From assembly GCA_004022145.1 (NCBI GenBank), contig RCNU01000012.1: DNA of 64,000 bases. The stretch is one strand, 5' to 3'. A program made the position numbers and the translations under genes. The stretch comes from Paecilomyces variotii (taxonomy: Eukaryota). Below the pieces are notes generated by a model, which was not told the DNA's origin, did no database searches, and was given only the letters and a program-made list of their open reading frames with translations. This document shows positions 1 to 64,000 of this stretch, piece after piece; position 1 is the first letter of the stretch; each line of letters starts with the position of its first letter.

Positions 1-3000
1 CGCATCGCATCGCCTGCTGCTTTCTAACATGTAACGTGATGTATTGGATGGGGAAGTATGATTCAACGAAGCAATAGAGGGATGGAATAATCTGAGACAA
101 ACCACGCGATGAAGATGCAAGGTTGCTGCCTGTGGTAGCGAATGAGAAGGCGAATGACGAGGTGCAGATGTTCTACTGTTGGGTTCCACGGACTGGACGT
201 AGAATAGGTCTTCGTCGTTGGCCCTAGCATGTCGTTATAGCCTCAAGTGCTTCTCAGAAGATTACGCGAGGAACCAGCCCCGTCTTCATAGCTGCAGATG
301 ACTAGCCATGGAAGCCAGGGAAGCCGCTTCTATGCATGACAAACATCGACCGCGTATGTTCGGACCAGACGGTCTCAGATCGTCGAGCAAATGGGCTCTC
401 ATAAAGCCACCACACTGGTGACTGTGGTGAGAAGCCAGGGTCTGTTATCAAGTCGAACCCCGCATCTCTTGCCTCATTCGTCTTCTCCGACTAGTTAGAG
501 TACTGCGATAGAGGCGGCCTAAAATCTCTAGAAACCTTCTAGAAGACAACGAGACACGGACGGGACGGGTAGGCTGATCCTGGTGGCAGACCAAGGATGC
601 AGTTTCTTGCACCCTTGATGAACTGTTCTGCAGCTATCAGGGTTTACTCTGCGCTGGCCAATGGCTCTGGCAGGAGCGTGCAGCATCCCGCCTATTGTAG
701 TTATAGAGCAGTATGTGTTCTCTCTCATCCCATCGCTAGCGCCACCAAGCTTTCGAGGCGATTTCTGCAGATTCCACGTCATCGATATGCTGCACGATAG
801 TATCGCGGAATCTCATGCCGCCAATGTTCCATTCTGCTCAGGATTGGTCCTCTGAAATGTTCAATTGGCGTTGACCGTTTCGACATCGGCAAGTCTCGGG
901 ATGGACGATCATCCCGCTTTGCTGTTGAGACCTGAGGATAATAACAATATGGCTCTTGCACTCGTCTTAACGTAAAGAATAAATCACGCCAAACTGAGAA
1001 TGGACAGGAACAGAGCGTATCAAAGGGCCAAGCGCCGGACTGAACTGGTGAGCGGGGCCTGTTGTATCCTACCCTAGTCGGTGTAAGATATCTCCACCGC
1101 TTCATCCTTGTACATGCGCCGAAGTTCTGTACATGTTCCGTGATACCAAGACTAAAGTACGTGAATAGTTCGAGACAGCCCAGCTGAGGAAAGATGAAAC
1201 AACCGGTCTAGAAGATGTCAACCATGTGCCGGGTCTGTATGACGCATCTGGTCGTCTGACTGCGTTAATCAACGGACATCTGCAGGTTCAACACAGTTCG
1301 TCTAGGTCTGCCAGGCACTATCCCCCACGTGTCGAAGGATTGTTGCCACGTCGGACGAAGAGCAGGCTCCGAGTCTAGGTGTTATGTTGACCGCGACCTG
1401 CCTGAAGGATTGACTACCCTGTCACTCACCCGTTTAGTTGGCGAAGATCCTGTTGCGGGAACCATTGTATGGGCGGTAGATCAACCGTCTCCATGTATTA
1501 TAGTGTATTCTCCGACAGAAACTCCCATGGCTATAATCTTTTGTGGCTTTCGCAGAACGAGGATAGATTAGCAGCAACGACAGTAGATAGATGTAACCGG
1601 GTTAATATTAACTTGTTATCTTGATCTGTTTATTACTAGCGAAACTCGGACTGTCATTGGCGTAAGGGACTCAAATGTCAGGAACCGTGGAAAGATGCGA
1701 AGCGGAGCGAGGCCAGAAATGGCAACCCGAGCAGTTGGTAATGTCAGACTGATATTATGTCCATCACTTCTTGTTCCGGACGCAGAGTCTGATGTTCTCC
1801 CCTATGGTAAACTGCATCCTATCCCCGCGTTAATAATAATCGTCTTCGTGGCAGTGCTATTGGAGTCGCTGCGATGTAGACGACGCTAATAACACCATCC
1901 ACATTGAAGTGTGAAATCCAAAGACTGTTGAACATTGGTAATGAGTCAATGACAAATCCAAGGCAGAATGGCAACGAGCCTATCCATAATTAGCAGCAAG
2001 GACAAGGCGATTCTGGTGTGCAGGACTAAGTACTCAACTTGGTTGTCCAGGTGCGGCTGACCGGCGCTTAGAGCGCCCGCCTGATTGGATTCATCCTCCT
2101 CCAAGCTTCGACCGTTCAATACACATCACGACCCGTGGGACGTGCGGCAACGGCGTTGACGGGGAAATTGGAATCAATAATAACGATAATGAGTTTAGTG
2201 AAGTGGACTACGCTGGGGCGGGGTTGCGGTAGGACTGTGGTAAGATCAGGCCCTCTCCACCGTTCTCACAACAGGCCAAATTAACAAGCTTCATCACAGT
2301 CAAGATGGCTTGGTTTGACGGTTGACCGCGAGAATAATGATGCGACTGTCCTTGCCAGACCGATCAGGCCTCTCTGTCCACCAATGGACAGTGATCGTCA
2401 CAACTGAATAACACTGCCGTCCTGCTATCTATTTTTGTACCTCGAACGACCAGTGCTCAGTTAGTGCACTGCCTCTGCGACGGGAAGCAGAATGTTGAAG
2501 CATCTAAATGGCATCTACACAGTTATCGCTATACCAGGATGCACTTCCAATAATGACGAGTCCGCGTTTGGAGTAGCTACAAGGTATTATTACCTGGCAA
2601 CCACGCGTCGACTCGAAAGTTGAAACGAATCACTAACGCAAATTTGAAGTATCTAGTTCTCCTGTTAACTGAGGGTGAGACAGCAGTGTCTCTATTAGGT
2701 TATCCTAGATGATACCTCAATCCTGTTCTTGCTCAGCTTCGATATAGTTATAATATCAATATTACGGAAGAGGCACTGAATCGGAACGATTACCAGATTC
2801 GGAATCGTCTATGCAAGTCAGATTTCAGTTCCCAGTGGAAACAAGTGGTGCAGCGGTACAGTCTGCGTTGGTGAGTTCCAGGATTTGTCTTTTTGGCGGT
2901 CGGACTGTTTTCATAGGTGGAACTATAACTAACTAAACGGCGCAAGGAAGGCCTAGTCTAATAATACTAACACCAAGCTCTGTGCACCGGACAGCTGTTG

Positions 3001-6000
3001 GCTCCAGACTGGCACTCGCACGGACAAGATTGTTCGACCGAGAGTCCGATGGACAGTCAGGACTCAGGACTCAGTCGCGACTCTGTGTTGATTTGTCCAA
3101 CCGATCGGGCATTGATCCGCATGCCAAAAGGTTATCTATTACAGTACATAGTTAGCAGGCGGTCCAAACATGATGATTTCCTCAGCCGCATCACTGCGAC
3201 GCTGTCTATTGGATGAAGCGAGGGTATACAGACGACTTGTTGTAACAACGCATACATCGCTTACCCTACTCTTTCTGGAAAACGTTGTGAACCTACCGAG
3301 TTTCGACAACGCCGTCTTAGCTAGGATACACTGAACTGGCAATTGTAAGGCTTGGCACTGAAGCGAGCGCGGCGCCGTTTTCTGATTGCGATGAACAGGG
3401 CCTCGATTGACTCATCATTGGCCTTTTGAGTCTTGACAGGCTCGATCATCTGAACAACTTCGCGGAATCGCGGTAAGCCCAGCCGAGTTATACCTACAGT
3501 ACTTGAACCTAGAGAATCAGAGCACGGTGTTCCTGGACTGGACGAACAGGAGGCCCAGTTCCTCGCCCAGCACCACGCTGTTGGTCCACGAAGCCAACGA
3601 TCAATCTAATGATTATATTCCCAGGGCCGGATTATCAGCACTATGTTGACATCGTCAAGAGAGAATTTTGTCCTTTCACGTCTCCCTGGAAATGTAAGTA
3701 TCGGGGCTAGATATCCGCAGCTTACATGACCACAGATCTGCGTCTTTATTTTCCTACACATGGATTGGTCACCATCGGTCTGTGACTCTGTGTAGATGGC
3801 GCTGGAGACCCGAATCTCCCCAACCAGTCTGGTGGAGCCACGGGGTCGGCGGGATCTCCAGGCCGGATCGAATTTGCGGCGCAGTTGCTAAACCTTCACA
3901 CAAATTATTATTAACAAGACCTGATCGAGTTTGGCTTTCTCGAGGCTTGCTCGCCCGAAGGATCATCATCCTGGCCGGTGGAACTGCTTAATGCACGTGA
4001 ATACCTTTGGCGGCTCTGTGCTGGTGGAGCGAACAGACGGACAATCCAATCCGCAATTCAAGTCCAGACAAGGCGCTTTTTTAGCTTCCCGACGCTTGGG
4101 ACAGATACTGATAATAATAATGGCCTTCTTGAACACAAGCCAATGCGCAAACAGAAGCCAAGACACAGCCTGACCCAGTCTTTCTTTGCCTAATCCATGG
4201 GACCATGCCTTCCGAACCCCGCAGTGGCCATGGACTCTGGAGCTTGCGGGAGGATGACTATCTTTGTTCACTACTCGGCACTGGATCAGCATCGCGGAGA
4301 GAGCAAGCCATCCGGCGGCTTTTCTTAAAGTAGTCCTGCTTGATGGACCGTCGCTAAGAATCGGCGTGGGCTAGGCAGGTAATCTTATGTGACGGAATGC
4401 TCCGCACAACCTAGATGATCAAGCCTTGCCAAGCTCGTAAGAAATTATTATCCGTCGATCGTGGAAAGTAACCTCTTGAAAGCGTCCAGAGCTTGGAAAA
4501 GCGGTGGTGCCTGGGCTCTGCTTACGGCATATCGGGCGTCCTATACAACGAAGTCGTTGAAACAAACCAGCCTACCACTACTGCATCGAACGCATCGAAA
4601 AGCGCCATCGCAGCTTCCGGTTGTTGGGCCCGGACGGGTTCCGCGGGGATGGTATCGTCGCAGGGACTTCTGGGGAAGCGATACGCACTGTAACTACGGA
4701 GTACACCCGGACGTACGTTGGTTAGTCACTGTTAGACCAGGCCGGACTCTGTCCTTGCGTGAGGGCTCATCGGGACGGCGGGTCCTGAGGACTTGGCTCT
4801 ACTCACTCTACTCTAGATAGGCAAGTTAGGCTCGCATTCCGATGGTTGGCTTCTGTTACGGTGATCTTATTCTGGTTATCACAACCATATGACGGGAGAT
4901 GAAACCAGCAGTCGAGAAAAGCCGTTTATCAAAAAATACTATGGGGAGCCTGGTCAGTGATGGATCAATGCACGAAGGAATTGAACCCTGGATGTCCACT
5001 CGGTTCCCGTTCAATCAACGCAAGCCGTATTACACCCGTCAAAGCGTGAGGAAGTTCGAATGTCTGCTAGATCGGGGCCTGACGACTGTCCGGCAGGGGT
5101 CCGTCACAACCCTATCTCTGGGAAGTAATCCCTAGTTGACCCGGGACTCCCAGATTGCTAGCCTAGCTGGGTGCTTAAGCCTCTCCTTCTAAGCCATCCG
5201 TGCGGGTGTCTCTTTAGGTCGTTGTTAGTTCTGCGTCGTCACCCTTGGGCCTTCTTCTTGGCTATTATTCCCCTGGCCGTCGTTCGACTCGTGGCAGCGC
5301 TTAGTCCAACGGGGTCCCCCGACTCAGGAAGAGAGGCAGAGGCCATACTCGTGCAAAGCTATTTCGGGAAAAAGAACGATGGCCGCGGAGAGGGTTAACA
5401 GCAGAGCAAAGCATGGCTCCACCAACGACGACACGAGGAACAGAACCAACATCTCCTCTGCAGCCTATCCTCAATCAATACTGGTCCATTAGGGTCACCC
5501 GTCAGATTCGACGACTTGATAGGACCCTGGGCGACCCCCAGCATAGCCTTTTGCCCTGACCTGATGATCCATCCTCCTCCCGCACAGGTTTCCTATTCGG
5601 AATTCCGCTATGCTATCCATGCTGTCCATCGCGCCGGGGACAGCTCCAGCAGGCATGCGCCATGCTAACTTAATGGCCCAGGATCCACTGGATCATACAG
5701 CAGTGCTATTCACAGTATACACGCGGGACCGCTCTGACCGGTGGACTACGGGGGACATCACGTCTGCCCTGACCGTAATATTTCTCTACGAGACTCAGCC
5801 GCATCAGTCAAATCCTTCATGGTTTTAAGAACGACAATCCAGCCCCGCCGCCCACCCTGGACGCTGCCCCAGCTGGCTGTACCCTTCTAGTTTGAAGCTC
5901 GTCTTGGCGATTCTATCCAAACCTTGGATCCCTGAGAGGTCAGAATCAGATCTCCCAAACCATATCTAGTTGGACCGGTGCGCAGCGTTCTTAAGCGCCG

Positions 6001-6211
6001 CATTGTATAACATATCTGTCTCGTCCGCCCCCAATCTCCCATCATTCTAGATCCACTTCAGATCTATTCTTGTTTACGTTCTTATTCTTTAAATGACCGC
6101 TCCTGTTCCCCATACCCGTACACAAGTATACCTGCAGGATCAACAACGTTGAGCAAGGTTAGCACAGCCAACCGCGCAATTACATATAGATCGTCGCATC
6201 TCCCACACGGA

Positions 6212-9200
6212 ATGGCCAAAGTCTCGACTCGACGAAGCAAATCAACGGAAGCAATCTTTACACCTACCAGTGTCACTTCTCAAACCAGCGTCGACCGCAA
6301 GAAGAGAGTAACCATGCGCCGCACTACCTCTACATCGGACATTCCGACTCCTATTACCTACACACCCACTACACATCGAATAAGCAAGGCGAAGAAGGGT
6401 AAACGGGTTCACGCATGCGGATTCCCTGGTTGCAACAAGGTGTGTTTCCTCCAGAGCTCTCTTCTTGAGTGTCGCTGACGGTAACACTAGGTTTTCACAC
6501 GCGCAGAACACCGAAGGTACGCATACCGCAAGGGAGAGCAGAAGGACCCAAGAGCTGTTCCTAACCATTTGGCTGGTAGACGTCACGAATTGAACCACAA
6601 CCCAGAAGCGTCATTTCCATGCAGATATGAAGGATGCCGAAAGGCCTTCCATCGCCCTGATCTACTTGCGAGGCATATGGAGCGACAGTGAGTACCCCAC
6701 ATTGTGCGGCTTTTTACGGGAGAGCCCCTGACAATGAGATGAATAGTGAGCTTGATGCACAATCTGGTGGTAATGCGAGCCGGCATTGGAAACAACCCAG
6801 TCAATCATCAGTCGTCTCTGATCCATCGAGCGTGGCGGATACCATACCTGCGTGTGCGACTCCAGATTCTCTTCCTGTGGTGAGCTCTGGTTCAATGTCA
6901 ATTGGTTCTATTGTGGCGCCCGGAGTGCACCCTGATCTTGCAAGCGATTATTCGTTGCCCTGGAGTGGGATGGAGATCCCCATGGACCCTCGAGCTACAC
7001 CATTCCCGAACCACATTCGAGAATCCGCAGGAGACAGCCCATTCTACTCTTCGCCCGATACCTGTGGCTCTCCCTTATCAGACGTGCCATCATTTCACCT
7101 TTCGCAGCCAAGGAGTGTTTCTTCTGCTCCGACTTCTGTGATCTTCAACCCGGAGCTGGTGCAATCGCCCCTGCAGATCGATGACGGCTGTGACTGGGAC
7201 CCAATTGACTCTGCCAATATCGTACCATTCTCCCTGGAGGGTGATATGCTTCAACCAGTAGGTGAACCTTCCCTCGGGCCACAGCCCCTAAGAATCGCGA
7301 CTGACAACCAGCAAGACTTTTCAATGCCAGTACCCCTCTCCAACTTGGATGGGGTTGAGTGGTTTGCCCTACGACGAGAGCTTACTTCCGCCCCCGGAGT
7401 CGTTTCAGGGGATGATGGGATGGAAATCATGGACACTATGAAATGGCAAGACTGTTTCGAGAGTTACTGGCGGCATTTTCATCCTTTATTCCCCATCGTG
7501 CATCGACCGACCTTTTTCGCAACAAAACCCAGTCCTTTACTAGCAGGAGCTATGGTTGCCATAGGCTCTCAATATGACAACCGACACAATGCTAAGGAAT
7601 ACTCACTTGCCTTGCTCGAGGCGTGTCTAAAGCTTTTGTCAAAGGTTTGTCAAAATCCAAGGTTAGCTCTAACCGTGGTCACTTTGCTGATGCTTGGATA
7701 TAGAGGACTCCAATAACAAGCCGGTCCCGAATCACCGATATTCAAACGGTCTTTTTACTGGAATACCTGTCGAAGTTTAGATCCCGGAGAGCGGACGTCC
7801 AACTATCCCACCGTTTCCGGAGTCTGTATGGTAGCGTATGTTGATCAATGAGAAAAAAGCAAGTATCGGGAGAGTTTTGGCTGACACCTACTGATTTAGT
7901 ACATGCATGATCGCCACTGGATCTCTCAGAATCCATTCGCTGTTTTGAACACACTCCCAGAAAATCCAAGTCAAGAAGCACTTACGAAGGCGTATAAGTT
8001 TTGGGTTGAACATGAAGCTCGGCGGAGGGTGTTGCAAGCTGCGTTCATTTTCGATGCACAGCAGTCTGCACTATTTGGTCAGCCACGGGTCTTATTGCAG
8101 CAGTCTGCTGTGAGTTCGCGCCTTAGGAAGTCGAGTGTTGGAACCACGGACTTGCCGTTCCCCTGCGATTCAAATCTGTGGGAGACTTGGCATCTGGAAG
8201 ATTGGTTTCGAACGGCTAGGTCGCACAGATCATTGTCATTGCCTTCTATGGCCATGGCTTCAGGTCTACATGGACAACCCAGCTCGCGTCATCTGGATAC
8301 TTTCCAGTGCACTCTCCTTCTCGTGCATAACCTGACCAGTCAGAGATCAGAGAACTACGAGGCATGGCTTGTCCCGAGTGAGGGATACGACCAATATGCA
8401 CCTTCAAGCGCGCCCTCTCAGCCGTGCAGTCTTTTCACGTATCATGCGCTCAGTGCTGCCCGCCATACGCCTTTGCATGCCTTGTTGACTGTTAGCGGGG
8501 AGTCGTGGCTCTTTAACCGAAAGGTACCTCATGAAGAAGACTTTCGGAAGGCCAAAGACACATTACGGCGATGGGCGTCCGACACAGAAGACATTAGGAA
8601 AGCCGTCTGGCATGCAGTTCGGGTTTTGGAATGCGCCGTGTACAATGCGTATCCGAATGCCTTGCTTCGCGACAACGCCCGAACTACAGCGAACCAAGGA
8701 CACAGAGCAACAGGGAGCAGGATCCCCAGATCATCGCCAGCTCTGAGTGCTCCCCTAATCCCGTTACTCGCAGGCGAAGAGGCGGGGACCTCATCTGCTG
8801 CTCGACCAGGCCCACTAGCTATGCTCCACGCGAACTGGGCTCTTTACATTTCGGCGCTCATCTGCTGGGCTTACGGGTTTGATCCTTCCACATCTACAAT
8901 CTCCGCTTCCTACCCTTCGAATATGCTCTCTCGGTCACAAACAGCGATTGCCGCATCTGCACGTTCGTATATCTCGACAATGATCTCACTGGCGCCTACA
9001 TGGCAACAACTCTCACACAATCGGATTCCTGTGACGGTCCGTTGCAATACACTTTCCTTACTTGGATTCATCCGCACTACCCGACTTCAAGAAGGCCGCA
9101 TGGGCGGCCTGCTCAATGAAGGCGAAAGAGTCCTAGCTCGACTTACAGAGACAAGAGCAACCGTCAACGCCGAGGGCAGAAGCATGTGGGAATACCAACC

Positions 9201-9213
9201 GGTATCTTTCTAG
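6212..9213 (+). CDS. C2H2 zinc-finger transcription factor with C-terminal fungal-specific TF (middle homology) domain, ~883 aa, 7 exons
   Basis: Inferred exons 6212-6439, 6491-6516, 6580-6687, 6747-7257, 7312-7644, 7704-7835, 7900-9213 join in frame. Two C2H2 fingers (HACGFPGCNKVFTRAEHRRRHELNH; FPCRYEGCRKAFHRPDLLARHMERH) precede YWRHFHPLFPIVHRPTF and WVEHEARRR...F...D motifs typical of Fungal_trans domains. Confidence 0.88.
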
Positions 9214-10025
9214 TTGACTGGAGTTTTGAACAATTTCGTGATTCGTTTTATTTTCTTCGATTTCCTTCCCTTTGAGTTCAGCGTTTCATTTCACAGCATT
9301 TAGATCTGGGTCCTGGTTTCTTATCTCGCGAGTACAGGTATTAGAGGACGTTTTTGTTTTCAGATCAACATATAACTCTTAGACGGGCATATGAACTGGT
9401 GGTACAGGTGGGAATGTTTTTTTTTTCTTTCGTTTTGTCATCACATTTGAACCATTTCCTGGTTTTCTCGTTTATGCGATTTGCTCAGCATGATATCCTT
9501 TCCCTTTTTGTTAGTTTGTGGTCATTTGGTTTTTTTTCTTCACGACTGGAACGTTACGTATGTATGTATCTATCTACGTGTGTATCTATATACCCCCCAA
9601 CTCCCTCATATGGAGTGTCTTTACTTACCAAACATTCAATCCAACTCATCTATATATATACATATACATATACTCTTTACGTGTGCTTGGCTTTTATCTC
9701 TCTCGAGTAAATATATACCTGTAGAGTAAATCAGTCGTATTATTTGATCACCCTTCCCTCTTCTTAACTACCTCCTTCCCTTCTCTTCTCCACTACGTAC
9801 CACGCTACCTACATCATACGCAGAACCGTATATCTTCGGTCCTAAATGCCAAAGAATGAAATCATCTGATTATAAATAGCCAGTAGTAAGCCTTTCTCGA
9901 TGAACGAGAAGTAATTATTAACTATTCCTCCGACGTGGGGATTAACTAACTCATCATATGGTATGGTATGGTCTAGTATGGGATAGATATACTACTAGCA
10001 TAGCCTCACATACACGCGCACACAC

Positions 10026-10027
<2 letters not shown>

Positions 10028-10069
<42 letters not shown>
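10028..10069. repeat. (AG)21 dinucleotide microsatellite
   Basis: Perfect AG run read directly from the sequence, between two convergent genes. Confidence 0.95.
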
Positions 10070-10072
<3 letters not shown>

Positions 10073-11316
10073 TGAATAGCAATAGGAGAGAATTGATCGA
10101 TGATGGGTTATATGGTGTAAATGTGAGAGTGTATTTTGGGGAGAGAGGTTTTCCTTTCGGGCGGTTATGAACTTTATCTGGGTGATCATGTTTACAAACT
10201 CCGCTGGGAACAGCTTAAGACAGTTAGTTGGATTGAAACTAAACAAGCACGCCATTTTGGCGGGGAAGAGGAATAACGCATGATGGATGGCTGGAGCGTC
10301 CCCGAGTGTCGAGTTAGTAATTATCTCTAGATACGCTAGGATTTTCAAGACTGAGACAATTGAGATTATAGTAGAGTAGCTTATTTGATTTGGTACGGGT
10401 AAAGTCTCTATGTACGAGTTATGGTTCACTATTCATGTCACACCCTATGCGCAAGCCGGCTTCGAACAGATGTGCGTCCAAACGCTTCCAGATATTATCT
10501 CTGGTCATCCACGGCCATGCATTGAAACCTTTTCAGGTGTCAAGGCGGGCACTTCCGGTCGCACAAAGAGACAGAAAGGGTTAAAAAGAAAAAGAAGCCG
10601 GCTCGAAGATTAGATAATGTGACTCTCCAACAAGAGGAAAAAAGAGAAGAAAAATCAAGGCAGTGGGCTGGGAAACAATCACTCAAAGTTGACCAAAACA
10701 ACGCCTTGTTAATACAAAAAGATGCCCGTCATGTTGATCGCTAACAACGTCCAGACTAGACCGGACTTTGGATAGTTTTACTCGACACCGAAAACCGCCG
10801 GTAGGCTCCCATCACGAAAACAACAGCAAGCTGGGTATGGATGGAAAGTCAATGGTTCGCACCACACAGAAGAATCTCACAAAGGAAAGCAAAAGGGACA
10901 TATGGGGAATCGAGTTCGATCGTGCGTGGCTCAGCCGTCGCCGCTGCCTTTTAGCCCCTCTAGTAACACGGGTACTCCGCGGGTGGCATAGGAGCCCGTT
11001 CGGTATTCATCAAGTCTGGGCCGACAGAGCAGGCTGAAGACCACCAATAGTCGCCCGCATCATGTGCACCTCAGTCGTCATAACGCCGGTCAAGATAACC
11101 CGAGAACAGATCTTAGGATTCGGTTCAAGTAGATAAGAAAGGGTAAGAACATATGCAACGGAAGAGTGTCGTTCTCGACGATCAGTGGAGTATCACGGAA
11201 AATAGAACGAAAAGCCAATCGTGAAAAAGGTGATAGTGACATGGAGGGTATCCTCGATAGAGAAAACCTTTCTTTCCTTCGACGAAAGACATTGAGCAAT
11301 TGAAATTTCTCCTAAT

Positions 11317-12285
11317 TTACACTCCATCCGGGTTGGTGACCTGGCGGATCTGTCAGCGACTACAGACAATACAAGAAGATACGCTGAAAATAGACCAACC
11401 TTAAGGATCCTCCTCGAGAAGTCTTGGTCGTCGGCAATGCTACCGTTACTCTGGCGTCTCTGGGCCATGAAGTCACCGTCGAACCTGGAATCTGACATGG
11501 AACTGGAGGACATGGGCTTGCCTCCTCCGGCAACGAAGTTGTTGATGTCTGCGTTACGACGGTATTCGTTTTCAATGGCCTTTCTCTTCTTGTATCTGTA
11601 GAAGAAGAATGCTCCACCCATCAGGGAGGCCAGACCCACGACACCGACGACGACACCTGCGGCAATACCGGCTGTATTCGCTCCACTGCTCGAGCTGTTG
11701 TCTGCAGCGTCGGTTTGGCTCTGGGCTGTTACCACGATCGTCTGCCCAGCTTGTGTAATCACGTGCGGTTGTTCTGCAGAGGTCGAAGTCTGACCATCTG
11801 TGGACGTCGAGCTGGAGGAACTCGAGTATGCGGGAACGTTCTCTTCGGTACCAGTCAAGAAAACAGAGAAGGTATTGTCACCACCACCTGTCATCTCAAA
11901 GTTAGCATTTATGCAAACGAGCAGAAAGGGAGAAATGTGACCACATACACATGGCGGCGGGCCAACCGTCACAAGGCGTGTTGCAGTTACTGCTGTCTGT
12001 CTTGGCTGAAGTCGGGGGAAGGACGTTTCCGCAGAGACAGTTTGATCCCTGCGTCAGAGCCATGACGGAGAATCCCTTATTCGCACAGAGCTTCTGGCAG
12101 TAGCCGGTACTCTGGAAAGTGTAGGAGCCCTGGTCCTTCAGCGGTTCTGATGAACTGTAGCATCCTTCGTCGGTCATGGTCTTCAAGGCGACGTCCGGGT
12201 TCGCGTCGGGGTCTGCGGATGCGAAGCGGAGGGCGAGCAACAGTGTCGAGACCGTCATCGCGGTCCATGGTGAAAGGGACTTCAT
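11317..12285 (-). CDS. wscA: WSC-domain cell wall integrity sensor (Wsc1/WscA family), 3 exons
   Basis: Signal peptide, Cys-rich WSC domain (GCYSS...FQSTGYCQKLC...GSNCLCGN...CNTPCDGWPAAMCGG), Ser/Thr-rich spacer, TM helix (IAAGVVVGVVGLASLMGGAFFFY) and conserved tail SIADDQDFSRRILKVTNPD. Exons 12285-11949, 11887-11400, 11340-11317. Confidence 0.9.
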
Positions 12286-15200
12286 TTTGTGTGTTAAAGG
12301 CGTACGAAATTTATCGTCGAGATAGCAAGTAATTCAATCCAAGTGTAGTGTTCCAGCGCCAGCTTCCGATACGAGGGCGTTGTTCTGACTGTCAGGGAAA
12401 GAGGTTGGGACGTCCTGCGTGACCCTGAAGACCTTCTTCCCTTACGGTCGACGAGAATCTTCGTTCACGGTCGGCTTGCAGGCGTCTGTGTCATCAGCCC
12501 TTCCGCGATAGACTCTGGCAGGTCCGTCGAGATGGACGAGAGTCGTTTCCAGTCGAGTGACGGACACGATCGCGAATGTGCAGCCAGCAGGGGAAGCCAA
12601 TGGTCGATGATGGCAGCGGGATGAGTCGATGGAAGATTGAAACCCGGTATACGTCCCACGGTGAGGGAGACAAGATGACGAGCCCTACCTAGGGGAGAAG
12701 ATCGAAGCGTCGGTGGGGATGGGATTGGCAAGCGTTTCACCCCCTATCTCCTGTGACAACGAGCGACAAGGCGGCGTAATGATCAGCCCTCAACGTCGAC
12801 AAGCAGCGGCTGGATGGCTGATATGGTGACTGCGAGTTCGAGGGAGAGGGTTCAAACGAGAGGAAGATGAGCAAAGGCCCTCAAAAAGTTCGGAATGGAG
12901 ATTGGAAAAGAGCGTGGTGAATTTGGGGGAGGGGGGGAGAAGCGAGGGAGCGACGGGCACACGGCTTGGGGGAGGGTGAGGATGGACAAGCCTGAGTTAA
13001 TTAGGTAGTTAGTCTAGTCTATCTATCCTAGCCTGTTTGGCGTTCAGAACGGAGGAAAAGGAAAATAACGCGGGAGCGGGTAAGGGAACGGTACGCAGGA
13101 ACAATACCGTGGATGTGCTGTCACTACTGGGTGGTTCCTGGGGGTCCTTCTGGGCACACCCGTATGGTTCAGGTACCGGATACAGCTGGAGGGCAGGGAG
13201 CATTACCCAGTAGGGAAACAGGACGCCCGGGGATCCTCGCCTATTCGGGACATTGGAATGGGGCCGGCACGCGCTAGCAGAGAAAGCGGCCTAGCGCGGC
13301 TGCAGGGTGGTCGGCGGATGGAACTTCTCCTGCGCGTTCCTGGCGTCGGGCGTCGTTTGGTCACCACCATAATAATAATTACTCCTGGCTGTACAGCGTG
13401 TATGTATTATTGTCAGTATTGTCAGTAACGCGCATTTTACAGACAGCATCGAGAGGCATATCTAGTAATAACATCCCATTGTCTGGTCAAGTCGGTATGA
13501 TTTACCTTCGATGGATAAGACGGCCAAGGACGGATAATCGATCGACGCGATCGCTGGTCTACTCTGCGTGAAGCGAGATGATGAGCCTTTTGCACCGGAG
13601 CAGTTAGATTGATGTTCTGTGCTTCCGTGCTCGATAATAATAATAACAATAATACCGTACGGAGGACAGCGCCCCTGGGCTAGCAGACAAAACTGTTTGC
13701 TGGCGGTATGCAGGTGTTGGGCATCCCACACGGGCCATGTTTCTTCATTTGTTTTCTTCTGGACGGGAAGACAGCATTCCCTGCAGCAAGACAAAGGAAT
13801 TATTATTATTATAATTATTATTTCATAGACGATGCACTGATAAATATCCTGGAGTACGCGTTCTCTGTACCATACTCGGTGCGTGCGTTAGGAACCGAGG
13901 CCGACCGTCACGACTAGAAAAGATTGCTGCTGGTGTCGCGCCCTCGCGATGGACCTGCGATGATCTGTCGCCATCGCTACTAACTATCTATGGTCCTTTG
14001 AACAATAACAATAATACCATCCACACAACACACAGGACAGACGAGGCGCAGAGGATTGCCAAGTATGACAACCTCATCCTGTCACACCCAGTGATCGATC
14101 TCCTTTGACTGTCTGTCAAGACCCGATTGGATAGAGAGTGTTTCGTGATGCTATTGGGTCGTATTATTATTTAATATTATTTTCTCTCGTCGACAAGAGG
14201 TCCCTTCATGTTAGTCAGGTACGGAAAGGAAGCTGTGGTTACAGGACCAACAGCCTAGTCCTCAATGAGTCTGGAGTTTGGTCCCTGAGCCACCACCGGC
14301 TCAATAGTGGCACAGCCATGTTTCATCCGGGCCGCACTCATGAATCATTTTTGTATGGTAACTTATGTCTGTCTTTCAGCAAAGTGGAAAGGATCGTATG
14401 AAGGAGCGATCCTATTCTGGATGGCTTCCATGGGATAGTGAAGACAAAACTTACGTCTAGAAACAGTGGCCGACCTTGACTTTACTCGCAACCCTCGGAC
14501 CTTCACAGCAAAACGTGATTTATCTATAGCATACATTTTCGCCACCTGCTCCAAGAGGGTTTCTGAGGCATTATGACCGACGGCGACGGGAGTTTACCAG
14601 CCTTGACAAGGAGCCGACTGCGACTGTCATCTAAGTAGGCCACGTTATGAATGCTCGTGGGGCATTGATCTTCGATTCTTTTCGCATTAATTGCTTCGAT
14701 TTCCTTACTTCCTGGAGAAAGGATACATTCCAACGGTATTCCGCCCCGCGATACCTAGATGTACAAACTTTCTTTCCTTTTCACGTCGGATACAGCCGTT
14801 CGTTTTCCGGGGTTCCTTCACATTAGGGTCCCGCAAACTACGCAAACTGATTCTACTGGATTATTTATTATTATTTGGCCCCTGACCCAATCTATCATGG
14901 AGTCTGGCTCTGGGACTCACTTCCGCTGGCAGGGCTTCGAGATCCAGAAGGTGGTCGAGAACGTCCTGCGGAGGGTGCACGGATCCAACGCCAGCAGAGG
15001 GCGAGACAACGTTAGTTAAATACGCGGTCCAGACCGAGACGATATTCATGGTGTTAAACTAGGATTGAGAGGAGTTATAGCAGAGTATGTTCAAGCTCTC
15101 TCCGAATACAATAATCATCACAATGCCACGCTCCAGAAAGCGCTGTGTGTGGAAGAAAGATCGTATCCCGTCCTCATAAGTAATCGTGTTTTCTTCCCGC

Positions 15201-15860
15201 GCACCATGGTCCATATCCGCACTCTCGTGCCTGAAAAGAAAAACATCCAAAATCCACCGTTCCACACGTCCTATTCCTCATCTGGCTGCTAGGAATCATT
15301 CCCGAGGTCTTTTTTTTTACTGTTGTTTCCATTCCGGCGGACAGGGCTGCCTGTTTCGACGTACGGAAAGATCGGGAGTCCGTCTGTTTTTTTCCGCGTT
15401 CTAGAACACCAGTCACATTTTCGTGAGGCTGATCCTAAAAAAAAGGATAAACAACCATTAGTTACTTACTACGGAGTAATAATAATAATAATACTTCACA
15501 GTACGAGACATAGTTAAGCGAAGGACGTAATGGTTAGTTAGTCAAGGACGGGCACTCTAAATAATAGCATCATTGTCTCGAGTCCGTGTGGAACAAACCA
15601 CTATCCCACTTCTACGTGTTCAACATCAGACATGTAGCGTGGTCACTGTCGCTCTACAGGTGCCTAAGGTGATAAAAAATACCAATAATGTAGAGTAAAG
15701 CCGAAGCAAAAGTATACCACTTAATTACCAACCAAATTATCGCCAGAAGAGAGATGCTCAGATATATTAATAATAATTACCCCGACAGCAGCCCTCAGAC
15801 TAACTAGCTGTCCTAGGGTACAGTTAGGTAACTACGGAGTATTATTACCTAGCACTTTCC

Positions 15861-15940
15861 TCTATCTATCTATCTAGAGTCCGATCATCTTCGAACTAGA
15901 GTAAAAACTAAACTAAGATCTATCTATCTATCTATCTATC
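15861..15940. repeat. two short (TATC)n tetranucleotide tracts in AT-rich intergenic DNA
   Basis: tctatctatctatcta near 15860-15876 and atctatctatctatctatctatc near 15918-15940. Confidence 0.7.
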
Positions 15941-16941
15941 GTTCTAAATTTATCATTCTATGTCTTTCTTCTTCACTGTCAATTTCTTCCCACATAAATC
16001 ACTCTAATAACTAATAACTAGTCTAATAGTTAACCAATCGATAATCGATAATCCAACGAAATATTTCCTCGAAAGAAATCTATCAGATTACGTATTCAAA
16101 TAAGGGCCATTGGGATCGTTTTGTTCACGATTATCATATTAACATGAAGGTTCGTGCCAAGAAGGTAGGTAGGAGCAAGTTAACTACCATATGTCTCGAG
16201 CCTTGTTTCGGATCAGTCAACGATGTAATAGTCTAGCGGGACTTCCAAGTTATTCATTATTATTCATGAGTTTGGTTTGAAGTATCGATGGCTTGGCCTA
16301 ATACTACGTCATATTGCTGCTGGAAAGAGCATATCCAGATATCTAACTAGATACGATCAAGTTATGGTAAATAGAGTATGGTTGAGATCATCTTATGGTG
16401 TATTGAAGACATCTTGGCTATTGAAGCGCTGATTGAATCCAGTGGGGATACTTGTGGCGGTGATGCAATCCATCAGAAGATCCCTACGCAGACTCGTAGA
16501 GTATGAACTGTCGGCGAGATTGGAAGCTGGACGCTACTCGAGATCCTTGCTGATCACAACGTCATCGGATCTCAACCCTGCTGCAATAGCGCCACTTCAT
16601 CATGTATCTGCTCTACCGTAGTCTAGGTAGAGTTACGGCTATGGGCAGCGATTCTACGTTGGATGAACGCTAACTATATCGAAGCTTTAAGCCTTTGAAC
16701 ACTGTTATTCTATTCTATACCAGTAATTACAAAACTTAATCATCAATCATCCTGCCACGCCGTGTATTGGCGTCTCAAACTTTTGACTCTTGGCGTCTAA
16801 TACCCTTAGAACCCGTATCTTACTTTCTTCCATGTGCGATTTCCACCACTGCGTGAGTGTGCCGTGTAAAAACGATCCTATACAGGTAGACGCAATTCGA
16901 CTCTCTTCCTGTGGGACGGAGCCCTGCTCAAAGGGATACGT

Positions 16942-17964
16942 CTATGGCTTAGGGATTTTGATGGTCTTGCTGACCATGAGACAGCCACTGACAGCGAAGA
17001 GCAGTGCGATCGGGTGGAACTCAAAAGGTGTGCCTTCAGCCACGAGGCCCAAAGGTAGGTCATCGAGAATCCAACCCTGGGAGACCCAGTAGGCCATGAT
17101 AGATGCAATAGACAGAGTTGTCGGGATCGGAGTTCCTTCAAAGTACCTGGACTTGCCAGTCTTGTCTTTGGGCAAGACGGCAACGGTCACATTGAACCGC
17201 GCAAGTCTAGTGAGACCGCAGAGAACGAAGAAGGCAAGGATCAAGTGGTCGACCGGGGTGCGGATTCCAAGAGCGAAGGCCGCGGCAGCGGGCGAAACAC
17301 CGAATGAAATCTAGAAGTTGAAAGAATCTATCAGCATACGTTGGAACGTCTTGCCGCACGGATAGAAAATGCCTACCAGGTCGGCCAGCGAGTCGAGTTC
17401 CTGGCCCATCAGAGATGACTTTCTCCTCCATCTCGCGACCTTTCCGTCCATGAAATCAAAGAATAGACCAAAGGGCATGAATGCCAGGGCCGCCCAGATA
17501 GCGCCGTATTCGTGAGAGTCTCCTAGGCAGTAACGCATCGACGAAAAGACCGACATCACTGCAGAGACGTGTCAGCTCAGCCTCGTAGGGGTCGTATAGA
17601 AATGGAGAACTTGCCTCCGCAGAATCCTAACAATCGTAATCAGCATGTCTGTCACTATCTAATGGGGAGCTGCAATATTCGTACCATTGAGCTCAGTGAT
17701 GAGATCAGCAAGGTGTAGAGCCCTGGCAACGAAGTCTCAATCAGCATACCGATCTCGTCGACGGGCAATCGTAATAACCAACCTGACCAAGCTAAAGTGG
17801 CCTGTTTCCTGAGATAGAAGCATCTTCTGCTTCTCTTGCCCTGCGCGTGTCGGTCAGCTCCTCAACTTCATATGGGAGATTCTCGTCCACATACCGCCGT
17901 CCGAGCCCGGCGCAGCGCCGGTACTGGAATCAGACACAGAAGAAACGGGAGTCCTCCTCGACAT
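16942..17964 (-). CDS. cho1: CDP-diacylglycerol--serine O-phosphatidyltransferase (phosphatidylserine synthase), 6 exons
   Basis: CDP-alcohol phosphotransferase motif [31 protein letters not shown], plus [19 protein letters not shown] and C-terminal [11 protein letters not shown]. Start ATG at 17964 (MSRRTP). Includes a 12-nt micro-exon and a GC-AG intron. Confidence 0.93.
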
Positions 17965-18502
17965 TATAAATGCAAATGACTGATTTGTATCCTATAGATG
18001 CCAGTGTGAAATAAAGAGTGGAGAAATAAAGCAATCGATTAGACCGTGAGGGACTCCGGAAGGATGGAAGGGCCAGCAGGCAGTTAAATCATTGACTGGG
18101 CAGACAATTTCACGGCCGTGTCAACCTGGCCCAAGCCACAGTGCCGACCGCCCGGCCAGACGTCATTGTCTGGAGAAGATCAGCCCGAGCTCAGCCACAA
18201 CTCGCTCGAATTTGTTGGCCGATGAGGCTATCTACAGTCAAATAATCACTCAACTATGGTAGACACTGCTAGATTTTCTAAACACGGAAACAAAACTGGG
18301 CGCTGGCAGAAGACCTGCATTGAGCTGCTACAACGAGATCGACTCGATGGGTAGTCAGGTGATATTCTACAGTCTCTGCTGAGACAAAAGCGATAACTGT
18401 TTTTAGGAACATAATAAGATATTCAGGCACATAATCCCGTCAAAGAGCTCCCGTTTTCCCGAACGCCGTAAGAAGACAAAAGGGCAACTTAGAGGAAGGC
18501 AC

Positions 18503-19412
18503 CTAGAAACGGCCCCGGCCTCCACGAGGGGCTCCTCTTCCGCCTCCCCTGGAGAAACCACCGCCGCGACCTCCAGCTCCTCCCCGGGAGAATCCACCAC
18601 GGCCTCTGGGGGCACCTCCTCTTCCGCCACGGGAGAATCCTCCTCTAGGGGCTCCTCTGCCACCACGGGCGCCGCCGCGACCGGCTCCAGCGGGCTTCTT
18701 GGCTTTCGTGACACCTATATCATGTTAATAAACCGTATACAGAAGATATTCGGAGAAAGAGCCATCTACCTGTAGGCTTGGGCTTTGGCAGGAACCTGGT
18801 TTGGATAGTCAGTAAAGTCATTCTTGCTAGACGATCTAGGTGATGAATAACATACTTCTCAAGCGGAAGAAGCTTGTCTCCTCCAATGTAGAACTTGTCG
18901 CCGGTCTTGAAAGAAGTGGCGACGATTCCCTCCTGGGGCTTGATGGTGAAGTAAACCTGGTTGATCGGGCCCAAAACTTCATCAACCTTTCCAACCGGAG
19001 TCTGGCGCAGACGGGTTAGCACAGCCCTTGCTGATTATCACCATATAGCCGGACATACTTTGTTCTCGAGGTAGATCGGGGCGTTGAAGTAGGGGATCTT
19101 CGGGTTGATCGATTCGCAGACCATCTCTCCCTCGCAAGCGTGCATGAAAGTACCCATTTCTATAGAAGAACAGACATCAGAATGTGTAATAGCGACCGGA
19201 TCTTCGAGTATATTTACCTAGCACTTGCGCTGGTGGGCCGACAGGCTGCTGGAAACCTCCGCGTCCTGTAGCAAGAAAAATTTCGTTAGTTTCGCGAATC
19301 CCATCTCAGGCATCGCATCGGCTTCATTCTGCTTACCACCACGCGATCCGAAGCCTCCCCTGTTAGCGCCTGTGGCAAAGCCACGGCCACGACCACCTCC
19401 GCGGAAAGACAT
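18503..19412 (-). CDS. gar1: H/ACA snoRNP subunit Gar1
   Basis: N- and C-terminal RGG repeats flank the core [55 protein letters not shown]. Ends RGRF-TAG at 18503. Multiple short introns. Confidence 0.95.
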
Positions 19413-19522
19413 GCTGCGTAAATTGATGATATCGTGATGGTCAAGGGAGGCTGGCTTGAGGAGTTTTCGATGTGGGAAGCTTAAAGCGGTAAAGTGTCGC
19501 TAGCGAGCCAAAGCTTGATAGC

Positions 19523-19535
19523 ATCACGTGACTCA
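19523..19535. promoter_or_regulatory. overlapping E-box (ATCACGTGAC, Cbf1/bHLH-like) and CpcA/Gcn4 site (TGACTCA) in the gar1-ths1 divergent promoter
   Basis: Sequence ATCACGTGACTCA. TGACTCA at 19529-19535 is the canonical Gcn4/CpcA element and lies ~140 bp upstream of an aminoacyl-tRNA synthetase start. Confidence 0.5.
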
Positions 19536-19674
19536 CCGCCTTCCGTCCCTCACTCTCCATTTATCGCGGGACTGGTGGGATATCCCGCGAGGAGTCATTA
19601 TCGACGCTGATCTGCCTCTCCCCACGGATACAGAACCTTGACCGTTCCTGTGCAGGCTTCGTCTTGGGATAAAC

Positions 19675-22120
19675 ATGGCTTCTGAAGGTCCCAAGGACCT
19701 CCCCACCAGGCCGGCCGAGGCTGCCCCTGCTGCGGACTCCTCCGCACAAGCCCCGCCAAAGCCTGCGTCCAAAAAGGCTCCTGCTCCCGCCGACAATCTC
19801 CCCGATTTCATTATTGAGCGCAACAAGCTCTTCGAGGAGCTCTGGCAGGAGTATCTGCAGGAGCTCAAGAACAAGCCCCACCCAGATGTGAACATCACGA
19901 TCGATCTCGGCGATGGCAAGACGTCCACCGTCACTGCAAAGGCCTTCGAGACCACTCCTGCCCAATTGCTGAAGGATGTCCCGAAGGAGTTGAGCGCCAA
20001 CGTTGTTGTTTCCAAAGTCAACGGCGAGCTTTGGGACCTGAACCGGCCATTTGAGCAGGATGCGAAGGTGTCTTACGTTCCTTTCGATTCTCCCGAAGGC
20101 AAGGAAGTTTTCTGGCACTCCAGCGCTCACTGCTTGGGTGAGGCCTGTGAGTGCGAATATGGATGTCTGCTTTCCCACGGACCCCCAACGCCTCAGGGTT
20201 TCTTCTACGATATGGCAATGCCAGACGGGTATGTTATCTGCTTCGCTTCTCTCGTCCAAGATCATAGGCTAATTGGATGGGTTTTTATTTTAGACGTGTT
20301 GTCAAAGAGACCGACTGGCCTGTCCTGGACTCCAGAGCGAACCGAGTCTTCAAGGAGAAGCAGAGTTTCGACCGCCTCGAAGTTTCGAAGGAGAACCTCC
20401 GCAAGATGTTCGCATACAGCAAGTACAAGCTGCACTACATTGATAAGCTGGTGACAGGAGAGAAGAGCACTGTCTACCGCTGTGGTACACTGGTGGATCT
20501 GTGCCGTGGCCCGCACATTCAGAACACTGGCAAGATAAAGACTTTCAAGATTATGCAGGTATGTAGTGCATTCCAAGGTACCTGTCCTCCGGATGCTGAC
20601 TAGATACGCAGAACTCTTCGGCCTATTTCCTCGGAGACCAGTCCAACGACTCCCTGCAGCGTATCCGTGGTGTCGCATTCCCCGACAAGAAGCAGATGCA
20701 GGAGCACCTGAAGTTCCTGGAAGAGGCAGAGAAGCGCAATCACCTGAAGATCGGCAAGGAACAGGAGCTTTTCTTCTTTGACGAAGTCTCCCCCGGATGT
20801 CCTTTCTTGCTTCCTAACGGAACCAAGATATTCAATGCCTTGCAGAAGCTGCTTCGCTCAGAGTACCGGAAGCGTGGCTACCAGGAAGTCCAGACGCCAA
20901 ACATGTACGATGTGGGCATCTGGAAAACCTCTGGTCACTGGGCCCATTACAAGGATGACATGTTCAAACTGGATGTTGAGAAGAGAGAGTGGGCCCTTAA
21001 GCCTATGAACTGCCCTGGTCATTTCATGCTCTTCGGTCACCGTGAGAGGAGTTACAGGGAACTTCCTCTGAGAATTGCGGACTTTGGAGTCTTGCACAGA
21101 AACGAGGCCTCGGGCGCTCTCAGCGGTCTCACGCGTGTACGGAAGTTCCAGCAGGATGATACCCACATCTTCTGTACCGCCGACCAGGTATGCTAATCTC
21201 CGAATACCACGCCTTGTGCGATATCTAACTTGATCCAGATTACCTCGGAAATCGAAGGTCTCTTTGACTTCCTCAAGTCTATCTACGGACTCTTCGGCTT
21301 CACATTCAAGCTGAACCTGTCCACCCGCCCCGAAAAATACTTGGGTGATATTGAGACCTGGAACTACGCTGAGAAGCAACTCCAGGAAGCCATGACCAGG
21401 TTCGTCGGTAACGACTGGGTTCTCAACGAGGGTGACGGTGCCTTCTATGGCCCGAAGATCGACATCACGATTGCCGATGCCTTGAAGCGAGAGTTCCAGT
21501 GTGCCACCATTCAGCTTGATTACCAGGCTCCCATCAACTTCAAGCTCGAATACATGACAAATGAGACGGGCAAAGCTCCTGCGGAGGAGGCGAAGAAGGA
21601 AGGAGAAGCCAAGCCTAACGAGCCCGGTCCTGGTCGTGCTCGTCCCATCGTCATCCACCGTGCCATTATTGGAAGTTTCGAGCGATTCCTCGGAATCCTC
21701 ATTGAGCACTTTGGTGGCAAGTGGCCATTCTGGCTCAGTCCGCGCCAGATTCTGATCGTGCCTGTGATGCCTGCTGTCAACGACTACGTCGAAGAGCTGC
21801 AGACGATCCTGCGCGGGGACAAGCTCAATGTCGACATCGACATTAGCGGCAACACCATGCAGAAGAAGATCCGTACTGGACAACTAGCTCAGTACAACTT
21901 TATCTTCGGTATGTAGTCTATTTGCCGTGGTCTATATAGCATGTCAGACGCTAACACTCTTACAGTTGTTGGTGCCCAGGAGAAGGAGTCACGCTCCGTC
22001 AACATCCGTAACCGCGACGACCCGGCCACTCAGGCGAAGGGTGTTATGGTCCCTCTGGAAGAGGCCCGCGTCAAGCTACGAGCTCTGAGAAAGGAGAGGA
22101 GATTGGTCAACGCCCTTTAA
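19675..22120 (+). CDS. ths1: threonyl-tRNA synthetase (cytosolic), 5 exons
   Basis: TGS domain, editing motifs FWHSSAH and DLCRGPH, catalytic core [59 protein letters not shown], and anticodon-binding domain. Stop TAA 22118-22120. Confidence 0.97.
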
Positions 22121-23909
22121 GAGAGGTGGCCTGTTCGACGATCGAGGAAATACGTTGTTATTTTCGGTTGATAATGCATCTCAGCGCGGAGTTGTGCCAG
22201 AAGAGGTTGACTTTCTGAGCATATAAGGTGAATATAGTGAGTCTATGAGCGATGTATGTGTTGGCGTCGATGATTATGAGAATCCCAAAATGGAAACCCT
22301 GGGGTCTGTCTTGAGCAGTATCTACGGTGAAGACATTTTCCGAGATCGAGATCTCATTCTCATACCACATATATTACCTTATAACGGCCTGACGAGGTAG
22401 CTACAGGCCCACGAGTAGTTCAAAAAAGAGAATAGGAGCATGTGCCCAGTGAATAAACTGAGTTGTCATTACGTGTATACTCTTCCCACGTAATGCCGTC
22501 TCTGTTTCAATCTAAACTGCTCGATTGGAGAACTTGGTAATTAATATGTTATTCTATCATAACCCCAAGACTGTGTATGATCTTAAAAGGAAGGAACTCA
22601 CGAGACCTCAAGACCAGCGACGTAGCCTTGGCGAACAGCATGTCATTTCTCTCGAGTATTCGAAAGGGATCGAGATGCTTTCCGGCCCTGAAGCATGGCT
22701 GGATGAAAACCGCAGCGCAATTTGGCGGCACGACCCGCGTGGCTGCGGGAGCAGGATCAACGATCTTAGATACGGCCGGGACGCTTGGTGATGGAGAAGG
22801 ACTGTTCTAACTTCTCACCATCGGACGCCTCGGGCCATGGCAGGCTGGTGGATTGTTTCATCTGGCGCCGAGACAAAAAAGAAGGGTCGGCGGTGGATAA
22901 GTTGGTTACTGTATGGTAGATAGTAGTCCCGCCGCCGGAGTTATTATTATTATTATCGAATGAATGCTGGTTTATTTATTTTATTATTATTAACTATTCA
23001 GTTGGTATTTTTCTATTTTAATTAATTGATTAATCGATTGATTATTATTATTAATTTACTATGAATTAATACTGACTCTTCAAGTGGACCACCACATCTT
23101 CAGCCCCTCCGCCCACCAAGACAAAACAACGGGACGATCCCGGCGTCACCTCTTCTTTCTCTCTCTCACTTCAACTTCAACTTCCTCGAGTCTCACTTGC
23201 TCTCTTTGTTCACGTTGGACCATCCATCAGTTCTCTAGTGCAACTACTCTTTCTCTTTTCTTCTTCTTCTTTTATTTCTTTTTGTTTTCATCTGTGACAT
23301 CTTTGTTGTGCTCTTGTTTCTTTCCTGTCCTGTGCTGGGTCACTTGCATCTTCCTCGATAACGAACGGGCGATTGCGCGTGCACCAGCGATCCACTAATC
23401 AACCACCACTCACTACTAACGGTGACCGGCAGCAGCAACTGCGTCTTTGGCCTGAGCCCGAACGCCCAATTACTTGACTGTTTCTGCCTCTGCCCCTCGT
23501 TTCCTCTGCGGCCACTATCCCAGAACCTTCGTCTCTTGCATCGAGTCGCTGTTCTTCTCGTGAAGACTCGCCTTCCCACCCGACCCCCCTGATATCGCCT
23601 ATCCGCAACGGTCTGCGGGGCCATTGATCTTTGCCTCGCCCTAGACGGTCCATTACGCCGACCAGAAGCTTTTTTTTGGCTCATCGTCAGGCGCCCTCAA
23701 GTCTGTCGCGACTGCCGAGACAAAGAATAAGTCCGATTTGGGGGGTTTTTTTATTTTTCTTTTTGAAAGCCCGTCTTGTCGAAGTTCCCCCGTTGGGAAT
23801 TCTCCATCTACAGCTCTCATAGTCGAAACCTCCCCCCGCGGCGGTTTTCCCCACGTTGCAGACAAGTCCACGAGAAGCGGTCTGGCAGGCATCGATCTAT
23901 ACTGCAGCC

Positions 23910-25528
<1,619 letters not shown>

Positions 25529-26242
25529 ATAACGTAGCCGTTTTCTTCTCTTTCTCGGCGCGGTCGTTGTTTTTGATTCCCTTCCAGAAGAATATTTGAT
25601 GTAGCAAGAAGTTATTGGAACACCCCCCCCCAAAGAATCGAGGACAATTATTTTGATGTACAACCCTTACTGTCTCATTATCATTCATGAGACTAGCCGA
25701 ACTCCCTTCATACTTTATACATCTCGTCACTGTTTATACGTACGTACGGTACAAGCACGGTGGAAACTACCGTTCCAGAGTAATCTATCTTCAATCTCCG
25801 CCTGAGGGACTAGCTAGCCTCTGATATAGACTTGAAAGAGGATCGGCCACTCGCTGGAAATGAAAGACAGTATTTTTTTCATTTTCTTTTGAAAAGGATA
25901 ATATGAGCGGTACTACAGGTACTAGTATAGAAAGTACAGAATGGAGATTTGGATAACTTAATAAGAGTATGATCTAGAATCTAGATAGATGACAGCGATA
26001 CATCGGGATCGCTAAACCAAAAGATAATAATAATAGTAGTAGTAGTAATAAATACTAATAATCCAATATCGCGAAGATTGAGCCGATCTATATGGTATAT
26101 TTTCCAAGATTCCAAGCAAACAAACATGGTACATAAAACAACAACAAACGAAAAAAGCAAAGTCATAGTTCGTATCATTCGATGAAATTCGCTTCAAGAA
26201 AAAAAAAAAAAAGAAAGGACAAAAGAAAAAGAGGTGTGTGTG

Positions 26243-28256
26243 CTATGCATGGTAATACGCGCGCCACCAGACGCCCATACAAGCTGCAATGAGGAGATCG
26301 AGCATTTTAAGCCCTTCGTCTTCGATGATGAGTTTTCCAAGCTTGGCGTCCTTTCCGTCGAGGCCGCCTCCGGCTCGCTCGCGAGCTAGAGAGAGATCGA
26401 AACGATCCTCGTCGTCGATGTCACGATCAGGAGTGTCTGGTGGGGGTTTCTCGTCTGTGTCGGTGCTGCTGTTGGATTGGGACCTGCCGCGTGGGAATTT
26501 TGGGAGGAGAGCGTCGGAGCCGAGAGAGCGAGAATGGGGTCGGTAGGTGTTCGGGTTGAGGAGGAGAGCAAGCGAGCTCCGTTTACCTTCTCGTTGAGAG
26601 AGAGCTGCTAGCTGGCTGAGAGAGAAGGGGGATTGTTGGTTGGGTTGAAGATGGTGATGTGGGTGTGTTAGAGGGATGTTGAATCGTATCTCCGCGACGG
26701 TTGTTGCTGGGTTCTCTGCTGCTGCAGGTCCTGGAATCATGTGCTTGCACTTGAGACTTCGACCGTTGAGGCTGGTGGAAAACGTGCAGGTGCCATTCCA
26801 GGGGGAAGTGAACGTATAGTAGCCGCTCTTTAACTTTGATGGTCCGGACGACTTTGGTGGACTTCCACTGCCATTATTTGGAGATTCCATAGATCCTCCC
26901 GAGTTTTCGCGGTTATGTCGGAATTTATTTACTGGCGGCGTTGAGACGTAGAGTTTCCGAAGGAACGCTTTGGAGCCGTTTCGGCCTTGAGATGCGTTGT
27001 GTCGGTCCTCGGCCATAGATGATAGAGAAGAGCCTCTCTGTCGGTTCGCAGAAGGGACGTTAAAGCCCAATGCTTCGAGGGATAACGGTTCGTTATGTCC
27101 CGCGAACCTACCATATCCAGGAGTCGATATCTCAAGGTCGATCGTACTGTTGTCCTCAACGGAGCTCGAGATACTTCCAACGTTCCATTGTACCCCATGG
27201 GTCGGATCACGTCTTATGAGGGTGATGTGGAAGCTGGGAGTTGGCCTATCTTCAGGAGTCTCGGAGCTACCTCTAGGAGGAGACAGTCGAGGCCATCTCG
27301 AAGGAAACGCTCTTCGCCTTTGCGAGGGTCTACTCTGGACGGCCGGACGTGAAGCATCCAAGCTGTACCGCCCACCTAGCGAGTTGTCATAATGTTCTTT
27401 GCATGCGGTTGGAGTCCGCCCATGAAGGTGGTCCGGCTGTGCACTCCATCTCTTCGGGTTCCCGGGGACGTCACCTATTGTTGTAGGCCTCGACGACGCA
27501 TCGTTTCCTGGCAGTGAAGGAACTGGCCGCCGTCGGATGGTATAAACAGAATCGCTGCGTCCAGGGAACCCTGGGGCTCTTTCCTCGTCAAACATCTGAG
27601 GGAATAGCTCTGCTCCTCCCAGCCCACTATCCACTGCGGATGTTTGGAGCGGTCGAGGCGGTAACGGAGGTCCAGCTGTCTCCTCTGGAGCTGTCGATAC
27701 TTGTTCCCGATGCGGCGGAGGCACAGGCGGTGGAGGACTCTGACTTGAGGCGCCTCCCACAGGCTTTCTCTTCACGTTATTTAGCCTCATGAATTCCTCC
27801 GGTTGAGCGGGATTTTGGGCATTTCCGTGGTCGCCATTGTCCTCCGCGGGGTTCTGCTGTGTTTTCGACCCATGTTCCTGCTCAAGACTCTGAAGTACAA
27901 GCTCATCGTCCGGCGACGACACATGCAGATAGTACAGAGAAGAGTTGATAGCCTCTGCGGAAACGCTGGATTTGGTGGGAGGTTTAAGAGGGGTCAGGAA
28001 CACATCTGGTCCAGGCGCAACAATGGCACGTTAGCAACGTTTTGACACATCCACGCGAGAACAGCGTAGAGCCATGGAAAACGATCAGACTCGTACCTCG
28101 ACTTCCTGGCACCCTAAGAATATACAGCACCAGAGGCCCCAGTGATTCCTGCGTTGGGTTCCGGGGATAAGCGGGCGGATTTGCAGCTAATGCGGTGATG
28201 GCTGCCAGTGATCTCGCTTCGACAGGGCCCTGAAACTGGACCGGATCGTTCGCCAT
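26243..28256 (-). CDS. conserved fungal hypothetical protein (Pro/Ser-rich), 2 exons
   Basis: Exon 1 MANDPVQF...LVLYILRVPGSR joins by a GTACGA...CAG intron to DVFLTPLKP. The long stop-free exon 2 carries ordered blocks (ITLIRRDP...QWNVG, YYTFTSPWNGTCTF, ERAGGGLDGKDAKLGKLIIEDEGLKMLDLLIAACMGVWW). Function not recognised. Confidence 0.8.
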
Positions 28257-29133
28257 CGGTGGAAGACGAACGGCAATTCATGCGTGAGAAGTGAAAACTG
28301 CCTCTCCACGTTGAATTTGGCCTGTAATATGAGCAGTTTGCACCGTCCCTCCGGTGGGCTGAAGATGCCCTGGCGGAGCGAGCGGGTACAGTAGTTAGTC
28401 GTAGAATAGTACAGTACTAGGGCAGGTAAACAGCAGTGGGGAATCGATGCAATGCGCAGATCAAGCCTCCCCCGCAGTCCTGATGGACCTGGCTGATAAC
28501 TTATAAGAGACAGCAGATATCAAAAGAGAAGACAGAATAACTGAGAGAAACAACGGCAAAAAGAGATGAAATAATGCAGCCTGCCCGATCGCGACCATCC
28601 GATTGACTCGCGACGCTACGACGAGAGCGGACACGTGTGGCCGGAAACAACAGCATCACAGGATGGACGATCCTGCAAACTGTAGGCCATCCCAAGAGCC
28701 TCGTCGTGCACTCGCCACAGCATTCGTACGCTTATTCCCCTTAAGGTGTGCTGGTCGAGCAGACGAGCGTTGCCGAACCCGGGTGGAGCGAAGAGACGCA
28801 ACCGCCTACGTAGGCCACAGGGCTGAGCCATCCCAGTGCCTATCACGAACTAATAATACCTGTACTACACTACACTGGATTTACTTAAGACGGCGGAATC
28901 CCTACCGCGCCTGCAAGCCATGGACACAGATGAAACCAGAGAATAGCCGGCCATATATACAGCTTGGTATCTTAGAAGGAAATACGTACAATGATGACCA
29001 TGGCACACTAGACACAAGGAAAACTGGGATTATCTGTCCCTATCCCGACCAGGGATGTATCAACCAAACGAAAAAGGAAACTCCATACTCCATCGGGAAA
29101 TCCATATTATTCCTGGGGAATTCAAAGACCTCT

Positions 29134-30410
29134 TCAAACAACAGTCTCTGCCCTCTCGCCTTCCGCAATGACCGGGACACTCAGACCGCGATCCGGGCTC
29201 TGCAGGACGAGCTGCTCGTGGCGACGGGCTCGTAGGAAATCAGAGATGGCTCGAATGAGGATGAACCAGCCGACGATCATAAGAATATAAGAGATCCATT
29301 CGCTTGTTGTAATGGCGGATATAGCGCTGCTCGAGCTCTGCTCAGCACCGACTGCTGCCGCAGCATTATCCCCCACGGAATTCGGGTTGAAATCATGGCT
29401 ATTGGGATCCGGTGGCGTAGTGTATTGCTCTCCGGATTCAGGGCCCCTAGCCTCGCTGCTGCCCTTCATGTAGAAACCGTACTGAACCAACGTGAGGCCG
29501 AGACCAGCTCTGCTGCCATTTTTCGCTGCGTGGGTGGTGTGCAAGAGATATGTAAGCAAGAAACCGACTAGCTGGAAGGACATGGAAATCATGCCGTTCC
29601 AGACAAAAGAGAACACAGATCCGACCGGGAGACCGTCGACATAGACTTCGTCTGACGAAAGCCCCGGTGCCATAATGGTCGTCTCCCAATACGGAGGCGC
29701 GGCATCAGCTGCAGCTTGTTCGTAAGACTATATACTTGTCAGTAAACAGAATCTTCTGGCCAAAAGACGAAACGGAAATGATTGCTTACAGGAGGCAGAT
29801 CCTCATTCTTCTCTCCTCTCTCCGGCTTCGCGTTCAAATTCGCAAACACACCATCGTTCGTGTGATGAATCCCGCCGACAACGCGGCCGGATGCCGTCGG
29901 AGTAGCGAAAGATGGAAGCAACGTATCCCTTCTCTGAGGCGAAGGACCCCGCTGTCCATCTTGTGCCGCTGATTCAGACGATGAAGCATCCACGATGCCG
30001 TTTCCGGGCTGTGTCTGAGGTTCGGGGTTTGCTCGCATTAGCCGCTGGCGAGCATCGGGCTCCTCGTCGTCATCCGATTCATCGTCGTCGCCAAAGGTAT
30101 CAGCTAGGGTCTGATCCGCCTCGTTTCGCACAGGATCATCATGGAGGAGCCGTCGCGACGACGGAGAAGACGAGCGGGAATGGAAAGACGGAGGAGGCGA
30201 AGAGGGGCGGGTTTCAGTAGAGGGCAATGGAGGAAATGATTCGGTGTCACCATCATCTCCGTCATCATGGGCATTCACCTAGGTATCGCAAGTTAGTTTA
30301 CTATCTCTTCCAAGTAGTCATCGATGCCTGCTGTGTCTGGAAGAACCAGAAAAAGGGTACAGAGAGGAGACCAGCAGATGCCTTACCCTTTGATAACGCT
30401 GCGAGCTCAT
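29134..30410 (-). CDS. bsd2: metal homeostasis protein Bsd2 / NDFIP-like Rsp5(NEDD4) adaptor, 3 exons
   Basis: Exon 1 MSSQRYQR|GTAAGG. NDGVFANLNAKPE followed by LPPSYEQAAADAAPPYWETT (PY motifs), then VDGLPVG...SFQLVGFLLTYLLHTTHAAKNGSRAGLG and three TM segments. Confidence 0.9.
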
Positions 30411-30907
30411 GACGAGCTGAACGACAATGTAGAAGATAGGAAAACCAACGAAGAGAACGACAGGTCACAAGAAGATGAGGAGAAACACAAGAAACAAAAC
30501 AAGAAGGATATGGAGACGCTCTGGATGAGAGAGGCGTCGTGAGGGCACGTTGGCGATGAAGGGAATGGAAGGGGATCGAGGAGATGACGAGACGAAGCGA
30601 GGCGATGCGGCGACCTCCACACCTCAGGCAGCCAACAGTCTGGAGTTCCAGTCGGAGATGCTCGATTTCTTTGCGGATCGTCGAGAAAACGCTCTGGCTC
30701 GACTCTGTGCGCCCCAGTACTAGGTCTTCTTTTCCTTATTTTATTTTTGATCTTTCCTGGTTCCGATACCCTTCCTTAATTCGAGTTCCTTGTGCACGCA
30801 TTCGCAAGAGGATTCCGCTGTCCATTCAGCGTTCGCCATCTCCAGAAGTCCGTCCCGTGCTCGGTTCATTCCTCCGTACAGAATCAAATCAACGCAGGTT
30901 ATTCACA

Positions 30908-31355
30908 ATGTCCAAACCGGTAAGATTCATATACTTTCTCCAAAAGAATATATAGTCCTTATATCGTACATCCATTGCTAACCCTCTAATCACACTAGTC
31001 GCTCCGTCCGCAATCAATCCAGTCCCGGATAACTCACATCATCAACCACTGGCCCTCCGACCCCGTTCGCCCCGCGTCAGTCTCCGTTCAGAACTACCTA
31101 CAGAGCAAGCTCGCCCAGGCCTCACCAGACAAGGGCTCACAAGCTGCCCCGATCTCCCACTCATCCCTTGATGCGCTTTCATCCCTGCTCGAGGACCGTT
31201 ATGCGAGGCGGTATCCGCTACCAGCGAAACTGCGCCGGCCGGCCAGCGACCCCGACCATTACGACAAGGTAGTGCAGGAATTCGAGATGGCACCGCGCAG
31301 AGACTGGTGGGGACGAGTGACGACGAAGATGAGAGGACTTTTTAGGTTCCAGTAA
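30908..31355 (+). CDS. cbp6: mitochondrial cytochrome b synthesis/assembly factor Cbp6 (UQCC2 family), 122 aa, 2 exons
   Basis: Exon 1 30908-30919 (MSKP), intron GTAAGA...GCTAAC...TAG 30920-30998, exon 2 30999-31355: SLRPQSIQSRITHIINHWPSDPVRP...LSSLLEDRYARRYPLPAKLRRPASDPDHYDKVVQEFEMAPRRDWWGRVTTKMRGLFRFQ. The WPxDxxR and LLE(D/N)RY..YPL motifs resemble Cbp6/UQCC2. Confidence 0.8.
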
Positions 31356-31803
31356 AGAAACGGACCTCGGAAGTTGCGAATTAAGAAAATGAGCAGAATC
31401 TGGTGACAGGAGAGGGATATCGAAGGGGAATGGGAGTTTTCCGAAATTTTTACTTTTCCCAGGGATGTAAAATGGGTTTGGTTCATGCATGCAATGCTCT
31501 CTGTTTTTATTTTGTATACTATGACTGCTACTGCCCTGTACCACCACTACCCAAAGGGGGATAGGCGTTTTCATACGCAAAGAGATATCTGGCATTGAAT
31601 ATTGCTTCACGCATCGATGCGCACTAAATTAACTATTTCTTAGTACTTACTAATATAGCTAGGGGATGCTGGGTTTATATTATCTATAAGGGCCTATCCA
31701 TCATCGTCTACTGCTGCCTTACTGACATACTACTTGCCGTGGACAACCCATCAAGAGCAAAGGAACATAAATCATCTATGGAACACATTTTAAAAGGGGG
31801 TAT

Positions 31804-33478
31804 TTATAGCATTGGCTTCAAGTCATCTGCCACCTTGAACGGAGCCTCAGTCTTAGCCCGCACCTCGTCAACCGTAACACCGTCCGCAATCTCCACCAGC
31901 GTCAGTCCATCGGTGAAATCAACGTCAAAGACACCCAGTTCTGTGATTATGCGGCTGACGCAGGCTCTGCCCGTCAGCGGAAACTCGCACTGCTTGAGAA
32001 TCTTGGGGTTTCCTTTCTTATCCGTATGCTCCATGGTCACTACGACCTTCGTTGCGGCTGGGTTGGAGACAAGGTCCATCGCTCCACCAAAGCCCTTGAT
32101 TTTTCCGGGAAGCATCCCTGAGAAGAACAGTTAGATATCACTTCCTTCAGACATGATAACGAGGGGATATACTTACAGTTGGCCAGGTCACCCTTGGCGC
32201 TAACCTGCATGGCACCCAGGATGGTGAGATCGATTCTTCCTGCGCGGATCATGCCAAAGGACTCATCGCTGCCAAAGCATGCGGCACCTGGGAGCAGCGT
32301 CACAGTCTCCTTTCCAGCGTTGATCAGATCAGGGTCCTCCTGGCCTTTCTTCGGGTAGGGGCCGAGACCCAGGATTCCGTTCTCCGACTGCAACATCACC
32401 TGCACGGACGGATCCACGAAGTTGGGCGCCAACATAGGCATACCAATCCCCAGGTTGGCGTACATGCCGTTCTTGAACTCCTTGGCTGCTCGACGGACAA
32501 TGCGCTCACGCTTGTTGGCAGTGTCTCCCTTACCCAGGGCGGACATATCGGCGCCGTCTTCCTTCGCAAAGGTATACTTTTCGATATTCTTCGCCTCCGT
32601 GCTCTGGATGACACGCTTGACATAGATACCGGGAAGGTGTACCGCCGCAGGCTCTATCTCACCCACTTCAACGATGTGCTCTGCCTCGACGATGGTCATT
32701 TTCGCATTGCGACCCATGGCCCCGTTGAAGTTGGCGGCGGCATATCGGAACTGGCAGTTACCAAGCTTGTCCGCTTTCCAGGCCTTCACAAAGGCGTAGT
32801 CTCCTTTGATTGACTCTTCCATGACATAGCTCTTCCCGTCGAAGACTTTGACATCTCGTGGTTGACTGTAGAGGGCGACGGTACCATCGCTGTTGTGTTT
32901 CAGAGGCAGATCGCCAGTCTGCACGACAGTGCCGAACGCAGCAGGCGTGTAGAAAGCAGGAATTCCAGCTCCTCCGGCACGGCACCTCTCAGCTAGTGTC
33001 CCCTGGGGTGTCAACTCCAATTCAATCTCGCCGGTCAGGTACATGCGTTCGAAGGTCTTGTTTTCTCCGACGTAGCTGGCGATCATCTTCTTGATCTGCT
33101 TGCTCTGCAGGAGCAGACCTAGGCCTGAACCGTCCACACCCGCATTATTACTGACGGCCGTCAGGCCGGTGATGCGTGGGTTTTCTCTAACAGCATTGAT
33201 CAGTGTATCTGGGACACCACAGAGACCGAACCCGCCCGCCAGAAGAGTCGAATTTGACTTCATATCTTTGATGGCCTCTGCAGCCGAGGGCAAGACTTTG
33301 TTGATCTCATTCCGCCGGAGAGTAGTGGAGAATGCTCGAGCGAGAAATCGCTGATGCTGCGAGAACAGAACTGTCAGAATGGATCGCCAGGTGGGCAAGG
33401 TACTGTTCACCCTACCTTGTTGACATCGGACGAAAACTGCCTGGCAAGCCGTAGGCACGTTGCTACTTGAGACGGCAT
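31804..33478 (-). CDS. mitochondrial succinyl-CoA:3-ketoacid CoA transferase (SCOT/OXCT1), 3 exons
   Basis: Mitochondrial presequence-like N-terminus ([17 protein letters not shown]) and CoA-transferase motifs [34 protein letters not shown] (catalytic Glu), GFGGAMDLV. Confidence 0.95.
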
Positions 33479-35149
33479 TGTGATTGAAATCTGATCACCT
33501 CGAGACTGTGACGATTCTCTAAACTCCCTTTTTGCCCCCGTAGAGCAGTTCAATATGAAATAGATAACTACTCCTGCACTTCTGTGAGGGCGGAATTGGT
33601 CCGTCAGTGATTCGGAGCGTGTTCCGCAACCTGGTTGTTCCCCACGGCCAATAATTTCCGGGGAAAAAAAGAAAAGAGACCAAAAGAAAAAATTGTCTAC
33701 GACAGCAAAGTAGAAAAGAGAGAGCTCTCTAGCTGGCTGGCGGGTGCTTAATATAAAGGATAGAATTCTTGTCTGTCCCGTCTGTGTATACTAAGTATGC
33801 TTTACCCCGGTTTTTCCATCCCCGCACGCGGCTTTCATCGGCTGCCACATCAAACATTCCCGAGATCCTCTCCACATGGAATGCACTTGATCGCTGAGAT
33901 AGGCACTGGCAAGTATTATAAAATGATTACAACGAGTTTTCTCTCTATCTAAAAGACACCATACCCCAAAGATCTATGAAGCACATCCTGCACATCATTG
34001 TAGAGGGCATTAGCGTCCTGACGCCCTGATAACGTACGCTTAGCCGCGGGTATTTCTCACTCCACCTTTCAGGCACCTCTCTTCTGATATGGACATTAAA
34101 ATGAAAAATCGCCATCCCGAGCAGGGTCACTTCTGCAGACAATACCAGGGACACTCAAGTGTTGTCACAGGCCTTTCCAAGTTCCGCCTCGGCCGCGATA
34201 TACTTATTATTGGTACCGGCAGAGCCCTTATCCGATAGACGGATCTTAGATCAGGAACGCGATCTAGATACGTGGCAGTAACTATGGTTACTCTACGACT
34301 GCGTTGACCTCACTACCATAGCTAACTACAACGACCGCCATCCATCACTGCTCGAAAACTTGCATGCATCGGTGCTAGCATCAAGTTCCTCTCTTCGGAT
34401 TTCATGGCATGAGAGGTACTATTCGTGATTACACCTTCTCTATTGGAGATGGGAGCTCATGGACAGTGCAGTTCTCAAAGAGCCCGTGCTGCCTCTTGAA
34501 GACTGCAGAGCTTCTCGTCTCTTGAAGACGGTCGAAAGAAACGTCTACGCAAGCCTACTTATTCTCTACTGCCTATGTTCCTTCTCGATCAGGCAAATGA
34601 AAAGAAGGAGGTTTCGCTATCTATCAACATAGCTTATCTCAGTCCCATTGCTCCCACTTCTGTCTTATCCTTGGCTAATTGTACAGGTCACTCCCCCCTC
34701 AATGATCACGTTGAGCGCGCATGGTTTCGAGTTCCCATCTCCATCTCCATGATAAGTCCTACTCACGTTTCTCGACAGATAGCCATCATAACTACGCCAA
34801 CCATCATACCGCATCTGTCATACTGATCTCCTCATGGTCTGTGCGCGGATATCCATCCGAAAACGGCAACCCCCACAGCTCCGCTCAAAAAATTTCCGCC
34901 ATGTCCACCCAAAACGGAAATAGTACCACTATGCATTCATTATTATTCGACTCGCACAATTATTATTATCAATCGGGTCTACGAAGGGCAAAAGAAAAAG
35001 AACCTCTCCCGGTCTGATTGTTCCATGACAGACGACCCCTTCACCAACAAAAAAAACATAGCTTGTTTGACGCCACTCAAGCTCGTTTACCTCATAAAAA
35101 TTTCTTTCGGAGGCAAAAAGATATCAGCCGAAGAAGTTGTTCGGAATTG

Positions 35150-35254
35150 AGCCGAACGCGGGGGTCGAACCCGCAGCCTTGCGGTAACCTGGATGCAGTT
35201 ATTTTACTAACTGCTGGTAAGAGCCGCACGCTCTACCGATTGAGCTAGCCCGGC
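35150..35254 (-). tRNA. tRNA-Lys (anticodon CUU) with 32-nt intron
   Basis: Minus strand reads GCCGGGC TA GCTC AATCGGTA GAGC G TGCGG CT CTT A [intron 35217-35186] A CCGCA AGGCT GCGGG TTCGACC CCCGC GTTCGGC T. Cloverleaf stems pair, the intron sits at the canonical 37/38 position, and a T5 Pol III terminator lies at 35115-35119. Confidence 0.95.
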
Positions 35255-36470
35255 GGCTGTTGTTGAAGTGCGATGCTGAATAGTGACTATTCTACCATGC
35301 GAAGCGGATGTTTCTCTTTCATGCGGATCAGTGCAGGTTGTCTGTTCAACGCCTATGTCGTGGAAGGAGGGGAGGGTCGTGGAGGGAGAATGTGTGTGTA
35401 TGGGCATGTGGGTGTCTACTCGATTCCAATTTACAGATCTTATGCATTCCCTTCGCATAGGATATTGCTGCCCATCCAGGGATCCGAAAGCAACAACTCG
35501 ACACATCGCTATATATATGTGTGTTGGTCTTCATGAAAGATAGGCATATACGCTCACAATCGCCAGAAACGATAAACCAGACGAGTAGCACGACTGACCC
35601 GGTCCTATGCTATACAGATCAAGACTGGTCAATAAGAAGCTCAGATAGCGGTTACATCGTCGACCACGCAGAATGATTAATCCAAGCAACTAACCACAGT
35701 CCTCCCTTTCAAAGAAGTAGACTGAAACAGAAAGCTTTTGAAAGTATGTTTTTATTGCCTAGTGCGTTGCCCATTGCGGCAACTGCAGGAGACGATAGTT
35801 GAGCCGCATGTAATTACATTCTCGAAAAGTCTTTCTTTGCGAAACCACATAAATGCTACTTGAGTATGAAGTGCAGGTATCGCACATACGAACATGCAAA
35901 GACAGATAAAATACGACGACTCCTGGACAAATGCTATAAATGAGAAAGGCGGAGATGGGCGGTATCATAATGCAAAAAGGAAATTCTGCTCAGAAACATC
36001 ATACATGGTATTGCAGCGTTGGAAGGGCTAATAGGCAAGTGAGAACTCAAAGATAGAGATCCAATGAGGAAGGCATGAGATGAAAAGAGAAACATGTTCA
36101 TTTCGAACGTGAATGCGGAAATATCCTGCTGTCCTGTTCAGTCCCCTCGAATCGCCAACCCCCCCTTTTTTTTTCCCCGTACACCTCCGCTCATTCATTC
36201 GATGGATACATGAACAAAAGAAATAATCAGACGGGGAAATTCCCGCATCTAGACGTGACGTATATCCCCTCATCCAAGTTTGCGCAGCCGCGTAATCTGG
36301 ACATATCGACATTTGTAGGAAAGAACAGCAGGTGATTCTCATCCAGAGAGTATGGGGAATCGTAAGAAGTCAAGGCATTTAGACGGAATTCGGGTGACCA
36401 TGACTGGTTTCAAGGGAATCGTCTACTCCCTTGCGTTTTGAGGGGACTGTGGAAATATTCGTAGAAGGGC

Positions 36471-39400
36471 CTACCATTCCACGTTTTGTGCGTCAGCTTC
36501 ATTATTGAACGACCAGGTTCCGGCTGCATCGCTGCCTCCCGTATCGGTTTTTCTCTTCTCATCTAGAGTAGAAGCGTCTGCCGTACCTGCCGGGCCACTG
36601 TCAGTCCATGCTTCATCGTACGCGGGTGGATCCATATCCACATCTTCGCTCGTCGTTACAGTATCCTCGCCCTGGGCAGCGGCTGGAATCGTTGCCTGAG
36701 CGGCTGTATCTTCTGCTGTGGAAGCAGAATTCTCAGCGATTTCTCGGCACACCGGTTGGACGAGGCGGTCTTTCATGCGCTCATTTACATAGACCAGGAA
36801 GTACGGCGTCGGAGGATTTCGGCCCTGGCTCTCGAATATTTCTGCCCGATTATGCACCTCCGTAATATCGCTGTCGTTGTATTTGCGCCAGACGTCCTTC
36901 TTGAAATCGTAGATGTAGATGTAATAATGCCCGAATTCGACAGACCCATGGTGCACAAACACAGCGTACAGGCGGTAAGGGAGGTGCTTGTAATCAGCAA
37001 ATTGGCTCGAAATCATCGCCTGCGTGTCCCTGATCTCCTGCTCCACGACTTTGAAGACCATCAGTATCGCAGACAATTAAGACGACAGTGCAGACTTACA
37101 CGCTAGCTCTGTCTTGGTTATCTGGGACAGCTGGTCGAGTTCTGTAATTGTCTGCGGGTCTATCTCGATAGCATCGTCCGCGGTTTCTTCATCGTCTTTC
37201 ATGGCGTCAAGATCTTCGAGCACACGTTTTGCATTATCAAACAGAGCAGGCATGTCTTGACGATCGTTCTCCTGTGGTTACAGTCAGTCATGAGATTGCA
37301 TCGCTTCTTTGAAAATGTGTAGTAACGTACCTCTTTGCGGAGAAGCTCCTCTCTGCGAGCCTCGAGCACCCTCAGCGTGTCCTTCCATGCCCAGCATTGT
37401 CGTCGACGATTCATGAGCTCCTCTTGCTGCGTATCCATATATCTATCGAGGTAGATTGTTTCCTTCAACTCAAGGTGGTGAGTTGACTTATATGAAGTCT
37501 TCTTGACGGGGTCGAACTGGACACGTTGGACTTGGATCTGGAGGATTGGGGGCAACTTGCTGATGGATCCGAATTGCTCTGCTATTTCTCCATCGACATG
37601 GACCTTCTGTGCATCAAAAGCCCCATCAATGGCGGCGTAGATGTCACGAGACCCAGATGCTACGTCGACTTTGATATCGCACCACAGCTCCTCCTTTGAG
37701 CGCACACCGCGTTCAGCAGTGATATAGGACTGCGTTCTTCCGTAAAACAAGCTGGATTGGACGTCAGTGAGATTTTTCTCATGTTTATGCTTCTGTCACT
37801 TACTCTTTAACCTGATCCAGCTGCTCACCATCTGGAGCAATGGCTCGAGGTTTAATGGCACATTGGCTTTGGAAGAGAACATTGTTGATGACCTCTGTCA
37901 CATCTTGCTGTGCTCCGATCTCCACCTCTTCGAGTAATTGCCTCTGTCGTTCCGCATCCGACGATGGTCGTGGAGGCACAGGTGGAGGCCGATTTGGCGG
38001 CCCTATAGGGCCGGGAGTCGCCTGAGAGTCTGTAGCAATCGCATCCTTTTCTTCTTCAGAGGTTGGCTTGATATCCTGCTCTGAGGCGTCATTTCCCAAA
38101 GGAGGTTGGTTCTCCTTATTGTCCGCAGGCGGTCCAGGTGTCTCATTTCGGCTGCTATCGACAAGCGTCGCGTCGCTATCAACGTCGCTTGTCGTTGACT
38201 CTTTCGATACATATGTCTCCGCGGTGACAGGAGCGGCCGTTGCTGTCTGCTCTGCACTTTCATCGCTTGTGCCTGTCTTTGGCGGCCCCAAAGGGCCCAT
38301 CACTGCCACCCCGTTTATCTCCCCTAAACCACCCGGCCTTGGACCGGAGATTGTCGACTTGCAACGTATGGCTGCTTCATTCGTTGAACTAATCAGGGTC
38401 AATCTAGCCAACTCCGGAGATGGTGTAACAGAAGAAGAAGGAGAAGTGATCATATTCTGAAACAGTGTCCGAAGCTCTCTCAAGACTGTTGTCAATTAGC
38501 GTTTAGTGGAGGTACACAGGGTAAAGAGGTCTTACATCTCTGAGAACGCTCAACTTCATTTTTTGTGACTTTACGCGATCCAACTTGCTTCTGACTCAAG
38601 TTCTCCTCTCCCATGTCCATCTTATGATTTTCGAAATCAAGGACCATCTCGCGATAGGGGCGCACAGTAAAGTAGAACTGCAGTAAGCTATTAAGGTAGC
38701 AAGTGTTGCCGATATTCTGCAGGCCCACCGGCCACTCCGATAACTTGCGATCGGATTGAGCAGTAGAGCCGGAGACGAGGTTTCCGAGGATGGCGCTATC
38801 CTTATCCTTTGCGATGATACTGAGAGCACGGTTGTAGGTCTCTATCTGACCTGGGGCCTCGTCGACGCAAATAGTGTAGGCCGCCATTATAGCCGCATCG
38901 TCAACAGTTCGATCCGGTATTTGAAGCAGCCGGTATGCGTCTCCGACATCCATCTCGCCGAGTCCGGTCTCACCTGTCTTGAGAAAATGGCTCAGAGTTT
39001 CGGACTTCCGTGCTTCTGCAATAATCTCAACAGCACGGCGTGCAAGATCTTTGCTTGCGGGGCTGTCGGTTATCTGGTTTTCATGTTAGTCCGTCTGGTA
39101 TTGTGATAGGTGTTACCGCACAAGAAACGGTCTGTCTGGCTTGCAAATCCGCAAGATGCGCGAGGAGTAATACCTTCGCCGTGTACATCGTGACAATGAA
39201 ATCGTCGGGTGTTTTCTCATCCACCCCAAGGAATACCAAAGCTTGCTCGGGCGTTGAAACCCCTGCAGAAAGGTCAGTGCATGATTACGGTCAAGCTTCA
39301 GGCCATTGAAACTAACTTTCTTCAGCAGCTGCCTTGATGTGCTCGCTTCGCCTGCTGTCTCCTATCCTCCACAACTGTTTACGTGTCTCAGCTTCGTGGG

Positions 39401-41006
39401 TGGTGGCGCTTAAGAATGCGTAGAATTTCCCAATGATGCTGTCTTCAGTGAGGGTGGGATCTTCATGGCTAAGGCCGAAATACTTGTACGCCTTGACGAC
39501 GTCTTCTTCGGTATATTGACCCTCAGAATATGCCACCATGACGGCTTGATCGATGACCTCACGCTCCGATCCATCTCTTAAACTGGCTACTGTTTTGAGG
39601 TTCTGAAGATAAAATGGTGCTCGCGATGGATCGACGCTGATCTGCCGATTATATGCTTCCACGACTAGAGCGGAAGACATATCCTCCACAGCCCCCAAGT
39701 CTTCGTAGCACCTAGTATCTCCACGTTAGATTTCGATTGACCACACAGAAAAAGGTAGATGGGAAGACGAACGGTGTCCCTGGCATTTGGAACTCTCTCC
39801 AACCCACGGCCCTTGGGTCTATCGTGTGATCAGCATAGGTCATCGGCATCCAAGAAGAGAGAGGGAAACCAACAGTTCAGGGCCCCAAGAGCATATAAGA
39901 TATCGTTCTGTGCGAGTGCTGGCTGGTCTATTTGGTGCCCCTTCCTCTCAGTAGGTGGTCGTTGCTCTATCAGCGCCGATAGCTCATGCACAACGTCATC
40001 TAGGAAAACATTAAAGGGGTCATGATAAGGTGGGGCTTCAGTAGCCTGGGGGCGCGGGGGCTCCCAGAAGCCTTCATTCTGAATTGAACGGTTGGAGTTA
40101 GCTATTTACTGGTGGATCGCACGTGGTCAAAGAGAACCAAGCAAAGGTACATACCTCGTTGTGGAACTCGAGAAACCGTAGAAGGTCTTGACAGGGAATT
40201 CCTTCAACCCCAAAACAGACCATGAATCTTTTATTCACAGCAGATATTGATTTGCTCCTTTGCCGGTCATGAAGAAGAGCATTGCTGATATATGTGCGCA
40301 GGTTTTCCAAGACGTTGATGGGAAGCGGGTGACCAACTCCCTCTAAGCGATCTGGGTGAGCATTGATGGCTTCATCAGCCCGGTTTTTGAGCAGTTCTGG
40401 GTCCGTTAGAAGTTGCACCCACTGAGGGCCGAGCAGCGGAGAAGCGATGCGCAGAGATGCGACTGCTGAGCACGTTAAATATGAACATTCGTAATGAAAT
40501 GTCTCCACGTGCTGCCCCTTAGGGGTTATCTCCTCCGTAGATTGCCCGCCTGCCTGTCTACCAGACTTGTACACAAAATGGTGGATATGATCTGCTTGAT
40601 TCTGACTGATCTGGCCCACATCCTTTGTATATGTTACGACCAGCTGCAGATGGTACCTGCATTTGGAACAGACAGCTGCAACTCTGTATGTCGTGCCAGC
40701 TCCGCGTCTTTGTGTCTGTGGTGGGAGGATGGTCTGGTTCGTCTTGGTGGTATAGATATGCTGGCAAGCGGCCGGCGAAATCCACTGCTGGATTCCATTG
40801 TATCCTTCTGGAAACACAGGAGGCACTTGCGAAAGTAGGTTTCTGCCCGAACTCGGTGGGTTTTGAGGGTCGTATAGATTAATGTCGGCTGCTAAACGCG
40901 GAGCAGTCTTGCCTATATATTCGTATCGGTTAGCAGGTAACGTTGGGGATTGCCTCAGTTACTACCATGACACGGCTTACAGACCTGCTCTCCCTGGGGG
41001 AGACAT
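36471..41006 (-). CDS. ubp2: ubiquitin carboxyl-terminal hydrolase Ubp2 family, multi-exon
   Basis: USP Cys box [27 protein letters not shown] motif, LPPILQIQVQRVQFD and His box YRLYAVFVHHGSVEFGHYYIYIYD. The long N-terminal region starting MSPPGRAGKTAPRL is typical of fungal Ubp2. Confidence 0.9.
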
Positions 41007-41598
41007 AGGTGGCTGTATTTGCACCAGCGATGGTCGCAAACTTGACACCAAGGAGTCCAGCCCCGAAACTTATGGGTGTTGAGCCTAGAGCTAGCAGTTA
41101 CTAGACCAAGAGCTCTCTGCAGACGGATTGGAGCTTCCTATAGCACAATCCCCTAAGATGCAACTAATCAGATCATAGCCATGCTAAAAGTACATTAGTT
41201 GGCCTTACCCCCGGCTATGCACAGATCACAGGTTAAGAGATCTCAAGAGATCAAACAGCGCAGGCAGAAAGTGACGCCAGGCGAGCGGAGGGGCAAACGG
41301 CCAGACAAGCTTGGAACGGACAGCTCCCATTGACGGCGGAAGCGCCTGCAGCCCAACTCTGAGCAGCCTATCAAAAAGGAAATAGATGAGACGAGAAGAC
41401 CTCCAGCTTGAAACCCATGGAAGAGTCTTTGTCAGATTATGCGACTGTCCTCATGCTCTCAGACGTGCCGCGGAGCTTCCTGGTTGATGCCAAGGAAGGC
41501 GGTATCAGACGGCAAAATTCACTCCATATCCAAAATCGCTCCAACCGACGACGACCGCCCTATCCAAGAGCCGCTCATTCTCGTCTGTATCAGCCAAC

Positions 41599-42380
41599 AT
41601 GGCGTCGACTACGGAAGAGAACTCCTACCATCCTAAGGATGCCATTGCGGCGGCCAGCAAGACCACCCTACTGACCGGTGGAATTGGTCTGTTCGCCTCG
41701 GCCGTCCAGAACACTCTGGTGAAGAAGAATGTCGGACCGTGGGGTGTGTTTACGAGAACCGGCGGCACCATTGGTATTTTCGGTGAGTCGCACTATCTGG
41801 GGTGATATATCTGATTTATTTGAATCAATTGATGCTGACTGTGGGTGATTTTTCAGCGGCGATGGGTGGTACATATGAGTTCGTGAAGACCGCTTCCGCC
41901 AACCTGCGTGAGAAGGAAGACCCCTGGAACGTTGCTCTAGGAGGCTTCTTCTCCGGCTCAGTTCTCGGCCTTCGAGGTTTGTCCTGTCGTTGAGGATGCT
42001 ACGAGGCTACGATCTTCGCTAACCGTCATCCAGCCCGTACCTTCCCCGCCGTCTTCGGATACGGCGCTGCCCTGGCGGCGGCACTGTATGCCTTTGAGTA
42101 CACCGGAGGTTCTCTGCGAGGCTACGAGAAGGACCGCAGCGTGGACGAATTTGAGAGACTGGAGAAGCTGAGGAAGGCATACAGAACACCGGCAGAGGAG
42201 ACTTTCGCTGAATTGGGCGAAGGAAGAGGTATGTGGCTAGATTGGGATCGCACGACTTCTTACGTTCTCGCTAACAAGCCCCCAGGTATCTACGCCCCTG
42301 GCTACGCTGAACGCCGTCGGGAGCGTATCAAGCAGGCATACGGCATCGATGTTCCCGCAACTGCTGCTCCCGCGTCTTGA
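41599..42380 (+). CDS. NADH:ubiquinone oxidoreductase 21.3 kDa subunit (NDUFA11 / Tim17-like family), 4 exons
   Basis: YHPKDAI...GLFASAVQN...GVFTRTG, ASANLREKEDPWNVALGGFFSG, ELGEGRGIYAPGYAERRRERIK. Exons join through three canonical introns. Confidence 0.88.
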
Positions 42381-44451
42381 GATTGGCATCCTCTGGACTG
42401 GCCCAGTTTGTTGCGTCAAAACGTCTTCATGTAATATACCTGCACACATACCAGGGTGTCAAGAGAGCTCACCCAGCTTACAACACGATTTCTTTTCTGT
42501 TTGCGACCTGTTTATTTCCCGTTACGATTGGCAGTAGGATCGCACAGGACACAGCGTCCTTGATACGAGTAGCATCAACAATGGGCCCCCTGCCTGTTGA
42601 TGCGACCCATCTAGCATGCCAGTTTCTGTAGATTTTTTAGCGTTCAGATTCAGATTAGGTCACGGTCCTGGTATGAAGTCGTTCTGCGTAATGGTGCTCT
42701 CGACCGTCAGCGGTGACGCTTGCCCGAAGCTTCCCGTCATGACGGGTTGACCGATGCCGATCGGATTTGATGAGGTCGAGCTTTTTCCTCTTTAAACTTC
42801 TGATCTACAACACCAGACCTTTGTTTCTGTCCTTCTGTTTCTTTTGACATGGACCAAAGATCTCTGGTTTGGTTTACGTCCTTGCCGCTGCCGTCCGTCC
42901 AGTTGGAGGTACTACTGCTGTCACCCTCCGGCAATGGTCCATGGCTGGGCGCCAGGGCAGAGACGGGTGATTTCAGGTGTACACCATGGAAACCAGTTTT
43001 AGAGTAGCCAGTGCACCCCGCCTTGACTCCCATTAGGCGCCAGAGGCAATATTACATTTTTCTCGTGAGGACCGTCTGTCAGTATTACGCCTGTGTCCCT
43101 AGGATAACAGCCGAGATGCCCGATCGGCAGATTGACACTTGCCACAAGTTCCCTTGCACCGCCATGTTTCCCGACGAGCTGTCAGATCCATGTTGTCGGA
43201 CCAGTAGGGCTGCTGCTGGCCTGTCAGCGCTTGTCAGCTGTATGTCTACAGGCGCAGAACGGAGCGCCCTTCGGTGGCTCGAAACTAGCAGTGCGGCCGC
43301 CGGGGGAACCGAACAGAGGGTGGAGCTGGCGCAACGTGCCCGCTTCTCCATGTCTGCTTGCTCCATGACTCCATGAGTCCATGTGCGGGAAAGGCAGTGA
43401 GTCGTTGACGCCACTGTAGAGTAGACAGCCCTGTGGCTATCTCGACGGCAAGTGGACCAGCGCGAAAAGGGAACACGATTCGAACCCGAGACTGACTGCC
43501 GGGATCCATGCCCGTCGACTCGAGTCGAAATAGATAGAGAGCAAGTCAAAATGAATAATAACCATACTCGAGTCCAAGTAAGTTAGACTGTCTTCCGCCC
43601 TTCCGCTGGCGCCGTGTCCAGATGAACATTCGATGACGTTTAGTCGAAGGGAGATAATAGGCTTTTGTAGCTTCCAGCTTGTGATTGTGGTCGTTTCTTC
43701 CCAATCGGGTCGTGACCGTCATGAGAAAGATACGAATCATCACATTTTCCTGTCAGAATCTCCTAGCTTGAGCGTTGGACAGGACGAGTGCGTATTCTCG
43801 AGTTGCCGGTTTCGTCGTTACAGTGCCAATGAACCCCCCCGCGCCTTGACCACCGCCACTCTGCGGCATCTTTAGTGTACTCGTTGTGCCCAAAAACGAT
43901 GAGGCAGTGAAAAACAACACTTGCGTTAGTCGATGGCTGAGGGGATCTAGGCAAGCTCAGCTGCGCTGTGCTGATGGAGCAGATGTACCCGTACCGTTCG
44001 GAGGACCGAAGCGCGACTACTACTGCAAGACGACGGATTACTCTGCGCTTCGTAAGTCAGTCAGTCAGTAACTTAGTATCCAAGAATTCACCAGGTGGAA
44101 CGAGGTCTCATCATGATCCAAGGCTCAAGCCTCAGGGATTCTCCGCCTAGAGTCCGATAGGCTTTGACGCTGGTCCCGCCAGGCTCCGTCAGTCCGTCTG
44201 GAGAGTTTCCCCTGGAGTTGATTATTATCGTGCGCTGCTAGGATAGAGTTACGAACTGGTGCGGACGGCTTGAGGCTGGACAGGGCGCTGGATGCTTCCC
44301 CGGCGAGGCCGACCGTCGTCGCTGTTCATGTTCAGTTCATGGCAGATGTTCGCAGAGTCGACAAGACGTCATCCGCATCCGTCACGATCGTGGTCTGTAA
44401 CTACTCTAAACCCGTCCGACAGCACCTCCTCCTCCCTCCTCTTTCTCTTCC

Positions 44452-44487
44452 TCTTCCTCTTCTTCTTCTTCTTCTTCTTCTTCTTCT
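44452..44487. repeat. (TCT)n / pyrimidine-rich tract upstream of the SLM1-like gene (probable CT-box promoter element)
   Basis: About ten TCT units within a ~90-nt C/T-only stretch (44424-44510). Confidence 0.75.
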
Positions 44488-44799
44488 TTCTCTCCTCTCA
44501 TCCTCTCTTTCGCAATTCTCCCTCTACATGGCGCTGTTCTCTTCAGCCGTTGTTTCAATAGTCCCGTGCTAATGGTGGGGCTTTATCCGTTAAGCTGATC
44601 ATCTACGCAACCATCGCCGACTCCCCGCAAACAGTTCGCTCTAGATCTGAGCCGACTCTTCGCCAGGGAAGCTCTAGGGACAAAGTCGCCTTCTCGACTG
44701 TGTCTCGAACAATTCCACGTCCAACACCAGATTCACTACTATCTCTGCAATCTTGACGCAGAACAACCCGCCGGTGCGCTCGATCAATCACTCTCCACC

Positions 44800-47627
44800 A
44801 TGGCCATGGCCGCGCGGCCGGATATACCTGCGCAAGACGGGTACGGCTCGGTCCCGCACCCCACGGATCCAACGCACCTGAGCAAAGGCTATGGGGTCGG
44901 TTCGGGGTCAAGACCGGCTTCTTATGTCGCTAGTTCGGACTACAATGCTGCCCATGGTGCTCTGGAGCCGTCGCATCTGGCACACCCGACTCGATTTCAC
45001 GAAGAACTCGATAACAACAACGACGACTACAACCAGCGCAATTCCACCGTGATGGATGGTTCCTCTGCAGGCGGTTTGCACCGATCCGATTCGCATTCAT
45101 CGCATGCGCAGTCGGTATCTCTCTCGAGAGGCGGAACGCTGAGGAAGAAGGGATCGCTAAGCAAGAGGGCGAGTCTGAGACGCAGCGGAAGCCGGAAGAG
45201 TCTCCGTGCTGGCAGTGTTAGGAGTCTACATCTAGGCGATAAGGAGAAATATGGTGTTGACGGGGCCGATAATATGAACAGTCCTTTTTTTGTGCCGATC
45301 CCTACAAATGGAAGCCCGACGGATGTCCTAGCGAATCGGTTTCAGGGTATGTGGCTTGTGATCTTACCGTTCCGGATCGACGATACTGACTGAACTGCAG
45401 CTTGGCGCAAGGTTTTAAAAGATCTCATCGTTTTTTTCAAGGATCTCCAGAAGTCGCATGAGACCAGATCAAAGCTATTCCTATCGGCTTCGAACATCGT
45501 CAACAACGCTTCACTTCCGCCAACGTTTCTGGAATCGGGTGGTCTGGCGGATGCCACGGAGATCCTGCGAGACTACCACAAGCAGGGTCTTGCTGAGGCT
45601 GCTAGGGCAAAGGAAATCGACAACGAGGTGGTCCTGCAATTGACGGGTCTCAGGAGTGACCTTCAACAGAAAACTAAGGAGATTAAGAGTCTATCTGGGG
45701 ACTTCAAGAACACGGTTGATAAGGAGGTCGAGGGGACCCGGAAGGCCGTTCGGAATTTGCAGGAGGCATTGGGGCTCGTCGATCTGGATCCTGCTGCTAC
45801 ATCAGGCAAAGGTGATCCGTTCATCGTGAGATTACACGTGGACAGACAGATCGAGAAACAAATTGAGGAGGAAAACTATCTTCACAGGGTGAGTGCAAAC
45901 GACTCGTTACTCCAAAAGCGGAGAGCTAACCTTCCTCCAGGCATTTTTAAACCTCGAGAGCTCGGGTAGAGAGCTTGAGTCCATAGTTGTTGGGGAAATC
46001 CAAAAGGCATACAATGCATATGCCAACATCCTCAAACGGGAGGCAGAGCAAGCCTTGGATACAGCGGAGAAGCTCCGAGCTGGCCCGGTCTCGATGCCCA
46101 GAGATCACGAATGGAACAGTTTCATTGCGAACGAGGATCAGCTAGTGGACCCGAAGACCCCGATCCGCAGCGTGGAGAGTATCTCTTATCCCGGAAAGGA
46201 CCATCCCGCCGCTGCAGAAGTCAGATCGGGGATGCTGGAAAGGAAGAGCAAATACTTAAAGAGTTATACGCCTGGATGGTAAGTCGGTTTTTCCATATTG
46301 TTTGTCGTATCTACTAAGATATCCTAGGTATGTGTTATCTCCAACCCACCTCCACGAATTTAAATCACCAGATCGGGTCTCCTGGCAGACTCCTGTCATG
46401 TCACTGTATCTGCCGGAGCAGAAACTAGGCTCCCATTCACAGCCTGGTTCAACATCCCACAAATTTATGCTCAAAGGACGCCAGACGGGAGCAATGCACC
46501 GTGGTCATGCTTGGGTGTTCCGCGCAGAGTCTCATGAAACAATGATGGCGTGGTATGAGGATATCGAGAATCTGATCGAAAAGACTGGAGAGGCACGAAA
46601 TGCGTTCGTTAGGCGGCATATGCGAAGCCTAAGCGGTGGAAGCTGGAGAGCCAGCTCGATCAGCAGCGACGGTGCGATGGAGGAAGACGAGGCCGATCGA
46701 ACACCCTACTCTGCCGAATCTGTGATGATGAACCAAGAAGCCCCAGAAACAGAATCGCAAGGGCCACGTCCTCAGCCAGGTGGAAGGTTCGGCAGTGACG
46801 TGCAGATCGACCGGCATATAAATGAACCTCTGTCGCCATCCAGCGGAGAAAGTCTAGCTGATAGGGCGCCATGGGCAGCAGCCGCAGGAGTACCGTTATC
46901 GCATGCTAGCCAGCCTCCTCAGGGACAAGAATACTACGAGGACCGTGTCGATTACGGACAACAAGAGAGGATGCTACCAAATGGCACCTCTGGTCAGTCG
47001 GGCCCAGTTCGCCCAGAGAGACACAGCAGCTACTATGGAGACTGGATAGGACCGGTTGCTGCTACCACTACCTCCAGTCCAACTAGAAACAATGAGCAGT
47101 TGCAGCAACGACCGGCCACGGCTTACCAATACCACCAACTCCTGGATGAACACCCTGATCTTGCGCGACAACGAAGTAACAATTCAAGCGTACCTGTCGC
47201 TACGTCGCCATCAATCAATGCACGGGATATGTCTTACGAGCCGCAGGCGAACCGGTATGAGAGCGCATCAACCGTTCCCACCACTACCAATGTTACTAGT
47301 CGCTCCAACAACACTGCTCAAACGTCACTAGACGCTGCTGCGGGTGTGGCTCCAGCTGCTGTCGTCGCAGGAACGCACCGTGACTTAAAACGCCAGGACT
47401 CTGAACGCTCACGAAGAGATACATCTTCCTCCCCAGGGCCAACGTCGACTCTTGCTTCCAGTGCGACGTCCCCTTTATCGAGCAACGGGATTATATACGC
47501 GAGTATGAACCCGCAACTACAACAACAGCAACAGGATGCGACCCGTCCGTCTGCCACGTCGAAGGATAGCGCAACTTCGCTTGAACTACGGATACCGGGT
47601 CGATATCCGCCCGCAGCTACGGCGTGA
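44800..47627 (+). CDS. slm1: PH-domain protein of the Slm1/Slm2 family (BAR-like helical region + PH), 4 exons
   Basis: PIPTNGSPTDVLANRFQAWRKVLKDLI, helical region with GKGDPFIV, PH domain EVRSGMLERKSKYLKSYTPGWYVLSPTHLHEFKS...WVFRAESHETMMAWYEDI, and a long disordered tail. Start may be Met at 44806. Confidence 0.85.
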
Positions 47628-48994
47628 ACAATCTACCATCTAAAGTTTGATGACCAATTCGATCTTGAAAAGGCAGGCTCCTTCAGAACCGAAAAGACGA
47701 CATGGCGTGGCTATCTATCTATGGGGATGAAAATTGATGGCATTAACCCTTGCAGCTCCGAGAACACTGTGTGTACCAACGAGCAAGAACATTCCCAAGG
47801 GACACCGTCAAATCATCCTTCACATGAATTGACCGAAGAACCCCTCATGTGGCGTTTTATTTGACCTTTTTCCCCCCTCCGCATATATCATCTGTGTTGG
47901 TTGGTTAGTTGTCTATTTGTTTCTGCCTTTTAGTCGTTTCCTTTGAAGTTTTGTTATCGATCGACCTCGAGCTTTACCCCTCACGAATTTCGGGTAGGAA
48001 TCCCATGTTAGGAATTTAGGATTTTCATCAACTAGGATTAAGGATAGGTTATGTAAGGTTCACAGGTCTCTTGTTTTATTTTCTGTTTGTTGTCTTCTCT
48101 CCGGAGGGATTCACCATCATCAAATAAATGACTACTACGTTCTTTTCTTAAACCAATCCTACTTAGCCTCCTGTCCTTGAAATCTATCGAGCTGCTGAGT
48201 AGCAGTACTAGCAACTTAGAACATCTTCTACGACACACGAAACCATAACAATAATGACGGATCTATGAATCCAGATTCTAGAGCTGGCTAGCATACATAT
48301 ATCTGACGTTCCATCCTCTATTTTACTCTTGCTTTGTGCCAGGAAGCTCTTAAGCTTGGCACTTATCGTCAAAAGACGAAGCTTATTCGTGATTGGCGGG
48401 GAATTCACGCATACTACACTACCTTCCTTACCTGCCCTTCTTCCAAGTTCCCAGGTAACCTCAATATTATTAAGTTATCTTCGGAGAAACCGTGACGGAT
48501 CGACGGAAGTATTATCGCAAGCCATCATCTGAGGAACAGCTTGAAACACTCGGGACAAAGACTCCACCATGTCCAAAGCAGACCGTAGATAATTGATACT
48601 CAGGTGGAATGGAGAAGGAACTCCGCGACATACGGCACGTACGGATTACATTTTTGCGTCATGTTGACTTGATAAGAAGCTAACTCGAAGGCCTGCAGTC
48701 CGGTAAAGACTGAAACTATGATAAAAGCAATAGGGGGGTAAAGGGGAAAGAAGTTGCGCGAAATGGATCTATCCGTCGAGCCAGCTAGGGGGGTGCCAAG
48801 CAAACCAAACCATCAAATCACGGATCGCTTTTTGTTGTGTCGGTCCATAAGGAAGCGAAGAAGAGATAATGAGAAGAGAAAGGATGCAGACTATCCGGAT
48901 GAACATAGGGAGCCTTAGGAACCATTCAGTGTAGTACATCGTAAACTTTCCGGGGGATATCTCTCGACTCGTTGAAAAGCGTACGGTAATGTTG

Positions 48995-51900
48995 TTACAT
49001 GATCTGATCCTGAGTGATTCCGGACGTAGGTTCAGTACCGTCCATTGCATCTCCTTGCGGTCCCGCATTCAGATACTTGACGAAAGTAATGCCGAGAGGA
49101 CGACCACCGTACTGGTAGCCCGTGAATTTGGCTAAAAAATATAAGTTAGCAACAAGGGGTTCTATCTGCGCGCAGGGTTTCATTTCGTGGCCTACCAATC
49201 GCAGTCTCTGCAGTTTCAGCGTTGTCAAATTCGACCACACCGGTACCGCGAGAGCGACCGTTGGGTTCATACTGGATCTCGGCGCGCTCCACCTTTCCAA
49301 TTGTGGAAAACAGGTCGACGAGATCTTCATTGCAGGTCGACCACGGCAGCTGAGAGGGTACGTTAGTAAATGTGACGCTAAAAAGAGACCAGCCAAAGCA
49401 GCAGCACCTACATTGCGGACATAGATGACGGGGCTCTTCTCTCCTCCAGATGTCGCATAGTCAGTGAAGGGGTTTGGCGGCACAGAAGCACCAGGTTCAC
49501 CAGCACCACCACCAAAGCCACCACCAGCACCTCCGCCAAAGCCGCCGCCATAACCACCTCGGCCGCCAAAACCACCGAAGCCACCGCGACCGCCGAAGCC
49601 ACCACGGCCAAAGCCGCCGCGACCAAAACCACCACCAAAGCCACCACGGCCGCCGAAGCCAGGTCCACCACCGGCATACCTGTCCTCACGGACCTCAAGG
49701 GTCCTTCCCTGCCAGTCGTAGCCGTTGAACTGCTGGATGGCGGTACGAGCGTCTTCAGGGGACTCGAAAGCGACAATGCCAGATCCCTTCGGGCGGCCGC
49801 TGGGGTCCGTGTGAACATCAGCACGGATCACCGCGCCATGCTGGGCTAGATATTTGATTTTTGTCAATCATGATATTCCACTCACGTAGATAGGAGGCTA
49901 CAGGTTGGCTTGTGCAGCTCAGAACTTACCGGCTTGGCGGAACAGATCCTTCAGGTCTTGCCAGCCAACGTTGAAAGGGAGCTAGAAAGAAAACCCTAGT
50001 CAATATGGATTCGTTCCACGATGTTAGATCAATAATAAGAGGGGACAAACGTTAGAAACGTAAATCTGGCGTCCACCGCCTCCTCCACCGCCGCCAAAGC
50101 CTCCGAACCCGCCTCTGCCAGGGCCTCCTCCGAAGTCACCACGACCGGGAGGGCCGGTGAAACGAGGCTCAGCTTCGCGGTCCTGCAGTCAAACAAGAGT
50201 CTCGGATCAGTTCCATGCTGGCTGGCTCGAGAGAAAGGATAGGAAAAATACCTCGCGAACGTAAACGAGTCGTCCCATGAGATTCTGGTTGCTGAGCGTG
50301 TTGACTGCTTGCTGAGCTTGCTCCCTCGTTGCGTATTCCACAATCCTGTATTTCATCTCGTGAGACCTCTTGCCATCCAACGGTCGTTCTCATCAGCACT
50401 TACCCGCATCCCTACAGTAGTCCGTACGGCCAAGCCCAACCCGTCAATCCAACAGTCCATCAAAAATAACCAAGGAAAAACCGGGAAAACCAGCCACACT
50501 ACGCATTGGCGCCCACCTTCGACATTCCATTCGGAAGTAGTAACACATCGGCGAAGAGAACCTCTCCAGCTATAACACACATCCCGCTGTCAGCTTTGTC
50601 CCACCTAGCTGGTGCGCATTTCACCGGCCAGGATATGACCCTGCTCACCCTGTCTCATAAAGTCTTTCAAGTGATGCCATTTCACATCGTAAGATAGATT
50701 GCCCACATAGACCCGGCGGTCTTGCTGGGACGATTCGCGTACAGACTGCATCATCTGTTCTTTGGCAACCGCGCGATCCTCGTACGATCGACCAGACGCA
50801 AAACCACCACGTCCTCCGTAGCCTGAACCCGAATGTCCTCCAGACGCGCCAGCTGCACCACTCATAGGAGATCTGGATCTGCGGTCACTGCGGCGGTAAT
50901 CGTCACGGCTGCGAGAGCGGCTACGCGGCGAGTACGAACGACGGCTGCGACGAGGACTGCGTGAACGGCGACGAGGAGAACGAGATCTCTCACGCTGCGC
51001 GTGGTCAGTAACTGTTGGGAAGGACGGCATTGAAAGTAGTAGTGCGCGGGGGTGGACGAAGGGATGAGGAGGTTTCCGAGGGAGAGGGCGAAATTCACTC
51101 GAAGAGGAACGGGGATGCAGAGGACCCGGGCGGTCAGGTGACGCAAGCTGAGCAGCGGGAAACAACGAGCGACAATGAGGCAGGAGCGAGAGAGCGCGAG
51201 AGAGAGAGAAGAGAGAGGAGAGAATCAAGCAGCACAACTCTTTTCATCTCGCACTCGCGATGCTGCGCATCCATCTCTGCGTCTCTGATTCTTTTTTCCC
51301 CATCATTTCGCTCGGGCCCCAAGGTCATGCGCTCAGATGCGCACCATTGGACCTAGGACTCGGCCTCAGGCGCGCAACGGATGCCATCTATCACGACCAT
51401 CCTGCTTGCCTGCCAGTGTGCTTCTGCCCGATCTTCAACCTAAGCAGACCGGCTGGAGGCATTTGCCCAGTCCCTGAAAGCCACCAGCCCTACGGATCGA
51501 CGCAGGACACGCTGGGATCTGCGAATGGTACAACAGAGGAAAGAGAAAGCTCAACTTACTTGATGCGGTCGATAGACGTCAGCTGTATCTAGGACGGATC
51601 AATGCCAAAGCGTGAGCCGCAAGTTTATATCAAAAAGACAAGACGAGGGGAACCAAGGACTGATAAAGAACAACGCGGGGCAAGGCGAGGGACTCGACAG
51701 ATCGAGACTAAGAGGGGGTCCCTTAACAGAAAGAGAAAGGGAAGGAAGAGTGCGTGGAGAAGGGAAGATGATGGTATGTTAGGCGGATGGCCGGCGATGC
51801 TGCGGCTGCGGCAGCAATCTAACAGGCCTTCTACACCGTAGCCAAGACAAGGGGTGGGTGGCGGGCCAGAACTGGGGCAGAACAAGAGCAACAAGCACCA

Positions 51901-52037
51901 GAGAAGTACAGATGGGGGAGGGGAGGGGAAAGATGCGGCTCGAGCCGGAGCCAGAGAGGACGAAAGCAACTGAGATTCAATTTGGGGGGGGTAGGCGGAC
52001 GACGGGAGACAAGAGACGCAAAAAACAACCCACCCAT
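48995..52037 (-). CDS. snxA: SR/RRM mRNA-binding protein of the Gbp2/Hrb1 (A. nidulans SnxA) family, 11 exons
   Basis: RS-rich N-terminus ([14 protein letters not shown]) and three RRMs ([48 protein letters not shown]) with RGG linkers. First coding exon is ATGG at 52037-52034, then a 23/29-nt exon (51582 or 51588 to 51560). Stop at 48995. Confidence 0.85.
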
Positions 52038-55000
52038 GATTGTTGGAAGAGCCGGGAGAGGACGCAAGTCGTCTGGTTCCTCTCTCCGTTCAGGCGTGAA
52101 AGGGAAGGTAAGGTGTGAAAGCAAAAAGGCTGCACGAGCGAGGCAGATGGGGGGTTAGGGTGGGCGGCGAGAGTCTAGCACGCTCGACTGGCGGATGTAC
52201 GACGGACCCGGCGCGCAGGGATTCTGGTGGTTCGAGCGAAACTGTCTTTGAGGATCATGGACGTCGTCAGCGGCAGAGATAATAGTGGACACTGGGCTGG
52301 GATATGAAGGATTCCTGTCTCGGGGCAGCGCGCGGGATAGCAACGGGAACACGCACAGATGGGATCGAGTCAGGGCGACTCAGCGCGACTGTACGCAATA
52401 GGAAAACGGGAACCCGACTGGTAAACCTTGGGAAAATCTGGATCGCCTGGCGAGAGACGATGCGCGGATAGCAGAAGCGTGAATCGGCGCGGTGCTTTGC
52501 TTAGGCGTCTGGGTTTTTTGTTTTTTTCTAGGGGTCGGATCTTTTAGTCACTGGACTGCCGACTAACTAGCCATACTACTCTTCTCCCCCCAGCACACAC
52601 CTTTTTGATGTCCCAGCACAATGAGCTGATCTCGACGGCACTGGTTCGAGCACCCCTTTTCGCTCGAGGATTCCGTGTGAAGATGCAGTTGAATCAGATC
52701 GAGTCCGGCGCCGAGACGACAACGCGGCTGCCGTAGATGGTGGAACTTAGTTTCACTGGTGCGCAGATGTCGATTGACATGGGAGAAACTAGCTAGCACG
52801 AGGAGGAGCTTTGGGGGAAGGGCGGGGAATGCAGGTCGTGCCCGGGTATGCGAAAGACAGACAGCGTCCTGGATCTGGATTGATGATTTTACGCGTGGGT
52901 TTGCCAAAACTCAAGTTGTCCTTCGGCTAATTCAACTAGCGCTGTATAGTATCAGGCACATGCAACCCATCGACTCGTCCGGGCATGTCCTTCATCACTT
53001 CTTCCTCCAGCAGGGCTGCAAGGGCTTTCCCAGTTACCCTGCAGGCGCACATATATCAATTATATACCGGGGCCTCAAGGCAACCTGTTACGCGGCTGAC
53101 ACGACTTACGGTGGAGGATCGGTTGCTCCATGAAATTCGTTCAGGAGAACACTACGACTCTCGACTCTTGAGACGCTGTCACTACGTATTGCGATTTCGA
53201 CGGCCCTCAGTATACCTGAAACATCATCATCATCGGTGGTCCGTATGAATTCCCCGTGAGGGCCGAGGACCTGCGTGTCCAACCAGTCCCGCGTTTTAAC
53301 TATGGGGTTCTTCGATCCAAAGTTAACAGTGTCGACTTCCTTTTCTGGCTGACTACTATCGTTCAAAAACCCCCATCAGGATATTGTCTGGACTTCGGAG
53401 GATGCAAAAGCCTGCCATATTCGGTCCCTCGTACCCAGACTCGTCCCCCAGTCCTAGAGTCGTACATAGAAGTACATATTACTGCTAAGCGGGGACAGAC
53501 CACATTTGATTCATCGCAGATGACCATTTACACAGTATAAGGATTGTTGGGACATAATTATCACACATTGCACATAGTCGACCGCTCAACTACCGAGGGA
53601 ATTCCTATGCCTTTGAAAGGATATAATATTTCCCGACGTGAACGGCCTTATCGTCTATCAATATTCCTCATCGGTGTGGATCACAAGGTCGAAGCTACGG
53701 TGGAACCGACGATAGGGCAGGTGGATCTGAGCAACTTAGCTGGTACATAATTACTTAGTTTGCACGCCCTCAAGGTAGACTACCCTTTTTTTTGTCAGCT
53801 TGTGCTGAACCGTTGCAACCAGTCCTCTAGCGTCAACTCTCGGATCATCCTCAGCACGATCTGGACTCTGGCCGCTGAGGAACTACTAGAGTAAGTTTCT
53901 TAACTATTATTATTATTATTCTTATCATTGCCCAGATTTGGCTCTGCGCCAATTGATTTCTGGATCCGACCCCAGACGGTTTGATCTGACTTCTGATAGC
54001 AGTCAGTTGCCCGCTTACAGCAGGTACGATCAAGATCGTCTTCTATCCGTTGCTCACTTCTCATTTTGCTTCCCATGGTTCCTGGCAGCATATGCTCAGA
54101 AGCACCCGCTGGGATTAGCCATGTATGCAGGACATGCGTTAAAAGGAGACCGTCTCTTTCAGCACACCCAACCAGCTCGGATTGTGCTCGACGCGGCTGC
54201 AGGTCGGGTCCAACCACGGCATCTGCCTGGATCGGATAACCTTCTTTCTTCCATCACTGGTTAAAGAACCCAATGACTGCTAGAGCCCATGTCCCGACGT
54301 CGGTTTCAATCCACCAGTGGCCATCTCGAGATCAAGTCCCCGGGTCGCATCTAGATCGATTTCTACAGTGAAAGGCGCAGACCGATATGCGGCGAGGAGG
54401 CTTTATGAGAATCCTCCGGGTTGTTCGTGATGGCCAGCGGCATGGTTGATGAGCCAAGAACGCTCTAAGCTCAGCCACCGGACATTGCGGCATCTCTTCC
54501 GCGCCCAAATCACTCACTTAGTGAGATGCCGAAGGGGATGATCAGCCTACCTGCGTGTCACTAAACCACGATGCCGCATGGTGCGCTATGGGCACCGCTG
54601 CTAGTTATCAGATACACACACACTGCCTACTACCATCGAGCGTACGGCGAAGACAACTCAACCACTTCAGTAACCTGTGTGAGCATTCTTCAACTTGCTC
54701 GCAGCGTCCCATACAAGTAAGTAGCCCACCACTGTCTGTCGATACCGGCAATCCTACGATATGTTTGTTTGGTCCCTTCTACGTTCAATTTCAATCGTCT
54801 TCAGGAAGCAAGCACTCCTCATATGCAAAGGGACGGATCGCCTGTACCTGACGCTCCCTTACATCGGACTGTCCCCTGGTTCAGTAACAATTCCTTTCCC
54901 CTGGAATTGAGTCCATTGCTGCCAGCAAATCACGAACGAGAATCTGCTTCGTGACTGCTGATGGGCACTGCAGAGCCTCAAGGCATCAGTCTCTGATTTA

Positions 55001-58000
55001 GTGCTTGTGACGGGCAATATCCTTACATCGTAGCACATATGCAAATGAACATTTACGGCGACTTGATGATGTCGACAGTCTCCGACTACCCAGCACTCAC
55101 GGATGCCCCCTTCCCTCCAAACCACTCGAACTTGCCGTTACCAGCCATTTGGGTCTAATCAAGCCAGCATATTTGAGGTTTCTTGCCAAAGCTGGCCATA
55201 GACTAGGCCGAATTCCCACGAACGATGCATCCAAATCAATAAGCCCTTCTTAGTGCGTGTTTATTGATGGTTTAGCGGCCGCAATCTTATGCATACAGAA
55301 TAATACTTCATCAGGAAATTTCTTGCTAGCCCTTGTGGCCCCTGTGACTCGAAGAGGTTGGCGCGTTGCTTTCGGGAATCTCCACTGTATATGGGAAGGA
55401 GCTACTACTATCTAAAAGCCCAGGTGGCCTGCAGCCGTATGAAGCAGTGAAATATGGCCTTGGTCCTGACCTCTTTCTGCAGCAAGACTCGAAAATACAT
55501 TACTGGTCACCCCCACTGGCAGCATTTCTGTTTTGCAACGCCACCTATATCGTGGACAATACATACAGTTCAAATTTTTACATGGCCGCTTACCTTTTGA
55601 TCGATATATGGCTCGGAGCAGGGACCTCCATGTGAGCGCCGAGTGTTTTCCCGGTTTCAAACAGCGAGGTGACTACAGATGGCCGTTGCAACCTACGACC
55701 GCTTTTCTATTCATCATCTTGGGCATCACTGACAGACGCTTGCATAAGGCGACCTCTAAGAGCAAGAGATTGGTTTATTTCTGCTAAACCTGTGTTTTAG
55801 TGGCTGTACAGATGGAGTCAGACATCAGTTACGCTATTCCCCGTCGGTCGACCAGAATTCGGAGGTCTAGATCTGCGGGTTCACTGTGCGATATGGACAA
55901 GACGACCCTGCGCCTCCTTACAAGAACCCAAACAGATCATGCGACTTCGGAGATCCACCAGCTTCACGATTTGTATCGCAACGTGCTTACGAACTTGCCG
56001 CAGTTGCCATGCGCCTCCTTAGGTAGCCTTGAAGGGACCGGTTGCTATTGCCGAATCAACAAGAAAAGGATCGTTGAAAATCTTCGACATATTCAATGTG
56101 ACGCTCTTGTCCCGATAGCGAATATCACCGTATTTTACTCTACCGTACCATATTCGAGACGAACGGGTACCTGGTCGTCGGCAACGATAGGGCAACCAGG
56201 CTCGGCTGCGAGTAGGATTGAAGACAAAGCTCGTTTGACGGGTCCTCTCTTAGACCATCATGTCGCCTCCAGCAGGCTCTGCTGCTTCCTGGCAACTGGA
56301 ATGCAGACCATCATACTAGCAGGTCACCCTTACTCGTGCTACACACCTCAGCTCGTCGAGCAGCAGCGCCGATTGGCATCAGCTCCCTGCTCCCTTGTGC
56401 ATATAGTGTTATATTGTTCTCAGGATGGCGCGGTGATTGGAGAACCGAAGTTTGGTCACAAATCGGCTATCTTTCTACCCACTCCAATCGGAGGCCCATG
56501 CGGCAGTTTGTACAGTAGGTCTTCGGCTAAAGCAGGCTTTCGAGGGATTGAGCCTTTTCCTGGGTCCGTCCCTCCGAATAGATCGAGGCATGGCAAGTTC
56601 GGTGTGCACTGGTGGCCAGTCACTGCGTGACAGTGGCTTGTTCCATCTTAATCCCAGGCATCCAGGGGCTGATCCTTCCATGTGCAGGACTCCCTGATGC
56701 ACTTTAATACTTGAGGATCGTGGACTGCCTCTATTGGACGCTTACCTCGTAAAATCGTGGATTCCAATGCCTGCTCTGACTCAGCCGTCTTCATTTGTCT
56801 TACTGTTTGCCTTCCGCACCGAGTGTCCCTCGCATACATTCTCACACCGCTGATCTTGAAGGACTGCAGTGTCCCTGCCATGCGAGCTGCCCATCCCGCC
56901 AGCGGCCGTGGCCTTATGCTTTTCGAGGCATCCTTTTTTGTACAGAGACCAGTTCGGATCACTTCTTTCGCAGGAATCCTTCTCCGAATTTATTCTCTCT
57001 GACGGAGGTTTGAATCCACCAAGAGACAAGGCACTGAACATTACACAGGCACAATCGATATGGTATCACTAACTACTGATTCGCCAATCTGGGGTTGTCT
57101 GCAGAGTCATAGACCGCTCGAGAAGCATCAACCGCCGTGTTGTGAATCCTTAACCATTAACCCTCCTATACAATGCGATCTCTACACAATAAAAGCAACG
57201 CTGGCGGGCAAGGCTATATTTGATACGCGATATTTGGGCTTTGTCTGGCGAGGGGTTAGCGAAACCGGCATCAGATAACGACGCTATTCTGTGATGGAGA
57301 TACCCGACAGAGATCATTCAAACTAGGGAGCTGCATGTTAGAGTCCTTTTTGACCTGTAGGTCTCTTGGGTGAATTAGCTGCCGCATTGCTCGGGGGAGC
57401 GACCTGTCTATGCTTCATTTCAACGCCAGTAAGTTCATCGGGCGATGTTTCCCTAGATGTCCCAGCATAGGCCATCTCCGCCATAGAGAGGATAAGACTT
57501 GGACAAGCTGTGATGAAATGGTACACTTCTTTCACCATGATTCTTAGTGATTCATGGTAATTCGACCAGTATTCCTGGAGGATGTCCTACGTTGAATCAT
57601 CGTCATGCTCAGCGTCAGCGTACACGTACAACTGTATATATGTCGTTATTATATACATCAATCTAGACACGACATGGTTATATGACAGGCGTTTTGGGCA
57701 CTTGGTAAACAAACAAATCCTTCTAGATTCTATAATTGACATACAAATCTCAAAATTCTCACGAATCCAAAATACTCTAATCCATATACCATAGTCATTG
57801 CTGGTGTAAGAGTCAGACGCGGTGTTTTACCATATAGAGTAGAGTAGGTTGGTTCGTTATGGGCCCACCGCCCGCCGACTTCTCCGAAGCTCGAACACCT
57901 CCAACTCCGCAGACAGCGAATCTGACTCCATTGATTATTGTTCACACCGCGCATCTCTAGAAGGAGATCCATAGAAGGACAGCTTCTTCGTTAATGCTAT

Positions 58001-58085
58001 AATACAATAGCGGTACATCAGACACTTCTACCAGACTAGCAATTCGATCCAAGCTCGATCTCAGATTGATCAGATCGAAATCATC

Positions 58086-59148
58086 ATGGCTCAGCCATTT
58101 TCGCACGCCAGACGCCCTATCGCGGCAGCAGTCACAGCTTCATGGTCTAATGCACCATTGACCTGCTCATCCTCATCTGCCCGCCCACTCTTTCTGCGAA
58201 GCCAGCAGCTCATTTCTCGCCAATTCCACCAGCAGAACGTACGATCGCAACGACGCTTCCAGTCCCTCACTAGATGCACGGCACCTTCTATCAGATCCTC
58301 TGTTACTCGACACTATCACTCTCAATTCCACCCAGCCCTTCCTACGCATGAGTATACCAATTCCCAAGCGACCATTCTCTCCGCCGCTCTCGAACACGTT
58401 CCACAGCACGGTTTCACACTCGATGCACTAAGGCTCGGAGCGCGCGATGCAGGGTTCCTGGATGTCTCGATCCAGCTTCTTCCGCGCGGCGAGATGGACC
58501 TGGTCATGTTCTGGTTGGCGAGTCGAAGGGGTCTGTTGAGAGCCAAGGTCGAGACTGGATTGTTTGAGAAGAGCAATGTTGCAGAAGGACAGAAGAAGGT
58601 GCTCTCCGTTGAGGAAAAGGTGAAGATTCTGGTTATGGAACGGTTGAGGATGAATGAGTCGATTATACATAAGTGGCAGGATGTGAGTCTTCCCCCTCCC
58701 TCATTTTTTATATATATATATATACCGAGTCGGTTCAGATCCATCCAACTTGGTGATATTCATGATTTATATATATTTATATACGATGTCTAACACGGTG
58801 CGATCTTACCTACAGGCTCTCGCCCTCATGTCATACCCGTCAAATATCCCCATTTCTCTCTCCGAACTACATGCCCTCTCCTCTGATATCCTCAACCTGG
58901 CCGGCGACAAGTCCGTCGACGCCTCGTGGTACACGAAGCGTCTTTCTCTATCTGCCATTTACGCCAGCTCGGAAGTTGTCATGACCCAAGATACCAGCTC
59001 GGGATTCCGCTCTACAGAAGCATTCGTCAACCGTCGTGTTGAAGATAACCAATATATCGGCCAGAAGGTCTGTGATATTACGCAGTATCTGGGCTTCATG
59101 GCTAGTACGGCTGTGGGGCTAGGTAGGAGCTGGGGAATGAAGATTTAA
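58086..59148 (+). CDS. coq9: ubiquinone biosynthesis protein Coq9, mitochondrial, 2 exons
   Basis: Arg/Ser-rich presequence, ILSAALEHVPQHGF and ELHALSSDILNLAGDKSVDASWYTKRLSLSAIY...MTQDTS motifs. Intron 58683-58815. Confidence 0.92.
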
Positions 59149-59550
59149 GCCCTTGAGACAGGAAGATTCAAGGGTGATGGGATGTGTCAACTAGTTGGTT
59201 GCAGAGTGGTAAATGTATAACCAGAGATGCTGGGAGATAGCGGACGTACTCTCTGCATGTGGAAGATTTTACCGTGTAGGAGGGGAAGGCTGATCTTATA
59301 CATTCCAAACTCTTCAGTTCTAACTATGTACAGTACTATACTTTTCGTGTTTGTTTCATTCCATGTATTCCTTCTGCAGTGAAGCGGTGAGATCTCTATA
59401 AAATGTACAAGGGGTATAGTAGTATATACATAGGTCATACAAGATCATCCATGTAATAAGATCGGTGAAGAGGCATATGGACATCCGACGAGTATCGAGC
59501 TATGAGGAAGCTCCGGATTAGATTAGATCAGTCAGCCTTATTGACTGATA

Positions 59551-61197
59551 CTAATCCACCGGGAGTTTCCGAACGGGGGCCGTGAAATCCGTATGGGGAG
59601 GTGTTGTGTTCTCCTCATTCTCCATTCTCTGTCGCTCGTTTACCTCAAACAGGCGCGACTTTAGATGCTGGAGCCATCCAGGCTTATTCTTCTTTCCTGC
59701 AAGCTGTCTCAGGGCTCTCTGATTAGGTTCTGTCTCAAACCACTCTTCTTTCCGGACAGCATCATCGCCGAACTCCCGCATCCGTCTACGATGGGCTTGC
59801 TTCTCGTCGGCGCGGGTGCGGATAATCTTCTTGACAAGAGAGTAGGTCCAAAGATTTGGCTCGACACCCGTGCTGTCCATCTCCTTGAGGAGTGAGACTA
59901 CCGTTGGAAGGTCGTCATAGACTCGCCAGTAGTATTCCATCAGCTCGTTGTAGAGTCTTGTCGATGCACCAAGGACAACTGAGGTTCTGCCGTAGGATTT
60001 AACTGTAGGTAGAAACTGTCCTATCAGAGGCGAATCGGGGAAGTGAGTCTTGAGGAGACTCAATGCGGTGAAAAGCATGCTTGGGTACAGAGCGGATACG
60101 ACGGGGTAAACAGGAACAAAAGGAGGAATCTCCAATGGCCCGGCATGTTGCTTTGTTTCTGCCTTGTCCGATGACAAGCTCTGAGATGGTTCAGGAGGAC
60201 CGAGTATGGTGATGTCGTCAGGCTGGTTGTGCTGAGCATCACTCGCATTCTTCTCCGTCCCATCGTATATATCCAGATGTCGTAACATGCCAAATACCCG
60301 CTCCTCGCAGACTTCCCATAGCTCAAGATCGCCCTTCCCCTGATCAATTGCAGTACGAAGCGCGGCCTCGATCTTTTCAGATTCGATCCCCACAACCAGC
60401 TCCACGACTCTGTCGATTGTGATTGTTCGCGCTCGGTCAGAGAGATCCACATCACTGTATTTGAACCGTCGGATCCGTTCAAACATCGTTGAAATACGCT
60501 GCAGTTCCACGTCTATATTCGGAATGTGTCGCTCGAGCATTGGATGGGCTTTGCGTTCTTCGAACTCTGAGCCTGTTTGCTCTTGCTCACCAGGGGCACC
60601 CTCACTTCGTGCTTTGGCATCATTAACCGCTTCTTCGAAGATCTGAGTCACCTCAGATAGCTCCTGCTTCTCAGAAGCACTCAAATGTTTCGGCTTATCC
60701 TCCGCGTTTTTCATTTTCCGCGGTTCCTTCACAGGCAGTGTCTCTTCCTTCTCCTTTTCTTCTGGCTGAGATGGAAGCCCAGTGCCAAATTGTCCATAGA
60801 GTCTATCGAGGATATCTTTCTCCGCGCGTGTCATTGTAGAACGGTTCTTGCGACCCCGCGTTGGCGGGGCTGTGCTCTTGCTCCGTGTTGCGGCGATTGC
60901 TCGCTTCTTCAAATAATTCTGCGGCTTGGAGGGGGCCTCTTCGAACTTCGATGATATGGCGGGCTGCTCCGGAGAAGGGCTTTCTGCTGTTTGTGACCCA
61001 TTATCTGATGGCTTGTCGGAAGGTGCGTTGTCCGTAGAGTAAGGACGACATCGTTGGGGTCGAATCAGTTTCCGATATAGGTGAGATTGCGAGGCCGTGA
61101 GTGTACGAGTCTGGTATAAAAACGGGAGGAGAGGATTTTCAGCCTTAAAGAGTGTAAGACTGCGACCTATGTTCGCAGCCATTAGACGTTGGGGCAT
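59551..61197 (-). CDS. mtf2: Mtf2-like mitochondrial RNA-metabolism protein
   Basis: Single long exon. Presequence-like LLPFLYQTRTL and a C-terminal block (GDLELWEVCEERVF...YPSML...HFPDSPL...SYGRTSVVLGASTRLYNELM...LLKEMDSTGVEPN) resembling fungal Mtf2 family proteins. Start at 61197 or 61182. Confidence 0.7.
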   Translation of the reverse strand: MPQRLMAANIGRSLTLFKAENPLLPFLYQTRTLTASQSHLYRKLIRPQRCRPYSTDNAPSDKPSDNGSQTAESPSPEQPAISSKFEEAPSKPQNYLKKRAIAATRSKSTAPPTRGRKNRSTMTRAEKDILDRLYGQFGTGLPSQPEEKEKEETLPVKEPRKMKNAEDKPKHLSASEKQELSEVTQIFEEAVNDAKARSEGAPGEQEQTGSEFEERKAHPMLERHIPNIDVELQRISTMFERIRRFKYSDVDLSDRARTITIDRVVELVVGIESEKIEAALRTAIDQGKGDLELWEVCEERVFGMLRHLDIYDGTEKNASDAQHNQPDDITILGPPEPSQSLSSDKAETKQHAGPLEIPPFVPVYPVVSALYPSMLFTALSLLKTHFPDSPLIGQFLPTVKSYGRTSVVLGASTRLYNELMEYYWRVYDDLPTVVSLLKEMDSTGVEPNLWTYSLVKKIIRTRADEKQAHRRRMREFGDDAVRKEEWFETEPNQRALRQLAGKKNKPGWLQHLKSRLFEVNERQRMENEENTTPPHTDFTAPVRKLPVD

Positions 61198-61466
61198 CGC
61201 ACTCCAAGTGCTTTCGGAGATAAAAGGTTTCGTCGGAGGTTTGGCCTCAGCGGGAATGTTCGAGCTGCTATTTTCGCAGCATATCAGTCCAGGGAGATGG
61301 AGAAGAATAACTCGTGCGATAATAGGTAGAAATGGATAAATAAATAAATAACTGACGAAGAGATAGAGCAACGGGAAAAGTTGGCGGTATTGAAAGATAG
61401 CAAAGACGTTGCAACAAAGAATTGCAGCTCTAGAATAGCTGCATTTCGGAAGCCGTAGTATTGAGT

Positions 61467-61505
61467 ATCACGTGACGGCGCGCGACCTGCTCCCACTTTA
61501 CGCGT
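61467..61505. promoter_or_regulatory. E-box (ATCACGTGAC) plus MCB element (ACGCGT) and CGCG-rich tract in the mtf2-cmr1 divergent promoter
   Basis: ATCACGTGAC at 61467-61476, GGCGCGCG immediately after, and ACGCGT at 61500-61505, ~100 bp upstream of the cmr1 ATG. Confidence 0.4.
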
Positions 61506-61604
61506 CTCTCTCATCGCTGCGACAGCGACGTCAGGATCTAGACGCAGACAGACCTCCCAATTGCTGAGTGGAAGAGCCATTCAAGCCAGCGGGCCCATTA
61601 AAAC

Positions 61605-63371
61605 ATGCCTCCGAAGAAGAATGAACCCGCGAACGAGCTGTCAGAGTTTGAGCGGCAGCGTCTGGCTAATATCGCGGAGCGCGATGCGCTGTTGAAGAAG
61701 CTGACCCTCGACGCACAGGCTTCTGGCCTCTTTTCAAAACCGTCGCCAAAGAGCTCGTCTGGAGATGGCAAGTCGAAAAAGAAGCCCCCCGCGAAGAGAG
61801 TCAAAAAGGAGGAGGAATCCCCGGTGCCACGTCGCATGTCCTCCAGACTAAGAGGGCTCACGGCAGATAGCGAGGTCGCGAAACGAAAAGCAGACGAACA
61901 GTATGAGGCGGCACAGGAAGCGGAGCGCGCAAAGAGGTTGCGCAAGTCGGACTCATATAGTCTCAACGATATGTTTGTCTCAGGCCAGAAGCTTAGTGGG
62001 GACAGTCTCATCGGGGTTGATGTTATTACCAAGGGTGTTGCGAAGCCTTATGAACGGACGTTCGGCGAAGATGATATCAAGGAGACGACGGACAAGGATC
62101 TGAAAGCATTGAGAGAGCAAATGAGTGGCCTGCGACTCTGGGGGGCCTGGGAACCCAACAGTAAGCTTCTCCCATTCGATTTACCTTCTTGGAGTAGTAA
62201 TGATACTAACAAACGATGTATAGGAATCAAGCTCACACCCGAAAGAATTTACACTATGGCCTTCCATCCGACCGAAACGAAGCCATTGATATTTGCTGGA
62301 GACAAAATGGGTCATATCGGAATTCTGGACGCTTCGCAGGAATATCCCGTCTCCGCAGTCAAGCATGAAGACGACGACGAGGAGGAGGATGACCCAGACC
62401 CAGTTATGACCACCCTCAAGCCGCACACCCGCACCATAAGTGGGATGCATATACACCCACTGAAACCTACGCACCTCTATACCGCGAGCTACGACAGTTC
62501 CATTCGAGAACTCGATCTCCAGACGGCCAGTTCCTCCGAGAAGTATGCTCCTGAATCCACTTCCACGGACGAGGCACTTTCTGGTGTGGACATGGCTGCA
62601 GAAGATCCAAATTGCCTGTACTGGACAACTCTAGACGGCGCTTTTGGACGGCGCGACCTTCGCGCAAAGGACAACACGGTGGAGCGTTGGCAGCTCTCCG
62701 AGAAGAAGATCGGAGGATTTTCTCTTTACCCGTCTCAGTCTCACTACTTTGCTACCGCAAGCTTGGATAGGTTCATGCGACTCTGGGATATGCGGAAGTT
62801 GTCACACGATAATCCTGTGCCCGTAGGCGAGCACGAGAGCAGATTGTCGGTATCCCATGCGGCCTTCAACAGCGCCGGCCAAATAGCGACATCATCCTAT
62901 GACGATACCATTAAAATCTACGATTTCGCCGCCAAGGGAATATCCTCCTGGCAACCGGGCCATAAGGTCTCAGATGAGGATATGAAACCCGACACCATTG
63001 TTAGGCATAACTGCCAGACAGGTCGTTGGGTTACCATGTACGTATTTTCGTCCCCTTATTTCACCCTCCGTTGTTCCCAGCACTTCCTCCTGCTATACCA
63101 TATTTTTAATAATAACCACGAATTCCAACCCGTAACTGACACAACTAACAGTCTCCGTCCCCAATGGCAACTAAACCCGCAATCCCACATTCAGCGATTC
63201 TGCATTGGAAATATGAACCGCTTTGTCGATGTCTACAGCGCCTCTGGAGACCAGCTCGCCCAGCTAGATGGCGAAGGCATCACTGCTGTGCCTGCCGTAG
63301 CTGTCTTCCACCGAAGTATGGACTGGGTTGTCGGTGGTACGGCGAGCGGTAAGATCTGTTTGTGGATGTAA
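61605..63371 (+). CDS. cmr1: DNA damage-binding WD40 protein Cmr1 (WDR76), 3 exons
   Basis: N-terminal [24 protein letters not shown] repeats ([44 protein letters not shown]), [16 protein letters not shown] and [12 protein letters not shown] end. Introns 62161-62223 and 63038-63151. Confidence 0.93.
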
Positions 63372-64000
63372 ATGTGTGTGGATTGATGGTACGAGAAGTG
63401 ACATTAAAAAGCGTCCACGATTCTGCGGAGGACTATTGTACTGTATCTTTGTTGTGTGATATTTTGTAAGAGTTTGGGATTCACTGGGAATCGGCGTCTG
63501 TATTGCATGCAATAAGGTCATCCTGTGTTAGACTCATTGTATTTTCTGGCTTGGCCATCATTTTGTGGCGAGTTCGTTGGAGGATCAAAAGTGACTATTA
63601 CTCACCATAACAGTAGCGAAGTAGTAGTAGTAGTAACCAATGCAAAATGTACAATATCAACTACATGTTTTCTCAAGCACCCATTAGACCAGTCTGTGTT
63701 TCTAATTCGGAATTCTAGAATATGATAAGTTCTGAGTGTCAAATGAGGCGGTAGGGTATCATTCAAGATCGACCAGATCATATATCGAAGGATTATTCCC
63801 AAATATGCTCGTTTAAATCGCCGCGCGATCCCAAAATGTATCCCAGAAGAACAAAAAATGGCCAATTCCATATGTGCAATATGCGCAGAAAATATTCATG
63901 GTATCATGCGTAAATGACAGTCATACTGTGAGTGCGAATCTCATCTCACTGCTCGTCATCGCTGTCCAAAACAACATATCTGCTCGTCCTTCGTCTCTTC

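Follow-up and report, generated by a model that had tools for sequence, protein, structure and literature searches.

A conserved frame-shifting splice in a zinc-finger transcription-factor gene of Paecilomyces variotii leads into an exon that appears to be selected in two reading frames

What does a transcription-factor gene make when the splice between its DNA-binding and its regulatory part shifts the reading frame? The question is raised by a gene at positions 6212–9213 of a 64,000-nucleotide stretch of Paecilomyces variotii contig RCNU01000012.1 (the whole stretch is termed the window), which encodes two N-terminal C2H2 zinc fingers and a C-terminal Fungal_trans regulatory domain and which lies, like all features described below, on the + strand. 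The gene was delimited from the junctions of spliced RNA contigs (X3, X4, and X6) and then by translation, giving exons at 6212–6439, 6491–6516, 6580–6687, 6747–7257, 7316–7644, 7704–7835, and 7900–9213. Besides intron 4 the introns are 6440–6490, 6517–6579, 6688–6746, 7645–7703, and 7836–7899, the last being defined by the X3 and X6 contigs, and exon-intron junctions were moved to GT..AG wherever the alignment gave a cut at +2. The transcript contigs extend 5′ of 6212 and 3′ to about 9426–9500. The two fingers (6416–6747) were located near the N-terminus by pattern matching on the spliced ORF and by Pfam zf-C2H2. Finger 1 (residues 69–91, C-x4-C-x12-H-x4-H, 6416–6598) spans introns 1 and 2, and finger 2 (residues 99–121, C-x4-C-x12-H-x3-H, 6620–6747) has its last His codon split by intron 3; the Pfam match covers residues 97–121 of an annotated 332-aa protein (P0076) with 27.2 bits (cut-off 25.2). 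The regulatory part is a frame of 590 codons plus stop at 7318–9213, open across the introns at 7645–7703 and 7836–7899, and its Fungal_trans domain (PF04082) scores 89.6 bits in a fused 881-aa model from P. variotii strain No. 5 (P0080) and is precomputed also for a separate 512-aa P. variotii model, annotated as "Fungal Specific TF" (P0111).

Between these two parts lies intron 4, which is removed as 58 nt at 7258–7315 (GTAGGT...CAAG, joint 7257^7316). The donor in use, GTAGGT, is at 7258–7263, and the sole CTRAY match in the intron is CTGAC at 7301–7305 with the branch A at 7304. This is followed by an in-frame CAG (7309–7311), 7 nt past the branch A, and by the AAG in use (7313–7315), 11 nt past it. 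A second GT at 7262–7263 (GTGAAC) is a +4 donor that restores the frame if joined to the AAG, and it is a poor one, with A at +5, a position at which 93% of 2022 Fusarium introns carry G according to the text available from PMC5677156. The frame 6661–7716 is unbroken, so that the 54 nt ending with the CAG keep the frame and contain no stop, and the alternative frame is open over 7292–7441. The mRNAs rebuilt from RNA-supported junctions encode 883 aa by the CAG, 901 aa by retention, and 332 aa by the AAG. The sequence features are those of an original prediction made from the letters alone, which had placed GTAGGT at 7258, CTGAC at 7301–7305, and the two intron ends at 7311 and 7315, had given about 883 and about 332 aa for the two acceptors, and had seen that retention keeps the frame, the intron being 3n and stop-free, and that the AAG form carries both fingers and 41 further codons up to a TGA at 7439–7441, without the regulatory domain.

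Which acceptor is used was read from RNA. Twenty-four RNA runs match 6100–9400, and four of these, from four studies, were aligned to 6000–9500; all four are assemblies, in which the winning path is visible, minor variants are dropped, and isoform ratios are not carried. X1 holds only an unspliced, near-identical contig of 12,339 nt, which is DNA-like, may itself have supplied the window, and is uninformative on splicing. X3, X4, and X6 each hold one contig with the 7257^7316 joint (58 nt skipped, GT..AG, position unambiguous), introns 5 and 6 being removed in the same contig in X3 and X6, and the depth table is consistent with a single contig per run over intron 4. The AAG is hence the acceptor in the spliced contigs of 3/3 RNA studies and the CAG in 0/3, where calling the AAG join the major form means only that it is the winning path in each assembly. 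Neither a 7257^7312 nor a 7261^7316 joint occurs among the listed contigs of X3, X4, and X6, assemblies from which minor forms may be lost, and none of these contigs covers intron 4, which in assemblies does not make retention absent. Likewise, the 75 protein matches include no transcript-derived full-length protein near 100% identity. The short, zinc-finger-only splice form that had been predicted is thereby present in RNA, and the predicted order of the acceptors, with CAG as the main site and AAG as the weaker one, is reversed; of the three outcomes proposed for a junction check, 7257^7316 was found in these contigs, and 7257^7312 and retention were not seen.

An AG very close to the branch point would be expected to go unused. 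In the other five introns of the gene the used acceptor lies 12–15 nt past the branch A (counted from whichever CTRAY match comes closest to such a distance); intron 3 likewise passes over an AG 7 nt from its branch A. The acceptor used in intron 4 is thus of a rare type, since RAG acceptors make up about 5.7% of 2022 Fusarium introns in the available text of PMC5677156, and it is preferred over a consensus CAG that is probably too near the branch point.

The consequence for the protein follows from the frames. The exon-4 frame from the ATG at 6212 ends exactly at 7257, and the first ORF of the AAG-spliced mRNA is 332 aa, comprising both C2H2 fingers and a 41-residue tail. The stretch 7316–7441 is open in two frames: the exon-4 frame reads TFQCQYPSPTWMGLSGLPYDESLLPPPESFQGMMGWKSWTL and then the TGA at 7439–7441, and the other frame reads ..FSMPVPLSNLDGVEWFALRRELTSAPGVVSGDDGMEIMDTMK, the start of the conserved regulatory region. 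On this transcript the Fungal_trans frame is out of frame with the zinc fingers. Hence in the only mRNA seen, PF04082 is not on the same polypeptide as the fingers, with its frame intact in the window.

The tail was followed into other fungi. A search with the 41-residue query, confined to proteins longer than 72 aa, found three. The first is P0076, annotated in P. variotii as "transcriptional regulator family: C2H2 zinc finger", whose tail is 100% identical; its representative differs from the window translation, by eye at one residue, and its cluster has 7 sequences with at least 24 NCBI accessions, of which those listed are all P. variotii. The second is a 315-aa protein of Thermoascus crustaceus (P0077) with the same frame-shifting join, adjoining a gene for a 529-aa Fungal_trans protein, the two models being the neighbouring genes 5672 and 5671. 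The third is a 388-aa ORF (P0078), again with the same join, on a 1934-nt transcript-like contig that matches T. aurantiacus. A metagenome scan gave 18 loci, 13 of them with the conserved LSxLDGxEW motif, which were resolved into seven genomic lineages and a spliced transcript contig, L006, which is Elaphomyces-like by its protein cluster and shows the identical frame-shifting join. When a profile built from eight tails was run against 1.84 billion representatives, 9 matches came back, 7 of this gene family and 2 unrelated; exon 4 is joined straight to the tail in the Cladophialophora carrionii gene model P0148 and in P0151, a 369-aa ORF on a 1631-nt JGI contig. The tail of P0151 stops after 37 residues.

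In 7/7 genomic lineages an AG is placed 20 nt before a conserved CTCTCC and is paired with a phase-0 GT donor, and in 7/7 the tail frame has exactly 41 open codons and a stop at a shared position, with intron 4 measuring 58, 58, 61, 62, 61, 58, and 60 nt; further tails known from protein only have 41 or 42 residues. The acceptor, the tail length, and the tail stop are conserved across Eurotiomycetes. The tandem of CAG and AAG is not, as the spacing of the two AGs is 4 nt in this lineage and 10 nt in five others, the tandem is absent in Thermoascus, which has CCG in place of the CAG, and the P. lecythidis model differs in residues at that spot. Competition between CAG and AAG, the mechanism originally proposed, therefore cannot be a general one: among orthologues the open tail frame and the constraint on synonymous sites were both borne out, and the expected conserved offset between the two acceptors was not.

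Whether an open frame of this length means anything was judged against the protein and codon usage. For the window alone a 41-codon open frame has P = 0.127 given the main-frame protein and the codon usage of the gene, so that the caveat attached to the original prediction, that 41 open codons can arise by chance, holds for the window by itself and falls away once lineages are compared; it is only by conservation in other lineages that the tail frame is non-random. The probability of staying stop-free, given protein and codon usage, is 0.07–0.26 per lineage. That of a stop at the observed codon is 1.0, 0.34, 0.49, 0.12, 0.12, 0.04, and 0.09 in the seven lineages, and it is limited because the stop depends on GTA or ATA and AGR codons of the main frame. 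With one lineage per clade, plain multiplication gives about 0.007 for openness and about 0.003 for the stop, for lineages that are not independent.

Synonymous sites of the main frame give a second measure. In three comparisons, identical codons at identical residues numbered 21/26 in the overlap vs 107/308 in the rest (p = 7e-6), 19/28 vs 77/231 (p = 7e-4), and 20/30 vs 106/302 (p = 1e-3). The overlap carries 26 lineage-private changes, of which 13 leave the tail-frame protein unaltered and 8 the main-frame protein; of 17 such changes just past the overlap, 12 are silent in the main frame. A shift in codon position reaches significance in one pair alone, the window vs L006 (p = 0.016), the other pairs giving p = 0.07–0.68 and none being significant outside Eurotiales. 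The main frame within the overlap has invariant residues from P196 on and many synonymous differences between distant clades. Because main-frame synonymous sites are unusually conserved over the overlap, both frames look selected across 7316–7441, constraint in both frames being the mark of a dual-coding region, and the original claim that about 126 nt are read in two frames finds marks of selection in each of them. Based on these data, the P. variotii gene probably combines a frame-shifting splice and a conserved short protein with a full-length fusion that would be made by a minority splice form, and the short protein appears to be functional, most likely as a DNA-binding form that lacks the regulatory domain.

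The strongest rival to this explanation is unproductive splicing, in which the AAG mRNA decays or yields an inert fragment, the fused factor is the sole functional product, and the overlap is kept for reasons at the RNA level. A stop upstream of spliced introns and a long trailing sequence should attract nonsense-mediated decay, and it is because the short-form mRNA resembles such a target that this rival is the strongest: its stop at 7439–7441 lies 203 nt upstream of two further spliced introns and is followed by about 1.9 kb of trailing sequence. In addition, the excess of synonymous conservation is concentrated near the acceptor, at 0.75 in the first 14 codons and 0.42 by codons 28–41 with a background of about 0.33, and a splicing enhancer could contribute to it there. 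However, the AAG join is the assembled form in every one of the three informative RNA studies, and RNA signals do not explain why the tail length is kept where the chance of the stop is 4–49% in six of seven lineages. Moreover, decay of the long frame in T. aurantiacus has left the short ORF whole. Unproductive splicing is thus unlikely, if still to be taken seriously.

The frame-shifting splice with two products would place the regulatory domain on a fusion with the fingers, and a much less likely reading is that the gene is split, with a 332-aa finger protein and a Fungal_trans protein made from an internal start or an internal transcript. This is how P. variotii (332 aa and 512 aa) and T. 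crustaceus (genes 5672 and 5671) are annotated, but the 512-aa and 529-aa models start with MVAIGSQ inside the conserved domain and so lose its best-conserved block, WQDCFECYW..HFHPLFPIVHRPTF. Main-frame conservation starts right at the acceptor with no start codon conserved there, the Met of GMEI being missing in Chaetothyriales-like lineages, and the transcript contigs run unbroken through both ORFs. From conservation that begins at the acceptor in the absence of a conserved start codon we infer a fused protein, so that the regulatory-domain frame would also be translated, as a fusion with the fingers. Of the pair originally predicted, a full regulator and a truncated competitor from one locus, the short form is found in RNA and the full-length form is deduced.

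It is improbable that the downstream frame in P. variotii is an untranslated relic, with only the short protein made, as in T. aurantiacus, where that frame is interrupted by at least three frame breaks and three stops, all of them shared by three contigs, where the intron contains no in-frame AG, and where the short ORF remains whole. One strain comparison leans the same way, with 11 differences in the downstream frame, 6 of them silent and 5 replacements, and 6 differences in the short ORF, all of them silent, which amounts to a mild, non-significant relaxation of the downstream frame. Against a relic, the frame remains open over 590 codons in the window and over 597 in the Elaphomyces-like L006 despite synonymous sites that are near saturation (0.35, close to background). 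Since both species use the frame-shifting join, the downstream frame has been kept under that regime. A −1 ribosomal shift just past the junction of the AAG mRNA (CCA ACU UUU C), which would make the fusion from the run of four U found there in the window, is very improbable and was rejected, as a canonical X XXY YYZ heptamer is lacking, neither Thermoascus (ACTCTCC) nor the Elaphomyces-like transcript (AGTCTCC) has the U run, and folding of 7235–7400 shows no stable structure (z = 0.03), leaving neither a conserved slippery heptamer nor a downstream structure.

If a minority splice form makes the fusion, this strain offers three candidate routes: splicing to the CAG at 7311, which is specific to this lineage, splicing from the GT at 7262, and retention. 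An in-frame AG 10 nt before the main acceptor occurs in five other lineages, and two lineages have GC in place of the +4 GT. Retention keeps an open reading frame in no more than 4/7 genomic lineages, being out of frame in two and interrupted by a stop in one, and it was rejected as the conserved full-length route, as was an exitron, for the same lack of conservation. Among Talaromyces-like ORFs that read through the intron, 3 continue in the main frame, 4 in the tail frame, and 4 meet a stop. Termination and reinitiation at the AUGA overlap (7437–7441) was also dismissed, the AUG being GTG or GTA in relatives.

In the favoured explanation, intron 4 is cut from the GT at 7258 to the AAG at 7315, as in every assembled spliced transcript, bypassing the in-frame CAG, and the mRNA so formed leads from exon 4 into the other frame of exon 5 to end at 7439–7441, with the 332-aa finger-only protein as its first ORF; the fusion would need a minority splice form that restores the frame, and the balance between the two splice outcomes would determine how much full regulator is made relative to the DNA-binding-only form. 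A more specific and tentative proposal, which we regard as possible rather than probable, is that Eurotiomycetes have a regulated spliceosomal frame switch in which the branch-distal AG yields the short form with its own selected tail of 41 residues, and the full regulator comes from a branch-proximal in-frame AG or from a shifted donor. If this were true, one locus would balance a factor against its own competitor, the switch would be the equivalent of HAC1/XBP1 in conventional splicing, and in lineages like T. aurantiacus the short arm alone would have been retained.

In HAC1, hacA, and XBP1, excision of a short intron alters the reading frame and gives the factor a different C-terminus, overlapping frames being conserved, and the introns are cut by Ire1 at non-canonical sites. 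Intron 4 of the P. variotii gene is in contrast spliceosomal, and unconventional splicing of the Ire1 type was rejected given its GT..AG ends, its CTGAC branch site, and the lack of a structure signal on folding. Tandem splice sites, namely NAGNAG acceptors and GYNNGY donors, have as their defining feature that both members are used. The intron resembles them in that its two AGs, and likewise its two GTs, are spaced by 4 nt, and differs in that the contigs, in which minor use is invisible, have the AAG alone. In its domain architecture the gene resembles HxnR (AN11197), its paralogue AN6733, and S. pombe Klf1, which have two C2H2 fingers on the N-terminal side together with PF04082, a domain argued to be an intramolecular regulatory one (PMC5746545, in the text available); the comparison is one of architecture, not of orthology. 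The gene hxnR differs in having a single 75-nt intron and no isoforms described in that text. Membership of an hxn-type cluster was rejected, the neighbours in the window being a kinase fragment and CoA-transferase, PH, Mtf2/PPR, and WD40 proteins.

Two further cases define what is already known. The commonest transcript of the A. nidulans Zn2Cys6 gene AN1569 has a premature stop and encodes the DNA-binding part only (bioRxiv 10.1101/2021.03.09.434684), which is like the P. variotii gene in being a fungal factor with an abundant truncated form and a presumably scarce full-length one. Its cause is however intron retention, with no conserved second frame reported in the portion of that preprint available, while in P. 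variotii splicing removes the intron and shifts the frame, and the tail length is conserved across a fungal class. Human dual-coding regions that are alternatively spliced are described in the accessible parts of PMC13160074 and bioRxiv 10.64898/2026.05.28.727796; there too an upstream splice choice sets the frame and constraint is present in both frames, but they are animal genes, and the P. variotii gene has one mRNA form seen. A literature search, with supplementary files outside its scope, returned no account of this gene and none of a dual-coding splice switch in fungi. Hence truncated, DNA-binding-only forms of fungal factors, human dual-coding exons, and the architecture of C2H2 fingers with PF04082 are all known, and what is new is the combination of a spliced-out intron, a frame shift, and a second-frame tail conserved across a fungal class. 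If both products are made, this would be a rare example among fungi of one conserved exon translated in two frames and a simple way to yield a transcription factor plus a version of it that lacks the regulatory domain.

The frame shift also accounts for a disagreement among gene models, which across public genomes are fused (881–906 aa), divided into two genes, or written with the intron retained as coding; on the RNA and conservation evidence, they disagree because the transcripts truly shift frame. Of 33 aligned orthologue models, 17 keep the intron as coding, 14 use an in-frame splice, and 2 are irregular. The closest long protein is that of P. lecythidis (91% identity). The fused model of strain No. 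5 has the junction LQPV/DFPMPVP and hence needs the GT donor four bases downstream, and in-frame models of relatives with the junction HPV/EPSVPIPLS likewise imply the +4 GT donor. The gene is also a warning to annotation not to mend such frames with invented in-frame introns. In T. aurantiacus, the NCBI model skips the broken downstream stretches.

The Fungal_trans frame, which encodes the C-terminal regulatory region of the transcription factor, is a pseudogene in the three Thermoascus aurantiacus-like contigs (L002:727-3700, L003:3637-6600 and L013), the sequences of which are identical over 3000 nt. Frame breaks occur after HPLFP and inside the last exon, and there are in-frame stops, such as that in ILDT*QS, while the zinc-finger ORF and its tail are still intact. 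The T. aurantiacus model at NCBI likewise skips the broken stretches of the Fungal_trans frame, and it has no Pfam match.

Within one closely related clade of loci (L004/L005, L007/L008 and L012), intron 4 is 61, 62 and 60 nt long, and hence a retained intron leads into the main (Fungal_trans) frame at 61 nt, into the tail frame at 60 nt and into neither of the two at 62 nt. Retention that leads into the tail frame is seen in ORF calls such as P0145. The short-ORF stop in the window overlaps an ATG of the downstream frame (ATGA, 7437-7441), an overlap that is limited to this lineage.

An AG is skipped not only in intron 4 but also in intron 3 (6731-6746), where a GAG located 7 nt past the branch A is passed over and the acceptor in use is a TAG 15 nt past it. 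At the other end of intron 4, the first 13-15 nt (GTAGGTGAACCYTC, 7258-7272), which read V-GEPS in models that retain the intron, show conservation in Eurotiales, Onygenales and Arachnomyces that reaches well past the normal donor consensus. The minimum-energy fold places the donor region (7258-7268, GUAGGUGAACC) in a pairing with GGUUUGCCCUAC of exon 5 (7361-7373), and this pairing would survive through wobble pairs in Thermoascus and in the Elaphomyces-like sequence; taken whole, this fold is not better than shuffles (z = 0.03).

In the metatranscriptome run X1, the region 6000-9500 is present solely on a 12-kb contig from which no intron has been spliced, pointing to DNA carry-over or to the source sample. 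The same run contains a 151-nt contig from another organism that matches 7331-7409 with four differences and has unlike flanks. Downstream of the gene, 10030-10170 is a GA/CT dinucleotide repeat, visible as RERERE and SLSLSL reading frames.
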